Shown here one piece after another: positions 1 to 64,000 of a stretch of DNA of 64,000 nucleotides (its first letter is position 1; each line of letters opens with the position of its first letter). The notes under the pieces are model-generated. The model was not told the origin of the DNA. It worked only from the letters and a program-made list of their open reading frames with translations, and ran no database searches. The stretch lies in the IMG/VR virus record IMGVR_UViG_3300032334_001923, positions 32,001-96,000 of that record, one strand, 5' to 3'. This DNA is from a virus. Position numbers and translations under genes: made by a program.

Positions 1-2
1 TC

Positions 3-920
3 TATATTTCTTACGCTAAAGGTAATTCAATCTCGAGAATAAGCTACATTGAGAGACTTATTAGACCTTACAATATTCTTAGAATTATAGAATATACCAG
101 GGTTATATGGTCTGTTATGAATGCTTCTTTTAGACTTAAGATGACAGTTCCTATAGGAACTAAATCACAACAGAAAGGGCTTCAAACTCTGGGCGAGCTT
201 ATGAGTATCTACAAGGAGGATGTTCAGTTAAATGATGATACCGGAGAACTTCTTATTGACGGAAGACCTAAAATACAGTTCTATAAGAATTATCTGATGC
301 CTTCTGGCGTTAACGGAACTCCTACTATCGAGCCTTTAAATACCGAAGGACCTAACCTTAATGACAATCAGCCACTAAGTTATTTCTTTGATAAGTTTGT
401 ACTTGAATCTAAAATACCTGCATCTAGATTTCATCAGCCAGACGGAGGAAACACTTCTGCTTATGCTAATGCTGCTGAGGGTTTAGATAAGGAAGAGATT
501 AGGTTTTCTAAATTTATTTCCAGACTTAGATCTATATTCCAGGAAATCATGACCAAACCTCTTTGGGTTCAGATGGTTAAAAAACATCCCGAATTAGAAA
601 AAGACTTTATGTTCAAGAGTCAGTTAGGTCTTGATTATTTTTCTGACAATCCCTTTAAAATAAATCAGGAGATTGACATAATAAATAAAAAGAAAGAGGC
701 TGTTTCTTCGATGGCGGGATTAATGGGAGACGGAGAAAAAACATATTTCTCTGTTCCTTTCTTAATTGAAACATTCCTTGGATTATCTAAACAGGATATC
801 AAGGCGAATAAAGAGGCTATAGAGAGAAGAGAAAAAAAGAAAGAAAAAGAGAGTAAAGAAGGCGAGGGAGGAGAAGAAGGTGGCGAAGAAGGAGAAGGAG
901 GAGAAGCAGTAACATTATAA
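3..920 (+). CDS. Portal protein paralog 1 (T4 gp20-like), 5'-truncated by the window edge
   Basis: The frame is open from position 3 (YISYAKGNSISRISYIERLIRPYNILRI..VIWSVMNASFRLK). It is colinear with the C-terminal half of the 931..2556 protein, including ESKIPASRF, EEIRFSKFISRLRSIF and the acidic Gly-rich tail ending AVTL. Confidence 0.85.
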   Translation, partial: YISYAKGNSISRISYIERLIRPYNILRIIEYTRVIWSVMNASFRLKMTVPIGTKSQQKGLQTLGELMSIYKEDVQLNDDTGELLIDGRPKIQFYKNYLMPSGVNGTPTIEPLNTEGPNLNDNQPLSYFFDKFVLESKIPASRFHQPDGGNTSAYANAAEGLDKEEIRFSKFISRLRSIFQEIMTKPLWVQMVKKHPELEKDFMFKSQLGLDYFSDNPFKINQEIDIINKKKEAVSSMAGLMGDGEKTYFSVPFLIETFLGLSKQDIKANKEAIERREKKKEKESKEGEGGEEGGEEGEGGEAVTL

Positions 921-930
921 AAAAATTGAG

Positions 931-2556
931 ATGGCAGGATTTTTAGACGCATTTAAACCAAATCAGTCCGCACTAGGAAACATAATTCGAAACCTTGGAA
1001 AAATATCCAAGTTTGGAATGGAGTATGATGATATGGTTGTGAGGAACTCTCAAGCTATTGGTAAAACAGAGTCAGCTTTCTTTAATCAGCAAGGAACCGG
1101 ATTCACGGAAAATGACGCTTTTTACTGGACCCTATCATATCAAGACACTAGAGTTAGAAAATACATAGCTTACTTTGATAAAGATTATATCGAAAAAAGA
1201 AATTTTCTTAGAAAATTTTCTCTTAACGGTGAGATAGAGTTTATCATAGATACTATTACCGACGAATCTATTTCTTATGATGATAGAAATTTTTTCGCCA
1301 GACCTTCTTTTATAAATCTTCAGGATCTCAAAGAAAGAACTAAAGATAAAATAGAGGAGAATTTCAATAGACTCTATAATGTGTTTGGCTTCCAGAATTC
1401 TATATCAGCATGGCAGCTATTCAAGCAATTCTTAGTTGATGGATTTTTAGCATTTGAAATAATCTATGACAATAAAGGCAAGGAAATAATCGGTTTTAAA
1501 GAACTGGATGCAACCTCACTTCAGCCTGCTGTTGAGAAAGTTGGTGAAAATGAATATAAACAGTTTTGGATTCAATATCCAAAAAATCCTCAAATGACTA
1601 GAAAGCTTACCAATGAGCAAGTCATTTATATCTCATATGCTAAGGGTAATTCTGTATCAAGAGTAAGCTATCTGGAGAGATTGGTTAGATCTTATAACAT
1701 TTTAAGAATAATGGAAAACTCAAGAGTTATCTGGAATGTTATGAATGCCTCCTATAGGTTAAAGTTTATAATCCCGACGGGAACCCAATCCCCACAGAAA
1801 GCAATGCAGACTTTGGGCCAGCTTATGTCTCATTATAAAGAGGAAATATCTCTTAATGACACATCGGGGGAATTAACGGTAAACGGTAAGCCTAAGGTTC
1901 AATTTTATAAGAATTATTTATTTCCTGAACAAAATGGACAATCCCCTCAGGTTGAGTCTTTAAATCCAAGTGGTCCGGATTTTAACGTAATGGAGAACGT
2001 TTTATACTTCTTCAATAAACTTAAAATGGACTCTAAAATACCTTATGCTCGATTTGCATCAAGAGGAGCTACTCCTATAAATTATCAGATAAGTATAGAT
2101 GCTCTGGAAAGAGATGAAATTAGATTTGAGAAATTTTTAAGAAGGCTTAGATCTGTTTTCCAGGAGATATTGGTTAAACCTCTATACATTCAGATGTGTT
2201 TAGATTACCCTGAACTTGCTAAAGATAGAAGCTTTAAAGTTAATCTTGGTCTTCAATTCTACAAGGATAGTCAATTCGAAGAAATCGTTGAACTTTCAAA
2301 TTACAAAAAAAGAACTGAGTTTATAGCAGGACTTTTAGAATTAAAAATGAAAGTTGGCGAAGAGGAAAAAACATACTTCGATAATGATTTCTTGATTCAA
2401 AGGTTCTTAGGATTAACCCCTGATCAGTTTAAGCTGAATGAGGAGTATAAAAAAAGAGAAGAGAAAGAAGCAGAAAAAGCATCTAAGGAAGAAGGTGGAG
2501 GAGAAGGTGAAGAGGGAGGCGAAGGTGAAGGAGGCGCAGAGGCAGTAACTTTATAA
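931..2556 (+). CDS. Portal protein paralog 2 (T4 gp20-like)
   Basis: gp20-like segments EIEFIIDTITDESI, FKQFLVDG, SYLERLVRSYNILRIMENSRVIW, DEIRFEKFLRRLRSVF. Length of 541 aa is typical of the family. Confidence 0.88.
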   Translation: MAGFLDAFKPNQSALGNIIRNLGKISKFGMEYDDMVVRNSQAIGKTESAFFNQQGTGFTENDAFYWTLSYQDTRVRKYIAYFDKDYIEKRNFLRKFSLNGEIEFIIDTITDESISYDDRNFFARPSFINLQDLKERTKDKIEENFNRLYNVFGFQNSISAWQLFKQFLVDGFLAFEIIYDNKGKEIIGFKELDATSLQPAVEKVGENEYKQFWIQYPKNPQMTRKLTNEQVIYISYAKGNSVSRVSYLERLVRSYNILRIMENSRVIWNVMNASYRLKFIIPTGTQSPQKAMQTLGQLMSHYKEEISLNDTSGELTVNGKPKVQFYKNYLFPEQNGQSPQVESLNPSGPDFNVMENVLYFFNKLKMDSKIPYARFASRGATPINYQISIDALERDEIRFEKFLRRLRSVFQEILVKPLYIQMCLDYPELAKDRSFKVNLGLQFYKDSQFEEIVELSNYKKRTEFIAGLLELKMKVGEEEKTYFDNDFLIQRFLGLTPDQFKLNEEYKKREEKEAEKASKEEGGGEGEEGGEGEGGAEAVTL

Positions 2557-2573
2557 CTCTAAATTAAAAAAGT

Positions 2574-3626
2574 TTGGATCCCTTTATTTTTTACAAAGAA
2601 TTTAAAAAAACAAGATCACGTAAAATAGAATCTCTATCTGATCTTAATATACTCGTAGTAGGAGACGTTATGCTAGATCATTATATCTACGGATCAGCAA
2701 CAAGAATTTCTCCAGAAGCACCAGTTCCCGTAGTTTTAAAAAAAGAAGAAAAGTTTTTTCTGGGTGGAGCGGGTAATGTTTTTTCCAATATAATATCACT
2801 GGGAGGCAAATCTGAGATCCTAACTGTTCTTGGGAATGATGAAGGGTCTCAAAAGATCTTATCTATACTAAAAGACCTAACTTGTAAAAACCAGTCTCTT
2901 ATTTTCTATTCTGACGACAGGAAAACAACAGTAAAGTCAAGAGTAATGTCAGGAGGACACCAGATGTTAAGAATAGATGATGAAACGACTAACCCCATAG
3001 ATGTCCAATTGGAGGATTTGATATTAACTGAATTCTCTTTATGTTGCGGAAATTACTCGGGAGTGATACTTCAGGATTATAATAAGGGTGTTCTAACCCC
3101 TAGAGTTATAGAAGGAATAATAGAAAAATGTAAGGAGAAAAAAATTCCAGTTATAGTAGATCCTAAAAAGAATAACATACAATCTTACAGAGGATCCACC
3201 ATTTTTAAACCTAATTTTTCGGAGTTTTGCAATATAGTTGGAAAAGAAATAGACCCTAACGATCAAAGCTCTATTTCTAAATATTCCTCACTTCTAAGAA
3301 AAGAAATGGATGTAGAAAATCTGGTTATAACAATGTCAGATCTTGGTATTTATTTTTCCAGCTCATTTTGCGATTCTTTTAGTCCAGCATACGAAGTTAA
3401 GGTATCAGATGTGTCCGGAGCAGGAGACACTGTTTTGGCTATGCTGTCCCTTTGTTATCTAGCAGGGACAGATCCTAAAAATATGCTATCCCTATGTAAT
3501 CTTGCGGGGTCCATAGCATGTAGTAAAGTCGGTGCAGTATCTGTCAAGTTATCAGAAATAGAAAATCACCCCGAGATGAAAAAGAAGATAAGTGAAGAAA
3601 GAATTTTTATTTTTGATAATAATTAA
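2574..3626 (+). CDS. rfaE: Heptose-7-phosphate kinase (RfaE/HldE kinase domain only, PfkB family)
   Basis: ILVVGDVMLDHY..G.ATRISPEAPVPV, GGAGNV, QDYNKGVL, VIVDPK, FKPN, DVSGAGDTV (PfkB anion hole). No adenylyltransferase domain. TTG start. Confidence 0.88.
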   Translation: MDPFIFYKEFKKTRSRKIESLSDLNILVVGDVMLDHYIYGSATRISPEAPVPVVLKKEEKFFLGGAGNVFSNIISLGGKSEILTVLGNDEGSQKILSILKDLTCKNQSLIFYSDDRKTTVKSRVMSGGHQMLRIDDETTNPIDVQLEDLILTEFSLCCGNYSGVILQDYNKGVLTPRVIEGIIEKCKEKKIPVIVDPKKNNIQSYRGSTIFKPNFSEFCNIVGKEIDPNDQSSISKYSSLLRKEMDVENLVITMSDLGIYFSSSFCDSFSPAYEVKVSDVSGAGDTVLAMLSLCYLAGTDPKNMLSLCNLAGSIACSKVGAVSVKLSEIENHPEMKKKISEERIFIFDNN

Positions 3627-3651
3627 TTTTTTTTCATCCGAGATTATTTCT

Positions 3652-3659
3652 TACATTTG
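3652..3659 (+). promoter_or_regulatory. Bacteroidota-type -7 promoter element (TAnnTTTG) upstream of DNA ligase
   Basis: TACATTTG lies 18 nt before the ATG at 3678, with a T-run 17 nt further upstream. The same architecture occurs at 10162 and 23167. Confidence 0.7.
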
Positions 3660-3677
3660 CTTTAAATAAAAAAACAA

Positions 3678-5009
3678 ATGATTCAGGAAATAAGAGTATT
3701 AAGAAAAATCGAATCCCTTACAGGCGAAGGATCTCAAAAATCAAAGCAGAATTTAATTAATGAGTCTTTAACCCCAGAGATGGAGTATATCTTAGATGTC
3801 TGTTTTAATCCCTTTGTCACAACTAAACTCCATAAAATATCCTTTCGGGAAACCCCAAAGGAAGGTAATCCTAATCTCTTCAATGATTTTAAAACATTGA
3901 TAGAGGATCTTAAAAAAGCTCCAGCAGCAAACGATCTTTTAAGAGAAAGAGCTCAGACAATTATATCCTATCGTTTATCTGAGGATGATCAAGAGGATAC
4001 AGATCTTAGAAAAAATCTAATGAAGGTTTTGACCAAAAGAATGAATATAGGCATCGGTGCTAAACTTATAAACAAAGCAGTTGGAAAAGAGCTTATCCCT
4101 GATCCATCACTTATGTTGGCAACTGATGATCACCAAACAATAGAGGCTTGGAATAAGATTTACTGTGAAGAAAAATATGACGGGGTCAGAGTAATTGCCC
4201 TTTATAAAAACGGAGAGTTTTCATATTTTACTAGAGCCTTTAATGAGCTTGATTCTTCATGTTTTCCTAAGATTACTTTTGATCTAAAAACATGTATGAT
4301 AAACTCAGGACTAAAGGGTGACTGGTTTTTTGATGGTGAATTAACAGATCTTAATAGAAAATCTGTTAGTGGAAAGGTTACTCAAATACTTAAAGGAACT
4401 GTTGATGAGAAAATAGAGACTGGCATGCTATTTAATGTATTCGACTTTGAAGAAGCAGTAACTTTAGAAAAAGGAAGTGGAGTAATAGAATATAGAACAC
4501 GCAGAAGCACATTAGAAAATGTACTTAAACATCTTGATGAAAATTCCCCTGTTAAATTGGCTCAGATGTGGGAATTGGAAGATTCCACTGCAGTTAGTCT
4601 TGTTTACAAGGAAATAGTAAAAATAGGAGGCGAGGGCGTTATATGTAAAAATGACTCAGTTTATGAATGCAAAAGATCTAAGTCTTGGGTTAAATTCAAA
4701 GAAGTTAACGAGTGCGATCTTGAAGTAACTGGTTGGTATCCAGGAGAGGGCAAAAGAGAAGGAATGATAGGAGGATTTATGATGACAGACTCTTCTAAAA
4801 CTATGACGGTTAGGGTTGGTGCAGGATTCAGCGATTTGGATCTACAGACCCTTAGCAAAGATCCAGATTCTCATATAGGTAAAATTGCTGCTGTTCAATA
4901 CAACGTGACTATCACGGATAAGCACGGGAATAGATCTTTATTTTTACCTCGCTTTGTAGATATAAGAAATGATAAAACTCAAGCAGACGATCTTTCCTCT
5001 CTTTTTTAG
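3678..5009 (+). CDS. ATP-dependent DNA ligase
   Basis: Motif I EEKYDGVR, FFDGEL, FNVFD, GEGVICK, RSKSWVKFK, OB-fold V.VGAGFSD and LFLPRFVDIRNDK. Confidence 0.95.
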   Translation: MIQEIRVLRKIESLTGEGSQKSKQNLINESLTPEMEYILDVCFNPFVTTKLHKISFRETPKEGNPNLFNDFKTLIEDLKKAPAANDLLRERAQTIISYRLSEDDQEDTDLRKNLMKVLTKRMNIGIGAKLINKAVGKELIPDPSLMLATDDHQTIEAWNKIYCEEKYDGVRVIALYKNGEFSYFTRAFNELDSSCFPKITFDLKTCMINSGLKGDWFFDGELTDLNRKSVSGKVTQILKGTVDEKIETGMLFNVFDFEEAVTLEKGSGVIEYRTRRSTLENVLKHLDENSPVKLAQMWELEDSTAVSLVYKEIVKIGGEGVICKNDSVYECKRSKSWVKFKEVNECDLEVTGWYPGEGKREGMIGGFMMTDSSKTMTVRVGAGFSDLDLQTLSKDPDSHIGKIAAVQYNVTITDKHGNRSLFLPRFVDIRNDKTQADDLSSLF

Positions 5010-5036
5010 AAACAACCAATAAAATAATCTCTAGAA
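5009..5036 (+). promoter_or_regulatory. Putative ECF/phage-sigma-type promoter GAAAC-N17-CTAGAA
   Basis: Ends 6 nt before the ATG at 5043. Identical 17-nt spacing at 9187, 28467 and 39245. Confidence 0.6.
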
Positions 5037-5042
5037 ATTAAT

Positions 5043-5987
5043 ATGATACAAGAACTTTTAACCGAAAAACTCAGACCTAAAGAGCTGAGACATATGATAC
5101 TCCCGTCGAGGATATCTAATCTTTTTAGTCAAGGATTAGGACACAATGTTCTTCTAAGCGGACCTCCAGGATGCGGAAAAACAACCCTTGCTAAAATCCT
5201 TGCTGCACCCTTCCCTAGTATATTTATAAACGTTTCTGACGAAAGCTCTGTTGAAACAATCAGGGTTAAGATTAACGATTTCTGTTCCACCATATCTGTT
5301 TTGGATAATAAATCGTCTAAGAAAATAGTTATTTTAGACGAGTTTGACGGGGCTTCGGATCAATTCTATAAAGCACTAAGAGGTACGATAGAAAAGTTCG
5401 CAGGCAACACTAGATTCATTGCTACGTGCAATTATATCAACAAGGTTCCTGATGCAATCCAGAGCAGATTTGAGTTAGTTGATTTTAATCCAGTTAGCTC
5501 GGAAGAGGAAGATTTACTAAAGGACGAATGGAACAGGAGGATAAAACTAATATTAGGAAAACTCAGTATTCAAATAGATGATGATTCCCTTAATGAATTC
5601 CAGAAATCCTACTACCCAGATTTTAGATCAGCTTTAAATAAAGTTCAAAGCTGGATGCTTGAAGGGGTTAAGGAAGTCGATAGCAACAAGATTAAAGAAT
5701 TAGGCTGGTCGTACGAGAACTTATATAATTTGATTATCACATCTAAAGACCCTGTTAAAAACTACGAAGAGATCGTCGGTGAATATCAAGGTAAGGTTGA
5801 TGAGGTTATGTCAGCTTTAGGTGATGAGTTTATAAAATGGATCATTAAAAACAAGCCAGCACTTAAAAAGATAATTCCTGGAGTTATTGTTTTAGTGGCA
5901 GATCACCAATCACAGAGAACACAAGTAATAGATCCTATGGTCTCCCTACTTTCTCTAATATTTCAGATACAAAAACTTGTTGACTAA
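5043..5987 (+). CDS. Sliding clamp loader AAA+ subunit (T4 gp44 / RFC small subunit-like)
   Basis: LTEKLRPK, Walker A GPPGCGKTT, INVSDE, Walker B ILDEFDG, FIATCNY, IQSRF, YPDFRS. Confidence 0.92.
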   Translation: MIQELLTEKLRPKELRHMILPSRISNLFSQGLGHNVLLSGPPGCGKTTLAKILAAPFPSIFINVSDESSVETIRVKINDFCSTISVLDNKSSKKIVILDEFDGASDQFYKALRGTIEKFAGNTRFIATCNYINKVPDAIQSRFELVDFNPVSSEEEDLLKDEWNRRIKLILGKLSIQIDDDSLNEFQKSYYPDFRSALNKVQSWMLEGVKEVDSNKIKELGWSYENLYNLIITSKDPVKNYEEIVGEYQGKVDEVMSALGDEFIKWIIKNKPALKKIIPGVIVLVADHQSQRTQVIDPMVSLLSLIFQIQKLVD

Positions 5988-5989
5988 GA

Positions 5990-6535
5990 ATGAGCAAATA
6001 TAAAAGAATAATAGTAGCAGGAAAGGGTGGATCAGGAAAAGATTATTTAGTTAAATTACTAAAGGATCGGGGATTTATTTATTCGGTTTCCCACACTTCC
6101 CGGCCGCCCAGAGAGGGCGAGATCGATGGATCTGATTATTATTTCGTTTCTTATGAAGAAGCAAATGAGATGTCTCTAAACGGTAAGTTTTATGAGTGTG
6201 TTATTTTTAACGATTGGTTTTATGGGACTTCTTTAGACGAGTTCTACAGAGCTAATCTTTTTATTATGACACCTTCGGGAATAGGGAAATTAAAACCCGA
6301 AGACAGGGAGCAGTCGCTTGTTGTTTATATAGATATAGATAGGGAAACAAGAAGATCTAGATTGAGCAATAGAAGAGACGCAGATAATGCTGAAAGAAGA
6401 ATAAAAGCAGATGATATAGATTTTTCAGATTTCTGTGATTATGATATAAGAATAGAAGATCCTAACTTCAGTATAGATGAGGTTTTGGAAAAAATAAAAA
6501 ACATCTCACCCAAGATTATCTATAATGAAATATAA
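5990..6535 (+). CDS. gmk: Guanylate kinase
   Basis: GKGGSGKD P-loop variant, SVSHTSRPPREGEIDGSDYYFVS, WFYGT. Confidence 0.88.
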   Translation: MSKYKRIIVAGKGGSGKDYLVKLLKDRGFIYSVSHTSRPPREGEIDGSDYYFVSYEEANEMSLNGKFYECVIFNDWFYGTSLDEFYRANLFIMTPSGIGKLKPEDREQSLVVYIDIDRETRRSRLSNRRDADNAERRIKADDIDFSDFCDYDIRIEDPNFSIDEVLEKIKNISPKIIYNEI

Positions 6536-7700
6536 AATTACCATAAAAGATAAAAAATTTATGATAAACGTGTGCATAGATGGAAACTATATTTTCCATA
6601 AAACTTTTGGAATATTTGCAGGCTACGGAACGGTTGATCCCGGGAAAGTCTTAAAAGACAAAGGAGATCAAGCAATGTTCATAAGAAAGATCTCAACGGA
6701 TCTATGTTCTGCTTTAAAGATGCTTCCTTCCGGTGGAAGATTGGTTTTCACCTCCGATAGCAGAAGTTGGAGAAAGGATGTGGAGATCGAAAATGGAGGA
6801 TATAAATCAGGAAGAGTCAAGGATGAAAATGTGGATTGGTCTATATTCTTTGAACTCTTACAATCATTTGGAAAACATCTTGAAAAAATGGGATTTATTT
6901 TTTCTAAAGTTGATGGTGCTGAAGGCGACGATCTTTTGCTTTTTTGGTCTAGAAAATTCAATCAAAGCGGAGAGAGTTGCATAATCATCTCTGGCGACAG
7001 AGATCTTCATCAATTAGCGAGAATAGACAACGGAGTATGGACCGCAGTTTGGAGCAGCAATTCAAAGAAGAACGTTTTAACTGTTCCTGAGAATTGGTCA
7101 GCTGATTGGTTAAATGAAAATAAGGATATTAGCGTGTTTAATATGGGATTTACCATATCCCCGGAAAAAGAAAAGTTAAAAGAGTTTATAAAAAAAGTAG
7201 AGGTCAATAATATAAACAGCAAACCTTTTTTGTTTAACAAGATACTTGTAGGAGATAAGGGAGATTCAGTTCCAAGCGTTTGGGAATATGAAAGTGGCGG
7301 AAAGATCGTTAGATTCACCGACAAGAAGGCAGAAACTGTATATGAGTATTTTATGGAATCCCGATGGAAGGATGTGAATACTGAAGACCTTTTAAAGGAT
7401 GAAGAGTTCCTATCTTGGATAAGTGCGCTAATCATGAAGACCTCTAAAGATGTGGATAGCACAGAAAACAGAATAAAAGCTAAAGATAATTTTCTTAGAA
7501 ATTTTAAATTAATGTGGCTTGATCCTGAGGTGATCCCAAGTTTTGTTTCTGATAATTGTTATTTAGAAACCGAAAGAGGAATTAAATTGGAAAAAAAAGC
7601 TATAACACTGGATAGAATAAAAATATTGGATGGTACTGAGTGGGTAGCAACAGGATATCAACCTAAAGAATTTGATCCTTTTAAAAATCTTTTAGACTAG
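6525..7700 (+). CDS. 5'-3' exonuclease / RNase H (T4 rnh, flap endonuclease family)
   Basis: IDGNY, DSRSWRK..GYKSGR, EGDDLL, ISGDRDLHQL, ILVGDKGDSVP. The true start may be the ATG at 6561. Confidence 0.85.
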   Translation: MKYKITIKDKKFMINVCIDGNYIFHKTFGIFAGYGTVDPGKVLKDKGDQAMFIRKISTDLCSALKMLPSGGRLVFTSDSRSWRKDVEIENGGYKSGRVKDENVDWSIFFELLQSFGKHLEKMGFIFSKVDGAEGDDLLLFWSRKFNQSGESCIIISGDRDLHQLARIDNGVWTAVWSSNSKKNVLTVPENWSADWLNENKDISVFNMGFTISPEKEKLKEFIKKVEVNNINSKPFLFNKILVGDKGDSVPSVWEYESGGKIVRFTDKKAETVYEYFMESRWKDVNTEDLLKDEEFLSWISALIMKTSKDVDSTENRIKAKDNFLRNFKLMWLDPEVIPSFVSDNCYLETERGIKLEKKAITLDRIKILDGTEWVATGYQPKEFDPFKNLLD

Positions 7701-7701
7701 A

Positions 7702-8121
7702 ATGCAACTTTTCGATATAGTAAAATCAATATTTTCAAAAAAACCAAAAGATTGGGATGCTGTTGGTGCAATAGATAAATCTAGGAATTTCTTTATGATT
7801 AACAGAATCATGAGTATACAATTCCCAATACAAGCTAATCAATTTAACAGATTAAAGGTTATTCCTGCCCCTGTAGTTGACTGGTGGCACGATACCCTTT
7901 CAATAAAGTTTACCAAATCGCCCACGTGGATTTACACTAAGACCAAGAAAAAAGAATCAGAAAAATCAGAATGTATTAAAATTTCTGAGGGTGTAGAGGA
8001 TTTTATTAGAGATAGATATAGGGTATCCAAGAGAGATCTAGAAGACCTTAAAAAATTCTATCCTTCAAAATATGCCTCTTGGGTCAAGGATGTATCGGAA
8101 CAATTAGGACTTCAAAAGTAG
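7702..8121 (+). CDS. Possible clamp loader small subunit (T4 gp62-like)
   Basis: Size, LFDIVKSI, FMINRIMS and proximity to the gp44-like gene recall gp62 homologs. The similarity is weak and recalled from memory. Confidence 0.4.
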   Translation: MQLFDIVKSIFSKKPKDWDAVGAIDKSRNFFMINRIMSIQFPIQANQFNRLKVIPAPVVDWWHDTLSIKFTKSPTWIYTKTKKKESEKSECIKISEGVEDFIRDRYRVSKRDLEDLKKFYPSKYASWVKDVSEQLGLQK

Positions 8122-8135
8122 GAATATATAGAACA

Positions 8136-8693
8136 ATGGAAAAGAAAAATCACAAACTAATAGATAAGGTTATTTCCGGCCTTGACTGGGACTCCATATT
8201 AGAAGTAAATAAATGCTTTAAAATAGGAGTTGGAGAAGGGACTAATGCAATCCCGGGGTTAAAAAGGAAGATCTTTAGCGATGATCTAACCAAATCAGAT
8301 CTAAAGGCTGAGCTTAAAGCTCTTTTAAAGCATGTTTTAGACAATAATTTACCTGAACTATACTATGGTCCTTGGATGATCTATTGGATGGATGCAGAGT
8401 GGGTCTTTGAGGCTCAAGATCAGGATGGCGAAGATGATGACGATCAGGACGGTATGGAAATAAACATCACTTTAGAGATAGATTCTAACCTTGAGGTTAT
8501 CTACTCACCTCAAAGAATATTAGTGTTAGATCCCGTTGAAAAGGAGGGAATTAGAGCTGAAAAAACTGGATCTGAAGTGGATCAGCTTGAGGCTATGTTA
8601 AAAAAAGCCTTAGAATCTGAAAAATATGAGCTGGCTTCTAAAATAAAAGATCTCATAGGACTACAAAAAGGGGACTCCTCTGAAGATAAATAG
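8136..8693 (+). CDS. Hypothetical protein with C-terminal UVR (UvrB/UvrC) coiled-coil motif
   Basis: LEAMLKKALESEKYELASKIKDLI matches the UVR pattern. ATG 8136 is preferred over 8079 because it avoids overlap and has AATATATA at 8123-8130. Confidence 0.65.
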   Translation: MEKKNHKLIDKVISGLDWDSILEVNKCFKIGVGEGTNAIPGLKRKIFSDDLTKSDLKAELKALLKHVLDNNLPELYYGPWMIYWMDAEWVFEAQDQDGEDDDDQDGMEINITLEIDSNLEVIYSPQRILVLDPVEKEGIRAEKTGSEVDQLEAMLKKALESEKYELASKIKDLIGLQKGDSSEDK

Positions 8694-8697
8694 TCTA

Positions 8698-9180
8698 ATG
8701 AAATACATTAAAACCCTAAACGAGTACTTTGACACCGGTGTTTTCGGTGATACCTACGGATACGGCGGAGCTAGTGGTGTTCTTAAAATAAACTATAAGC
8801 CATTCTCCGATCTATCAGTTTCTGTAGGCCAAGACCCAGACGTGGATACAACTGTCAAAGGGTCTGAATACCAGTTAGGTGACGTTGTTATAGCGGAAGC
8901 CCTAAATTCTAAAAAGAAAGTTATAGGCGTAATTGTTAGAGCTTTCAGAAATCCAGATAACAAGCAATACAGATACTTCATACAAGTTTACAATAAAGGA
9001 AAGCAAACCGAAAGAGTCATAGAGGTTAAATCTGATTCCATAAAATTCACCGACGGAGGAGATCATGGAAACATGGAAACCAAATCTCAAGTTAAATTCA
9101 ACGAGGTACCTCAGAAAGGATTCAATTCACCTACGGTTTACAACTCCAGCGATTTAGGTCTAGAAACGGTAGGCGGATAA
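8698..9180 (+). CDS. Hypothetical protein with CTS-like leader (MKYIKTLNEYF)
   Basis: ORF tiles between its neighbours and shares a leader pattern with other ORFs in the window. Confidence 0.7.
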   Translation: MKYIKTLNEYFDTGVFGDTYGYGGASGVLKINYKPFSDLSVSVGQDPDVDTTVKGSEYQLGDVVIAEALNSKKKVIGVIVRAFRNPDNKQYRYFIQVYNKGKQTERVIEVKSDSIKFTDGGDHGNMETKSQVKFNEVPQKGFNSPTVYNSSDLGLETVGG

Positions 9181-9186
9181 TCATCC

Positions 9187-9214
9187 GGAACCAATCCCCT
9201 TTTCGATAGTAGAA
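9187..9214 (+). promoter_or_regulatory. Putative ECF/phage-sigma-type promoter GGAAC-N17-GTAGAA
   Basis: Intergenic, 20 nt before the ATG at 9235. Same spacing as three other sites. Confidence 0.6.
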
Positions 9215-9234
9215 TATTGAAAGGATAAGTATAG

Positions 9235-10137
9235 ATGCTATTTGGCCAAAATCCACCCGAGATAACATATTTAGGAAAACCAAAAGAATTTGGTGATGAG
9301 AAGGTTGTTTTAAACTCCTATCTTGATCTTATTTCCGCCATTAGAAAATTTTTAGAGTTCAATCTATCTCTTGATATAAAGATAGTTTGTCTTGATGTTT
9401 CTGATTTTTCTTTTTCTCCCGATTTCTTCAACACGCCTATAGAAGAGGAGTCCCCGTTAGTATCAAATGAAATAGATGCAATAAACACGTTAATATCTAA
9501 GAATAATATAAGGATATGTGTTTTTATAGGTAAGGATTATTTTTTGGGCAGTCAGTTGGAAGTTGTTGTAGATTCGACAGTAAGCTTACTAAACAGATTA
9601 TCGGGTATACTTGATGTTATAGGTGTAAACTACCCATCCATAATGATCAGAATAGGTTCTGCCTACGGAAACAGAAAGTTAACTATGGATGAATTTTGCA
9701 ATAGACTTTCTTTATTGGATGATAATACTGTTTCAAAGCTGTGTGTCATGAATGACGATAAGCCAAGCCTATTCTCAATAACAGATCTTTTATCTGGTGT
9801 TTATTATAAATCAGGAATACCTATATGTTTTAGAATACTTCCGCATCAATTTAATGATGGTGGATTAACCATAAGGGAAGCGCTCTTTTTATCGGGCTCA
9901 ACCTGGGATAAAGGATGCAAACCTATCTTTTTCCATTCGGAGTCTTCCGATCTTGATTCGGACGGTATACCGAACACACCTCACACAACGGAATACCTAA
10001 CTAGAAGAATCCCAACATTTGGTTTAGATCTAGACGTTGTCATAGAATCCACAGCAAAGGAGGATTCTTGTCTAAAATACAGAATGGATTATAAATCCCT
10101 ACCTCCGATAGTTATAAATAAAATAAACCGAAAATAA
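9235..10137 (+). CDS. UV-damage endonuclease (UvsE/UVDE) homolog with degenerate metal ligands
   Basis: IGSAYG, NDDKPSLFSITDL..GVYYKSGIPICF, DGGLTIREAL..STW, HSES, LDVVIES follow the UvsE layout, but several His/Glu/Asp ligand positions are substituted. Confidence 0.7.
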   Translation: MLFGQNPPEITYLGKPKEFGDEKVVLNSYLDLISAIRKFLEFNLSLDIKIVCLDVSDFSFSPDFFNTPIEEESPLVSNEIDAINTLISKNNIRICVFIGKDYFLGSQLEVVVDSTVSLLNRLSGILDVIGVNYPSIMIRIGSAYGNRKLTMDEFCNRLSLLDDNTVSKLCVMNDDKPSLFSITDLLSGVYYKSGIPICFRILPHQFNDGGLTIREALFLSGSTWDKGCKPIFFHSESSDLDSDGIPNTPHTTEYLTRRIPTFGLDLDVVIESTAKEDSCLKYRMDYKSLPPIVINKINRK

Positions 10138-10161
10138 TTTTTTTATTTCGGGAATACTGTT

Positions 10162-10169
10162 TACTTTTG
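10162..10169 (+). promoter_or_regulatory. Bacteroidota-type -7 promoter element (TAnnTTTG)
   Basis: TACTTTTG lies 14 nt before the ATG at 10184, with a T-run 17 nt upstream. Confidence 0.7.
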
Positions 10170-10183
10170 TAAAAAATAGAAAA

Positions 10184-10885
10184 ATGTTTTTAAAAGAAAA
10201 TATCGATAAGTTTTTATACTTTGACGTTGAAACCGCAGCTTCATATAGGAATCTAGACGAGCTCAAAAATAATAACGAGAGGCTGTATAATCTGTGGAAG
10301 AAAAGAGAGCTTTATTATATTGGGGCATACGAGGAAATGAAAAATGCAACACCAGAGGAGATCTACGAAGCTAAAGCTGGATTAGAACCCGAATTCTCTA
10401 GGGTTGTTTGTGTTTCTTTTGGTTCTTTTACAGATTCGGGAGAAAGAAAGTTTATATCTTTCTACGGGGAGGATGAGGCTGATATACTTAATAAATCGGC
10501 TAAAGTCTTAAACAACGCAGCAGCTAAAAACTGGAAATTATGCGGACATAACATAAAAGGATTTGATGTTCCCTGTCTTGGTAAGAGAATGATCTATAAT
10601 AAAATAAATCCCCCTTCCAATATTAGAATATGGGATAAAAAACCATGGGAGGTTCCTTTTATGGACACTTCTGAGATATTTGCATTTGGAAGCTGGGTAC
10701 AACAGAAATACTTAAGTTTAGATCTTTTAGCTTGTTCAATGGGGATAGAATCTCCAAAAGGAACCATGGATGGATCCAAAGTAAATGATTCATATTGGAA
10801 TAAGAAAGACTATGAATCTATTAAGATCTATTGCGAGCTTGATGTTGACACTGTTATGAGTGTAATGGAATCTCTCTGCTTATAA
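10184..10885 (+). CDS. Stand-alone 3'-5' exonuclease (DnaQ/PolB-exo-like)
   Basis: ExoI YFDVETA, ExoII GHNIKGFDVP, ExoIII YCELDV. Confidence 0.88.
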   Translation: MFLKENIDKFLYFDVETAASYRNLDELKNNNERLYNLWKKRELYYIGAYEEMKNATPEEIYEAKAGLEPEFSRVVCVSFGSFTDSGERKFISFYGEDEADILNKSAKVLNNAAAKNWKLCGHNIKGFDVPCLGKRMIYNKINPPSNIRIWDKKPWEVPFMDTSEIFAFGSWVQQKYLSLDLLACSMGIESPKGTMDGSKVNDSYWNKKDYESIKIYCELDVDTVMSVMESLCL

Positions 10886-10906
10886 TAAATTATATTCATA
10901 ACGGTT

Positions 10907-10927
10907 AAACCCTAAAGGGCTTTTTTT
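10907..10927 (+). terminator. Possible weak intrinsic terminator
   Basis: Short CCCT/AGGG stem followed by seven T just after the exonuclease stop codon. Confidence 0.4.
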
Positions 10928-10935
10928 GATATATA
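10928..10935 (+). promoter_or_regulatory. Putative late promoter GATATATA
   Basis: Octamer recurs 25-51 nt upstream of start codons at eight intergenic sites. Confidence 0.6.
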
Positions 10936-10953
10936 CAAGAAAAGCCTTTTTTA

Positions 10954-11751
10954 GTGGATAAAGTTTTAGATTATTCTAGTTACCTGAACATCTCGGAAAG
11001 AGAGGAATCCCCATTTTATAATGATTCTTTATGTCCCAAATTATGGGTAAAGAATAATCAAGAAGACGGAAACCCCGCTTGGACTTTAGACGGGAGAGCA
11101 TCTAGAAAAATAGAAAAGATTGCAAAAGAATTCTTTTCGCATTTTTCGAGCTTGCTAAAGCAAAAAGACATCTCAGATATTCAAATAACAGGGGATCTTG
11201 CTAATTTCAGTCATACCCCCAATTCTAATCTGGATGTACACGTTCTCGTGGATCTAGATGGTATGGACGATCTGGATGCTCAGGATCTTAAAAACGAGAT
11301 AGCTTTTTTAAAATCAAACTGGGATCTAAAAAATTCCAAAAAGATAAGAGGAAGAGACGTTGATTTCTACATTCAAAATGCGAAAGATCCTCATGATTCA
11401 TCAGGTCTTTATTCTGTTCTAAACGGTGAGTGGATTAAAGCTCCTTCTCTAGAATCTCCTTCTTTTGATGAAAGAGACGTGGCTAAAAAGTATGATGCTA
11501 TTGCTCACGAGATAGACTCTCTAGAAACCCAAATAGAAGTAACCAACTCACCGGATAGAGTTAAATTCCTTAGAGATAGAGCCACTGAACTTAAAATAAA
11601 AATCCAACAAATGAGAAAGGATGCAATAACAAAGAGTGGGCAACCCTCAGTTGGCTCAAGTATATTCAAGATGCTTAGAAAAGAAGGATATATAGAAAAA
11701 TTGATAGATGTTCTATCTAATTCCTACGATAAAATTTATAAAGAAGACTAA
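10954..11751 (+). CDS. Pol-beta-like nucleotidyltransferase homolog with altered active site
   Basis: ITGDLANFSHTPNSNLDVHV, GRDVDFYIQN, SSGLYSVLNGEWIK, FKMLRKEGYIEKL. The canonical GS...DxD reads GD...NxD here. GTG start. Confidence 0.65.
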   Translation: MDKVLDYSSYLNISEREESPFYNDSLCPKLWVKNNQEDGNPAWTLDGRASRKIEKIAKEFFSHFSSLLKQKDISDIQITGDLANFSHTPNSNLDVHVLVDLDGMDDLDAQDLKNEIAFLKSNWDLKNSKKIRGRDVDFYIQNAKDPHDSSGLYSVLNGEWIKAPSLESPSFDERDVAKKYDAIAHEIDSLETQIEVTNSPDRVKFLRDRATELKIKIQQMRKDAITKSGQPSVGSSIFKMLRKEGYIEKLIDVLSNSYDKIYKED

Positions 11752-11753
11752 AC

Positions 11754-14360
11754 ATGCTAGTAATTTATCCTGCCAATGGCGATTATAAGAAGGGTGGAGA
11801 TTTCCCCATTGTTGCGGTACCTACCGACATGGAGGGGGCAAATCAGATGGAACTTAATGATTTCCAGTGGTGGTCATATTCTGAAGATTTCCAGAAATGG
11901 CTCAAAGAAAACCCGAGAGAATGGACAGCAGAATCTCTAGTTCAAGAGCCTGATGCCGAGGGATGGTTACAGATGCTAAAAGAGAGTCATAACCAAAGAT
12001 TATTAAGTAGCATTTCGGAGGATAAAAAAGTTTCAAGTTTTGGAGAATTCACTGCCATTAACGAAGAGAATGAAAAGGTTGCTTCAAAGGAAGAAGGAAA
12101 GGACGGTGTTAAATTGCACTATGCTTATAACAAGCTACTTACCTCAAATAAGCTAGAGTCAGAATTTAAAGTTAGTGCTGTTAATGAGGAGAAGGGAGTT
12201 TTTCTTTGTTTGGAAGATCCTCAAAGTGGACAAAACATAGAAGAGACCCTTTATGCCTTAAAGATGAGTCCGATCTCAGTTGGCTCTACATCTAAAGTAA
12301 AGATATTCAATGTGGAAGAAACTCTTCCGGGTGGAAAACTTGCAGAGGATGCAAATCCGGATAGCCTAGGAGAATGGGTTATTGATAACGGTAAAAAAGT
12401 GGTTCAGTATGGTATAGCAGGGGCTGCTTTATATGGTGGTCTAAAAGTAGCTGGTGTAGTTGGGGGAGCAATAGGACTTAGAGCTGTAGGTAGAAGCCTT
12501 ACAGGTGGAGCTAGCAAAAAAGCTTTAGGTGAGATACTTAAAAGACTTGGAGGTGAAGCAGCAGCAGAAACGGGAGCAGTCACCCAAACTTCAAGAGGAG
12601 TATTTTCAAGAATAGCATCAGGAACCACCAGTGGTTTTAAAACGTTTTTTGGAACACCCGTTTCCGCAGTTGTTGCAACAGGGGCTGGTCTAAAATCAGC
12701 AGTTCAGGCGGCAAAAGCAGGAACTGGGGTTCTTGCAGGATTTAGCTCTGGAATGAAAACTTCTTTACAGGCAGCATCGCAAGCCGGTAAATTCAATCCT
12801 TGGGTACTTCTAGTTCAAGCAGTTATGGCAGGGCAAAAACTTTGGAACTGGTTTAGTAGCAATCAAGCTCCTAGATATGCACAGGTTGAGGATTTTGCAT
12901 TTGGTAACTTTAAACCTTCTGAGATCAAAATAGGCGTTCCTATCACTATTTGTTGGACGCAAGAAGCAGGAGGGGTATGGGGAGCTTTAAGTTGGATTGG
13001 TTTGGGTAACGATACAAGAACAACAATGGAGATCGTGAAGATCGCAGATGTCGGAGGGAATTCAATTTTCATCTTACTACAGGTTAACTCTAAGAACATG
13101 AGCAAACAGCTTCAAGAGCACGATTTAACCCTAGTATCTTTTGCTGACACAGAAAACTTCGAAAGAGGATATCTTGATAATGATGACTTAGAATTGAAGA
13201 TCAAGACAATAGACGGTCTTTCAAATTTAACTTCTGTTTATAATTTCATGGGCGCTTGCGCATGGAATGAGATAGTTACTACATGGCAGGGATCTTCGAG
13301 CCAGTACATAGAATCCGATGATGCTGCTCCCGATAAATACTCTTTTTATTTTAGTGACTCTGAAGATAATATAATTAACGTGCTAGGGACTAAGGTTACT
13401 AGCGAGGATTTGTCCAAGTTTAACGATAAAGACATGGCTGATCTTTTTCAAATAGATAAGGTTAAAGGTGATATAGGTCCTAAAGACGTGGATAAGAGAG
13501 AGTCAGAGGTAGAGGTTGAAAAAGCCACAGAATCTTTATGGAACTCTCCTGAGAATAAAAAGCTTCTCGAGGGCCAAGTTATAACATCCTTTTCAGACTT
13601 TAATAAGATTACAAGCGGAGGTATATTTGAGGTTGAAGCTGTTAAAGACCCAGGAGAGGGTGAGGAAGCAGCAGATACTAAGAAGGATCAAAAATACATA
13701 GGATTAACCCCTGAAGAAAAAACAGATCCTGCTAAAGTTGCTGTTTATCTTGTAACTGCTAAAGAGTATGCAAACCCTGAGCTTAGAGGAAAATACTCAA
13801 CTGGGAAGTTCACCAACTTCATGATTTCTAAAAAAGATTACGATGCAAAAGACGGGGAACAAATCGATGTTGAACCAAACACAACTGAGCCTATAGACGA
13901 CGCTAAAGCAGGAGTTTATAAGTTCAAAAAGGAAGAAGAAGCCCCAGTAAAAACCCAACCGATTGTTAAAGACGAGGAGGGTGAGAAGGATCAGGAAGAA
14001 GGCACAGAAGGACCTAAGAAAGACGACTATTACATCACGGTGGATCCTAATGATGTTGAGATTAAGAATAAAAAATCTTCATCTGTAATAAGGGATAAAT
14101 CAGTAGAGGGAGGCGTTAATATCTTTGATGAATTCCTTACCGATAATGACAAAGAAATCCTTAAAATTGAAAACTGGAAGACAGTAACTTTTGTTAAAGA
14201 ATTCTACGATAACAGAGGTGACATTATAGAAGTTAAGATAATGAACAGATATGCTCCATGGGGAGATAGAAAGAGAAGATACAAAGCCACAGACGGAGAG
14301 CAGTTTGAATTGGCTAAAAAATTCGCTTCTGAAGTGAAAGATAGGATAAAATACGAGTAA
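11754..14360 (+). CDS. Large hypothetical virion-associated protein with Gly/Ala-rich hydrophobic segment
   Basis: 868-aa ORF. YGIAGAALYGGLKVAGVVGGAIGL and similar small-residue helices; internal SFGEFTAINEE. Directly upstream of the protease and capsid genes. Confidence 0.7.
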   Translation: MLVIYPANGDYKKGGDFPIVAVPTDMEGANQMELNDFQWWSYSEDFQKWLKENPREWTAESLVQEPDAEGWLQMLKESHNQRLLSSISEDKKVSSFGEFTAINEENEKVASKEEGKDGVKLHYAYNKLLTSNKLESEFKVSAVNEEKGVFLCLEDPQSGQNIEETLYALKMSPISVGSTSKVKIFNVEETLPGGKLAEDANPDSLGEWVIDNGKKVVQYGIAGAALYGGLKVAGVVGGAIGLRAVGRSLTGGASKKALGEILKRLGGEAAAETGAVTQTSRGVFSRIASGTTSGFKTFFGTPVSAVVATGAGLKSAVQAAKAGTGVLAGFSSGMKTSLQAASQAGKFNPWVLLVQAVMAGQKLWNWFSSNQAPRYAQVEDFAFGNFKPSEIKIGVPITICWTQEAGGVWGALSWIGLGNDTRTTMEIVKIADVGGNSIFILLQVNSKNMSKQLQEHDLTLVSFADTENFERGYLDNDDLELKIKTIDGLSNLTSVYNFMGACAWNEIVTTWQGSSSQYIESDDAAPDKYSFYFSDSEDNIINVLGTKVTSEDLSKFNDKDMADLFQIDKVKGDIGPKDVDKRESEVEVEKATESLWNSPENKKLLEGQVITSFSDFNKITSGGIFEVEAVKDPGEGEEAADTKKDQKYIGLTPEEKTDPAKVAVYLVTAKEYANPELRGKYSTGKFTNFMISKKDYDAKDGEQIDVEPNTTEPIDDAKAGVYKFKKEEEAPVKTQPIVKDEEGEKDQEEGTEGPKKDDYYITVDPNDVEIKNKKSSSVIRDKSVEGGVNIFDEFLTDNDKEILKIENWKTVTFVKEFYDNRGDIIEVKIMNRYAPWGDRKRRYKATDGEQFELAKKFASEVKDRIKYE

Positions 14361-14386
14361 AATCCAAAAAAATGAAAAAATCTTTC

Positions 14387-14394
14387 GATATATA
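14387..14394 (+). promoter_or_regulatory. Putative late promoter GATATATA upstream of prohead protease
   Basis: Starts 35 nt before the ATG at 14422. Confidence 0.6.
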
Positions 14395-14421
14395 AGAAAT
14401 AGATAAAAGTCGTAAAAAAAA

Positions 14422-16422
14422 ATGACAAGAACTCAGACAAATACACTAAACGAACAAATGGTCTTCATCCTGGAAAAACAGGATTATGTCCTTGAGTCTA
14501 AAAAGGGCGAGGGCAATGACTATGTTCTGGAGGGTATAGCAGCGGTATTCGGTCAGGAGAACAACAATCATAGAATCTATGAGGAAAACGAATATCTCCC
14601 GCACCTAGATTACCTTAAGGAGAAGATAGCTCAAAAGAGACTTCTAGGAGAGCTAGATCACCCAGAAAAATTCGATGTTTCTCTTAAGAACATCTCTCAC
14701 ATTATCACATCTCTTGATTACGACAAGTCTTCAAGAACCCTTAAGATTAAGGTTAAGCTTTTAGATACTCCAGCAGGAGATATAGCTAGAAAGCTAGTTG
14801 ATGCGGGAGTTCCTCTTTCGATATCATCTAGAGCAGCAGGATCTGTTGGAAACGATAAGAAGGTTCAGATCAAGAAGATCTTTACTTATGATCTAGTAGC
14901 AGATCCGGGATTTCAGGATGCTCAGCTTAAAAGAGTTTACGAAAGCGCAGGCTACTCTGAAGAGCAATTCGACACCTATAAAAAACAAAGCATAGTAAAT
15001 AGTCTTGAGTGTTTAAACGAATCTTTAGGTATAAAAAATGAATCTACCTTGAAGATATATAAAGTTGAAAACACAGAGGAGTTTAACAGCATTATAAAAC
15101 AAACAGATAAAAATAAGAAAATCCTTATGGAGAATAACGAATTTGTTACTGCAGAAGAACTAAATCAATATTCAGTTTTCCTGAAGAAGGAAATGGATTC
15201 GATGAGATCTACGATAGCAGACATAAAACAACAAAAAACCGCTCTTACAGAGTCTAACGAAGGTGAAGGTTCTACGGAAGAGTTTGAAGCTAGAATCGCT
15301 AAGCTTGAGAAGTATTCAGGATATCTAGCAGAGAATCTAGAAAACGCTATCAAATACGGAGATTATCTAGCAGAAAATCTTGACAAGAGCATCAACTACA
15401 GTAAATACTTAGCTGAGAATCTTGATAAGAATATTTCTTATTCTAAATATATTGCTGAGAACGTAGACAAGTCTATTTCTTACACTGAATATGTTGCTGA
15501 AAGCGTGGATCAGAATATCGAGTATTCTAAATACATCGCAGAAAAACTTGATCAAAATATTCAATATTCAGAGTACCTAGCAGAAAACGTTGATAAAGGA
15601 ATTCAATATTCAGAGTACCTAGCAGAAAACGTTGATAAAAACATTGCTTATTCTGAGTACATCGGAGAAAATCTTGAAAAAGGAATAGCTTATACTGAAT
15701 ACGTTGCTGAAAAACTTAACAATGGAATTGATTACACAGAATACGTTGCTGAGAATCTGAACAAATCTATCGAATATACCGATTACCTAGCAGAAAATCT
15801 AAATAAAGGAATTGATTACACAGAATACGTTGCTGAGAAACTTAACAAAGGTATCGCTTATTCAGAGTATATCGCAGAATCTCTTGCTAGTGGAAAATTA
15901 GCTAAACAAGAGACTTCTTCATTAAGAGAAAGTGCAGAATTTAGCGCTATTTCAGATCTTAACGAATCAGGATTTGCAGGAAACTATGCAGATCTTACAT
16001 CAAAAATCGACTCACTAATAGAATCAGTTAAAACCCAAAAAACTGAGAGTAATATAAACGAGGCAGCTAAGAGATTAGCTCCAGCCGAAACACAAAAGGC
16101 AGAAGTTCTTAACGAATCAGAGAACACTAACAAATCAGGACTTAAATTCATTGATGAAATGCCTGAAGAATACGCTCCGGTTTGGGAGTCTCTAAACGAA
16201 GCACACAAGCAATCAATCATTGCTCAGTCTAACTTCTACAGATTAGAAACCCCTTATCAGATCAAAAACTTCTGGTCAACACGCCAACTTGGAGCTAAAC
16301 CGGTTGGAGTTCAAAAATTAGAAGAGAACGAAAACATCTCAGAAAGCGCTAAAGCTCAAGCTTACTCTAACGAGTATATGCAGCACATCGCTTCTGCACT
16401 GGAAAAGAAATTCCAAAAATAA
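14422..16422 (+). CDS. Prohead protease (T4 gp21-like) fused to a scaffold/core-like repeat region (gp22-like)
   Basis: LEGIAA, LLGELDHP, ISHII, LLDTPAG, LSISSRAAGSV and YDLVADPG form the protease. It is followed by a coiled coil and about 14 YxEYLAENLDKxI repeats, directly upstream of the capsid gene. Confidence 0.88.
   Translation: MTRTQTNTLNEQMVFILEKQDYVLESKKGEGNDYVLEGIAAVFGQENNNHRIYEENEYLPHLDYLKEKIAQKRLLGELDHPEKFDVSLKNISHIITSLDYDKSSRTLKIKVKLLDTPAGDIARKLVDAGVPLSISSRAAGSVGNDKKVQIKKIFTYDLVADPGFQDAQLKRVYESAGYSEEQFDTYKKQSIVNSLECLNESLGIKNESTLKIYKVENTEEFNSIIKQTDKNKKILMENNEFVTAEELNQYSVFLKKEMDSMRSTIADIKQQKTALTESNEGEGSTEEFEARIAKLEKYSGYLAENLENAIKYGDYLAENLDKSINYSKYLAENLDKNISYSKYIAENVDKSISYTEYVAESVDQNIEYSKYIAEKLDQNIQYSEYLAENVDKGIQYSEYLAENVDKNIAYSEYIGENLEKGIAYTEYVAEKLNNGIDYTEYVAENLNKSIEYTDYLAENLNKGIDYTEYVAEKLNKGIAYSEYIAESLASGKLAKQETSSLRESAEFSAISDLNESGFAGNYADLTSKIDSLIESVKTQKTESNINEAAKRLAPAETQKAEVLNESENTNKSGLKFIDEMPEEYAPVWESLNEAHKQSIIAQSNFYRLETPYQIKNFWSTRQLGAKPVGVQKLEENENISESAKAQAYSNEYMQHIASALEKKFQK
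15310..15885 (+). repeat. 42-bp / 14-aa coding tandem repeat, 13 full units plus 1 partial
   Basis: Units KYSGYLAENLENAI, KYGDYLAENLDKSI ... AYSEYIAESL. Near-identical DNA copies at 15559/15601 and 15724/15808. Confidence 0.95.
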
Positions 16423-16451
16423 CTAAAAACTAAAAAAAATAACGAAAAATC

Positions 16452-18173
16452 ATGAAATTGATTAACGAACAAGAAATCTATAGTACCTGGGCGCCTCTAA
16501 TTGAGAGCAAAGCTGGTATTACAGATGAAAGCAAAAAAGGATGGTTGACTAAATATTGTCACTACCATTCATTAAACGAATCTGCTGGTGCTTATAACAC
16601 TCTAGGTGTTGTAAACGGTATGGGTGCTGTTCAAGCTCCTCTATTCCCTGGTGCTAGCTATCCTGGTGTTGCAACTATCGGAACTGGCGCAAACGCTAAC
16701 TTCTATAACGCTGCTTACCAAGGATCAGGCGATAAATTCCCTTCACTTCTTCCTTTAGCTATTCAAGTAGCTGCGAAGACTGTTGGTTTTGATATCGTTC
16801 CTGTTATCCCTATGTCAGGTCCTACTGGTATCCTTTCTTACCTTGACTATGTTTACGCTGGTGGTAAAATTGCTGGTGCTACTTCAGGTACTTCAGGTGC
16901 TGACTTAGCTGATGCTCCTTCAATGATTAAGTTTGGTGCTTACGGAGCAACCGGTACTACTGGTCTTACAGCTGGTGTACTTGCAGTTGGAACAACTTAC
17001 TACATTGGGACTGCTTCTGCTACTGTAAAGATCACAAGTAAATTTGTTGGACTTTCAAGAATCGATGGTAATCCAATCTTCCAAATCACTGATATTGCTA
17101 ACGGGTATAACGTTGCTGATATCGTAGTTGCTGGTGCTTTTGTTTCTACAGCCACTACACCTATTTCAGCTACCGCTGCAGCTACGGTCAATACTCCTGC
17201 TGCATTGGTAAAAGCTCTTGAAGATCACATCCAAGGTTTCTCTGGTGCTGGTTTCAACAACGACCAAAACTGGCAAGGACCATACGTTGATGGTACTAAA
17301 ACTTACAACCCAATGTTAAGAGGTGTTGCTGAGTCTAGCTACTACAACTCAATGGGTCTTTCTACTTTCACTAAGTTCGTAGAAGCTGAGACTTTCCAAG
17401 TTGCTGCTTCAGTTACAACTGAGCAAATTCAAGACCTTAACAAGCAATTCGGTATCGACGTTATCTCAATGATCGAGAACGCACTTGTTAACGAGGTTTC
17501 ACAAGCTATCAACAAGCACATCTTAGCAAGAGCATTCGCTCTAGGTTGGTCTAACCACGTAACATTCAACAACGTAGAAGGTCAAAACCTAAATCTTAAC
17601 CTTTCAACTAACTCTGCATCTAACACTTCAGCTTATGTTGGTAAAGATGATGTTGGTGTTTCAATGGCTGTACCTGGACAAATTTCTACTCAAACTTTTG
17701 AGAACCAATCAACTCTACAAAGAAGATTATTCTCTAGAATCTTGGCTGCTGCTAACGTAGTTGCTAATAGAGGTAGAAGAGGTCCTGCTAACTTCCTTAT
17801 TACTAATGCTAATATCGCAAGTGCGCTTCAAGACATCTCTCAATTCACTTTCGCTCCGTTCTCTAACACTTTAACTCAAAACAACGGTACACTTTATCCT
17901 GTAGGTTCTCTTGCTGGTATGACAGTATACGTTGACCAAAACATGAGCTACAACGATACAAGAATCTGCGTTGGTAGAAAAGGTGGTGATGACGAACCAG
18001 GACTTAAGTTTATGCCTTACATGATGGCTGAATCAATTCAGACTATCTCTGAAGGTACAATGTCACCAAAAATCGCGGTTAAATCTAGATACGCTCTAGT
18101 AGAAGCTGGTTTCTTACCTGAAACTATGTACTTAACATTCTATGTTAACGTGCCTGCTAGCGGTATCGTTTAA
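16452..18173 (+). CDS. Major capsid protein (T4 gp23-like)
   Basis: W.PLIE N-terminus, SLNESA maturation-type site, LLPLAIQVAAKTVGFDIVPVIPMSGPTG, TTEQIQDL, EVSQAINKHIL, VGSLAG..VYVD, FMPY, PKIAVKSRYAL. Strongly biased codon usage. Confidence 0.93.
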   Translation: MKLINEQEIYSTWAPLIESKAGITDESKKGWLTKYCHYHSLNESAGAYNTLGVVNGMGAVQAPLFPGASYPGVATIGTGANANFYNAAYQGSGDKFPSLLPLAIQVAAKTVGFDIVPVIPMSGPTGILSYLDYVYAGGKIAGATSGTSGADLADAPSMIKFGAYGATGTTGLTAGVLAVGTTYYIGTASATVKITSKFVGLSRIDGNPIFQITDIANGYNVADIVVAGAFVSTATTPISATAAATVNTPAALVKALEDHIQGFSGAGFNNDQNWQGPYVDGTKTYNPMLRGVAESSYYNSMGLSTFTKFVEAETFQVAASVTTEQIQDLNKQFGIDVISMIENALVNEVSQAINKHILARAFALGWSNHVTFNNVEGQNLNLNLSTNSASNTSAYVGKDDVGVSMAVPGQISTQTFENQSTLQRRLFSRILAAANVVANRGRRGPANFLITNANIASALQDISQFTFAPFSNTLTQNNGTLYPVGSLAGMTVYVDQNMSYNDTRICVGRKGGDDEPGLKFMPYMMAESIQTISEGTMSPKIAVKSRYALVEAGFLPETMYLTFYVNVPASGIV

Positions 18174-18194
18174 TCCTAACGATTAACAATATCC

Positions 18195-18226
18195 AAAAAA
18201 CCCTAGGTTTACCTAGGGTTTTTTTT
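18195..18226 (+). terminator. Intrinsic terminator after the capsid gene
   Basis: AAAAAACCCTAGG-TTTA-CCTAGGGTTTTTTTT perfect hairpin with T-tract. Confidence 0.9.
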
Positions 18227-18258
18227 GTGTCTATGCTAAAGATAAAAATCACAGGATG

Positions 18259-18266
18259 GATATATA
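18259..18266 (+). promoter_or_regulatory. Putative late promoter GATATATA
   Basis: Starts 31 nt before the ATG at 18290, just after a terminator. Confidence 0.6.
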
Positions 18267-18289
18267 CAGAGTAAAATAGAATAGTATTT

Positions 18290-19438
18290 ATGAAAAATTT
18301 ACCCTCTTTTAATGAATTTAAAAAATTCGAGGATTTTCTTGAAACGTCTGATGCAGAACTAATCAGGGAGTTTGAAGAGCTAGAAAAGTCAGAGCCTTTT
18401 CACACCCTAAACGAGGGTGGATTTTTGGACCATATAAAGAATAAGCTTTCTAAGTTTTTCTTGGGCTCTCTTTCCAGAGTTGGTATGCTAGATCAGGCAA
18501 GAAAGGCTTTAGTTGATCTTGAGATAGATGCAATAGAAAAGAAGAGCGAATTCGAGGAGAGCATGGAAAAATTGGATTCCCAGATAGATGCTTTATCTAA
18601 GATAGAAGATAAAGACAGAATAGAAGCTCTTAGAAAGGATAGAGAATCTAAGATAAAAGAACAAGAAGCTTATATAAAATCTCAAAGACTTAAGATTAAA
18701 AAAGCCCACGATTTTGTGGAAAAAGTAATAGACGGCAACACCAGAAGGAGAGAGTATTATGAAGCGGGAAGAGCAGATGATGAAATCGGATTAGCTGAGC
18801 TTAACTATCTTTTGGCAAAGAAAAAATTTGACACCTCGGAGATAGCAAAATATGAGGAAGCTATTAAAAAAGCCAAAGCTAATGCAGAGGCTAAAGCTGA
18901 AAAACTGGAGAACAGATCTGAAGAAAATTCTAAGGACGATGCAGAAAAAATATCAGTTGACACCAAGTTAGATCCAGAAAAAGAGAAGAGGAAACTAACA
19001 ACGAGAAGAGGTAAAGATATCATTTCTAGAAAAAATGAACTAGAGAAAGATATAGTGGATCTTAAATCTGCCTTAGAGAGAAAACTTAAAGGTCTTGAAT
19101 TAAAATCTAAAAAAGGAAAGGAATTTACCACTAAAGAGATAACTAAGATTAGAATAGAACTTTTAGAGATAAGCTCTGCTTTAGACGCTAAAATAAATCT
19201 TCTTAAAGCTTTGAGAGATCTTGGTAAAACTGAAGAAGAGATCAGTAAGAAAATCAAAAAAGAATCTGAGATTACTAAATTAAGTGCTCAAGTTAATAAA
19301 AGCATAGTGGACGGACAAGATGCTAACACAGGAACTAAGAAATTAGTCGCCGATATTTTTTCAACTATATCTAAAGACGGAAGAGGAAAGATCTCATCGG
19401 AGAAGATAAAAAATGCTATTAATAAAATAAATAAGTAA
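18290..19438 (+). CDS. Coiled-coil hypothetical protein with CTS-like leader; candidate internal head protein
   Basis: MKNLPSFNEFKKFEDFLE..TLNEGG. Highly charged and helical. Confidence 0.7.
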   Translation: MKNLPSFNEFKKFEDFLETSDAELIREFEELEKSEPFHTLNEGGFLDHIKNKLSKFFLGSLSRVGMLDQARKALVDLEIDAIEKKSEFEESMEKLDSQIDALSKIEDKDRIEALRKDRESKIKEQEAYIKSQRLKIKKAHDFVEKVIDGNTRRREYYEAGRADDEIGLAELNYLLAKKKFDTSEIAKYEEAIKKAKANAEAKAEKLENRSEENSKDDAEKISVDTKLDPEKEKRKLTTRRGKDIISRKNELEKDIVDLKSALERKLKGLELKSKKGKEFTTKEITKIRIELLEISSALDAKINLLKALRDLGKTEEEISKKIKKESEITKLSAQVNKSIVDGQDANTGTKKLVADIFSTISKDGRGKISSEKIKNAINKINK

Positions 19439-19440
19439 TC

Positions 19441-20349
19441 ATGAGTTTGATGAGATTTAAAGAATGGGATGCTATAAACGAAGCTAGTCTTTTTGATAAG
19501 ATCAAGAACTGGTTTAGTGGAAATTTTGGCGGATCCGTAGAGAAAATAGATAGTCTATTAAATGAGTACAGAAGAGCTGAACTCAGATTTGTTGACGAGT
19601 GGGAAGAGATAAGAAAAGAAATAGACAAACTTGAACTTCAGAGATCCCAGGTTAAAAACGACCCTGCAGAGATCAAAAAGATCGATAGATTAATTACAAG
19701 AAACCAACAGGTTATTACTTCATCTTCTAAGGTTCATGAAAAGAAAACCGACGAGATATTTTCAAAAGTAAAAGAAGTAGTTAAAGCCAACAGCAGAATC
19801 GAAAGCTACTGGGAGACTAATAAGATAAGAGTTGATGCTGAGATTGCAGAAGAAATGTACAGAAGAGCTAAAAGATTAACAGATCAGAGTATAGCAGATG
19901 AGCTTTATCGAGATTACAAAGCTGCAGTTTTAAAATCAAGAGAGAAGGACCAGGCATTTAAGGACGAATACGGAAACCTAATCGGTTCAGTTATACCAGA
20001 AAGTCCTAAAGAGTATAAAAATGACTATGATGTTAAATCAAAAGGAGCAACAGAAGCAACTTTTGAATTGCTTTCAAGAATGAGCCTATTGGATTTTGAT
20101 CAGGAAGTTAAGACCCTAGCTAAAGAAGATGCTAAAAGACTAGTATCATATCTCACCAAAGAAAGAAATGATAGATATGTTGCTTTAGATATGGAAAGAG
20201 ACGCCTTGAATTCTCAGATAGAGAAAAGTCCAGACGATCACGAGACCAGAGAATTTGCAGCTAAAAAGATAAAAGAACTTAGAGAAAAATACATGAGCGA
20301 AATTAGAGATCTTAGATCTAAAATAACAGTAGCTAAAAGATATGCTTAA
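19441..20349 (+). CDS. Coiled-coil hypothetical protein with CTS-like leader; probable paralog of 18290..19438
   Basis: MRFKEWDAINEASLFDKIKNWFSG compared with LNEGGFLDHIKNKLSKFFLG. Confidence 0.7.
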   Translation: MSLMRFKEWDAINEASLFDKIKNWFSGNFGGSVEKIDSLLNEYRRAELRFVDEWEEIRKEIDKLELQRSQVKNDPAEIKKIDRLITRNQQVITSSSKVHEKKTDEIFSKVKEVVKANSRIESYWETNKIRVDAEIAEEMYRRAKRLTDQSIADELYRDYKAAVLKSREKDQAFKDEYGNLIGSVIPESPKEYKNDYDVKSKGATEATFELLSRMSLLDFDQEVKTLAKEDAKRLVSYLTKERNDRYVALDMERDALNSQIEKSPDDHETREFAAKKIKELREKYMSEIRDLRSKITVAKRYA

Positions 20350-20602
20350 GTTTAAAGATTTTATCTCGGAAGCGGACAGTCAGAAAACAAAGGTCGATGA
20401 GATAAAACTGGAGCTGTCTAAAAATTTTGACGCCATAAAAGAAGCAAAAAAATTAAAGAAAGCAGGAGATGTTAATTCTGAAATAACCAGCATAAATAAA
20501 CAGGCTGAGTTATATTCGGCAATCTCAAATAATCTAAAGGAATTAGCCACAGAAATGAAAGCCAATCCCGGAGGAAAAGAAGCTAAAACAACTATATACT
20601 AA
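20342..20602 (+). CDS. Small protein with CTS-like leader (MLKFKDFISEA)
   Basis: The leader closely resembles the T4 internal-protein targeting sequence MKTYQEFIAE. Confidence 0.7.
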   Translation: MLKFKDFISEADSQKTKVDEIKLELSKNFDAIKEAKKLKKAGDVNSEITSINKQAELYSAISNNLKELATEMKANPGGKEAKTTIY

Positions 20603-20613
20603 AAAACATAGAA

Positions 20614-23100
20614 ATGATGAATAAGAACCCTTATATCTACAACCCGGTTGCTAGAATGATGCTAGAAAGCCTAAGCGATCAGCTTTTCGAAAACGAAAAG
20701 GTAGATTCACTTTTAGGAAAAGCATGCGATAATGCTCTAAATTGCTTTAAGATCCTAACTTTTGATTTAGCACCAAAGAGAGATAGGAATCCAGATGTTC
20801 TCAGAGTTAAAGTCTCTGATATAGCAAATTCTAAAGACACCAAAGAGCTAACTGCAAAGCTTTTAGATTATGCAGATGACAATGAAGTTTCTAATCCTCT
20901 CTTTGCCGAGGTTAAATCCCTCTATATTTCAAGTCTTAAAAAATTCTCCGAGGCATTAATAAGAGCTGCTGAGATAAGTAAAGAGAATAATCAGTTTATC
21001 ATTAAAAAGTTTAAATCAGATTCGGCTAAGCTTCAGGGCAGTGTTGATATCATTGCTAAACAAGCAGAAGAGGAACTCGAAAAAAAGGAGCAGGAAGAGG
21101 CTAGATTAAGCGAATCTTTAGGACCGATCAACGAAAATCTTTTTAGTGGATATAAAGGAAGAGTAGCAGATCTAAGAAAACTTCTTGCAAATCTAATAAG
21201 CTCTGCAGAAGGAAAGGATCAAAAGAACGGTTACGGAAGAGATTGGAAAAGAACATTCATCGAGCTTGATCAGCAAAGAAAAACTCTAGACACTCATAGA
21301 GGTGAGATAGGGGAAAAGAATAAAAAGAATCTTGAGGAACTAGAAAAGAAGGTTGAAAAATTCCAGGATGAATTTAATAACTCCCTTATTACTTCCTCAA
21401 ACAGAGCTCTACAAAATTTAGAGAATGACGAGGAGGTTTATACTTCTTATACTGATGTTACTGAATTGATAAATCAAGCATTGGATTATTTAACTAGAGC
21501 TAAGACACAATATGCTATAGCTATAAAAGAAATAAGCAATAGAAAGATAGTTAAAGATGAGGATATCAGTAAGATGCTATTCCCTATCAAAAAAGGAGAC
21601 AAAGACGTCAACCCTAGATTTAAGGGAAGTAAACTTATATTCAATATCCAAACAGCTTTATGTAATTCTTTACCTGCTGCAAAAAAAGCTATTACCGCTA
21701 ACGGTGGTCCTGCTGGAAACTTTGGATCTGCAACTAAATCAGTAATTGCAACTTTACAGAAAATCGCTGGTAATAAAAACGTTAACGGAGAAATCGACAA
21801 AACCCTTTTATCTAACATCTTAGATTCGGATTGGGTTTCTATGGAAGATAAGAAAGCAATTCAAAAATCTATAGAAAAAATAAAGGAAAAATCTAAGGTT
21901 AATGAATCTGTAGATTCTTATGAAATCCTCCAACTAAACGAGGAAAAAATTGTTATCAACCAATCTGAATTTGAAAAGGAATTAAAAACTCAATATAAAG
22001 AGATAACAGGTAAACCCAATTTTACTAAGCTTTCTAAAGGTGGAGAATCTGGAGGTGAAAAATCTTCTAGCGTTTCTGCTCTTGCTAAAAAGTTAAGAAG
22101 TGAATATAGCATAAAGATTGAATCTGATGATTTTGTAAAAGCAGACGGCACACTTAAATATTCATACTCTCCTGAGTTTATAGCTTCTTGGAATAAAGCT
22201 ATAGATTTAGCAAAGCCTTCTAAAGATTTCTCCTACTTCTTTACAAGAGACGGGATTTATAACATAAACATTCCTAGCTCTTCATTAAAAACTCCTTGCA
22301 ACTGGATCAAATGGGCAAACATTAGACAGATAAAAACACTAGGAAATGAAGATGCGACATCCTTTGTTGAAAACTATTTAAAGGGATGGTCAACTTTTGG
22401 ATTAATCAGACCACAATGGAGATATGAAGGAATCAGAGAACTCTTAAGAAAAAATTCAGAGCAGGGAGATGACGATTTAGCAGGTGCATACGAAATGATG
22501 GAATCTTGCATAAAGAACGGACCAGTACCTTTCGTCGATTATGACAATCTAAAGAACGAAATCGCAGATGCTTTTAGAATAGTGCTTCAGACTAAAGAAA
22601 AATCTCCAGTCCTTGGAGCTAGCGATTTTATTTCTTTGAATAACTTCTTAGTGATGATTGCCAACTGTATAAGTTTCGACGGAAGTAAATTTATCAGCTG
22701 TATAAAGTGGATCCATGATAATATCCTAGGTGAATCAACAGCTAATAGAATAACCAAAGATTCTATTGGATTTTTGGGTACTACTGTAAATGCTAAAGAT
22801 CCTTTCTTAGGGTATCAAAGCAGCAGAATTATAGTTTCAAAAACAGAAGAACTAGAGGAAGTAAGAAACAAACCAGTATCGAAAGATCCTTCCAGATCAC
22901 TATCTGGATTCCAGCCTCTAATTAAGATGGGTGAAAAAGAGGGTAAGGGAATTAGAGGATCTCTTGGAAAAAATATCTTCTACATTTCTGCTGACATTTA
23001 TCCAAGTATATCAGCACACGTAAAAAGAATGAACGCTACAAGTTTTGACGATATTCCTCAAACTGCACCTTTCAAATGTGTAAATGCAGATTCTAAATAA
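20614..23100 (+). CDS. Large hypothetical protein with a central peptidoglycan-binding-like domain
   Basis: IKKGDKD..IFNIQTAL..GPAGNFGSATKSVIATLQKIAG..NGEIDKT resembles PG_binding_1. Several (I/L/V)xE motifs (MLES, LSES, INEN, VNES, LNEE). Confidence 0.65.
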   Translation: MMNKNPYIYNPVARMMLESLSDQLFENEKVDSLLGKACDNALNCFKILTFDLAPKRDRNPDVLRVKVSDIANSKDTKELTAKLLDYADDNEVSNPLFAEVKSLYISSLKKFSEALIRAAEISKENNQFIIKKFKSDSAKLQGSVDIIAKQAEEELEKKEQEEARLSESLGPINENLFSGYKGRVADLRKLLANLISSAEGKDQKNGYGRDWKRTFIELDQQRKTLDTHRGEIGEKNKKNLEELEKKVEKFQDEFNNSLITSSNRALQNLENDEEVYTSYTDVTELINQALDYLTRAKTQYAIAIKEISNRKIVKDEDISKMLFPIKKGDKDVNPRFKGSKLIFNIQTALCNSLPAAKKAITANGGPAGNFGSATKSVIATLQKIAGNKNVNGEIDKTLLSNILDSDWVSMEDKKAIQKSIEKIKEKSKVNESVDSYEILQLNEEKIVINQSEFEKELKTQYKEITGKPNFTKLSKGGESGGEKSSSVSALAKKLRSEYSIKIESDDFVKADGTLKYSYSPEFIASWNKAIDLAKPSKDFSYFFTRDGIYNINIPSSSLKTPCNWIKWANIRQIKTLGNEDATSFVENYLKGWSTFGLIRPQWRYEGIRELLRKNSEQGDDDLAGAYEMMESCIKNGPVPFVDYDNLKNEIADAFRIVLQTKEKSPVLGASDFISLNNFLVMIANCISFDGSKFISCIKWIHDNILGESTANRITKDSIGFLGTTVNAKDPFLGYQSSRIIVSKTEELEEVRNKPVSKDPSRSLSGFQPLIKMGEKEGKGIRGSLGKNIFYISADIYPSISAHVKRMNATSFDDIPQTAPFKCVNADSK

Positions 23101-23117
23101 TCGTTAAAAATTTACAT

Positions 23118-23150
23118 AAAAGGAGAAATCTAACAGGTTTCTCCTTTTTT
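23118..23150 (+). terminator. Intrinsic terminator
   Basis: AAAAGGAGAAATC-TAACA-GGTTTCTCCTTTTTT hairpin. Confidence 0.85.
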
Positions 23151-23166
23151 ATTGCCTGAAATCTTT

Positions 23167-23174
23167 TACTTTTG
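23167..23174 (+). promoter_or_regulatory. Bacteroidota-type -7 promoter element (TAnnTTTG)
   Basis: TACTTTTG lies 25 nt before the ATG at 23200, just after a terminator. Confidence 0.7.
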
Positions 23175-23199
23175 GAGTAGTATAAAACTAAAAGACATC

Positions 23200-23751
23200 A
23201 TGATTTACGTTTTTGAAGGCCCAAGGAATTCGGGCAAAACATTTCTTTCTGACATTATCTCAAGCTCAATGGGAATTCCTAGATTTCAATTTGATTTTAG
23301 CGGATCTTTTAAGATGTTAAATCTCGACAGTAAAAGCAGGGAGGCACATTCTTTTGCCATGGGCAAAGAACTTATGATTATGCAGCTAGCAAAAGACCTA
23401 GACAAATCTATGCCTAGCTTTATACATGATAGGGGAATATTAAGTGTTTTGACCTGGGGAATACTTGAAAACAGAATAAGCAAATCCCAAGCTATAAGTC
23501 AATTAGAATATGTCTCTAAGTCAGGTTTACTTGAAAGAATACGAATCATTTATATAGACGGAAAAAATCCTCAGAAAAGAGTTATGAAAAAAGATGATTG
23601 GGATTTTGCAGAAAAGTCGTCTAGGGAGGAGGATATCTACAAATTCCTTATATCTCAATTATCTCAAAAAAATATATCTGTTTTCAAGAACTCTTTTGAT
23701 GCTAAATCAGTAGAAGATATCAAAACACTTTTCTCTAAAAATTTACTATAA
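23200..23751 (+). CDS. P-loop nucleoside monophosphate kinase-like protein (dTMP/dNMP kinase-like)
   Basis: MIYVFEGPRNSGKT Walker A and FIHDRG. ATG 23200 is preferred over the upstream non-ATG start because the promoter element lies between them. Confidence 0.65.
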   Translation: MIYVFEGPRNSGKTFLSDIISSSMGIPRFQFDFSGSFKMLNLDSKSREAHSFAMGKELMIMQLAKDLDKSMPSFIHDRGILSVLTWGILENRISKSQAISQLEYVSKSGLLERIRIIYIDGKNPQKRVMKKDDWDFAEKSSREEDIYKFLISQLSQKNISVFKNSFDAKSVEDIKTLFSKNLL

Positions 23752-25160
23752 TGTGCGGAATACTATTAACTACCAGAGCTGAGGGATCACCTCATATCCT
23801 TGAAACTATTAATCACAGGGGCATAGAAATGTCTAGTGTGGATTTAGACGGGGTAACATTATGCCACCACCGTCTCCCGATTCAAACTCTGGATGGTGAC
23901 GAGTGGGCTCAACCAATAGAGATTTCTAGTGGGGTTTATTTGATGTTTAACGGGGAGATTTTTAATTACGATCAGGAGAAGTATTCTTCTGACACCGAAT
24001 ATCTTTGCAATCTATTTTCTAATTACCAAGGGGGCAGCTTGGAATTCTTTGCAGCCATGTATACCCCACACATTCAAACGTGGGATGGTTTTTGGGCAGT
24101 TGTAATTTACGACTCCAAAACTGGTAATGTTATAGCTTTTACCGACCCTCTGGGTAAGAAGTGTCTCTATAAAAACGAGCTGGGTGAGATCTGCTCTGAA
24201 ATAAAGGGTCTTATATCGGGTGAGAGTGAGATAGATGCCTCGTATATAAGTTCCATTAGAAAATGGGGATATAACACGGATAACCGAACCCCATATGTTA
24301 ACATCCAAAGACTTTTACCAAACAACATATATTCTTACAACATCGGATCCCCGTTATTCAACAACGTCTTTCCTAAATACTACCGCACATGGGAATCCCC
24401 CATTAGAGAGCTAATAGGAGCCGATTACGAGACGCATATGAATTGGCTATGGGATAAACTGTTTGAGAGCGTAAAACGTCGCTTAGTGTCCAAGAACTAT
24501 CCTATTTCGCTTTTAATATCGGGGGGTTTGGATTCTTCCATCATAGCGGGTATATTGAAGCAAATGGAATCTGATGTTACCTGGTTTAGTATTGAAAACG
24601 GAGAGGCCGAGTATGTTAAACTTTTAGGACAGCACCTGGGTGTACCTGTAAATTTCCTAGACTACAATATGGACCCTGATAAGGTGGCCCAAATTTATGC
24701 AGACTGGAACGAGAGTCCAGTAGATCTCGGATCTGTTATTCCCCAATATCATCTTTTTGAAGCGGTTAAGAAATATTCAGGATATCGAATAGTTCTTAGC
24801 GGAGACGGATCTGATGAGCTTTTCGGAGGATATTCTAGAATTCATGAGTATGACTCCCAGCAATCTGATGTCTTTGATGAGCTCACTTTCTACCATCTTC
24901 CTAGATTGGATAAGATGTCAATGGCTCACACTCTGGAGCTTAGAAATCCTTTTTTAAATTTAGATATCGTTAGATTTGCCTTACATCTTCCCCTAGAATG
25001 GAGAACTGACAAGAAAATCCTTAAGGACACTTTTGCCCCTTTGCTACCTGGAGAGATCGTAAATCGCAAAAAAGAGGCCCTTAAAAATCCAGAAATCAAG
25101 GAAGATAAGCTAAAATACAGACAGAAGGCGGTGGATCTTTTTTTGGATGCTATTAGATAA
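23751..25160 (+). CDS. asnB: Asparagine synthetase B-like glutamine amidotransferase
   Basis: N-terminal nucleophile MCGI, HRG, HHRLPI, FNGEIFNY, DPLGKK, PP-loop SGGLDSS, LSGDGSDELFGGY, RLDKMSMAHTLELRNPFL. Stop/start overlap with the kinase gene. Confidence 0.9.
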   Translation: MCGILLTTRAEGSPHILETINHRGIEMSSVDLDGVTLCHHRLPIQTLDGDEWAQPIEISSGVYLMFNGEIFNYDQEKYSSDTEYLCNLFSNYQGGSLEFFAAMYTPHIQTWDGFWAVVIYDSKTGNVIAFTDPLGKKCLYKNELGEICSEIKGLISGESEIDASYISSIRKWGYNTDNRTPYVNIQRLLPNNIYSYNIGSPLFNNVFPKYYRTWESPIRELIGADYETHMNWLWDKLFESVKRRLVSKNYPISLLISGGLDSSIIAGILKQMESDVTWFSIENGEAEYVKLLGQHLGVPVNFLDYNMDPDKVAQIYADWNESPVDLGSVIPQYHLFEAVKKYSGYRIVLSGDGSDELFGGYSRIHEYDSQQSDVFDELTFYHLPRLDKMSMAHTLELRNPFLNLDIVRFALHLPLEWRTDKKILKDTFAPLLPGEIVNRKKEALKNPEIKEDKLKYRQKAVDLFLDAIR

Positions 25161-25178
25161 ATTTTGTTATTTCTCTTA

Positions 25179-25186
25179 GATATATA
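25179..25186 (+). promoter_or_regulatory. Putative late promoter GATATATA
   Basis: Starts 27 nt before the ATG at 25206. Confidence 0.6.
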
Positions 25187-25205
25187 GAGAAAATAGTTTT
25201 AACTA

Positions 25206-25844
25206 ATGTCCAGAATAAAAAGTTTTGAAGATTTTTCTCTAAATGAAGATTTCAGTTTACAGGGTTTGCTTTCATCTGTTCTTCCAGCTCTAGGCGGTGG
25301 ATTTATGAAAGAGGTTAAGCAAAAAATAGCTGCTAGCCTTTTAGAAAGACTCGGAATCGACGAAGGATCTGAGCTTTCAGTTCTTGTCCAAGAATTCGTA
25401 GATTCTATTCCAGTTTCAGATATACCAGGGATCGCAACAGGTGAAAATATAAACGCCAAATACTTTGCCCCTAAATTTGCTCAATTTTTACAGGAGTATG
25501 TTCAAAGAAGAGGCTTGGATAACATTGCCGCTAAATTTGGTGTTAATCCTAATGGGTGGATATACGGAATACTAAGAGAAACCCTCCAAACACAGCTGGG
25601 GAAAGAGAAGCTAACAAACTTCTTCCTTAGCGCATTCGGAGCTGGACCTAACATAGGACACGAAGCACTTAAAAATTTAAGTCCAGAGGAGAAGGATAAA
25701 TTTTCAGATGCTTTAAATAAGAGAATTTCCCAAGGCTATCAAATAGGAGGGACATCAACAAACACTGCACAAACAGCAGACAAAAAAGACGGAGGCGGAT
25801 TTTTTAGCAGTCTTTTAAAGGGCGCAGAGGAGGCACAATCTTAA
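25206..25844 (+). CDS. Hypothetical helical protein with CTS-like leader (MSRIKSFEDFSLNED)
   Basis: ORF tiling and leader motif. Confidence 0.72.
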   Translation: MSRIKSFEDFSLNEDFSLQGLLSSVLPALGGGFMKEVKQKIAASLLERLGIDEGSELSVLVQEFVDSIPVSDIPGIATGENINAKYFAPKFAQFLQEYVQRRGLDNIAAKFGVNPNGWIYGILRETLQTQLGKEKLTNFFLSAFGAGPNIGHEALKNLSPEEKDKFSDALNKRISQGYQIGGTSTNTAQTADKKDGGGFFSSLLKGAEEAQS

Positions 25845-25864
25845 TAACATAAAATATCCAACAT

Positions 25865-26203
25865 ATGAATTTACAAAATATAGCACAAAGAGAAGTTTTA
25901 GATTTTGGACAATTTCTAAAAAAAGTCCATGATTATAACTATAAACCACTTGCACCTTCTACTCAATCTGAGGGAGGTCTTGAAAAATCTGGTCTTTCCA
26001 AAATAAAAAGAGAACCTGCTTATGATCACGTAGGATATGCAGATTCTGTATTTGCTGGACAATCTAAGATCGACGTTCCTGGGGTTAGAATTAATACTGG
26101 GGGTCAGGGTGAAATGGTAGATGCAGCTGGATATGGAACAGCTACATTATTTAACACCAGTGAGTCTCTTCAGGTCTCAATTAAAAGACTTTCTGATTTC
26201 TAA
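25865..26203 (+). CDS. Small hypothetical protein
   Basis: ORF tiling. Contains VLDFGQFL near the N-terminus and SIKRLSDF at the C-terminus. Confidence 0.7.
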   Translation: MNLQNIAQREVLDFGQFLKKVHDYNYKPLAPSTQSEGGLEKSGLSKIKREPAYDHVGYADSVFAGQSKIDVPGVRINTGGQGEMVDAAGYGTATLFNTSESLQVSIKRLSDF

Positions 26204-26221
26204 TCTAACCTAGATATAAAG

Positions 26222-26250
26222 AAAAAGGTCCAATTTATTGGACCTTTTTT
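26222..26250. terminator. Bidirectional intrinsic terminator between convergent genes
   Basis: AAAAAGGTCCAAT-TT-ATTGGACCTTTTTT, with A- and T-tracts on both sides. Confidence 0.9.
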
Positions 26251-26981
26251 TATTGCTCATCTTTGGAGATCACCCCTATAAATTTTTCCTTTGCAATTTT
26301 GTATATTTCCGAATCCTCCTCGAAGTTTTCGTATATCTCGATTACATAGAGAGAAGGTAAAATCCCATTATCTAAATTAAAATCGTTTAATATCTCGTGA
26401 TAGATGTATTCGTAATTTAAGGAGAAGAATGGATTTTTAATATGGATCTTTTTTAGAATGTATATCTCTTTGTCACCATCCTCCGTTTTCATAGTTACCT
26501 GAGATTTAAAGTAGTAGTTTATGAGCTTGTCGGTAACCATGTTTCTGATGATCACTATCCCCGATTTATTTTCCTCTCCTTGCTCAAACTTGGATTGAAT
26601 TCTAAAGATCTTGATCTTAGATTCCTCTCCCTTAAGTATCTCCAGGCATATCTCAGAATACCCATATAAAGTTTCAAGAGATTTTTCTACTATTTCTTCT
26701 ATTGAAGAAGACTCTTCTTTAGTCAGCTCCTTTTTCAGTAGCTTTTCTGTAAAATCAAGATCCTCCTTTTTCAAGAATTTCTTTATCGAATCTATTTTAC
26801 CGCTTTCTTTATATTCATTTAGGGTCTTAACGATCCTTGATACCTCCCTTATTACAGAATAGCAATTTTCCTCGTTTAGATCTTTACTTACGGATTTTAG
26901 ATAATCTAATAAAACATATTCCTTGTGCTCTGGGTCCAAAGGTTCTTTTAAAAACCAAATAGGACTTAATTTCTTCTTCAT
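26250..26981 (-). CDS. Hypothetical protein (inverted orientation)
   Basis: Start MKKKLSPIWFLKEPLDPEHKEYVLLDYL at 26981 is preferred over 27086, which would overlap the divergent gene. AATATATA on the minus strand at 27010-27003. Confidence 0.72.
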   Translation of the reverse strand: MKKKLSPIWFLKEPLDPEHKEYVLLDYLKSVSKDLNEENCYSVIREVSRIVKTLNEYKESGKIDSIKKFLKKEDLDFTEKLLKKELTKEESSSIEEIVEKSLETLYGYSEICLEILKGEESKIKIFRIQSKFEQGEENKSGIVIIRNMVTDKLINYYFKSQVTMKTEDGDKEIYILKKIHIKNPFFSLNYEYIYHEILNDFNLDNGILPSLYVIEIYENFEEDSEIYKIAKEKFIGVISKDEQ

Positions 26982-27034
26982 CCGGTGATTTTTTGTATAT
27001 TCTATATATTTCACCGTATAAAAATAAAGGATGG

Positions 27035-27042
27035 GATATATA
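27035..27042 (+). promoter_or_regulatory. Putative late promoter GATATATA
   Basis: Starts 25 nt before the ATG at 27060. Confidence 0.6.
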
Positions 27043-27059
27043 CAATAAAAGACCAAATA

Positions 27060-27497
27060 ATGGGCAGGGTTTACGATTATAATCAATTTTCATTCTCTAA
27101 AACAGGGGCAAATAGAGGGGACTACTCATTTGGCCATGAGTTAAAGTATATAGATATCGACATTCACAACAGGCCGGAGGAATATGAGAATATAACCGAT
27201 TCCAAGGCATTTATTAACTACTCTGTTAGCTTGGAGGTTAGGAAAATCGGAATAGAATCTATTTTTTTTAATGTTGATTCCGTTGAGCTTGAGTTTTCTG
27301 TTGATGATTATCCAAATCCAGGAAAGGATTTTGATATTGATCTAATACCAGGAAAAACGATAGACATTGGCCAGATTATAGACGAAGTCGAATCTTGTTC
27401 AATACCAACATATCCTACAGGTTTATCGGTAAACATGAACGGATCAACGGACCCTAAGAAATTTAACGTAACCGTCAAATTCGGTACATCATCATAA
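27060..27497 (+). CDS. Hypothetical protein (MGRVYDYNQF...)
   Basis: ATG 27060 follows the promoter motif and an A-rich leader. Confidence 0.7.
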   Translation: MGRVYDYNQFSFSKTGANRGDYSFGHELKYIDIDIHNRPEEYENITDSKAFINYSVSLEVRKIGIESIFFNVDSVELEFSVDDYPNPGKDFDIDLIPGKTIDIGQIIDEVESCSIPTYPTGLSVNMNGSTDPKKFNVTVKFGTSS

Positions 27498-27514
27498 TAA
27501 AAGCCGAAAGAAAC

Positions 27515-28459
27515 ATGACAGTTAAGAGTTTTTCAGAATTCATCGTACTTAAAGAATCCCAAACTTATAATATCCCAGGAATAAAGGATATTAGAGGCGG
27601 GGGACTTGAGATAGATGTACACGATGTATCCGATGAAGGATCAGAGCCAGAACATGATAGAATTATTATAACTAAAAAGAACGGAACATCGGTTTGTATT
27701 TCTTACATCAACGACGAAGGAAAGGAAATGGAATCCCTCTGGATTCCACTGAGTGGACTGGATGCGGTAAAAGATGCTGCTGGAAAAATTTCCAAGCTGA
27801 TTCTAGATCCATATAAAAAATGGATAGCTTCAAGCGATAACTTTTCCAAAGTTGATGACTTTATAGAAAACTTTACTGAATATCTAGAGGGTGGAAGAAA
27901 TTCAGATTTCTCTACTCTTGAGAATTCAGCAAAAGACGATGTTGAAATAATTATAGATGTTCTAGGAATACCTAACGGGATCAGAGAGTTTAAAAAAGGA
28001 AATGGTGAATATTGCTGGGAAGCTATTCTTGATAATGGATCATTAGTTGAAATAGTCAAAAGATCGAAAGACGATTTAATGGGATCTTTCAGCTTTTATA
28101 AAAATGAGAGTGATCACATGCCTTCTCTCTGTATTAAAAATTCAGGGACAAATAAAACATCTCTTTTTACTCTTCCTGATAATTTAAAAATAGAAGAAGA
28201 GGTGGGAGTTTCAGATCTTAAAAAATCAGATCCCTATTACTCTTACCTTCTTAAAAAATCATTAGGACTTGAATCTAAACCTGATGAGGACAAGTTAATA
28301 GAATATTTTAGAGATCTAGTTAGCAAAGGTTACCACAAGCCGGATGAATCTTTGGACCCCGAGAAAAACTCAGAAAAACAAGAGAGATCCAAGAAGATAG
28401 TAAAAATTCTTCGAACATTCCTTCCAGCTACAGAGGTTGAAAATCTCTGCATAGCATAA
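27515..28459 (+). CDS. Hypothetical protein with CTS-like leader (MTVKSFSEFIVLKES)
   Basis: ORF tiling and leader motif. Confidence 0.72.
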   Translation: MTVKSFSEFIVLKESQTYNIPGIKDIRGGGLEIDVHDVSDEGSEPEHDRIIITKKNGTSVCISYINDEGKEMESLWIPLSGLDAVKDAAGKISKLILDPYKKWIASSDNFSKVDDFIENFTEYLEGGRNSDFSTLENSAKDDVEIIIDVLGIPNGIREFKKGNGEYCWEAILDNGSLVEIVKRSKDDLMGSFSFYKNESDHMPSLCIKNSGTNKTSLFTLPDNLKIEEEVGVSDLKKSDPYYSYLLKKSLGLESKPDEDKLIEYFRDLVSKGYHKPDESLDPEKNSEKQERSKKIVKILRTFLPATEVENLCIA

Positions 28460-28466
28460 CATCAAC

Positions 28467-28494
28467 GAAACATTTCATCTTTCCTCTCCTAGAA
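28467..28494 (+). promoter_or_regulatory. Putative ECF/phage-sigma-type promoter GAAAC-N17-CTAGAA
   Basis: Intergenic, ends 6 nt before the ATG at 28501. Confidence 0.6.
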
Positions 28495-28500
28495 TTTAGA

Positions 28501-28764
28501 ATGGAGTTAAAGGAGGATTTCCACTTAGATTACGGTCAGACCACAGTTCTTAAAAATTTTAAGGATCCTAAGATAGTGGAGTTTTCTAGATATCAGGATA
28601 AAGAGATTCTGACAAAATCCTACAACTCAATAAAGAAAACAAGCTCGGAAACGCCAAGTATTATTTTAAATGCTCCGTTTAATTTCACGGGCATACATTT
28701 AAAAAATATCGAATATGAACTTGAGATAAAAGGAACAAAAGAGACGAAAAAGAGTAAAAAATAA
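28501..28764 (+). CDS. Small hypothetical protein
   Basis: 87-aa ORF tiling between neighbours, directly after a promoter motif. Confidence 0.6.
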   Translation: MELKEDFHLDYGQTTVLKNFKDPKIVEFSRYQDKEILTKSYNSIKKTSSETPSIILNAPFNFTGIHLKNIEYELEIKGTKETKKSKK

Positions 28765-28768
28765 TAAA

Positions 28769-29443
28769 ATGGGGAGTTTTTTAAGGTCCCTATTTGGGAC
28801 AAATAAAAATAGAAAAAAAATGGACAATTCCGAACAATTAGTACAAGAGACCATCGAAAGATATTCTGGTCTGGATTTTCAATGGGTTAAGGGAGATAGA
28901 TTATCTTCGGTTGAAAAATACAAGAGCGTATATTCTAATGGAGAATTTGTTTTTATAGAGTTTCAAAGCGGGGAAAAAATAAATGCGGATTTAGTAAATG
29001 AATACATGGTAACTTTCCCAGCTTCAAACATAGATTTTACATCAAATCAGGCACCAAATCCTGATCCAAAGCCCAAACAAGTTCCAGCTCCTAAGCAATC
29101 TTCAGTAACGTCTATAGTTTATGAAAATGATGACTCTAAGCAGCATCAAGTAGACTCTCCGATATATAAGCTACTTAAAAAGCAAAAGAAAAACATGGTA
29201 GAGGTTTCAATTAAGATAAAATTGAATCTTCCGCCTAAAGATCTTTATACTGTTTTATTAGGTTCTTTCGATGAGGCAGAAAAAGAGATAATAGATTTCG
29301 TACTTGATGGGGTTGACATAGAAAACATTAAAACTGCTCTAGCTGAGTCTATTAAAAGAAGCTACTATTCACAGAATAAGATAGATTCGGAAAAGACCCC
29401 AGGTAAAAAATCTCAGGATAAATTAACAACAGAAAAAGAATAA
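28769..29443 (+). CDS. Hypothetical protein
   Basis: 224-aa ORF. Alternative start at 28820 has an A-rich leader. Confidence 0.7.
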   Translation: MGSFLRSLFGTNKNRKKMDNSEQLVQETIERYSGLDFQWVKGDRLSSVEKYKSVYSNGEFVFIEFQSGEKINADLVNEYMVTFPASNIDFTSNQAPNPDPKPKQVPAPKQSSVTSIVYENDDSKQHQVDSPIYKLLKKQKKNMVEVSIKIKLNLPPKDLYTVLLGSFDEAEKEIIDFVLDGVDIENIKTALAESIKRSYYSQNKIDSEKTPGKKSQDKLTTEKE

Positions 29444-29444
29444 A

Positions 29445-30035
29445 ATGAATTCGAAAATAGAAGAAAAAGTAATCTCGTCAACCCCATGGTTTGATGTGAT
29501 AGAAAGAGAAGGAAATTTTGGTGTTAAAACCACTGCTGAATCCGTTATAATACTGCCTTTTATTTCTGACGATCAGGGATTACCTCTAATGATAGGAGTA
29601 CTAAAAGAAAGGAATCATTTCAGAGAAGGTGGTTATTCATTAAGTCTTGTCTCTGGTAAATGTGAAGACGAGGATCCAAATTTTTTAGAGACTGCTAAAA
29701 GAGAGTTGAAAGAAGAGTCCGGATTTAATGTTGACGATAACGATAAATGGTTTTTTCTAGGAACAGTAACAGCTTCTAAATTCGTAGATTCTGAGCATCC
29801 TTGTTTTGCTGTCGATGTAACTGGTTTATCTAAAGGAGAGGCAAAAACAGACGGATCTGAAAATGAAAAGCTCTCAACATTTTCTTTCATTCCAGCAAAC
29901 GATGTCGTTAAAACTAAGGACGTTTTTATCCCTGCACTTTTCTTAAAACTTTTCAAATACGTTGTTGGAATGGATCTATATAAGAGAGATGATTCAGTTT
30001 TCGGTAACCCTAAAGGATTCACAGCAGAAATTTAA
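29445..30035 (+). CDS. Nudix hydrolase
   Basis: Nudix box GKCEDEDPNFLETAKRELKEESGF. Confidence 0.85.
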   Translation: MNSKIEEKVISSTPWFDVIEREGNFGVKTTAESVIILPFISDDQGLPLMIGVLKERNHFREGGYSLSLVSGKCEDEDPNFLETAKRELKEESGFNVDDNDKWFFLGTVTASKFVDSEHPCFAVDVTGLSKGEAKTDGSENEKLSTFSFIPANDVVKTKDVFIPALFLKLFKYVVGMDLYKRDDSVFGNPKGFTAEI

Positions 30036-30041
30036 AAAAAC

Positions 30042-30332
30042 ATGGCAAACACTAGTAACCGCAAAGAACAAAGAAAGCTTATTAAGCAATTGGGTCTTAA
30101 TAAATCCAATGGTGGGATTAATGATTTTTCTCTAAATATAGAGATAGGAAAGGAAAAGCACCGTAGACACGTACAGGAAATGAAAAACAGAGAGATAATG
30201 GAAAAGGTCTATACTAATCCTAGCTCAGTAGAATCACAGGATCTTTTTTTTTACAGGGGTCAAGATGGACCTGAATATTCCAATCTTCAGGATCTTTTAG
30301 TTAATAGAAAATGGGACGAAACAGAGGATTAA
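30042..30332 (+). CDS. Small hypothetical protein
   Basis: ORF tiling. Confidence 0.6.
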   Translation: MANTSNRKEQRKLIKQLGLNKSNGGINDFSLNIEIGKEKHRRHVQEMKNREIMEKVYTNPSSVESQDLFFYRGQDGPEYSNLQDLLVNRKWDETED

Positions 30333-30339
30333 TAAGTAA

Positions 30340-30669
30340 ATGACTAAAAAAATCAGCATAAACCTATACGTATCAAAATATTCACCCAAGGAGGCTCGAA
30401 AAAGATCCTGCTTGGACTGTGATTTTTATATAGTAGACATCTCCAAAATAATAAGGGATTTAGGATACGAAACCAGCGAACTGACCAGTGAATCTGAATT
30501 TATCCTAAATTACACCATTCGCAAGAAAATTATTCAGGGAATATATAGTACGAAGTGTGATAGCATACTCGTTTGCTATAAAAGCGTAACCCCTGAATTC
30601 TTAGAAAATCTAGAGAATTTTCTAGAGGAGCTTACAGATTCAATCGAGTACACTATCCACAGTTTGTAA
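30340..30669 (+). CDS. Small hypothetical protein
   Basis: ORF tiling. Confidence 0.6.
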   Translation: MTKKISINLYVSKYSPKEARKRSCLDCDFYIVDISKIIRDLGYETSELTSESEFILNYTIRKKIIQGIYSTKCDSILVCYKSVTPEFLENLENFLEELTDSIEYTIHSL

Positions 30670-30687
30670 AAAAATTGGATAGTTTTA

Positions 30688-32550
30688 ATGCCCAACGGAA
30701 ATCAAGGTTATAACAGATCCTCCTTCGGTCTAATTGACGAGGCTTTATATAATAGTAACGCCAACGCCATTGTATCGAGGTATAGTAACTTGGGAACCAA
30801 TAATCCCAACAAAGGACCTACTGCACGTTCACTCTTTTATGAGGCGGGAAAAAGATATCCAGGTAAATATGGACAATTTTTGCTATATTCTCTGGGAAAC
30901 TTTTCTAATGATTTTATAAATGCCTATTATAGATCGGAATCATCTGAATATAATAGCAGCATCTCTTCAGTTGAGTCAAAAAATCCAACTGCTGGATTTC
31001 TAGTTAGACAAACAGGACAGAATGAACAAATACTTCTTCAAAACAGAGGAATTCTTAGTGGAGTAGTTTCTGCTAATGCCTATAACGGAGCTATCGTTGG
31101 CGGGCTTGCCGCACCGTATTATTGGAAGGATTTTCTTTATTGCAAATACTATGGTGCAATTCCTAACAATTACATGATTACCTTAAGAAGGTTTCCTCAC
31201 CCTATTCTGGATAACTTCAGTATTCCTGATGCCGTTAAAAACGGATCTGCATTTTCGGAAGAAGGATCTGGAAGACCGGTAGCCCAAGCAGTTACTTGGT
31301 TTGGAGGAAACACTGGAAACAGTCTTAACTCATTAATTCAATTCTCAACGGGTATATCTTGGAAAGATGCCAGCCAGGATATAACTAAAACCCAAGAGGC
31401 CTTTTCTAAAGGACTCTGGTTTGATGGGCCTGCCAATTTAGTTGGAAAAGTAACGGACGCACTAGGGACTAAAGGGCTCACCGATGTGGCTAAATCTTTT
31501 ATTGATGGAGCTATAGCTGCTTCAGATCCATCTCAAACAATTACCAATGCAATCAGAGTAAAAGGTCTTAGAGATAGAGCTAAAGAGCAAGGCGGACTTA
31601 TGAGTGAATACATCTGGGTTCCTGTTGACGTTGTTAAGGGAGGACAAGTTAGAGATGTCGGATTACCTTTTACTTGGGGTGAGTTTAAAGTTACATTTGA
31701 GTATGATCTTACTTCAGTTGGAGAGGTAAACTCTAAAGCTGCCTTATTGGATATAATGGGGAATCTTTTATCAATTGGTACTAACTACGGTAACTTCTTA
31801 ACACCAGATATAAGATACAATAGTAATTTCCCAGTGGTTGGATTTCCTGGTGGGAATAAAGGTCTTGAACTCTATTACAAAGATCCGATATCCTGGTTTG
31901 TTAAATACGGAAAGGAGATAGCATCAATAGCTAATCCTGGAGGATCCAACGAGAACGGCGAGGGCGGTGAAGAGACCGGGCCTAGCAAATTAGAAGAGAT
32001 AAAGAGTCAACTTAAAAGTATACTTCAAGCATCTTCTGGAAGTTCTGCTAAATTACAGGAACTTGTTGAGAGCCTAGGAAAAAGTTTGGGTGCAGCAGGA
32101 TCTAGACTTATAAAACTTGCATTAACCTCAGAATTTCTTGAAACGTATCAGGCACCAATCTCACTTTTAACCGGTGCTCCGATAGGGGAATGGCACCTAA
32201 CAATAGGCAACCCGTGCAACCCTATAGCAATGATAGGAAATCTGATATGTAAGGGAGTAAATATAAGCTTTAGTGACGCACTAGGACCTGATGATTTCCC
32301 AACAAGCATTAAGGCTGAATTTACATTATCGCATGCAAGAGATAGAGAAAGAGGAGAGATTGAAAGCATATTTAATAGAGGTGATGGCAGACTTTATCAA
32401 TCATCTAATCCGACTTCGGCTTCTGTCCAATCATATACCGCTTACGCTGATGTTTCAGGAAATATGATGAATGAACAAACTGTTGAAAATTACTTTAACG
32501 GTACGGTGTGGCAGCGCGAGGGACTATTTCCAGAAAATTTGGGTCAATAA
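30688..32550 (+). CDS. Putative baseplate/tail-tube junction protein (gp48/gp54-like region)
   Basis: Located at the start of the baseplate cluster. The C-terminal NLICKGVNISFS..GPDDFPTSIKAEFTL recalls tube-fold proteins. Function inferred from context. Confidence 0.4.
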   Translation: MPNGNQGYNRSSFGLIDEALYNSNANAIVSRYSNLGTNNPNKGPTARSLFYEAGKRYPGKYGQFLLYSLGNFSNDFINAYYRSESSEYNSSISSVESKNPTAGFLVRQTGQNEQILLQNRGILSGVVSANAYNGAIVGGLAAPYYWKDFLYCKYYGAIPNNYMITLRRFPHPILDNFSIPDAVKNGSAFSEEGSGRPVAQAVTWFGGNTGNSLNSLIQFSTGISWKDASQDITKTQEAFSKGLWFDGPANLVGKVTDALGTKGLTDVAKSFIDGAIAASDPSQTITNAIRVKGLRDRAKEQGGLMSEYIWVPVDVVKGGQVRDVGLPFTWGEFKVTFEYDLTSVGEVNSKAALLDIMGNLLSIGTNYGNFLTPDIRYNSNFPVVGFPGGNKGLELYYKDPISWFVKYGKEIASIANPGGSNENGEGGEETGPSKLEEIKSQLKSILQASSGSSAKLQELVESLGKSLGAAGSRLIKLALTSEFLETYQAPISLLTGAPIGEWHLTIGNPCNPIAMIGNLICKGVNISFSDALGPDDFPTSIKAEFTLSHARDRERGEIESIFNRGDGRLYQSSNPTSASVQSYTAYADVSGNMMNEQTVENYFNGTVWQREGLFPENLGQ

Positions 32551-32562
32551 AAAGATAACGAA

Positions 32563-33153
32563 ATGGCTTTACTTATAGATACTTTAGTTGAAAATAAAAA
32601 TATATTTAATCCTTCTGCGGATTTGAATGCTGCTAAATATGGAATTTGGGATCTAACAAGATCTTCAGTTACTTTTAATGGGGTTAGTCCTGAATTAAAA
32701 TCTGTAGTTGTTGTTAGTGAATATTTCCAAATGAGACCAGATTTGATGGCGGTTCTAAACATGGGGGATCAGGGTAAAATGGGGACGCTATTGAAATTCA
32801 ATGGTATAAGTAATCCTTTTGCTATTAAAGAAGGTTTACTCCTAGCTATACCCACAACATCTACCACTGATGATATGATTAGAGCTAAAAAATTAATGAA
32901 TCAAAAAGCTCCTAATTCTAATACTAATACGAATCCAAATCAGACTTTTAGGAAAAATCAGGAGCAAAAAAAATTCGAGGTTAGTCCGGGTAGACAGAAA
33001 TTTTTACAAGACAAGATCAAGAATAAACCAGAGATGGTGCTTCCTCCTAACGTTGCTCAACCTAGTGATAAACCTGTTGTTAAGCAAGATGGATTTTTCA
33101 TCTTTGCTCCTAATGCAGGAGGAGGAGGATTCAACTCACCTTCAACAATCTAA
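32563..33153 (+). CDS. Baseplate wedge protein with LysM-like fold (T4 gp53-like)
   Basis: VSEYFQMRPDLMA..GDQGKMGTLLKFNGISNPFAIKEGLLLAIP. Confidence 0.7.
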   Translation: MALLIDTLVENKNIFNPSADLNAAKYGIWDLTRSSVTFNGVSPELKSVVVVSEYFQMRPDLMAVLNMGDQGKMGTLLKFNGISNPFAIKEGLLLAIPTTSTTDDMIRAKKLMNQKAPNSNTNTNPNQTFRKNQEQKKFEVSPGRQKFLQDKIKNKPEMVLPPNVAQPSDKPVVKQDGFFIFAPNAGGGGFNSPSTI

Positions 33154-33158
33154 AAAAT

Positions 33159-34721
33159 ATGGCGGTTAAAGATCTAATACAAATAGTTAGTCTAGCTCTA
33201 AATAACATTAAGCTCGATGAGATCATTCAGATAGACAAGACTAATGGATCTTCTAATATAGGAGACCTTCAGAATCAAGGTGAAGTCGGAGATAAGATCA
33301 CCGGTCTTTATGCTCCTCTTATAACAATTAATGGTTATAACGTAACTAAATATTTAACCAAATTTCATTTAGACCTTAACGGGTTTCTTCCGACAGTAAG
33401 ATTTTCTTTTATTGCTGCAGAGAGTGTTTTTATCTCAGTTAACTATCCAAAGGATGGCGATATAGTTTCCGTTTACATGAGATCCCCTGGTGATTTTTAC
33501 AAGCCTCTTAGAATGGATTTTAATGTACTGAATGTTATAAGTGAGCCGTCAAGCAGATATTCATCAACAGGATCTGATCCTGACGGGAAGGGAATAAATC
33601 TAAGATTTACGATACTGGGTGAATGTAGAATACCTGGACTTTATACTTCTAGAATAAAGTCTTTCTCTAATCTGACCTCTAACGATTGTTTACTTGACGT
33701 TTCTCAGGAGCTTAATCTTGGATTTTCAACAAATGAAAAAAATACTTTAGATAGGATGACCTGGATATGTCCATCTTATTCTTATTACGATTTCATTCAA
33801 GAGGTTTCTCTCAGAGCTTATAAGGATGATCAGGGTAGTTTTTTTGATTGTTGGGTAGATCCATATTACAATCTCAACTTCGTAAACATGGGGAGCCAAT
33901 TTTCTTTCACTGGTGATCCTAAAGTAAATGCTGTATTCCTTCCAGGTTTTGCAGCAGGTGGAGCTCAAGCGGGAAGTGCTATACCAGGGTCTCCAGATCC
34001 GGATCCTGTTGAAATGCCGTTAGTTCTTACTAACCTAGTTGGATATGGCACAATCCCTTATTTCGTTAACGGGTACACGCTTACATCTAGAGCAGGAGCA
34101 AATACAAATAGGATGGGTTATATTACGGAGATTGGTTTCTATGATGAAACCTCTACTGATAAAGATCCTTCTAAAAAATACATCAAGTATGACATAGAAT
34201 CTCAGACACAAGAAGATATTGGCATAGGAACAATTTTGCAGAAGGGCAGAGCAAGAGATAACGAGTATAAAAACGAGAAAAGAATAGAATGGCTAGGGGT
34301 ATTTAATCCAAAAATTTCTCAGAACGATGGAGTGCATGAAAACTATTTTCATGCAAAATATCAAAATTTAATAAACCTCTCAGATTGCACTAAAATGACT
34401 TTAGAGGTTGAATTGGCTAACTATTTTCCTGGAATTTATAGAGGACAAGTGTTACCTGTAACAATCTATGTAAACGATGGAGGTGTGAGACAACAAAATG
34501 CTGGAGATCAGAAGAATTCTGAAAGTAATACAGCTCTATCTCCTGTTGTGGATAATTTCCTTTCCGGAAATTATGTTGTTGTTGGAATTAGCGTTTCTTG
34601 GAGCTATGCAAGTCCTGGAATGAGACAGCACTTAACATTAGCAAAACGTCAATGGACTGCTAATTCATCAGGATCACTACCAAAGGCTTTCCCTATTTCA
34701 ATTTCAAAGAAATTGTTTTAA
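33159..34721 (+). CDS. Baseplate hub protein (gp27/gpD/VgrG-like)
   Basis: Lies between the gp53-like gene and the spike. Features include DCLLDVSQELNLGF, FFDCWVDPYYNLNFV, and C-terminal LSGNYVVVGISVSW..QHLTLAKR. Confidence 0.55.
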   Translation: MAVKDLIQIVSLALNNIKLDEIIQIDKTNGSSNIGDLQNQGEVGDKITGLYAPLITINGYNVTKYLTKFHLDLNGFLPTVRFSFIAAESVFISVNYPKDGDIVSVYMRSPGDFYKPLRMDFNVLNVISEPSSRYSSTGSDPDGKGINLRFTILGECRIPGLYTSRIKSFSNLTSNDCLLDVSQELNLGFSTNEKNTLDRMTWICPSYSYYDFIQEVSLRAYKDDQGSFFDCWVDPYYNLNFVNMGSQFSFTGDPKVNAVFLPGFAAGGAQAGSAIPGSPDPDPVEMPLVLTNLVGYGTIPYFVNGYTLTSRAGANTNRMGYITEIGFYDETSTDKDPSKKYIKYDIESQTQEDIGIGTILQKGRARDNEYKNEKRIEWLGVFNPKISQNDGVHENYFHAKYQNLINLSDCTKMTLEVELANYFPGIYRGQVLPVTIYVNDGGVRQQNAGDQKNSESNTALSPVVDNFLSGNYVVVGISVSWSYASPGMRQHLTLAKRQWTANSSGSLPKAFPISISKKLF

Positions 34722-34744
34722 GGATAAATATAACAAACTATTAG

Positions 34745-37078
34745 ATGTCATTAGGAGCAACAGATAAACAAAGGAGTCTCTTTCTAAAGGGATTTAAACT
34801 ATCGAAGCAAGGAAATTACGAAGATCCAACATATCTTGGATTTAAGGTACTCTTTGATTTCGGATCACTCCCAGTTGGTGCAGATGATGGTCTTCCTCCA
34901 AGTCCCCTTTTAAAGCAGGGCAGTTACTTATCAGGTGAAACTGGTTTAAACACGATGTACGCAACAAATCCGTTTGGACAACCCCAGTACGATTATAAGA
35001 CCTCAGGTCCTGATGGACCCGTAGCTTTTTACTCTGCTGCTTCTTATCTACAACAAAGAGAAGCTAATTTTCTAAATGGTGGGAGAAGATCTGATATGCT
35101 TATTCAGTTTACCAACAACTTAAGAGATCTTGTAACTAATTATCCTTGGTTCTTACAATCTATATCCGGACTGGATAATTTAAGTAAAGTTGCTAGACCT
35201 GGATTTCAGGATTCAGAGTCAGGTGGATTCAATCCGCATAGAACAGCTGGAAAAACTCTTGAATTTAAAACCCTAGAGTCTTTAAATCTTAGAATGACCG
35301 CTCTGGCAAATCTTTATAATCAAGCAACTTTTGATTATGACAACATGAGAGAGCTGGTTCCTAGAAACCTGAGAAAGTTCACTATGTATATCATGGTTTC
35401 TGAGATAAGAAATTTCTTTAAAACCTCTAGATTACTTGGTGCGTCCGCTGCTCTTCAAACAATAGATAACTTTGCTAATCTTTTAGGATCTGGAAATAAT
35501 CCAGGAAGCAATATAGCAAGCAGCGAAATAGGAAATCTTAATAATGAATACTCAAGAGAAAATTCAAATATCAATCCTGCAAGTTCCTTCAACTCTTTTG
35601 TTGGAAACATATTAGGACAGGCGGGGGTAGATAACGATTTTGCTTTACTTAAAAATCAGCAGGATCAAAGCGGTATAAAACCGGTTATAATATTTGAATG
35701 TAAGAATTGCGAATTTGATTTCACCGAGAGCACACCGATACAATCTTCGATTTCTCAAGGATCTGAAAGTCCCTCTGTGACAACTCAATCTTTTAAAATT
35801 CACGTGGGTAAGGTTAGAATAAAATCTCAATTCCCTAACATCAGACAAGACGGTAAACCTTTAATACTTGGGGATAGCTGGGATGGTGCAAGATCTTCAG
35901 TTCAATCTAATCCAAGAAACACACAAGACATCCTATCACTAGGTGGAGAGCTATTGACAAATTTTGTTAGCAATTCATTAAATGATTTAATCAATGAAGG
36001 AGTTGCTAATCTAAATCAAAGTCTAAGCGGTGCAAACCAATTAGTTTTAGGAAATGCTTACAGCTTTAATCCTAGTCAAGTACTATCTAGTCTATCCTTT
36101 AATAGTGCACAGAATTTCTTAGATAATTTAGGAAGTGTAAATTCTTTAGCTACGAATGGATCTCTTCCGAATCCTCAAACAGCAGGATTAGGAGGTCCAC
36201 CAGAAAGGGTTTACACAAAACCTACAGGGGATTCCTATCCTGAAGTTCCCGGAAAATCCCTCGGAGTTCCTGATAGGGTTTATCCTCAGCCTAATGGGGA
36301 TGTTTACGCTGAGGTTCCAGGAAAAGATCTTGGAGTTCCTGATAGGGTTTATCCTCAACCAAACGGAGACCAATATAGTGAGGTTCCTGGAAAAGATCTT
36401 GGAGTACCAGATAGAGTGTATCCGCAACCTAGCGGAGATGCGTATGTTGAGGTTCCTGGAAAAGATCTTGGAGTACCAGATAGAGTGTATCCGCAACCTA
36501 GCGGAGATGCGTATGTTGAGGTTCCTGGAAAAGATCTTGGAGTACCGCAAAGAGTTTATCAACAACCAACCAGTGATGAGTATATTGAAGTACCAGGGAG
36601 AGATTTAGGAGTACCTGATAGGGTCTATCCTAAACCTACCGGGGATGTTTATTCCAATGTTCCAGGTAAAGATCTAGGAGTTCCTGATAGAAGCTATGAA
36701 TCTATAAACGAAAAAGTTTATCCCGATACTCCTGCAGGTAGTTCTCAAACTCCTCAAGCTGAAAGAGTTTATCCTGAATTGCAAAAGACCTCCGGCGGAT
36801 CTCAAATAGACTCCAAAGGTGTATATCCTGAGGATGCTAAGATTTATTCCAGAGGAGAAATAAGAAGTGAATCAAATGCTTTCACCGAAGCTCCACAGCC
36901 AGTTTATTCACCAAGACCTCTCCAAACTAAAAACAGGGGCGAAATAGGAAAAGTTTACCCTTCAACTGCTGGGGATTTCATTGTGGAAAAACCTTTAAAT
37001 TTAGGAAATTTAAAACCTCCTGACAAGTATAACATAAGCGAAGGTGGATTCAATACACCTAAATCTGAATTTGAGTAA
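34745..37078 (+). CDS. Putative tail/baseplate protein with tube-like N-terminal region and C-terminal 23-aa repeats
   Basis: YEDPTYLGF, TLEFKTLESLNLRMTAL..LY and FECKNCEFD, followed by RVYPQPSGDAYVEVPGKDLGVPD repeats. Confidence 0.55.
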   Translation: MSLGATDKQRSLFLKGFKLSKQGNYEDPTYLGFKVLFDFGSLPVGADDGLPPSPLLKQGSYLSGETGLNTMYATNPFGQPQYDYKTSGPDGPVAFYSAASYLQQREANFLNGGRRSDMLIQFTNNLRDLVTNYPWFLQSISGLDNLSKVARPGFQDSESGGFNPHRTAGKTLEFKTLESLNLRMTALANLYNQATFDYDNMRELVPRNLRKFTMYIMVSEIRNFFKTSRLLGASAALQTIDNFANLLGSGNNPGSNIASSEIGNLNNEYSRENSNINPASSFNSFVGNILGQAGVDNDFALLKNQQDQSGIKPVIIFECKNCEFDFTESTPIQSSISQGSESPSVTTQSFKIHVGKVRIKSQFPNIRQDGKPLILGDSWDGARSSVQSNPRNTQDILSLGGELLTNFVSNSLNDLINEGVANLNQSLSGANQLVLGNAYSFNPSQVLSSLSFNSAQNFLDNLGSVNSLATNGSLPNPQTAGLGGPPERVYTKPTGDSYPEVPGKSLGVPDRVYPQPNGDVYAEVPGKDLGVPDRVYPQPNGDQYSEVPGKDLGVPDRVYPQPSGDAYVEVPGKDLGVPDRVYPQPSGDAYVEVPGKDLGVPQRVYQQPTSDEYIEVPGRDLGVPDRVYPKPTGDVYSNVPGKDLGVPDRSYESINEKVYPDTPAGSSQTPQAERVYPELQKTSGGSQIDSKGVYPEDAKIYSRGEIRSESNAFTEAPQPVYSPRPLQTKNRGEIGKVYPSTAGDFIVEKPLNLGNLKPPDKYNISEGGFNTPKSEFE
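36206..36688 (+). repeat. 69-bp / 23-aa coding tandem repeat, 7 units
   Basis: RVYPxPxGDxYxEVPGKDLGVPD x7. The 69-mers beginning at 36380 and 36449 are identical at DNA level. Confidence 0.95.
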
Positions 37079-37080
37079 AT

Positions 37081-37758
37081 ATGCCAAGTGAAAAAACATA
37101 CCTTGGTAAAGTAGTTGACAATAAAGATCCACTTTACCAAGGAAGAGCAAAAATAAACGTTTTTGGAATCTTTGATGATATCCCAACAGAGGATCTACCT
37201 TGGGCCGAGCAGATTTCCGGTTTATCTTTTGGTGGATCTTACGGAGGTGGTAACACTTCTATTCCCAGAATAGGTTCTGTGGTAGCAGCTCATTTTGAAG
37301 ATGGTAATTACTACAAGATTAATTATCACTACATTAAAGAGATCTCTGAGGATCTTCTGGCAAAGCTTAAGGAGGAGAATTCATACGAGCTTGGCCAGTA
37401 TTTAATATACGACTCTGAATCTAAGCCTGGTCCACTTCATCTATATTACAATCAAAAAGATGGATTTGTTTTTGAACTCGGAGATGCTAAGGTTCAACTC
37501 GACACTCAAAACGGAGGAAATCTTAGAGTTGTTATCAAAATGGGCAAGGATGAAATACGGATGGAAGATAGCAAAGTGATTGTTAATTGTAATAACATAG
37601 AGCTCGGTGAAGGTGCTACAGAGAAGCTTGTACTCGGTAACAAATTCTTACAACTTTTCAATCAGCATACACACCCGACAGGGGTAGGTCCTTCAGGTGT
37701 TCCTGTAGTTCCAATGGTTGATGCACAGCATCTAAGTCAAGTATCTAAAACTAAATAA
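37081..37758 (+). CDS. Baseplate central spike (gp5 OB-fold N-terminus, gpV-like tip)
   Basis: YLGKVVDNKDPLYQGRAKINVFG..LPWAE, IPRIGSVV, and C-terminal FNQHTHPTGVGPS with an HxH metal site. Confidence 0.8.
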   Translation: MPSEKTYLGKVVDNKDPLYQGRAKINVFGIFDDIPTEDLPWAEQISGLSFGGSYGGGNTSIPRIGSVVAAHFEDGNYYKINYHYIKEISEDLLAKLKEENSYELGQYLIYDSESKPGPLHLYYNQKDGFVFELGDAKVQLDTQNGGNLRVVIKMGKDEIRMEDSKVIVNCNNIELGEGATEKLVLGNKFLQLFNQHTHPTGVGPSGVPVVPMVDAQHLSQVSKTK

Positions 37759-37760
37759 GA

Positions 37761-39227
37761 ATGCCAGCAGATTGGTCGTCATTTATAAAAAACGTAAGCG
37801 ATAAATTAAGTTCTCAGAGCATAAAGGGTCCTGAGGACCTGGCTGACTTTTTGACCAAACAATACACCTCTGCAACAGTAGGAAAGGCTCAATCACCATT
37901 CGGCAATACACATCAAAAAGGTCAAGATTCAATAATGTTGGCTGCTTTCTCAAAGGGATTTAAAATGTTAGAGGAGGAGAGAAGTCCAACGTTCCAAGAA
38001 AAACTATTAAATCCATTATACGAGAAATTGGATTCACCTCTTCCTGAAATAAACGCTAGCGATTTCGTAGACAAAACTGATCTTGATTTTAAGAAATGGT
38101 CAGTAGAGCAGGGAGCAGGAATACCAGATTTTACTTTCTCACAGCTGTTTGATACTTTTCCAAAGTATCCAAAGGATGAAAATGAATTGGTTGATAAATT
38201 ATCGGACAGCATACTTTCTAAATTTGATGGAAGTTCGGGATATCTTCTTTGGCTCAATTCTCTTGATGCCGGATATGAACGAGATTTGGGAAGAAAAGTT
38301 TTAGCTAAGATTAACGAGAAAACTAAAAATATTCTTAAAAGAGATCTAGTAGTCGGAGATCGGGTCGTTGCTACAGTTTCTGTTGCTTACGATTTTTATA
38401 ATAGCTTTAACCAAGGTAATAGAAAAGATATAGAGGGAACTCTCGTCTCTATCAGAACAGATTTAATGGGTAGAAAAAAGTATATCATTAAAATTCCGAA
38501 CTCATATGACTATATAGAAGCTGATGAATACTCGGTTGTAAGATTGATAAACCCTACCGATTTTTCTCAGTATAAATCGGAAGTTTTAACTCTAAAGATT
38601 TTTCAAGAAAGCCACTATAACAATCCTCAAAAAATACCTTCAAGATACACGGAAGATTTTATATTAAAATTTACCTACGTGAAGGGTATTGATAACAACC
38701 CTTCTAGATACACCTACAACTACGCATTTTTCGGAGCTCAGCTAAAGAAAGAAAGATATGCTGCTGAGTTTAGAAGAAATATCGATCTTAAAACTAAATG
38801 GGTTAATGAAATTGCTGATAAGTACAGAAATCAAGAGGATCCAAATAAACCAGAAGAAGATACAGAGGATCCTTATGAAATCATAGCAGGCGGGATTATA
38901 GCATATTGGAAATCCACTGTTTCTAGACCCCTTTCAGCTAATCCCCCAGTTCCCCCCTGTACTTTAGTACCCCCAGGAGGAGGGATCTACGTACCGATAT
39001 ATTACGGTGACAAGAAATCACTGGCCAATAATTTAAGGAGGGCTTTTAACACCGGAAAAATGCTCAGCAACCCCATAGATAAGAAAACCCCAGCTAAGCT
39101 AGTTGCTGCTGCTTTGGCCTTCTCTTTTGCAAAAAATCTACTAGAACTTAAGTTTATTTATTTAGGCGGGATTCCTTCCCCTGGAGGTCCAGTTCCTATG
39201 GTGGGTTTTGTTCCACTTGTGTTCTAA
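37761..39227 (+). CDS. Hypothetical virion-associated protein
   Basis: 488-aa ORF downstream of the spike, with Pro/Gly-rich C-terminus. Confidence 0.65.
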   Translation: MPADWSSFIKNVSDKLSSQSIKGPEDLADFLTKQYTSATVGKAQSPFGNTHQKGQDSIMLAAFSKGFKMLEEERSPTFQEKLLNPLYEKLDSPLPEINASDFVDKTDLDFKKWSVEQGAGIPDFTFSQLFDTFPKYPKDENELVDKLSDSILSKFDGSSGYLLWLNSLDAGYERDLGRKVLAKINEKTKNILKRDLVVGDRVVATVSVAYDFYNSFNQGNRKDIEGTLVSIRTDLMGRKKYIIKIPNSYDYIEADEYSVVRLINPTDFSQYKSEVLTLKIFQESHYNNPQKIPSRYTEDFILKFTYVKGIDNNPSRYTYNYAFFGAQLKKERYAAEFRRNIDLKTKWVNEIADKYRNQEDPNKPEEDTEDPYEIIAGGIIAYWKSTVSRPLSANPPVPPCTLVPPGGGIYVPIYYGDKKSLANNLRRAFNTGKMLSNPIDKKTPAKLVAAALAFSFAKNLLELKFIYLGGIPSPGGPVPMVGFVPLVF

Positions 39228-39244
39228 TTTTTTGGACTTTCTTA

Positions 39245-39272
39245 GAAACTTAAGTTTCGATATATAGTATAA
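39245..39272 (+). promoter_or_regulatory. Overlapping promoter motifs: GAAAC-N17-GTATAA, with GATATATA (39259-39266) inside the spacer
   Basis: Both recurrent motifs are present upstream of the S1-like gene (ATG 39310). Confidence 0.55.
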
Positions 39273-39309
39273 TAAATAATATTCAACTAACCTTTTAAAA
39301 CTAAAAAAA

Positions 39310-40473
39310 ATGAATTTTAATCCAGCAGAAAACTTTGATTGGGATATTCCAAATGGGCTTGCGTTTAACACTAAAATTAGAATCCCTGAGGGATCTAAGG
39401 TTTATTGTCATGCTCCATATGCACAGGAGTTAGCCGATCTTTATTTTGCCACTTTTTCACAACAACCAGATTTCGTAGGTAAGGATCTTGATGACGGAGA
39501 AGTTTACGTTTGTAAAATCACCACTCTAAGAGAAGACACTGCATTGGCCCAAACAACATCAGGTCAGACGATCTATATAGATCTTAAAAAAGAAAATAAA
39601 GATGCCCAAAGATTTAACCTTGAGCCTCACGATTTTAAAATTGGAGACGAACTTAAAGCTAGAGTTAGAAAAATAGGAGGTAGCTACTCAGGATCTGTTA
39701 TGGACTATTACATCCATAGTCTTAGAGTTGAACTCTTTGAACAGGTCAAGAAAGAGACAAGTGCTTATAAAGTTAAAATCGAAAGCATCAACAAGGGCGG
39801 TTACATTGTTGACCTCTCCGGCATTAAATGCTTCCTTCCCGGATCTCTTGCTGCTGCTAATAGAATTACCGATTTTGAATCTTATATAGGAAAAGAAATC
39901 CACGTTATGGTGGAAGGCTACGTCGAAGCAAAAGACATCTTTATAGTTTCTTATAAGAAATACCTTAACAGGATTATGGATTCCAAAATACAGGATCTTG
40001 ATCTTACTAAGAAGTATAAAGGTTATGTTACAGGAAAAAGTGAATTTGGTGTATTTGTTGAGTGGGAAGAGGTCTACACTGGTCTTATCCACAAAACCGA
40101 ATTCGAGGAGAATTCGACAATGTCTTCATTTACTCCTGGCGATGAAATTGAGTTTTACGTAAAAGAGATTAAAGATAACAATAGACTGACCCTAACACTA
40201 GAGAAGCCTCTAGAAAGAAATGTTATAGTTCACGATCTTGACAGACAAGTTAAAGAAGGAACCTGCGAACCTCTAGAAGCTAAAGTTAAGCACAAAAGGA
40301 AAAACGGAATCCTGATTGAGCTAGTCCCTCATGGTCTAATGGCTCTTATTCCCCAAGATAAATTAGGAAAGAAAACAAAAAACCTAAAATCTGGTGATGA
40401 ACTAGTAGTTTCAATATACGATGTTGAACCAACTACTGGTAAAATATTTGCTGAGCCTAATAATGACCAATAA
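39310..40473 (+). CDS. rpsA: Ribosomal protein bS1 homolog (3-4 S1 domains)
   Basis: VKIESINKGGYIVDLSGIKCFLPGS, GYVTGKSEFGVFVE..TGLIHKTEF..GDEIEFYV..RLTLTL and a further OB repeat. The N-terminal ENFDWD resembles the Bacteroidota bS1 N-terminus as recalled. Confidence 0.8.
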   Translation: MNFNPAENFDWDIPNGLAFNTKIRIPEGSKVYCHAPYAQELADLYFATFSQQPDFVGKDLDDGEVYVCKITTLREDTALAQTTSGQTIYIDLKKENKDAQRFNLEPHDFKIGDELKARVRKIGGSYSGSVMDYYIHSLRVELFEQVKKETSAYKVKIESINKGGYIVDLSGIKCFLPGSLAAANRITDFESYIGKEIHVMVEGYVEAKDIFIVSYKKYLNRIMDSKIQDLDLTKKYKGYVTGKSEFGVFVEWEEVYTGLIHKTEFEENSTMSSFTPGDEIEFYVKEIKDNNRLTLTLEKPLERNVIVHDLDRQVKEGTCEPLEAKVKHKRKNGILIELVPHGLMALIPQDKLGKKTKNLKSGDELVVSIYDVEPTTGKIFAEPNNDQ

Positions 40474-41869
40474 TAGAACACACTTTGACCAACTTAACGC
40501 TCTTAGCTCTTCCGTAATTGGATTTGAATTTGAGTTTTATACAAATATGCTTAAGGGCAAGGCTGCTGAAGCCTTGTCCAAGCTTTTGAATAAGAAGGTC
40601 GTAGTTTCTGAAAAATATCACTCCAATATTCCAGTTGATCAGAACACCTTTAAATTAGAACCTGACTATTCTGGTGGTGGAAAGATGGTGGAATTTATAA
40701 CCGGTCCGCTTCCATATAATGAGGCTATTCCTGTTATGATAAAAACCCTTAAGTGGATAGACGAAAACGGATGGACTAATGATAGATGCGCTTTTCAATT
40801 CTCAGTAAGCTTTGATAAATTTAGAACTGATGTTAAAGATAAGATACAGAATATAGATAAGCTTAAATTTATTCTAGGCCTCGATGAGGGTAAAATCTAT
40901 GATAAATTTGGAAATAGAGCAAGAAACGTTTATGCTAAGTCCATAAAAAGAGTGGTTCCAAGAAATAGGTTTTCTATTCTTGAAAATATTACTCATATAG
41001 ATCCCAAGATGTTTAAGACCCCAGAAGACAAATATTACGGGGTAAACTTCACTAAACTGGATAAGGGATATCTTGAATTCAGATATCTAGGAAACAGGGA
41101 CTACCAGAAGAAAATAAAAGACATCAGAGAGATCATTGATTATGTGGTTCTTTACCTCTACGATCTACTTAGCAGAAGAATATCCGGTTACACTAAGGAT
41201 GATGTTGCTAAGCTTCAGACAATGATGAACGCTTATACTAAGGTTGTTAGATCTTTTAGCAATCCTGAATTCTTCTTTAGAAACTACCCAGATTTTCACC
41301 TTTTTGTTGATCTAAAAGGATGGGATGAAAATATTAAAACTTATTTCCCTTTAATTAGAGACAAAGTTTTTGATCTAATTGTTGAGGGAAACATCGCATC
41401 CGGATATTTTAATTACGATACCACAACTGGAAAATACCAGTTAAAAGACGCAAGAAGCAGGGATGCTTTTATCATAGAAGGAATAGATATGATAGAATGC
41501 GACATCAAAAACGGTGTTATTAAAAACTGCAATATTTACAACTGCGATATTAAAAAGTCATCATTAGAAGATTGCAGTGTTTTATCCGGCTCTAAGATAA
41601 CCTCATCTAAAGTTAAGACTACTATTGTAGAATATGGAAACGAACTCAATGACTGCTTTATTGACTGTGAAAATATGAATATAAACTGTAAAATAGAGGG
41701 TGGAGTATTCAGAGCTGGAAATTTAGGAGAAAATTCAGAGGTTAGCAAAGAAACACATAAAGTTAAAGGCTGGGACGAAATAAGAAAACAAAGATTCGTT
41801 ACAGATAGCAGATTAAAGGATCTTAATGATAAATACAATATCCCTAGGTTCGGGAATATGAACTATTAA
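40463..41869 (+). CDS. Putative amidoligase (COOH-NH2 ligase type 2) with C-terminal beta-helix-like repeats
   Basis: IGFEFEF, LEPDYSGG, VEFITGPL, KYYGVNF, LEFRYLG and IKNCNIYNCDIKKSSLEDC repeats. ATG 40463 overlaps the rpsA stop region. Confidence 0.6.
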   Translation: MTNNRTHFDQLNALSSSVIGFEFEFYTNMLKGKAAEALSKLLNKKVVVSEKYHSNIPVDQNTFKLEPDYSGGGKMVEFITGPLPYNEAIPVMIKTLKWIDENGWTNDRCAFQFSVSFDKFRTDVKDKIQNIDKLKFILGLDEGKIYDKFGNRARNVYAKSIKRVVPRNRFSILENITHIDPKMFKTPEDKYYGVNFTKLDKGYLEFRYLGNRDYQKKIKDIREIIDYVVLYLYDLLSRRISGYTKDDVAKLQTMMNAYTKVVRSFSNPEFFFRNYPDFHLFVDLKGWDENIKTYFPLIRDKVFDLIVEGNIASGYFNYDTTTGKYQLKDARSRDAFIIEGIDMIECDIKNGVIKNCNIYNCDIKKSSLEDCSVLSGSKITSSKVKTTIVEYGNELNDCFIDCENMNINCKIEGGVFRAGNLGENSEVSKETHKVKGWDEIRKQRFVTDSRLKDLNDKYNIPRFGNMNY

Positions 41870-41884
41870 AATAATCCAGCTTAA

Positions 41885-42682
41885 ATGACCCTAGATGAGT
41901 TAGTAAAAGAAATTGAAGACGCATTATCTTTTAGTTGTGCACTTCCTTACAATCTTAACAGAAGCGAAATAGAAAGAATTATCAAAAGAGCTAAAGAATG
42001 GTTTCACGATAATTACCAATATGCTGTAGAGGATAGAATATTTATTATTGCAAATTCAATCTTTAACCACAAGGAATTTAGAGCAACTAGACAGTTAAGA
42101 CTCCCTGATGCTATAGTAACGGTTTATGACGTTAGAGAAGTTGGAGGAAATGGAATTTCTGGCAACCCAGATAGAGACTTCAGTGATTCTAAGCTTTTAG
42201 GATCAGAGCTTCTTCTATCGCCCTTTGTTGGTGATAATCTAGTTTATAGAACCGTAATGTATTCATATTTTGACCTATCTAGAGCATATCTACTTGATAG
42301 CTTTGCTTTTAAATGGAATAAAAACAGCAAAAAATTAACCATTTTAGGTAGGGATCCAAACAGATCAGGAAAACCTGGATCTCCAAGCGGAAACCAGCTT
42401 GCACAGGGATTTGCTGGTACAGGGGGAAAGGACGTTTCTATAAGATGCTTTGTTGCATTGAATGATGAGGATCTCTTTGAAGACGAGCTTTTCGTTAGAT
42501 ATTGTATTGCTAAGTGTAAAATAGCACTTTCTCAAATGCTTGGGGTTTTTACGTATAATCTTCCAGGAGGAGTTCAGATAAATGCTGGCGAGATAGGTGC
42601 TCAAGGATCAACGGAACTTCAGGAGGTAATGGATATGATAAATGGAGAAAATACTCCTTCGTATTTCTTACAATGGAACTAA
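41885..42682 (+). CDS. Neck/head-completion protein (T4 gp13-like)
   Basis: EIERIIKRAKEWF, FKWNKNSKKLTILG, FVRYCIAKCK..YNLPGGVQINAGEI..ELQEV. Confidence 0.75.
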   Translation: MTLDELVKEIEDALSFSCALPYNLNRSEIERIIKRAKEWFHDNYQYAVEDRIFIIANSIFNHKEFRATRQLRLPDAIVTVYDVREVGGNGISGNPDRDFSDSKLLGSELLLSPFVGDNLVYRTVMYSYFDLSRAYLLDSFAFKWNKNSKKLTILGRDPNRSGKPGSPSGNQLAQGFAGTGGKDVSIRCFVALNDEDLFEDELFVRYCIAKCKIALSQMLGVFTYNLPGGVQINAGEIGAQGSTELQEVMDMINGENTPSYFLQWN

Positions 42683-42697
42683 TCAAATAAAACACTT

Positions 42698-42734
42698 AAA
42701 AAAGCCCTAGATTTACTCAAATCTGGGGCTTTTT
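42698..42734 (+). terminator. Intrinsic terminator
   Basis: AAAAAAGCCCTAGATTT-ACTC-AAATCTGGGGCTTTTT, with one G-U pair. Confidence 0.85.
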
Positions 42735-42762
42735 ATTTATGTTGTGAGCGTTAAAAAATAGC

Positions 42763-42770
42763 GATATATA
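42763..42770 (+). promoter_or_regulatory. Putative late promoter GATATATA
   Basis: Starts 25 nt before the ATG at 42788, just after a terminator. Confidence 0.6.
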
Positions 42771-42787
42771 ATAAGATTTTTTTAGCA

Positions 42788-43159
42788 ATGAGAGAGATTT
42801 ATAATAGAGACCCACTAGACCCAAGTTACAATCCATACCAGATTGAAACAACAGACCCTGTTGAAATCTGTGTGGGTCAACTTAAAATGATGCTTTTAAC
42901 AAATAAAGGTGAGGTTTTAGGAGATCCTAAATTTGGATTAAATTTGGAAGATCTGCTATTTAATTTAAACCTTTCTGAGAGTAGCATTAAAAAAGAGCTT
43001 GACCTCTTTTTATTAACTTACGTTCCTCTTTTTGGAAAACTGGGTGGCACATATTCACTTAAATTCTATCTAGGAACACAAAGAGATATAGCGGCTCTAG
43101 ATTTTTTACTTCCTGGAGATGGTGGTTTAGATCCGGTAGTAACCCTAAGAATAACTTAA
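42788..43159 (+). CDS. Baseplate wedge subunit (T4 gp25-like)
   Basis: LKMMLLTNKGEVLGDPKFGLNLEDLLF. Confidence 0.82.
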   Translation: MREIYNRDPLDPSYNPYQIETTDPVEICVGQLKMMLLTNKGEVLGDPKFGLNLEDLLFNLNLSESSIKKELDLFLLTYVPLFGKLGGTYSLKFYLGTQRDIAALDFLLPGDGGLDPVVTLRIT

Positions 43160-43168
43160 TTTATAAAA

Positions 43169-44896
43169 ATGAATATTTTTAAGAAGAATAATATCCTAAT
43201 CAACGGATTACTAAACGACACCTTCGTTTTTTTGCAGGACACCTATAACCAAACTGCAAATCTTTTCACGGTGGCTTCTGCTTGGGGACAAATTCTCTTT
43301 GTGGTTCAGAATCTTTCCCAGATGATTCTCTACTTTATAGAGGATTCCATTACCGAGCTCAATATGGAACAAGCCACTAGAGATTATTCGGTTAGAAGTT
43401 TGGCTAGAATAGCAGGCTATGATCCAGGAAGAGCAACAGCATCACAGGGTGAGGTTTCTATTGCTTGGAATGCAAGAGAATCTGACGTTGGAGGAGGATC
43501 TATAATATTAAATAATTACACACAGATCAGATGCCAAGAAAACGGTAAGCTTTATTCTTTAATTTTTGGATCACAAAAAGTAACCATTCCTCTTACCGGA
43601 GGTACCTCTCCTTTAAGATGTAAGATAGCTCAGGGATTTTTTCAGAGCAACATTGTAACCGGAACTGGACAGGCACTACAGAGCTTCAATATACCAGCAC
43701 AATCTGGATCTTATATAGACCAGTTCTATGTTGATGTTTACGTAAACGAGGAAAAATGGAAGAGATATGATTCTTTATATGATATTCCTCTTAACGGCAA
43801 AGGATACCTAGTAAAAACGGGAATACAGGAAGGTATAGACATTTACTTCGGAAACTCATATTTCGGATTAAATCCTCAGAGTGGATCTAGAATCAGAATA
43901 GAATACTTGCAAACAACTGGAGCTGCAGGGAACTCAAAATCGACAAAAGAAAAACCTCTCACCTATAAATTCAACACAACAGGAACTGACCTATTTGGAA
44001 AAGAAGTAGATGTTAACAACTACTTAAATATAATTCCAGGAGTAGATCCTATGTTCGGAACAAATCCAGAATCGACAAATCTAATTAGACTAGTGGCTCC
44101 AAAGACCAGTAGATCTTTTGTTTTTGCAAATGCTCAAAACTATGAAATTTTCCTAGATAAACTTGGTATATTTTCTCAGGTCCAGGCATTCTCAACTTTT
44201 GATGATGATTATCTTGATGACGATAACGTTGTTTACATTTATCTTGTCCCTGACATAACTTTAAACATAAGTTCAAACGAGGATTATTTCAGTGTTCCGG
44301 TAACTGACTTTTTATTATCTCAAGCTCAAAAAACCGCTGTATTGAATCTTATTCAGGATTCAGGATCAATGATAGCAACCACTGTTGTTAAAATAGTCGA
44401 GCCTATTATCACTAGATACACAGGAAACGTCATCATGACAATGTTCGAGGGCTACGATCCAGAGACTATAAAAACAGAAATCAGAAAAAGGATCTCAACT
44501 TATATGTTAAATCTTAAAAGAAGGGACACCATTCCTAAATCTGATATAATAGCAATCATAGAAGGTATTGATGGTGTTGACTCTGTTAATTTCTTTTTCG
44601 TCGGACAGAAAAATGAAGCAAACCAGTTAGCAGTTCAAAATTTAAGTAACGTTTCAGATATTCAGAAAGATCAGATCTTAGGAATGAACGACTTTGGAGA
44701 CATTGTAATTGGAAGAAATGAACTGGTTGTTTTAAGAGGTGGATGGTCAGATAGAAACGGGACAGTGTTTACTGAAAGTATCGTTGATGGCAAACCCGGT
44801 CCTTTAAACATTAGTATCTCCTCAGTGGTAAAGAAAAACTACAGAGCAGATCTTAATGCTGAAACCAAAAATGTAATTATAAAATCTTCTACATAA
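43169..44896 (+). CDS. Baseplate wedge subunit (T4 gp6 / baseplate J-like)
   Basis: ATRDYSVRSLARIAGYDP, IYFGNSYFGLNP, IRIEYLQTTGAAGN, ESTNLIR, NVVYIYLVP, IEGIDGVDSV. Confidence 0.82.
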   Translation: MNIFKKNNILINGLLNDTFVFLQDTYNQTANLFTVASAWGQILFVVQNLSQMILYFIEDSITELNMEQATRDYSVRSLARIAGYDPGRATASQGEVSIAWNARESDVGGGSIILNNYTQIRCQENGKLYSLIFGSQKVTIPLTGGTSPLRCKIAQGFFQSNIVTGTGQALQSFNIPAQSGSYIDQFYVDVYVNEEKWKRYDSLYDIPLNGKGYLVKTGIQEGIDIYFGNSYFGLNPQSGSRIRIEYLQTTGAAGNSKSTKEKPLTYKFNTTGTDLFGKEVDVNNYLNIIPGVDPMFGTNPESTNLIRLVAPKTSRSFVFANAQNYEIFLDKLGIFSQVQAFSTFDDDYLDDDNVVYIYLVPDITLNISSNEDYFSVPVTDFLLSQAQKTAVLNLIQDSGSMIATTVVKIVEPIITRYTGNVIMTMFEGYDPETIKTEIRKRISTYMLNLKRRDTIPKSDIIAIIEGIDGVDSVNFFFVGQKNEANQLAVQNLSNVSDIQKDQILGMNDFGDIVIGRNELVVLRGGWSDRNGTVFTESIVDGKPGPLNISISSVVKKNYRADLNAETKNVIIKSST

Positions 44897-44899
44897 AAA

Positions 44900-45439
44900 A
44901 TGGCAAATCAAGAAAGTTACTCTCCATTTTTCCCCGGACAGGATAAAGGCGTAAATTACACGGTTGCTGGTCAGAAGCCTCAAACGACTAATACAACTTT
45001 TTACAATTCTAAGGATCTATATGAAACTATTTCTTTAGCAGAGGACAGAGCATATAATATAGGATGCTCTGGATATAGAATGGTTTTGGTTAGTGGTCAA
45101 GGTGTTTATAAATATGCTCCTTGCACAAATTCTCAAGATTATAAGAAATTGATGAAAGAAATGCCCAACATTCCAGTAGAAAGAAGATACTATGATTTTG
45201 ATCCAACGGATAACATCTATGATATTAGAGATAGTTTCAATGACGTTCTCCCTGATGGATTTGATTATAAAAGACAGGTTTTAAGAAGAACTCTATCCAA
45301 TGTTATTTACAGAGATCCTATAAAAGAAGGAATCCTGAATTATTTTGAGAGAGTATTTTTTGGTTTGATTGAATCAACTAAGCAGATCAAAAATTTCTTT
45401 AACTACACTGTAAAAAAGAATAATAGAAGGGTTTTTTAA
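44900..45439 (+). CDS. Hypothetical baseplate-associated protein
   Basis: ORF between the gp6-like and gp7-like genes. Confidence 0.6.
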   Translation: MANQESYSPFFPGQDKGVNYTVAGQKPQTTNTTFYNSKDLYETISLAEDRAYNIGCSGYRMVLVSGQGVYKYAPCTNSQDYKKLMKEMPNIPVERRYYDFDPTDNIYDIRDSFNDVLPDGFDYKRQVLRRTLSNVIYRDPIKEGILNYFERVFFGLIESTKQIKNFFNYTVKKNNRRVF

Positions 45440-45446
45440 ATAGCTT

Positions 45447-48400
45447 ATGTCCAGTTTTTTCTATAGAAGACTTAATTTTTTCGATAAATCAGGTAAACCC
45501 CTGAATTTCGATTATATCGGCCCTACGGGTCCAACACCGTTGGACACCAACTTTACGTATATTAGTCAACCCAATCCTTATGGAATGGGACATGCTTATG
45601 TTGCTAATCTCAGCAGCAGCACCCCTTTAATTCAGATTCATATACAAGACCTAAACGGATTCTCTATAGAATCTTGGGCGGATGAGGCAATATCTTTTCT
45701 GGAACAGGGAGCAGATGTTTATTTTCACGGTAGCATCGTAGGCCAACAAGAATTTAAAGGTAAAGTACAGTCAATAACCAAAGTATTAGGTTTGGATTAT
45801 GTTCAGATCAATTTTGCTCCTGGCTACGTTTCTGGACAAACGATTATTAGTAACGGTAATCAGATTTACTTTAGAACAACATACGATCACAGACCAGGAG
45901 GTTATTATAAAGGAAACATATATTTTGAACCAGTTTCATCTGGACTCTATGAAAATGAACAGGTTTTTATAGTTCAGAATTTTCTATACCAACCTAACGG
46001 ACAGTACTACTACGGTCTTCCTCATACAGGGGTAACCGGTGCAACTGGATCTGGAAAATGGAGAAGTAGATGGTACAATGACAAATACGGTGAAACTGAT
46101 GTTTCTGAAATAATTTTCAGCTACAAGATAGAGGATCAGCTGGAAGGTGGAGACGGCCAACCGCTCATCGTTAGCTATCCGAACATACTTTTTGAAGTGG
46201 ATAAAAATTCATTCGACTATGTTTACGGAAACGGTTACATAGGAACGAATAGTATAACATCCTCAGCTTTAGCGGTGGACGTTGCATTAAACACAACTGA
46301 TCTTGCAGCTAATATTTATGAAAGAAAACTCATTATTGAGGACGTAACAGGGGGAACTGGATCTACTCCTCAGAAGGTTATAGAAATAGATTTTTACGGT
46401 CAGGTTATAGGGGAGGACGAAAGATTTGATGTTATGCTTCAGAATATGGGCAGAGCATTTTATCAAAGTGATTCTGTTATTCTTAGAGATCATGATCCCA
46501 AAGAGCCCCTTCCCAACTATATAGAGATAAACGAAAAAAGAAAAGAACTTCTAATAGCGGGAGAAGAGATTTTTCCTTATATAGGAAGTTATAAAGGTCT
46601 AATCAATGCTATAAAGTTTTTCGGATATCAGGATCTTAGGATTAAAGAATATTGGTTAAATCTTCAGTATAAAAAAGTTGAATCAGATTCACCAATCAAG
46701 AAGAATCAGGAATTTCTTAACGGTCTAAAGAGACAACAACAAACTCAAGGATATAGTCAGAGTTACCAGATTGCGGACGTATTAGATAATCCAAATTCAG
46801 GAAAGTATAAATTAGTTCAGACGTATGGTCCTAATAAGGACGGAGAATACGTTTTAAGTGTTGCTTCTGAAGACACATTGCTACCTAGTAGAACTTTTAA
46901 AAAGACCTCTTTATTTGGTCTTTACTACGATCTAAATAAAGATTCTGGAGAAGTTGATGATAATGGATATCCTGTCGTTGTAGATGCTTTTAAATTTACT
47001 CAGGAGGAGGTTTTAGTAAAACTATTCGCTCTTAAGGAGAGACTTAAAAGTGATTATCTACCACTGAATGCTAGAATAGTTGATATCACGGGTGAGGGTA
47101 TTTACTTTGATGTATACAACACCAGATCATGGACTGATGTAATGCAAAGACCTGATATTGATGCTGGTCTTTATTTCGATGTTAGATCTAATCCGGATTT
47201 CGGGTTTATTGAGGACCTTAGAAATTTCTCAGTTCGTCCACTTTCAACCTCTATACAAACGCCATCTAATTATTTCAATCAGTACAGCGCAAGTGTTAGT
47301 GTATCCGGTGGAACAGGTAGCGCAATATATTTTAACGGAATCCCAGCAACTGGACCAAACCCAACCTTATATGTAACCCAAGGTAAAACTTACGAATTCA
47401 CTATAGGAACAACCGGGTTTAATTTGTATTTAACAACTGATCCAACCCTGAGCTCTGTGGTAGATCCCGTTGGATTACAAAACAATGGAGCCACCTCTGG
47501 AGGATCTCCGATAGAGTGGTATGTGAATCCTCTTCAGGGATCACCTGTTTATTATTTCTCTCCTCAGAATCCTAGTTTATTAAATGGACAAATAGTTGTT
47601 CAAACATCGGAGATATCTGATCTTGGAAATATCATAGATCCTCTTTCAGCTCAACAGAACTACAGTGCAGACCAAAACACTTCTTTACTGAGTGCGATAG
47701 AGAATTTCTATAGATTGAAGCAACAGGGTGAAATAAAGGAATTAGGAGACGGTAAATACGATCCTCCGGCCTACATAGATCCTTCCACAGGACTCACGTA
47801 TAGAACTTCTATAGGAACTCCGATCGTTCTAGAATTGATCTTAGATAGATGGAGCTGGGACGAACTTAATGTTAACTGGACATCAATCATTTTACCTATT
47901 TTTAGGGTAGGCGACAGAGTTCAAGTTAGAGACCCAAACAATTTTGCATATCAAACTTTCGGAACTGTTACTTCGGTTAGTTATTCTACCGGTGTTTATG
48001 ACGTGTTCCTTGATAGCTTTTCTACTACTCTACAATATGACGAATCCCAATTATTTGCTAGCCTTCAGAATTATGGAATTCTCAACTGGGCAAATATAGA
48101 TTTTTCTAACATGGTTGAGATTGAGTGGATTCTCGATAAGGAGACAACCCAATCTGGAAGTCCTTATCATTTTGAATTTAGAGGTCTTATTCTTGATTTC
48201 TATAAGTTAGCTCACTTTGTTCCTTATACTGGTGAATATAAAGTCACCTGTAATATTTATGATGCCTTTAATGTTAAGAGCACAGTCATAAATCACGGAG
48301 CTCTTGTTGTTAGTCCTAAGACTATAGAAATAGATGCTTGGACTAGATACAGAGAATCTCAGAGTTATGAGTGGATTAATACAATAAAACAATGGGACGA

Positions 48401-50288
48401 CTATCAGTCTATCTGGGAGTATCCTGCTGAAGGATCTTCTATAGAGGTTTTAGAAAAAACAATACCTAGCGAAATCCTAGATTTTGCAACATACGGAAAT
48501 AAATCAGAAGATGGACAGGACGTTTATGTTAAAGTTAAAACTAAACCGATCGGTGCAACTGGTGCTATAGTTCTAACCCAAACAAATCTTGTGATCACTG
48601 ATATCTCATCATATCAGATCTCTCTTGGACAATATGGATATGCAACAGTTACAACATCAACTCCACACAATCTTTCAACTGGAGAGGAAGTTACGATTTT
48701 AAATACGATACCTCAGATAATTGGTAGATGGTCAGTAATAGTTCCATCAGGATCTACTAACACCTTTAAAATACCATTAGTTATAGAAAACACCTGGAGT
48801 GGAATTTTAGTTCAAACATCTCCTAATCGATTATCCGTCGACACCACCCCAGCTGGATATCAAAATCAATATCTGACAGGAGCTGGAACGATAATGATAA
48901 CCGTTGGCGGAAGGGATATCGGATCATCAGATTCTGGTGACTCCCTATATAAAACGGCAAATGCTATAGTATCGTCGGTAAACTCTTTAAAAACTTATCC
49001 CGATTACTTCGCTTCTTGTACTGATCCTAGTCAAGATCCAGTTACAATTATAATATCAGCTCAGGATAGTTTAGGAGCAGATCAGAATGGTGTCTCGATG
49101 AACGTGACTTCAACGGGTTCTGTTTCGATTGTTTATTCTTCTCCGAATCTCGATTATGGGGTTAGTCCAACTGAAACCTATGAATATTGGTACGAGTCAA
49201 GCGGTGTTTTACCTAATGCTAATCTTAAATACTGGGGAACTAAAAAATTAGATTGGCAGATTTTCACCGACAGCACATGGGATAATTCTTATGCTCACGG
49301 ATGGTATGATTTTGAATTCAATAACGATTGGCTGGGCGGATATGAACTTCATAATATAAAGCCAGGTGATAATGTAAAACTCAGTACAGGTAGTCCGACA
49401 TATCCATTTCCTATTGGGATAACAATACAGCCTGGTGTTTCTGCTTTAACTGTTCAGGAGGTTGCTGATCAGCTTAATTCATCTTCTGATAGATACGTTA
49501 CTGATTTTTACTATAGACCTATTCCGAACGAGTCCGGAAGTCTTCCCATAGATTCACCTCCTATAAACTTGGATATAAACAACTTCGGAATTCCGAATTC
49601 TTTATATCCTCCGCCTATTTCAGTAATCGGAGGAAGCCAGATCCTTATCGCTTCTTTTGGTATAACCGGAGGAACATCTATAACCACAACAACAAGTACC
49701 ACAACAACAAGTACTTCGACAACAAGTACTTCGACAACAAGTACTTCGACAACAAGTACTTCAACAACAACAAGTACAACCACAGCTCCTCCTCCTGATT
49801 GCTCTCTATCAGGAACGGCTTCTATGGTTTATCCGACGACTACAACAACTAGTACGACTACAATTGCTCCGACGACTACAACAACTAGTACGACTACAAT
49901 TGCTCCGACGACTACAACAACTACAACTATCGCACCTACAACAACTAGTACAACCACAGCTGGAACAGTTACGGTTCTGTTTGAGACAATTGTAGACGGT
50001 AGTGCTAGTGGTTCGACTACTTTTAGACTAATGAAAAATGGACTTACAGTCGTAAATATCATAAACCTCGACGTAAGTAACACCTATACATACAATGTTG
50101 GCGACACCATCGAAGCACGATTGATAACGGCTTCAGGTAACGTATATAGTGAAGTAGCTATCTATCAAGATCCATTTATCCTTCTAGATACCTCAGGATA
50201 TGGCGGAGGCACTCGTATTGCAGGACCTATTACAACATCAGGCGGACAAAGCTATACTGTTGAATGTGTAGCTAGTGCATTACCTTAA
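45447..50288 (+). CDS. Large baseplate wedge/tail protein (gp7-like core) with PKD-like module and Thr/Ser-rich C-terminal tracts
   Basis: IFPYIGSYKGLINAIKFFGY, LPLNARIVDITGE, PYTGEYKVTCNIYD, TTTTSTTTTSTSTTSTS and PTTTTTSTTTIA tracts. Confidence 0.7.
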   Translation: MSSFFYRRLNFFDKSGKPLNFDYIGPTGPTPLDTNFTYISQPNPYGMGHAYVANLSSSTPLIQIHIQDLNGFSIESWADEAISFLEQGADVYFHGSIVGQQEFKGKVQSITKVLGLDYVQINFAPGYVSGQTIISNGNQIYFRTTYDHRPGGYYKGNIYFEPVSSGLYENEQVFIVQNFLYQPNGQYYYGLPHTGVTGATGSGKWRSRWYNDKYGETDVSEIIFSYKIEDQLEGGDGQPLIVSYPNILFEVDKNSFDYVYGNGYIGTNSITSSALAVDVALNTTDLAANIYERKLIIEDVTGGTGSTPQKVIEIDFYGQVIGEDERFDVMLQNMGRAFYQSDSVILRDHDPKEPLPNYIEINEKRKELLIAGEEIFPYIGSYKGLINAIKFFGYQDLRIKEYWLNLQYKKVESDSPIKKNQEFLNGLKRQQQTQGYSQSYQIADVLDNPNSGKYKLVQTYGPNKDGEYVLSVASEDTLLPSRTFKKTSLFGLYYDLNKDSGEVDDNGYPVVVDAFKFTQEEVLVKLFALKERLKSDYLPLNARIVDITGEGIYFDVYNTRSWTDVMQRPDIDAGLYFDVRSNPDFGFIEDLRNFSVRPLSTSIQTPSNYFNQYSASVSVSGGTGSAIYFNGIPATGPNPTLYVTQGKTYEFTIGTTGFNLYLTTDPTLSSVVDPVGLQNNGATSGGSPIEWYVNPLQGSPVYYFSPQNPSLLNGQIVVQTSEISDLGNIIDPLSAQQNYSADQNTSLLSAIENFYRLKQQGEIKELGDGKYDPPAYIDPSTGLTYRTSIGTPIVLELILDRWSWDELNVNWTSIILPIFRVGDRVQVRDPNNFAYQTFGTVTSVSYSTGVYDVFLDSFSTTLQYDESQLFASLQNYGILNWANIDFSNMVEIEWILDKETTQSGSPYHFEFRGLILDFYKLAHFVPYTGEYKVTCNIYDAFNVKSTVINHGALVVSPKTIEIDAWTRYRESQSYEWINTIKQWDDYQSIWEYPAEGSSIEVLEKTIPSEILDFATYGNKSEDGQDVYVKVKTKPIGATGAIVLTQTNLVITDISSYQISLGQYGYATVTTSTPHNLSTGEEVTILNTIPQIIGRWSVIVPSGSTNTFKIPLVIENTWSGILVQTSPNRLSVDTTPAGYQNQYLTGAGTIMITVGGRDIGSSDSGDSLYKTANAIVSSVNSLKTYPDYFASCTDPSQDPVTIIISAQDSLGADQNGVSMNVTSTGSVSIVYSSPNLDYGVSPTETYEYWYESSGVLPNANLKYWGTKKLDWQIFTDSTWDNSYAHGWYDFEFNNDWLGGYELHNIKPGDNVKLSTGSPTYPFPIGITIQPGVSALTVQEVADQLNSSSDRYVTDFYYRPIPNESGSLPIDSPPINLDINNFGIPNSLYPPPISVIGGSQILIASFGITGGTSITTTTSTTTTSTSTTSTSTTSTSTTSTSTTTSTTTAPPPDCSLSGTASMVYPTTTTTSTTTIAPTTTTTSTTTIAPTTTTTTTIAPTTTSTTTAGTVTVLFETIVDGSASGSTTFRLMKNGLTVVNIINLDVSNTYTYNVGDTIEARLITASGNVYSEVAIYQDPFILLDTSGYGGGTRIAGPITTSGGQSYTVECVASALP
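49683..49784 (+). repeat. Thr/Ser-coding low-complexity tract containing four 15-bp units (ACAACAAGTACTTCG)
   Basis: Units at 49704, 49719, 49734 and 49749 (the last ends TCA) encode TTSTS. Confidence 0.93.
49833..49960 (+). repeat. Thr-rich 36-bp coding repeat (PTTTTTSTTTIA), two perfect units plus two shortened variants
   Basis: Identical 36-mers at 49833 and 49869. Confidence 0.93.
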
Positions 50289-50299
50289 AAATTTAAAAC

Positions 50300-51295
50300 A
50301 TGGCATCAGTATTAATAACATTAACAACAGCAGGAACAGATACGGGACCTTTCAACCTGTATTCAAATACGGATGGATACGTTACCGCTTTTCAGACTAA
50401 CGTGTCTAAAATTCTTCTTATTGGTGGATATACATCTACCCTAGTTCCAAATGGAACAACCACCATAAGAGTGAAGTCAAACAACCCTGGACTTTGTACG
50501 AATTATGTGGATCTTGCAGTTTCTGGTATGACAACTACAACAACTACCACAACTGCTGCACCTATTGGATTCTATTGGCTTAACGGAGGATCAGCAAATT
50601 CGTTTAGTGGAGCTTTCATGAGATTGACAAGTCCTTACACGTCTTCCAATTTCTTGAACAATCAATCCCTTACAAGCGGAACAACAAAAGCTTGGACTTC
50701 ATCCCCTCCCATTCCTCTTGCATCTACAAATTCTAGTTTTTTCTTTACTGGTGTCCCTAGTAGTCTTAGTTTGACCGGAAATGCTACTCTCACGATGCTA
50801 CCAAGTAATACTAACACTAATACAAATCTTATTGTAGGTGCGACTTCAGCAAGTCTTAGTTGGACTGGGATTAATACCACGGGTCAAACAAGCATGCAGG
50901 TTACTATGTATACTAGCACTGCTGCGACAACTAGTACGACTACAATTGCTCCTAACTCTTATGTGTTAGATTATTCTGCTAATAAGAATATTCAGACGTG
51001 GACTTTGTCCATAAATGGATCTGCATCTTTCTATAATAGTGCTTTCCCGGCGGCTACTATTAATTATTTCTATATACCTACAACATATTCTGGAACATTT
51101 GTTCTTGCTTTTATTATGTTAGGCACACCTTCGTCTGTTAGTGCAGTCTTTACAGGAAGCGGAAGTGGAGGTCCTCATACTGCTACTACGGTCTACCAGT
51201 CTAGTTATGGAATTTATAGTGTTTATAAATCGACTTGGACAAGTAAAACTATTGGTGGAGGACCAGGAAATGGAATGTATATCACAATATTTTAA
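50300..51295 (+). CDS. Tail-associated modular protein with Thr-rich linkers
   Basis: N-terminal VLITLTTAGTDTGPFNLYSNTDGY..RVKSN..CTNYVDL domain, then TTTTTTTTAAP and ATTSTTTIAP linkers separating two Ser/Thr-rich beta-type domains. Confidence 0.65.
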   Translation: MASVLITLTTAGTDTGPFNLYSNTDGYVTAFQTNVSKILLIGGYTSTLVPNGTTTIRVKSNNPGLCTNYVDLAVSGMTTTTTTTTAAPIGFYWLNGGSANSFSGAFMRLTSPYTSSNFLNNQSLTSGTTKAWTSSPPIPLASTNSSFFFTGVPSSLSLTGNATLTMLPSNTNTNTNLIVGATSASLSWTGINTTGQTSMQVTMYTSTAATTSTTTIAPNSYVLDYSANKNIQTWTLSINGSASFYNSAFPAATINYFYIPTTYSGTFVLAFIMLGTPSSVSAVFTGSGSGGPHTATTVYQSSYGIYSVYKSTWTSKTIGGGPGNGMYITIF

Positions 51296-51307
51296 CAATT
51301 AAAAAAT

Positions 51308-52282
51308 ATGCAAAAAAAAGTAATATTTATTAGTGTACAGCCAGACGATCCATACTTCTTTTGGCAGGTCGAGGTTTTTATACATAATTTTATGAAATCT
51401 GGTGTTCCTTCCCGCAATATACATGTTCTTTTTTCCTATGAGAATGAACCAAGTCAGGGATTATTGGAGTTAGCTCAGAAATATAAATTCATAAAATTCT
51501 TTTTTTACAAAAAAACTCCGGTTGATAATTTTGGATACATTCCTATTTTAAGACCGGATGCTCTAGAACAGCACTTTAGAAAATTCCCTCATCTAGCTAA
51601 CGAGATTTTTTTCTATCACGATTCTGATATAATCTTTAGAGAACTTCCTAATTTCGATTCTTTAAAAGATGATGAATTCTGGTATCTTAGTGACACGATC
51701 TCCTATATAGGTGGAGACTATATTAAATCTAAATCAGATTCTCTGCTAACAGAGCTCTGTCAGGTAGCAGGAATCGATAGATCGGTAGTTGAAGAAAACG
51801 AGAATAATTCAGGGGGAGCACAATATTTACTAAAAGAAATAGATGCTGACTATTGGGCTGATGTGAATAAAGTAACCCTGGATCTTTATAAATATATGTC
51901 AGAGAGGGAAGTAGAAGAGAGAAAGACATTAACAGAGGAGCAGCTAATATCTTACAACCCTATTCAGAAATGGTGCGCTGATATGTGGGGGGTTTTATGG
52001 TGCGGATGGAAGAGAGGACTTAAATCTAAGATCACTCCGGAATTTGGATTCAGCTGGGGCTCTTCAAGTTCTCAAGAGTGGAGTTATTTTAAGATCATGC
52101 ACAATGCAGGAGCTATGAATAATGAAGGAGGAAAAAGATTTTACAAAGCGGAATACATGACAAAAAGTCCTTTTGATGCAGATCTATCGTCAATAGATCC
52201 TGCTAATAACACATGGAACTATGTTCAAGCAATACTCTCAGCAAAAGAGAAGAGAAAGTCTCTTTGGGAGGGGTCTTTATAA
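51308..52282 (+). CDS. Putative GT-A glycosyltransferase (protein O-glycosyltransferase-like)
   Basis: DxD motif FFYHDSDIIF, plus YFFWQVEVFIHNF, YIPILRP, GGAQYL and WCADMWGVLW. The layout recalls peptidyl-Ser galactosyl-/Hyp arabinosyltransferases (from memory). Confidence 0.6.
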   Translation: MQKKVIFISVQPDDPYFFWQVEVFIHNFMKSGVPSRNIHVLFSYENEPSQGLLELAQKYKFIKFFFYKKTPVDNFGYIPILRPDALEQHFRKFPHLANEIFFYHDSDIIFRELPNFDSLKDDEFWYLSDTISYIGGDYIKSKSDSLLTELCQVAGIDRSVVEENENNSGGAQYLLKEIDADYWADVNKVTLDLYKYMSEREVEERKTLTEEQLISYNPIQKWCADMWGVLWCGWKRGLKSKITPEFGFSWGSSSSQEWSYFKIMHNAGAMNNEGGKRFYKAEYMTKSPFDADLSSIDPANNTWNYVQAILSAKEKRKSLWEGSL

Positions 52283-52306
52283 TAAGAATATATAGAAGAA
52301 ACTAAA

Positions 52307-54073
52307 ATGGCAAACACACCCACAGGGATAAATCAGGGAGATTTTATTTATTTCTACGACACGAGCACAGGAAACGTGACCGGGTGGGATTGGTATTTTC
52401 CTGGAGGTACTCCAACAGGAAGTTTTTCTTTCGCTCAGTTGGTTAATTATTACAATGTTAATACAAACGGATATCCCGTTAGTCTTAGTGTTACCGATGG
52501 CGTTATAACATCATCAGTTACAGAGAATAATTTGATAGTGGTATCACCAGAACAGATATCACCTTCACTTTTAATCAGTACCCCGATTGGTCCTTTCCCT
52601 TCAGGCACTGCTAATCTGAGTGAAAGCATTACTTTTACAGCAACCGGTGGAACCGGATCTGGGATTCAATATTACACGTGGAACCTACCAGGTACAGCAG
52701 GATTCACGGGAACGTCACCTTCAGTAACCACCAACATTTATGACTGGTTGACTCTGACAGGGTCTGATCTTGGTGCTTTGTATAGCACATATTTTGCATC
52801 TGCTCAGGTTTCTTTATCGACAGTGGTTGGTAATACCTTTGTTGCATCTAATTCGCTAACGTATAATAAGAGTGGAATAGCCGAGAGCTTCAATCTTTGT
52901 GATGTTAATGTGACTGGACCTACAGCTCATAACATCCAATACTATCAAGTTTCTCCTTACAATCTAGCAACTATAAACACGTCAACTATTGGTTTACTAG
53001 GATCTTCATATCTAGTCATGGAAACAAAACAACTAGATTCTAGCTACACTATAAATAACTTGTCATCCCATGTGGAAGGTGAGACTGTTAATTTTTACTC
53101 TCCGAGTATGGACATAATGACCAATTCAGAGGGAAGAATCCCTGGACTGGTCGTGGCTTCAGGTTCTGCTTTTAGTGTGATGGGGGTATCGGTTCCTCCT
53201 CTCAACAGATACACGGTTGGTAAGTATATGTGGCCTAATGATATTAGCGGAGTTCTAGGGAATCAATTTTATTTTGCTGACTCGTCAGGAGCATTAACAA
53301 CCCCTTTAACTGTGGGAGCATCAGGAGATTATACCAAAAGATGCTGGTCTGATGATGCCCTTGATCTCTTCTTGAACGATGTCTCTTATGCTAGTGTCAG
53401 TTCTAAAAGCTGGGAGAATTCTCAATCAGCTTTGCCCTCTAAGGTTAACGGTGTCGATGGCGGATTAAACTCTCGTGGACCTTGCTATCCAGCAAGCATC
53501 GCAATGGGTGGAATTGATGTTGCGATTACCCTTAGATTTTACGGAGGACCTACTAGATCATGGACTGGTTCATCGCTTTTAGGAAGCTTGGTCATTAACG
53601 TAAGCACTTCGAATGCGAGAGGAAATTCACCAGACGGAACTATTCTGCTGGCTCAGGACACTGGATATTACACACAAAAGGGATTAGCTTTCAAACTGAA
53701 CTCTGCTTTCTCCTCCGCAAATTTAACCCCTTATATGAGTGCAGTGGCTAGCAAATATCTTGCAACATACGAACTTATGCCAGAAGTTGACCGTGATGAA
53801 TTTAACGGGCTTCAGGTTTCAATAATTGATGAGTATGTTACTAGCGCCAAAGGGTCTTTACCTATACTGAGTGCGGGAAGCATCCCCGATGGCTACTTTA
53901 TAACCAAAGTTGAATTTACTAATACCGCTGGAAGTTGGACTAGTCCTTTTACTGGTTATCCCTCATATAATTGGCTGGGTTTTTATTTAGACGGTCTAGA
54001 CTTATTTCTTTTCAACCTGGCAAACTCAACATATGATTCAGGACCAAGAAGAGGTTGGTTTTTCACAGGATAA
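52307..54073 (+). CDS. PKD-domain tail-associated protein
   Basis: FYDTSTGNVTGWDWYFPGGTP..YPVSLSVTDG and a second ITFTATG..YYTWNLPG module. Ser/Thr/Gly-rich. Confidence 0.7.
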   Translation: MANTPTGINQGDFIYFYDTSTGNVTGWDWYFPGGTPTGSFSFAQLVNYYNVNTNGYPVSLSVTDGVITSSVTENNLIVVSPEQISPSLLISTPIGPFPSGTANLSESITFTATGGTGSGIQYYTWNLPGTAGFTGTSPSVTTNIYDWLTLTGSDLGALYSTYFASAQVSLSTVVGNTFVASNSLTYNKSGIAESFNLCDVNVTGPTAHNIQYYQVSPYNLATINTSTIGLLGSSYLVMETKQLDSSYTINNLSSHVEGETVNFYSPSMDIMTNSEGRIPGLVVASGSAFSVMGVSVPPLNRYTVGKYMWPNDISGVLGNQFYFADSSGALTTPLTVGASGDYTKRCWSDDALDLFLNDVSYASVSSKSWENSQSALPSKVNGVDGGLNSRGPCYPASIAMGGIDVAITLRFYGGPTRSWTGSSLLGSLVINVSTSNARGNSPDGTILLAQDTGYYTQKGLAFKLNSAFSSANLTPYMSAVASKYLATYELMPEVDRDEFNGLQVSIIDEYVTSAKGSLPILSAGSIPDGYFITKVEFTNTAGSWTSPFTGYPSYNWLGFYLDGLDLFLFNLANSTYDSGPRRGWFFTG

Positions 54074-54097
54074 CAAACTTATAATATATAATTTCAA

Positions 54098-57000
54098 ATG
54101 CCAAGTGCTTCATTAAATATCAATCAAATAGCTTTAGACTCTCAGTTTTATGTTTGGGGATCGGGAGAAGATGTCAGAAGATTCAACGGATCTTCATGGG
54201 AATATTACAACTATCTAAATTCAGCTGTGCCTGGACCCTTTGGTGGTTCATTTTCACTGGACACCAGAACCGTCTCTATAGACCCCGAGGAGAAACTTTG
54301 GTGTGGAGTTGCTGAAGGCCCAACATCAGGGTTCAATGAAGTTGCGGTTTTCTATATCAACACAAACGACGTTGATGAAGGTGAATCTTGGAGATTTTCA
54401 GATCTTGGAGATTTTGGAGGAATCCCACAAGAAACATCTTTCGTCTATGCTTGTCCATTTGGTGATGACGTTTACGCTTTTGTTACCCCTCTTAATGGTA
54501 TAGGTGGAACTGCAGGAATTTCTAATTATACTAGATTCTACGGGGTTACCGGAGGGAGACTTTTTTACCATCTGAAAGAGACGGGTCAATGGAAAGAGAC
54601 AATTCCAAATTATCCTTGGCCACATATCTATGACATGCAAGCTAAAGGTATAGACGGAAAAAGTTATTTCTATTATGTTGCAACCAACGAGGGACTTATG
54701 ACAATTCCTCAGGGAAGTCTTTCCACTGTTGAACTTACTGACGGAACTCAAATAATTAAACAAGCACAGGTTTACAACACCCACACATCAGGAATAATCT
54801 CTGATAACGTTTATGCTCTTGACCTTGACGAAGACGGGAATCTTTGGATGGGTACAGATAAAGGCCTTTCATTTTTTAACGGGCATGGATTCTGGAACTA
54901 TGGAACAACTGGACCTGTGACTGCGATTAAATCTAGACCTAACGGCCACGTGTTCTACTCAACAGGGGATGGCGAGCTTGGCCAGGGTGCTGGTCTTTGG
55001 CATTTTAACGGCAGTACACACACTTTATTTACAAATTCTAATTCTACCCTTTCAAGCAATAATATCATCGATATTGAGCTCGTAGGAGGCAATATAGATC
55101 AGTCTGGACTTATTGCTCACGAGAATGCCCTTTGGGTTCTAGAGTACAATGTGCTTTCTTCTTTTGATTATGATATTCCACATGTTTACGGGTCTTCCAA
55201 GTATGCTGGAGCTACCGGATGGAATTTCGTCTACTACAGTCCTACTGGAGGAACTAGTGCTCCTTTGCCTAAGGTGAACAAATATACTTGGACATATCCA
55301 GAGTGGAGGGTTTATCAAGATGATTATCTTGCTTCCAAACATCCTGGACTTGATCCGAGGAATTTATTCATGACCACGAAGCTGAGCGCTATAGCAGACG
55401 GCAGAGCAGGAAAACAGCCTTATTGGGATAATTTCCCTCTTCCAAGTTACGAACAGGAAGTTTGGGAAGGCAAGGTAACAGGTCCAACTTGGATAAAGGA
55501 AATAGCTCTAGTCGGAACTGATGCAGGATATGATTATCCTGATTTAAAAATAACTTGCTCTACAACTCTAAACGTTGATGGATCAACTAAATTGTATATT
55601 GGTGGAGAAATCTCCGGAAATACGACAGGGTATCTAGGTTATTATAATGATACCGAGCTAGCAACAGTTGTGAATCTAAATCCCACAATGGGAGGAAGTG
55701 CTGCTAGTGTGCTAGATTCCAATTCAGGATTTTTTGCTAAAATGGGATTCATTGCTTGCTATGATGAAGATGGGTATGTTGAATCCGTACTTCCTTTTAG
55801 AGGTTACTCAACTAAAATAGATTCACTGTCACCTTCTGCAGATGGGAATTCAATCATAGCTACCGGATCTTATAATTGGCTAATAGAAAACGGACCTTAT
55901 GTTTATCCCGGATGGCTTGGAGCAACAAATACTTATTTAGGTGGGCCTACAGGAGCTCCTATAGGTCTAACGAATATTAACGTTCCTGGTGCAACCACTG
56001 GGATTTACAACTGGATAACTTCAGTGGGTCAGACTGGGTCTAATTTCTTCTACACTTATAGTGGAGGATCAACAAGTACTCTAGTATACATCGGGGTTCT
56101 CGGACCTGGAGCTGGTAACCCCGGAGGAATCGATTTCGAATACAATGTGGGAGCTTTAACCCAATATGCCCATGATGTGAGTGCTATAACGGTCAACTTT
56201 ATTGACTTCAACATGACTGATTGGAGTAATGCTTATGAGCAACTCCCTACCGGATACGTGATAACAATTACTGACTATGTCGGAACAGGGGAAGTTCTTG
56301 CCAATTATACAATAGATTCAATAAATCTAGGGAATAACGGACCGGGAAGCACCGCAAAATTTAACGTTACATATCAAGGAGGAACCTCAGGGAACATAGA
56401 TTTCAATGTTATTACGTATTCTTTTCTTGGATTTGATGTTTATTCGTATCTGACTAGCTGCTTCCCTCTTGTACCTGCACTAGAAACAATTAGCAGTCAA
56501 GAATCTGCAAATATACACGCCCCTGGAGTTTTTGTAGCTCAGATTGAGAAAGACCTTGGCGATATAAGTTCATTTGCTGGTATAACTGGAGATTACACTT
56601 CTGATATCAGGAAGTCTTATAGAATAACCGACTTTAGAACTTTCCCTTCAGTTAACCAAGTCCCTTCCTCAACATCAGAAACTTTAAACTCGATATACTC
56701 AAAATCTGATACCAGTGCTAATTTTGTAAATGTCGCTATAGTTTCAGGAGCTACTGCTGCTCCTAGTTTATCTACATTGAAGAATTCGTGGAACAGAAAC
56801 AATGATAATCCATCTACTGTTGAAGTTTTAAAAGATCCGCTCTCTCAGAACTTCATGTCTTATGTGAGATTAAATGCTTCTGATTTTTCTTTACAGACAA
56901 CTGTTAATGCTGAGGGATCTACATCTGGGTACTTATACCAAGGAATAAATTCTTTGAACTCTCTATCCAATGAAGATACTGTTTTAATCACGGGTAATTC

Positions 57001-58204
57001 GTGTAAAGATTTCTCAATAGGTGGAATGGGATTAACTGGACCAACCTCATCTGTTCCTTATCCTTATTTTGCAATAATTTCAACGTCAGGTACAGGTGTT
57101 ACTGGGTATTTTATGAACGATGCCCAGCCTGGAACAGGATCTATAAATTCATCCAAGGATAGATCAACATATTACGTGACCTCAATATATGGTGGATCTG
57201 GTTCTTACTTTAGGGAAGATTTTGTAGCAGGATCTACCGGCACTTATCTTCTAACCGCTCAGATAACTGAACAAGGTGTTGTTAAAAATACTTTTGGTCC
57301 TCATTTGGAAACCTACGCTAGTAACATACAGAAGATTTCAGCTTCAGAGATCATGCCTAATGGCCAGTATTTTATTTCTTATTCCGACTATAGCATTGCC
57401 TCCTTTCACCTACAAAAATTCTTAAAATCAACTCAGGATGGAAGAATAACTGATACGAATTATTTCAGCGGACCTGATCCTTCTACATCTTTATTTAATT
57501 TTTCGGTATCTGATAAATCCGATATTTATATGTCTATAACATGGGGGAATTCCACCACAGCGCCTTTACCTTTTGGGTATAACTATCCTTATGGACTAGG
57601 CTCAGGAAACTCACAAGTTATTAAAGCTGAGCAATATAAGCCAGATTTAGGAATAAACTTAGGTGGTATAATTTCGAGACCCGGATCAGGCGCTTGGACG
57701 TGGTGTGATGTCCACTCAACAGACAACTATTTTGAAATACCTTTAATGTCTACGGTTATCCTAAACAACTATGCTTCCAATATCTATGGTAAGCAAAATA
57801 ACGTTTGGTCTCTAATAGATTCTTCTACTGATAATGATTTGCTGACTGTGAAATCTACACCTTACTTTATCTACACATTTACCCAACCTGGATTCTATAC
57901 GGTGAACAATCAAGTTGAAGATTCTCAAGGAAATGTTTATGAGGTTTCTAAACCTGGATTTATTAAAGTTGTGGACCATCTGGCTAAGAGACCTGATGAT
58001 CTAAGACCTGAATTTGTAGATTCAACTGACTATGGATACCCTCCGGGAGTGCCTTTCTATGAAAGAGATGAGGAAGCTAAGAAACTTGCAGCCGAGCTAT
58101 TAAAAGATGAAAAAGAAATCTTAAGTCAAGAAATTCAACCATTTGGCTCTGATCTTAAAATAGCTCCTAATCCGGATGCAACGTTTGATGAGTATGACTA
58201 TTAA
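54098..58204 (+). CDS. Large beta-propeller (Reg_prop-like) and PKD protein; candidate receptor-binding tail protein
   Basis: SGIISDNVYALDLDEDGNLWMGTDKGLSFFNG, FTNSNSTLSSNNIIDI and C-terminal FIYTFTQPGFYTVNNQVEDSQGN. Confidence 0.7.
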   Translation: MPSASLNINQIALDSQFYVWGSGEDVRRFNGSSWEYYNYLNSAVPGPFGGSFSLDTRTVSIDPEEKLWCGVAEGPTSGFNEVAVFYINTNDVDEGESWRFSDLGDFGGIPQETSFVYACPFGDDVYAFVTPLNGIGGTAGISNYTRFYGVTGGRLFYHLKETGQWKETIPNYPWPHIYDMQAKGIDGKSYFYYVATNEGLMTIPQGSLSTVELTDGTQIIKQAQVYNTHTSGIISDNVYALDLDEDGNLWMGTDKGLSFFNGHGFWNYGTTGPVTAIKSRPNGHVFYSTGDGELGQGAGLWHFNGSTHTLFTNSNSTLSSNNIIDIELVGGNIDQSGLIAHENALWVLEYNVLSSFDYDIPHVYGSSKYAGATGWNFVYYSPTGGTSAPLPKVNKYTWTYPEWRVYQDDYLASKHPGLDPRNLFMTTKLSAIADGRAGKQPYWDNFPLPSYEQEVWEGKVTGPTWIKEIALVGTDAGYDYPDLKITCSTTLNVDGSTKLYIGGEISGNTTGYLGYYNDTELATVVNLNPTMGGSAASVLDSNSGFFAKMGFIACYDEDGYVESVLPFRGYSTKIDSLSPSADGNSIIATGSYNWLIENGPYVYPGWLGATNTYLGGPTGAPIGLTNINVPGATTGIYNWITSVGQTGSNFFYTYSGGSTSTLVYIGVLGPGAGNPGGIDFEYNVGALTQYAHDVSAITVNFIDFNMTDWSNAYEQLPTGYVITITDYVGTGEVLANYTIDSINLGNNGPGSTAKFNVTYQGGTSGNIDFNVITYSFLGFDVYSYLTSCFPLVPALETISSQESANIHAPGVFVAQIEKDLGDISSFAGITGDYTSDIRKSYRITDFRTFPSVNQVPSSTSETLNSIYSKSDTSANFVNVAIVSGATAAPSLSTLKNSWNRNNDNPSTVEVLKDPLSQNFMSYVRLNASDFSLQTTVNAEGSTSGYLYQGINSLNSLSNEDTVLITGNSCKDFSIGGMGLTGPTSSVPYPYFAIISTSGTGVTGYFMNDAQPGTGSINSSKDRSTYYVTSIYGGSGSYFREDFVAGSTGTYLLTAQITEQGVVKNTFGPHLETYASNIQKISASEIMPNGQYFISYSDYSIASFHLQKFLKSTQDGRITDTNYFSGPDPSTSLFNFSVSDKSDIYMSITWGNSTTAPLPFGYNYPYGLGSGNSQVIKAEQYKPDLGINLGGIISRPGSGAWTWCDVHSTDNYFEIPLMSTVILNNYASNIYGKQNNVWSLIDSSTDNDLLTVKSTPYFIYTFTQPGFYTVNNQVEDSQGNVYEVSKPGFIKVVDHLAKRPDDLRPEFVDSTDYGYPPGVPFYERDEEAKKLAAELLKDEKEILSQEIQPFGSDLKIAPNPDATFDEYDY

Positions 58205-58857
58205 GAGTCTTTGAGAGCATTAAGAACTTCCTCAACAATCGGATCTCTATGATTTGTTTTCAATGAGATCATGGAAATTCCCTCTATAAAGCTTAGCTTT
58301 TTAGAAAGCCAATCAAATCCACTAAGTTTTTTGTCTTTTAGATCTATCTGGGAATTATCTCCTACGAATATCATCTTTGCACCCATACAAAGCCTTGTGA
58401 TAATCAGTTCAAGTTGGTTTTGTGTTATGTTCTGAGATTCGTCTATAACAACACAACAATCTGAAAAGTTTCTACCTCTCATAAATCCAATGGGTATAAC
58501 CTCTATATTTCCCTCCATGATCTCTTTGTCAATCTTATCCTTGCTGTAAAGAACATACATGTTATCATAAATGGATGCTGTATATGGAGCTAGCTTAGCG
58601 TCCTTGTCACCAGGAAGAAATCCAATATCTTCACCTGCTGTTACCGCGGGACGTGTGAGGATTATCTTTTTTACCTCTTTCTTAAAAAGAAGATCCAGTG
58701 CCACTTGGGCTGCTAGAAGAGATTTACCACTTCCTGCCTGTCCCTTTAAAAAGGATATCTTTGATTGTAGAATTTTGTCCTTCGCTGCCTTTTGCTCTTC
58801 GTTAAGTGCGATGTTAAATTTAATAGGGTTTTTAGGCTTTTTTGTGGAATTTTGCAT
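58201..58857 (-). CDS. phoH: PhoH family ATPase
   Basis: GQAGSGKS, LTRPAV, GFLPGD..KLAPY, MRGRNF, DESQN, GDNSQIDL, HRDPIV. Confidence 0.95.
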   Translation of the reverse strand: MQNSTKKPKNPIKFNIALNEEQKAAKDKILQSKISFLKGQAGSGKSLLAAQVALDLLFKKEVKKIILTRPAVTAGEDIGFLPGDKDAKLAPYTASIYDNMYVLYSKDKIDKEIMEGNIEVIPIGFMRGRNFSDCCVVIDESQNITQNQLELIITRLCMGAKMIFVGDNSQIDLKDKKLSGFDWLSKKLSFIEGISMISLKTNHRDPIVEEVLNALKDS

Positions 58858-58875
58858 GGGCTATGTTTTTTTAGT

Positions 58876-59016
58876 TTATATAACAATATATCGTTTGTTA
58901 TTATTAAAATGAAAGGATAATTTTCCTTGTCCTTTTGTGGAATAAATTGCTGATTTCAAGCTTAAAGATACATCCAAGGTATCTTTTTTAGAGAGTTTTA
59001 TGTTTTGCCACTCCAT
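58876..59016 (-). CDS. Small 46-aa ORF missing from the supplied track (MEWQNIKLSKKDTLDVSLSLKSAIYSTKGQGKLSFHFNNNKRYIVI)
   Basis: Translated by hand, ATG to TAA. It fills the gap upstream of phoH on the same strand and has AATATATA on the minus strand about 30 nt upstream. Confidence 0.5.
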   Translation of the reverse strand: MEWQNIKLSKKDTLDVSLSLKSAIYSTKGQGKLSFHFNNNKRYIVI

Positions 59017-59039
59017 ATTTAGTAGTTGTCCGAGACATT

Positions 59040-59049
59040 GATATATATT
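59040..59049. promoter_or_regulatory. Putative divergent late-promoter site
   Basis: GATATATATT reads GATATATA on the plus strand (41 nt before ATG 59081) and AATATATA on the minus strand. Confidence 0.45.
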
Positions 59050-59080
59050 TCGCTCTAAAATGAAATAAAAAAATTAAAAA

Positions 59081-59995
59081 ATGGCAACAGTAAACATTAC
59101 AGAAATTTTGGGCTCCGACTCTATCTCGGGGTCTAGGATAACCATCAATTCAAACTTTTTAATCCTCCAGAACTGGATAAACGGATATATCACGGTTTTC
59201 GGGATAGACAGCGTGAATGGGATTTTGGATTTAACCTCGGCTTCGACCGGTAGGGTTAGTGCTAAGCAAGGCAGCTTTAATTCTCTAGCCCTTCCGTCTT
59301 CAGGTACAGCTTTGGCCTCAGTGAACTCTTCAGGACAAGCATCCTTTGCAAGCGTCGCAACAACCACACTAACTGCTTCTGGAGCTGTGACATTAAACGG
59401 ATCGGTAACTCTTTCATCTGCATCTATATTTACAGTAGGAGGTACCTCTAGCTTTAACGGGTCACTATCCGCTAACGGTGCTTTCTATTTAGGAACATCC
59501 CAATTAACAGGACACGTGATCGCTCAGAATACGATGTATCTTTCTGGGTTAACCGCAGGCTCTGCCTTCCCCGCAAATACTTCAGGTGGCGGAGGAGTTT
59601 ATACGTCTATGAATTCCCCTTATGCACTGACGGGACAAGAAGATGTTATTTACGCAAATTGCGGACCAACCGGATTTTATCTAAAAATGGTTAACGGGCT
59701 TTCTCCTTTCGGCGGTACATTACCTAACATACCTCAAGGATCTAGAATAACTATTATCAACACATCTTCTGCTACAGGGTATATCTGGACCGGAACTACG
59801 GGAGCTACCGCTTATTATACAGGGTTCAACACTGCCGCTTCTTATGGCGGATTTTCTTCAGGTGGTATAGTGGTAAACCAGAATAAGGCATACAGATCTT
59901 CAGTTACCCTTCAATGGGAACCTAGAGTTGGACAGGGACAAGCCAACCAAAACGGTTCTTGGGTAGTTTTGAGCTCTACTAATATGACAGTTTAA
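59081..59995 (+). CDS. Virion structural protein (fiber/collar-like, Ser/Gly/Thr-rich)
   Basis: ITEILGSDSISGSRITINSNF N-terminus typical of attachment domains, followed by beta-rich small-residue repeats. Confidence 0.55.
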   Translation: MATVNITEILGSDSISGSRITINSNFLILQNWINGYITVFGIDSVNGILDLTSASTGRVSAKQGSFNSLALPSSGTALASVNSSGQASFASVATTTLTASGAVTLNGSVTLSSASIFTVGGTSSFNGSLSANGAFYLGTSQLTGHVIAQNTMYLSGLTAGSAFPANTSGGGGVYTSMNSPYALTGQEDVIYANCGPTGFYLKMVNGLSPFGGTLPNIPQGSRITIINTSSATGYIWTGTTGATAYYTGFNTAASYGGFSSGGIVVNQNKAYRSSVTLQWEPRVGQGQANQNGSWVVLSSTNMTV

Positions 59996-60016
59996 TAATA
60001 AAAATTAGAAACCTTA

Positions 60017-62224
60017 ATGGCAAAGACACCTTTTATAAGACCGCTTCAAGTACAGGGAGGAACATTTTATTCTTTCTCATCTGCATCCGAGGATTTGTCA
60101 TTCTCCTTTAATAATTCAGTTAACAAATTTAGATTTTCGAAGTTTGCCTTATTGAATATTCCAAACATCGATAATGGCTATAGTTCTTCTTCACAAGATA
60201 ACCTTATTAGATTAAATGCTCCTGATGGAGCTTTTATAGACTATGCAACTTCAGCAGGAAAAATTATTACCGGAGACGGCAACATAGACTTCTCACAGAG
60301 TTTTCAAAGCTACTGCTTAAACTTTGAAACCACAGCGACTAGCACTGATGAATACGATTCTACACTTAAGCAGAACATATCAGAAAGAGTTTTCTTTAAG
60401 TGGCTCAAAGAAACGGGAGCTATGAGATGGAGACCCGCTGACTCTTCAGAGGTTTCTCCTGCTTTGAATCAATACACAGTTACTATAGTTAATGATCTTC
60501 CAGTAACACAAAAAAGATACGTTGAAGGGGATACCGCTTTAGGTACAACTGGGGCATACGGAATAACAGCGGGCACTTATAATAGAGTAGTTCAATACGT
60601 AGGAAGTCTTGATATTGTAAATACCGTTAAGAATTCTAATAACACTTATTCTGAAGTTTATGTTTACGTTCCGACTAAGGACGGAAATACCCCTACAGTA
60701 CTATTCAAAAACGTTGTAGATAAAAATTATTATCCAGATTACCAGTGGACTAATAATCCGACTAATCCTTTGAACGATGAATATCTATTCGGAAGAAATT
60801 ATGACGATATTAATCCTAGCGGTCTTACTACCCTAGCCATTTTTGATGATGATGTTTTAGGAGCACCAACATCTACATATTTTTATACGGGTACAAACGG
60901 AGCGACCGCTTCTGGGAACTGGTACACTCCAAGGGATACTGCTAACACTTATTTTAGTGATATTCTTTTCACTGATGCCTCTAATGACATCCTCACTAAA
61001 ACGTACAACAATAATTCTCTAACATACGTCAGATCTAGACTTGATTCAATAGGAATTGATTTCGATCCTAATTCATACCAGGGAATACTTACAAATCCTA
61101 GCATCAGCACTTTAGAAGAGTTTAATGCAACACCAGATGCTAACGACTTTGAATTCAACTGTGTTCTGGTTTATTATGACATCTACGATCCTGCTAACCC
61201 GGCAGATTCTGCAACCAATCTTTTTGGTGTTCTATTTTTAGATGACGTTAACACTTCGGGCGGAGACGTATACATTCCTAGACTTCAGAAATATAGACCT
61301 AATCCAGTAACTAAGCTTAACGGTAACTCTTATGGATTTAAGATCAATCTTAAATTTGACGTTGATATAGATCAAACTGGAGTTGAACAGGCAATAAACG
61401 ATTACTCCCCGTTTTCACTTTCTATGTTTATGGATGCTATGAACGTTCTTCAAGACGCAAGTTCATCTTTAAATAACGCTACAACGGATTTTATAGATTT
61501 AAGTGATAGGGTAACAAGTCTAGAAAACGTAACACTCAGCGCACCAACTTCAATAAATTTAGATAGAAGAATAAACTCTATAGAGCAAACTCTTGCTGCT
61601 AACCAAGCTTTATTAAGAAACACAAGCTCTATAATGCAGCTAATTAATCAAAACTATGATTTAGTAAGATCGATTCTAAATAATCAAACTAGCGTTGAAG
61701 TTTCATATAATTTAGATCTAATTAAACAAGGGGAAGGAATTATAGTAGACAGAAGCATCCCTAATCAAGTTTTTATTAATAACGATAACCAGGATTTTAA
61801 CATAGGGGCTAATAAAGGATACGGAACATTAACCCAGAATGGACTAAATGTAATTCCTTTAGTGGATTTCTCAAATTATTTTAAACATGTTAATAACGGA
61901 AATCCTTTAACCCTAACTGGTGATTTAACAATAAGAATAGATGATAGCCAGATTAATTGGAAAAAAGGACAAAGATTTAGAATGTCCTTCGGAGATGAGA
62001 TTTATCTTGGTAATTTTACTATAACAATCTTAACTGATGCTTTGGGACAATATCCTCTAGCAAATCCTACAGGAACATCATATTCAAAAGTCGTAATATC
62101 ACTGAATGATGCAACATTTGCTTCTTATGACTATTTACCGGTTATGGATATAGTTTGTATAGATCAAAGTAATCTGAAATTCCAAGTTGATTTAGTTGGA
62201 AAAAGTTTAACAAACAACGTATAA
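60017..62224 (+). CDS. Large hypothetical virion structural protein
   Basis: 735-aa ORF in the late cluster (GGTFYSFSSASEDL, FSKFALLNIP), with a central coiled coil. Confidence 0.6.
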   Translation: MAKTPFIRPLQVQGGTFYSFSSASEDLSFSFNNSVNKFRFSKFALLNIPNIDNGYSSSSQDNLIRLNAPDGAFIDYATSAGKIITGDGNIDFSQSFQSYCLNFETTATSTDEYDSTLKQNISERVFFKWLKETGAMRWRPADSSEVSPALNQYTVTIVNDLPVTQKRYVEGDTALGTTGAYGITAGTYNRVVQYVGSLDIVNTVKNSNNTYSEVYVYVPTKDGNTPTVLFKNVVDKNYYPDYQWTNNPTNPLNDEYLFGRNYDDINPSGLTTLAIFDDDVLGAPTSTYFYTGTNGATASGNWYTPRDTANTYFSDILFTDASNDILTKTYNNNSLTYVRSRLDSIGIDFDPNSYQGILTNPSISTLEEFNATPDANDFEFNCVLVYYDIYDPANPADSATNLFGVLFLDDVNTSGGDVYIPRLQKYRPNPVTKLNGNSYGFKINLKFDVDIDQTGVEQAINDYSPFSLSMFMDAMNVLQDASSSLNNATTDFIDLSDRVTSLENVTLSAPTSINLDRRINSIEQTLAANQALLRNTSSIMQLINQNYDLVRSILNNQTSVEVSYNLDLIKQGEGIIVDRSIPNQVFINNDNQDFNIGANKGYGTLTQNGLNVIPLVDFSNYFKHVNNGNPLTLTGDLTIRIDDSQINWKKGQRFRMSFGDEIYLGNFTITILTDALGQYPLANPTGTSYSKVVISLNDATFASYDYLPVMDIVCIDQSNLKFQVDLVGKSLTNNV

Positions 62225-62241
62225 TATAAATATTAAAAGAA

Positions 62242-63999
62242 ATGGCAGGCACACAAAACTCAATAAGTTCTTTAATTGCTCAGTTTCTAAGACTGCAAAA
62301 GAACTCTTTGGAAATACTCAATGGATTGAATGAAGCTGCGGTTTCAACGAATGATACTGTTACTATCGAGGTTCTTGATGAGCAGGGTCTACCTAAAAAC
62401 GCAAACATTCCTTCTTATGGTTATTTAAGAGGGGAACTTCAGAGAATTGATAATAATATAAAATCATTAGCTGGAATCGGAGATTCTTCTTCCACAGTAA
62501 GAAACCCGGACGGAACATATTCGCAGGTCTTTAAAGTTGAGACTTTGAAGAATCCTCCAACACTTTCAAATCTACCGGTACCTAATACTTTTTATGTAAA
62601 AGATAATTGGTTCTTCGAAAGCTTTCTAAGCCCACTTCTTTATGTTAGTGTGAACGTAACTGGAAAGATCCCAGACAGTGCTGATAGAATTAATGTAAAA
62701 AGGATAATTGCTAACACCGATACTGAAGTTAAAAGAACTTATTTTGATTCAAACATTAAAGGAAGAAACGATCTTACTTATGATCAATACATAAAAGCTT
62801 TACAAGACAATGGAATTGGTTATTTTGTAGATGAAGACATAGTTAATCTTCCGCTAAGAGAAATAAGATACATTGGAAATTTTGGTGTTCTTTCTTATTA
62901 TGATGATTTAGTTTCTGTTAAAGATGCAAACGGAAACATTTACCAGGAGACTAGAAGAAATTACAAGCTAGATCAGTTAACTTATACTGACACTTTATCA
63001 ACGGTTAGAAACGGAAGAACACTGGATGTAAATGACAAAGTTTCAACCCCGGACGGAACACAGTATTTAATTACTGCGGTTAATAAAGATCAAAATTCAA
63101 TCCAGGCAAAAAGAGTTTCTGGATATGAAGCTATCCAATTAGGTGCAAATACTCTTTCGATTTCATCTACAGACTTTGGTCCTAGATACATTCAAGTTAA
63201 TGTTGGCTATAATGAGAGACAAGGGATTTTCTTTAAAACTATTGATGATTATTTTAATATACAAGGAGCTAACTGGTCAACCGGTATAGTTTTCTGGAGT
63301 AATGAACTTACGACTAAAAATTCAGACGGAGAAATAGTTACTTTAGAAAATTACTATCTCGCCGAAGTTTCTGATATGGGTAAAGTTTTCCTAGGAATGG
63401 CCAAGGAAAAAAAGGTTCCTGCAATTCAAGGACTTACTCCCAATGCACCACTTGTAACAACTGACAGCTTTAAAGTTGTACAGATAAACAAACAGGTAAC
63501 AGATTCTACTTCTATAAAAGTAGTTAACGACAAGCTTCAGGTTAAGAGCGGACTAAAATCAGAAATAGATTCTTTAGATGATGCTATTAATAAATCTAAG
63601 CTTCAGTTAAATACAGGATTAGCTACTTCTGACCAATTGGATGTTCAGATTGCAAGAGAAGGTGTGGATGCTAATAGCATACTAGGAGCTAATCTGACAG
63701 AGGCAAAAATAAAACAGAGAACAAATCCAATAGGGATTAACGTAGAATCTGTTAAAGCAAATCTCAATAACCTCATAAATGAGAGAGTTAAGAAGGTTCA
63801 ACTTTACGCTTCTATTGTTGATGAGGTTAGTACTATAGTTCAGGATGTACCTCAAATAGTTGCTGAGCCTAAGTATAGAGTTAGAGGATTCTGGCCTATA
63901 CCTGCTCCAAAAGTAAGTCCTTCTACCGGAGATCAGGCAGTCATTCAATTCTCTGTTAGATATAGATACCTGAGTGATAGCGGTTCTGCACAACCTTCA
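62242..63999 (+). CDS. Large hypothetical (probably structural) protein, 3'-truncated by the window edge; absent from the ORF track
   Basis: ATG 62242 (MAGTQNSISSLIAQFLRLQKNSLEIL...). The same frame reads QDVPQIVAEPKYRVRGFWPIPAP..IQFSVRYRYLS at the window end. TATAAATA at 62225-62232. Confidence 0.8.
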   Translation, partial: MAGTQNSISSLIAQFLRLQKNSLEILNGLNEAAVSTNDTVTIEVLDEQGLPKNANIPSYGYLRGELQRIDNNIKSLAGIGDSSSTVRNPDGTYSQVFKVETLKNPPTLSNLPVPNTFYVKDNWFFESFLSPLLYVSVNVTGKIPDSADRINVKRIIANTDTEVKRTYFDSNIKGRNDLTYDQYIKALQDNGIGYFVDEDIVNLPLREIRYIGNFGVLSYYDDLVSVKDANGNIYQETRRNYKLDQLTYTDTLSTVRNGRTLDVNDKVSTPDGTQYLITAVNKDQNSIQAKRVSGYEAIQLGANTLSISSTDFGPRYIQVNVGYNERQGIFFKTIDDYFNIQGANWSTGIVFWSNELTTKNSDGEIVTLENYYLAEVSDMGKVFLGMAKEKKVPAIQGLTPNAPLVTTDSFKVVQINKQVTDSTSIKVVNDKLQVKSGLKSEIDSLDDAINKSKLQLNTGLATSDQLDVQIAREGVDANSILGANLTEAKIKQRTNPIGINVESVKANLNNLINERVKKVQLYASIVDEVSTIVQDVPQIVAEPKYRVRGFWPIPAPKVSPSTGDQAVIQFSVRYRYLSDSGSAQPS

Positions 64000-64000
64000 G

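What the first reader, a model, noticed from the sequence alone, without database searches (positions are those of the whole stretch)
39245..40473. Phage-encoded ribosomal protein bS1 within the baseplate/neck cluster, with two overlapping promoter types
This is a shortened bS1 (387 aa) that keeps a Bacteroidota-like FDWD N-terminal segment and the ribosome-binding plus first mRNA-binding domains. Phage S1 homologs are known from large phages, but here both the GAAAC-N17 and GATATATA motifs precede the gene. Start codons across the window have A-rich leaders with no Shine-Dalgarno motif, where bS1 matters most. Replacement of host bS1 to bias translation toward phage mRNA is the inferred role.
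Basis: partly seen in the sequence, partly recalled or inferred. Interest (0 to 1): 0.72.

Follow-up and report, generated by a model that had tools for sequence, protein, structure and literature searches.

The report
Phage four-domain ribosomal protein S1 copy
A large uncultured phage of Bacteroidia-type hosts carries a shortened copy of ribosomal protein S1 among its baseplate genes. The copy keeps the host-type ribosome-docking segment and sits behind a conserved double promoter, but such phage S1 genes have been reported since 2020 and none has been tested.

Summary
ORF 39310-40473 (+) encodes a 387-aa protein that matches the N-terminal anchor plus S1 domains D1-D4 of Bacteroidia bS1, in register. 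D5-D6 are missing.

- **Docking segment:** it keeps the class-specific FDW motif and the uS2-binding helix.
- **Binding model:** a model with a Flavobacteriales uS2 scores 0.75 against 0.00 for the best control. Like complexes are solved, so this shows likeness only.
- **Family:** it belongs to a large phage family, with relatives on 324 IMG/VR contigs of up to 434 kb. The family forms one very long branch outside cellular bS1 and holds a fixed place in the baseplate/neck module.
- **No Shine-Dalgarno:** AGGAG occurs before 1 of 107 genes, and leaders are A-rich.
- **Two promoter motifs:** both are real and overlap only at this gene. One is an ECF-sigma-like GRAAY-N17-STANAA box, shared with replication genes. 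The other is a gp55-type (G/A)ATATATA box.
  - The late box stands upstream of the S1 gene in 70 of 70 relatives.
  - The dual arrangement stands in 30 of 70.
  - The record encodes both a sigma factor and a gp55-like late sigma.

Ribosome docking is well supported in silico. A bias toward phage mRNA is only inferred. Al-Shayeb et al. (2020) reported possible phage rpS1 genes and their link to missing SD motifs, and this scan has met the family in at least 52 other genomes. Verdict: new member of a known kind.

The parts
39245..39249 (+). -35-like element GAAAC of an ECF-sigma-type promoter motif (GRAAY-N17-STANAA)
   Evidence: The motif occurs 11 times in the window against 2.8 expected. GGAAC/GAAAC is conserved at the same register in 30 of 70 relatives. 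It is also the left arm of the palindrome GAAACTTAAGTTTC, whose right arm is not conserved.
39259..39266 (+). GATATATA box, candidate gp55-type late promoter element
   Evidence: All 11 copies in the window lie on the + strand, against 4.4 expected. RATATATA occurs 30 times on + and 2 times on - in the record. It is present 33-79 nt before the S1 gene in 70 of 70 relatives with full upstream sequence. A gp55-like late sigma gene lies in the same record.
39267..39272 (+). -10-like element GTATAA of the ECF-type motif, directly after the late box
   Evidence: It lies exactly 17 nt from GAAAC. It is conserved as sTAyAA in relatives.
39290..39309 (+). A-rich leader without a Shine-Dalgarno motif; A at -1 to -7 and -10 to -13
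   Evidence: Read directly from the sequence. Adenines at -3, -6, -12 and -13 enhance initiation in F. johnsoniae according to PMC13000457.
39310..40473 (+). CDS of the 387-aa phage bS1 homologue (P0001)
39334..39345 (+). FDWD (residues 9-12): counterpart of the aromatic N-terminal helix of Bacteroidia bS1 (FLANFNWHNF in F. johnsoniae), which contacts uS8
   Evidence: MAFFT and hhalign put it in register with the Bacteroidia FDW motif. The structural role of that helix is described in PMC13000457. The AF2 model has low pLDDT here.
39415..39456 (+). Helix PYAQELADLYFATF (residues 36-49): counterpart of the uS2-binding N-terminal helix of bS1
   Evidence: It aligns with E. coli SFAQLFEESL and Bacteroidia YSxEExxxLxxLYxxTL. 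AF2 predicts a helix at 38-49. It forms the core of the modelled uS2 interface.
39493..39699 (+). S1 domain D1 (residues 62-130)
   Evidence: AF2 strands 65-129. hhalign places it in register with bS1 D1.
39757..39963 (+). S1 domain D2 (residues 150-218), the most conserved part of the family (GGYxVDLSGIKCFLPGSL)
   Evidence: It aligns with E. coli D2, KGGFTVELNGIRAFLPGSL. The family's invariant columns cluster here.
40006..40203 (+). S1 domain D3 (residues 233-298) with the canonical S1 RNA-binding signature (GxVTG..FGVFVE..TGLIH)
   Evidence: Best Pfam S1 stretch at 235-295. It aligns with E. coli D3. Invariant columns are listed.
40261..40461 (+). S1/OB domain D4 (residues 318-384), a less canonical S1 domain
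   Evidence: AF2 strands 322-383. hhalign places it in register with bS1 D4. Pfam OB_cyt-4 matches weakly at 320-383.
40463..41869 (+). Downstream virion-module gene; its likely start at 40463 overlaps the end of the S1 gene by 11 nt
   Evidence: The listed ORF starts at 40421. The in-frame ATG at 40463 gives 468 aa and the same 11-nt overlap seen in the 430-kb relative L072.

Best explanation
The gene encodes a phage-lineage paralogue of ribosomal protein bS1. It consists of the Bacteroidia-type N-terminal anchor (the FDW aromatic segment plus the uS2-binding helix) followed by S1 domains D1-D4. D5 and D6 are absent.

Most likely mechanism:
1. The anchor and D1-D2 dock on the host 30S subunit at the bS1 site, on uS2/uS8 near the mRNA exit.
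2. D3, and the weaker D4, capture single-stranded A-rich leaders.
3. Ribosomes carrying the phage protein can then initiate on the phage's SD-less mRNAs. In Bacteroidia, bS1 is loosely bound, sub-stoichiometric and needed for SD-less initiation.

The gene has a composite promoter. An ECF-sigma-type motif, shared with replication genes, overlaps a gp55-type late box shared with virion genes. The protein would therefore be made from the middle period through the late period.

Shown: homology, in-register domain correspondence, conservation of the anchor, conservation of both promoter motifs, and absence of SD motifs.
Inferred: ribosome binding, the timing of expression, and any preference for phage over host mRNA.
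For: **In-register homology**
- hhalign of the phage family against a Bacteroidia bS1 alignment matches query 4-385 to template 1-364 with probability 99.9, E 7e-36 and score 267. Registers shifted by one or two domains score 178 and 119.
- Residues 148-297 align with E. coli S1 D2-D3.

**Anchor**
- FDW is present in almost all of 31 Bacteroidia bS1 frames and in none of 29 from other Bacteroidota classes.
- In F. johnsoniae 30S cryo-EM, bS1 residues 4-40 form a helix-loop-helix on uS2 and uS8, with the aromatic helix FLANFNWHNF (PMC13000457).

**Structure**
- AF2 gives mean pLDDT 83, a helix at 38-49 and four OB domains.
- The best PDB structural matches are ribosome-bound bS1: 9gut_B at E 2e-23, and 9guq_B with TM 0.72 over D1-D2.

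**Complex model**
- Flavobacteriales uS2 residues 1-232 with phage residues 1-135 scores 0.75; the best of 3 controls scores 0.00.
- That mark was reached by 58 of 80 solved complexes and 2 of 110 mismatched pairs.
- The runs agree in at least 88% of contacts, and the partner's pLDDT is at least 77.
- The interface is formed by residues 29-49 and part of D1.
- S1-S2 complexes are solved, so this shows likeness, not binding.

**Selection**
- The family has 1408 hits at 90% clustering, and 123 clusters at 50% clustering with E<=1e-30, almost all 360-430 aa long.
- Relatives lie on 324 IMG/VR contigs, and synteny is conserved at 70% identity.
- D2 is the most conserved region.

**Translation context**
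- The record has no SD motifs and its leaders are A-rich.

**Promoters:**
Against: - No experiment or expression data could be obtained.
- The protein fails every curated bS1 HMM cut-off: 90 bits against 577.
- It is very divergent. The family sits on a stem of 3.66 changes per column, outside cellular Bacteroidota bS1. Function may therefore have drifted.
- It lacks D5-D6, and D4 is not a canonical S1 domain.
- FDW is missing from roughly half of the most distant family members.
- The FDW segment has low model confidence, and its contact with uS8 was not modelled.
- The uS2 used came from a stand-in Flavobacteriales genome, not the unknown host.
- Nothing tested bears on discrimination between phage and host mRNAs. 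Host mRNAs are also SD-less and A-rich.
Confidence: 0.6

Rival explanations
1. Extra-ribosomal RNA-binding factor. The protein descends from bS1 but now works off the ribosome, for example as an mRNA chaperone or protector, a cofactor of a phage nuclease or polymerase (as host S1 is for T4 RegB and Q-beta replicase), or a link between phage transcription and translation.
For: - S1 repeats are common in non-ribosomal proteins, and single-domain matches to PNPase and CvfD appear.
- The family is extremely divergent from cellular bS1 and lacks D5-D6.
- Al-Shayeb et al. left open a role 'on or off the ribosome'.
- Host S1 has known extra-ribosomal roles in phage infection, reviewed in PMC13157829.
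Against: - The parts that are kept and most constrained are those bS1 uses for docking, not for RNA binding: the FDW segment, the uS2 helix and D1-D2.
- The modelled uS2 interface is confident against its controls.
Confidence: 0.2
2. Competitive blocker. The truncated S1 occupies the bS1 site and shuts down the host mRNAs that need full-length bS1 (D5-D6) to be unfolded. Unstructured phage leaders are still translated. It would be a specificity switch by loss of function rather than by gain.
For: - The protein has the anchor and D1-D4 but lacks D5-D6.
- The 4-domain length is strictly conserved across the family.
- From my own knowledge, not checked here: N-terminal S1 fragments expressed in E. 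coli displace S1 and change mRNA selectivity.
Against: - D3 keeps the canonical RNA-binding signature and is highly conserved, which argues for an active mRNA-binding role.
- Four-domain S1 proteins exist in cells, as shown by the Firmicutes-type model NF005208.
- No data on mRNA structure were gathered.
Confidence: 0.12
3. Virion-associated protein. Because it lies inside the baseplate/neck block behind a late promoter, it could be a structural OB-fold protein, or a packaged protein delivered with the DNA to act on host ribosomes at once.
For: - Its place between the baseplate hub and the gp13-like neck gene is conserved.
- The late box is conserved in 70 of 70 relatives.
- Earlier unchecked notes of this scan propose aromatic/acidic N-terminal head-targeting leaders in this genome.
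Against: - The N-terminus aligns in register with the bS1 anchor rather than forming a separate leader.
- All sequence and fold matches are to bS1, none to virion proteins.
- The additional middle-type promoter is shared with replication genes, not with virion genes.
Confidence: 0.06

Closest known systems
Ribosomal protein bS1 (RpsA) of class Bacteroidia, e.g. Flavobacterium johnsoniae bS1 (N-terminal residues 4-40 seen on uS2/uS8; PMC13000457)
   Same: - It has the FDW/FNW aromatic segment and the following helix.
- D1-D4 are collinear, with the FLPGS signature in D2 and the canonical RNA-binding motif in D3.
- The setting is SD-less translation with A-rich leaders.
   Different: - It has four domains instead of six (387 aa against about 590).
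- A roughly 20-aa insert separates the FDW segment from the helix.
- It scores 90 bits against about 500-575 bits for real Bacteroidia bS1 on TIGR00717.
- It forms a separate, very long branch in the tree.
- It is encoded by a phage, inside virion genes.
'Possible rpS1' genes of huge phages (Al-Shayeb et al. 2020, Nature, PMC7162821), including Lak megaphages of Prevotella
   Same: - It is homologous: tblastn gives 28-35% identity to Lak-A/B/C and to most of the LR745206 and LR7565xx records (26% for the weakest two), with E down to 8e-37.
- It comes from large phages without SD motifs.
- The proposed role in initiation is the same.
   Different: - This clade is only about 33% identical to the Lak proteins.
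- That paper could not confirm that its genes were true rpS1. Here the in-register anchor and domain correspondence, and the conserved composite promoter, are documented for this clade.
Four-domain S1 proteins of Firmicutes (NCBIfam NF005208, PRK06676 type)
   Same: It has four S1 repeats and a similar length; the 391-position model matches residues 108-378.
   Different: The score is only 77 bits against a 368-bit cut-off. The N-terminal anchor is of the Bacteroidia type, and hhalign shows a truncation of the six-domain form rather than kinship with that family.
bS1 of jumbo cyanophage PhiMa05 (PMC13157829)
   Same: Both are phage-encoded bS1 proteins thought to replace the host protein.
   Different: PhiMa05's ribosomal proteins group with Vampirovibrio homologues, which points to recent capture. 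The present family is an old, phage-only lineage with no close cellular relative.
T4 gp55 late promoters (TATAAATA) and ECF-sigma promoters (GGAAC -35)
   Same: - The late box is an A/T-rich octamer without a -35 element, found before virion genes, and a gp55-like gene is present.
- The other motif has a GGAAC-type -35 and a fixed 17-nt spacer, and a 202-aa sigma gene is present.
   Different: - The late box reads (G/A)ATATATA, not TATAAATA.
- Which sigma reads which motif is inferred.
- The two motifs overlap at this gene, the only such site in the window.

Membership tests
Ribosomal protein bS1 (RpsA) | N-terminal helix that binds uS2 | tested here: met
   PYAQELADLYFATF aligns with the bS1 N-terminal helix. 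AF2 predicts a helix at 38-49. It forms the modelled uS2 interface: score 0.75, best control 0.00. That is a model only, and like complexes are solved.
Ribosomal protein bS1 (RpsA) | Class-Bacteroidia aromatic segment (FDW/FNW) that contacts uS8 | tested here: met
   The motif is present at residues 9-11 and aligns in register. It is found in almost all of 31 Bacteroidia bS1 frames and in 0 of 29 from other classes. The contact itself was not modelled.
Ribosomal protein bS1 (RpsA) | Collinear D1-D2 ribosome-binding pair followed by RNA-binding S1 domains | tested here: met
   hhalign in register: probability 99.9, E 7e-36. phmmer matches E. coli D2-D3. Foldseek gives TM 0.72 to ribosome-bound D1-D2.
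Ribosomal protein bS1 (RpsA) | Six S1 repeats (Bacteroidia and Proteobacteria type) | tested here: not met
   The protein has four OB domains only and ends after D4.
Ribosomal protein bS1 (RpsA) | Score above the curated equivalog cut-offs (TIGR00717, NF00495x, NF005208) | tested here: not met
   90 bits against 577; 77 bits against 368. None of 41 true Bacteroidia bS1 reach 577 either, but they score 496-575 bits.
Ribosomal protein bS1 (RpsA) | Branches among cellular bS1 in a tree | tested here: inconclusive
   The phage family is one clade (100) on a stem of 3.66, outside Bacteroidota bS1 with weak support (87). The AU test was lost when the script machine failed.
Ribosomal protein bS1 (RpsA) | Physical presence on 30S subunits | not testable with these tools
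   This needs ribosome proteomics, co-sedimentation or cryo-EM.
Putative rpS1 of huge phages (Al-Shayeb 2020) | Multi-S1-domain protein encoded by a phage of more than 200 kb, homologous to the reported ones | tested here: met
   tblastn hits Lak and LR7565xx records. The record is a 127-kb fragment estimated 46% complete. Relatives lie on contigs of 320-434 kb.
Putative rpS1 of huge phages (Al-Shayeb 2020) | Genome without identifiable Shine-Dalgarno motifs | tested here: met
   AGGAG precedes 1 of 107 genes, GGAGG precedes 0 of 107, and leaders are A-rich.
gp55-type late promoter | A gp55-like sigma in the genome, and an A/T-rich -10-type octamer without a -35 before virion genes | tested here: met
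   phrog_234 late sigma at E 1e-16. The box is strand-specific and intergenic. It is conserved in 70 of 70 relatives. Transcription starts were not mapped.
ECF-sigma-type promoter | GGAAC-like -35, fixed spacer and short -10, with a cognate small sigma gene | tested here: inconclusive
   The motif is enriched, 11 against 2.8 expected. It is conserved in register in 30 of 70 relatives. A 202-aa sigma with region 2 is present. That this sigma reads this motif is not shown.

The most novel reading that the evidence does not exclude
The phage S1 is a dedicated initiation factor of a phage-run translation programme. It would be made from the middle period onward through a composite ECF/gp55 promoter. 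It would replace the loosely bound host bS1 on Bacteroidia 30S subunits through the shared FDW/uS2 anchor. Its shortened mRNA-binding arm would then shift start-site choice toward phage leaders. That would make it a virus-encoded, ribosome-resident specificity subunit, conserved across hundreds of huge phages.
Probability: 0.3. Interest if true: 0.75.

Novelty: new member of a known kind. Interest (0 to 1): 0.4.

Why it matters
How Bacteroidia ribosomes choose start codons without Shine-Dalgarno pairing is an open question, and bS1 is the main suspect. This phage family keeps only the docking part of bS1 and two mRNA-binding domains. It marks the anchor residues (the FDW segment and the uS2 helix) as the constrained core. 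It could be put directly into the existing F. johnsoniae in vitro initiation and cryo-EM systems.

It would also be one of the clearer cases of a virus supplying a ribosome component. The conserved double promoter gives a testable prediction about when the protein is needed. As a discovery it is not new: the gene type was reported in 2020, and this scan has met it many times.

Tried and rejected
- **Megablast** of 20 kb around the gene against GenBank phages gave no match.
- **PHROGs** has no family for the protein.
- **The search for related loci** with the 29-member alignment failed because no stretch was conserved enough. The 10-member alignment found only one hit in GTDB genomes, a phage-like contig binned with a Saprospirales MAG. 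That is a weak host hint at best.
- **Recent capture from a host** is rejected. The family is monophyletic on a very long stem, and the best 150 of the 50%-identity representative hits include no cellular-length bS1.
- **The AU test** of a 'phage + Bacteroidia' clade could not be run, because the script machine was lost.
- **Other translation genes:** no tRNA gene in the window and no bS21 in the 127-kb record. The record is only about 46% complete.
- **The palindrome GAAACTTAAGTTTC** as an operator is rejected as a conserved feature. Its right arm varies in relatives while GGAAC and the late box stay.
- **The generic sigma-70 and terminator scan** around the gene gave nothing above chance for promoters.
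- **A structural OB-fold baseplate protein** was considered and rejected, because every sequence and fold match is to bS1.
Full report
**1. The observation**

The window is bases 32001-96000 of a 127,287-base IMG/VR virus record that CheckV estimates to be 46% complete. An ATG ORF runs from 39310 to 40473 on the + strand and encodes 387 aa. The finding's start, 39245, is the first base of an upstream motif.

Pfam finds three S1 stretches (E 7e-17). In NCBIfam the eleven best hits are all models of 30S protein S1, but far below their cut-offs: TIGR00717 gives 90 bits against a 577-bit cut-off. Non-ribosomal S1 proteins (PNPase, CvfD, RNase R) match one domain only and much more weakly.

The neighbours are virion genes:
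- a gp5-like baseplate hub at 37081-37758;
- a T4 gp13-like neck/adaptor protein at 41885-42682;
- a gp6-like wedge protein at 43169-44896.

**2. What the protein is**

All 13 PDB sequence matches are bS1-type ribosomal S1 chains. Residues 148-297 align collinearly with E. coli D2-D3, including KGGYIVDLSGIKCFLPGSL against KGGFTVELNGIRAFLPGSL.

I collected bS1 from 30 genomes of class Bacteroidia and 30 of other Bacteroidota classes. I then compared the phage family profile with a Bacteroidia bS1 alignment using hhalign. The best alignment runs from the very N-terminus through D4: query 4-385 against template 1-364, probability 99.9, E 7e-36, score 267. Registers shifted by one or two domains score only 178 and 119. 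The protein is therefore bS1 without D5-D6.

The AlphaFold model has mean pLDDT 83. It shows one helix at 38-49 and four OB domains at 65-129, 153-214, 235-296 and 322-383. Its best structural matches are ribosome-bound bS1 chains: 9gut_B at E 2e-23, and 9guq_B with TM 0.72 over D1-D2.

**3. The N-terminal anchor**

- Almost all of the 31 Bacteroidia bS1 open frames carry [F/I/V/Y][D/N]W about 15 residues before the N-terminal helix.
- None of 29 bS1 from other Bacteroidota classes has it, nor does E. coli.
- MAFFT and hhalign place the phage FDW (residues 9-11) on that motif. They place PYAQELADLY on the helix that corresponds to E. coli SFAQLFEESL. The phage has a roughly 20-residue insert between the two.

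A 2026 cryo-EM study of the F. johnsoniae 30S subunit built bS1 residues 4-40 as a helix-loop-helix bound to uS2 and uS8. Its aromatic helix reads FLANFNWHNF. [quoted passage not shown] So the phage protein keeps exactly the elements that the host class uses to dock bS1.

I also ran a complex model with a Flavobacteriales uS2 (residues 1-232, as an alignment) and phage residues 1-135.
- The score was 0.75, and the best of three controls scored 0.00.
- That mark was reached by 58 of 80 solved complexes and 2 of 110 mismatched pairs.
- The runs agree in at least 88% of contacts, and the partner's pLDDT is at least 77.
- The interface is formed by residues 29-49 and part of D1.

Because S1-S2 complexes are solved, this shows likeness to them, not binding. 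The uS2 is also a stand-in for the unknown host's protein.

**4. The family**

- The protein has 1408 hits at 90% clustering, nearly all 385-397 aa long, on contigs of up to 434 kb.
- At 50% clustering there are 123 clusters with E<=1e-30, again almost all 360-430 aa.
- 324 IMG/VR contigs encode relatives.
- GenBank matches are the Lak megaphages of Prevotella and the huge phages of Al-Shayeb et al., at about 26-35% identity.
- In a relative with 70% identity on a 430-kb contig, the flanking genes have the same order and sizes.
- D2 is the most conserved region, followed by D3 with the canonical S1 RNA-binding signature.
- In a tree the phage family is one clade (support 100) on a stem of 3.66 changes per column. 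It lies outside cellular Bacteroidota bS1 with weak support of 87.

This is an old, fast-evolving phage lineage, not a recent capture. The FDW character links it to Bacteroidia, but the tree cannot confirm that. The AU test was lost when the script machine failed.

**5. Translation context**

Among 107 genes called in the record, AGGAG lies upstream of one and GGAGG of none. A makes up 50-60% of positions -15 to -1, against 34% overall. The S1 leader itself has A at -1 to -7 and at -10 to -13. This fits the adenine preferences reported for F. johnsoniae.

**6. The two promoter motifs**

*The late box.* (G/A)ATATATA occurs 30 times on the + strand and twice on the - strand of the record. Most copies lie in short intergenic regions 2-47 nt before gene starts, often just after a hairpin and T-run.

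I tested it: 11 matches in the window against 2.8 expected, and no shuffle out of 100 reached 11. On the + strand it precedes:
- the clamp loader (5043), an endonuclease (9235) and a kinase (23152);
- the gp55-like gene just outside the window;
- the S1 gene.

*The sigma genes.* The record encodes a 202-aa sigma factor (PF04542, phrog_1740) and a 119-aa late sigma (phrog_234, gp55-like).

*The overlap at S1.* At the S1 gene the two motifs overlap: GAAAC at 39245-39249, GATATATA at 39259-39266, and GTATAA at 39267-39272. This is the only place in the window where they do.

*Conservation in relatives.*
- In 70 of 70 related IMG/VR loci with full upstream sequence, RATATATA lies 33-79 nt before the gene.
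- In 30 of 70, the exact ECF-like pattern starts 14 nt before it, as it does here.
- The aligned footprint reads AAAGGAACTTAAG ... GATATATAsTAyAAT ... A-rich ... ATG, inside otherwise unconserved sequence.
- The palindrome GAAACTTAAGTTTC is not conserved.

The inference is that the gene is transcribed from the middle period, together with replication genes, and again late. Transcription starts were not mapped.

**7. Mechanism and rivals**

Best reading (0.6): the protein docks on host 30S subunits through the conserved anchor and D1-D2, and uses D3-D4 to capture A-rich, SD-less leaders. It would supplement or replace host bS1, which is loosely bound in Bacteroidia (PMC7797042).

| Rival reading | Confidence |
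|---|---|
| An off-ribosome RNA-binding role | 0.2 |
| A competitive blocker that lacks D5-D6 | 0.12 |
| A packaged or structural virion protein | 0.06 |

No test here addresses a preference for phage over host mRNA.

**8. Comparison and novelty**

Al-Shayeb et al. (2020) reported possible rpS1 genes in huge phages and noted that those phages rarely have SD motifs. They said that true rpS1 could not be confirmed. Phage bS1 is also reported for PhiMa05.

This scan has already examined the same family in at least 52 other genomes and reached the same conclusion. The present gene is therefore a new member of a known kind. This report adds, for this clade, quantified and comparative evidence for the composite promoter and a controlled uS2 model. 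Interest: 0.4.

Noticed in passing
window 3652-3659, 10162-10169, 23167-23174 (and G000 21318): Short intergenic regions 14-25 nt before gene starts contain TAnnTTTG boxes, the -7 element of Bacteroidota housekeeping promoters. This suggests a third, host-sigma promoter class and a Bacteroidota host.
   Followed up: partly
G000 21972-22580 and G000 29816-30175 (both before the window's start): Two phage sigma genes lie here: a 202-aa sigma70-family factor (PF04542, phrog_1740) and a 119-aa gp55-like late sigma (phrog_234). The gp55-like gene is itself preceded by the GRAAY-N17-STANAA motif, which fits a sigma cascade.
   Followed up: partly
window 40421-40473: The listed ORF after S1 starts at 40421, giving a 53-nt overlap. 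The in-frame ATG at 40463 gives 468 aa and the same 11-nt overlap with the end of S1 as in the 430-kb relative, which suggests translational coupling.
   Followed up: partly
window 3678-6535 and 9235-10885: Replication and nucleotide genes are interspersed with virion genes on the same strand: DNA ligase, clamp loader, guanylate kinase, an endonuclease and a 3'-5' exonuclease.
   Followed up: no
L004 (contig CALAZP010000190.1, 64 kb): The only GTDB-genome hit to the family is a 64-kb contig binned into an uncultured Saprospirales MAG. It is probably a phage contig co-binned with a possible host. That MAG's own bS1 carries YDW in place of FDW.
   Followed up: partly
window 39245-39258: The perfect palindrome GAAACTTAAGTTTC lies upstream of S1. 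Its left arm is the conserved -35-like element and its right arm is not conserved in relatives, so the symmetry looks incidental.
   Followed up: yes
L133 and L135, positions 367-394: In two more distant relatives the GRAAY-N17-STANAA pattern lies after the late box instead of before it. The two elements therefore seem able to change order.
   Followed up: no
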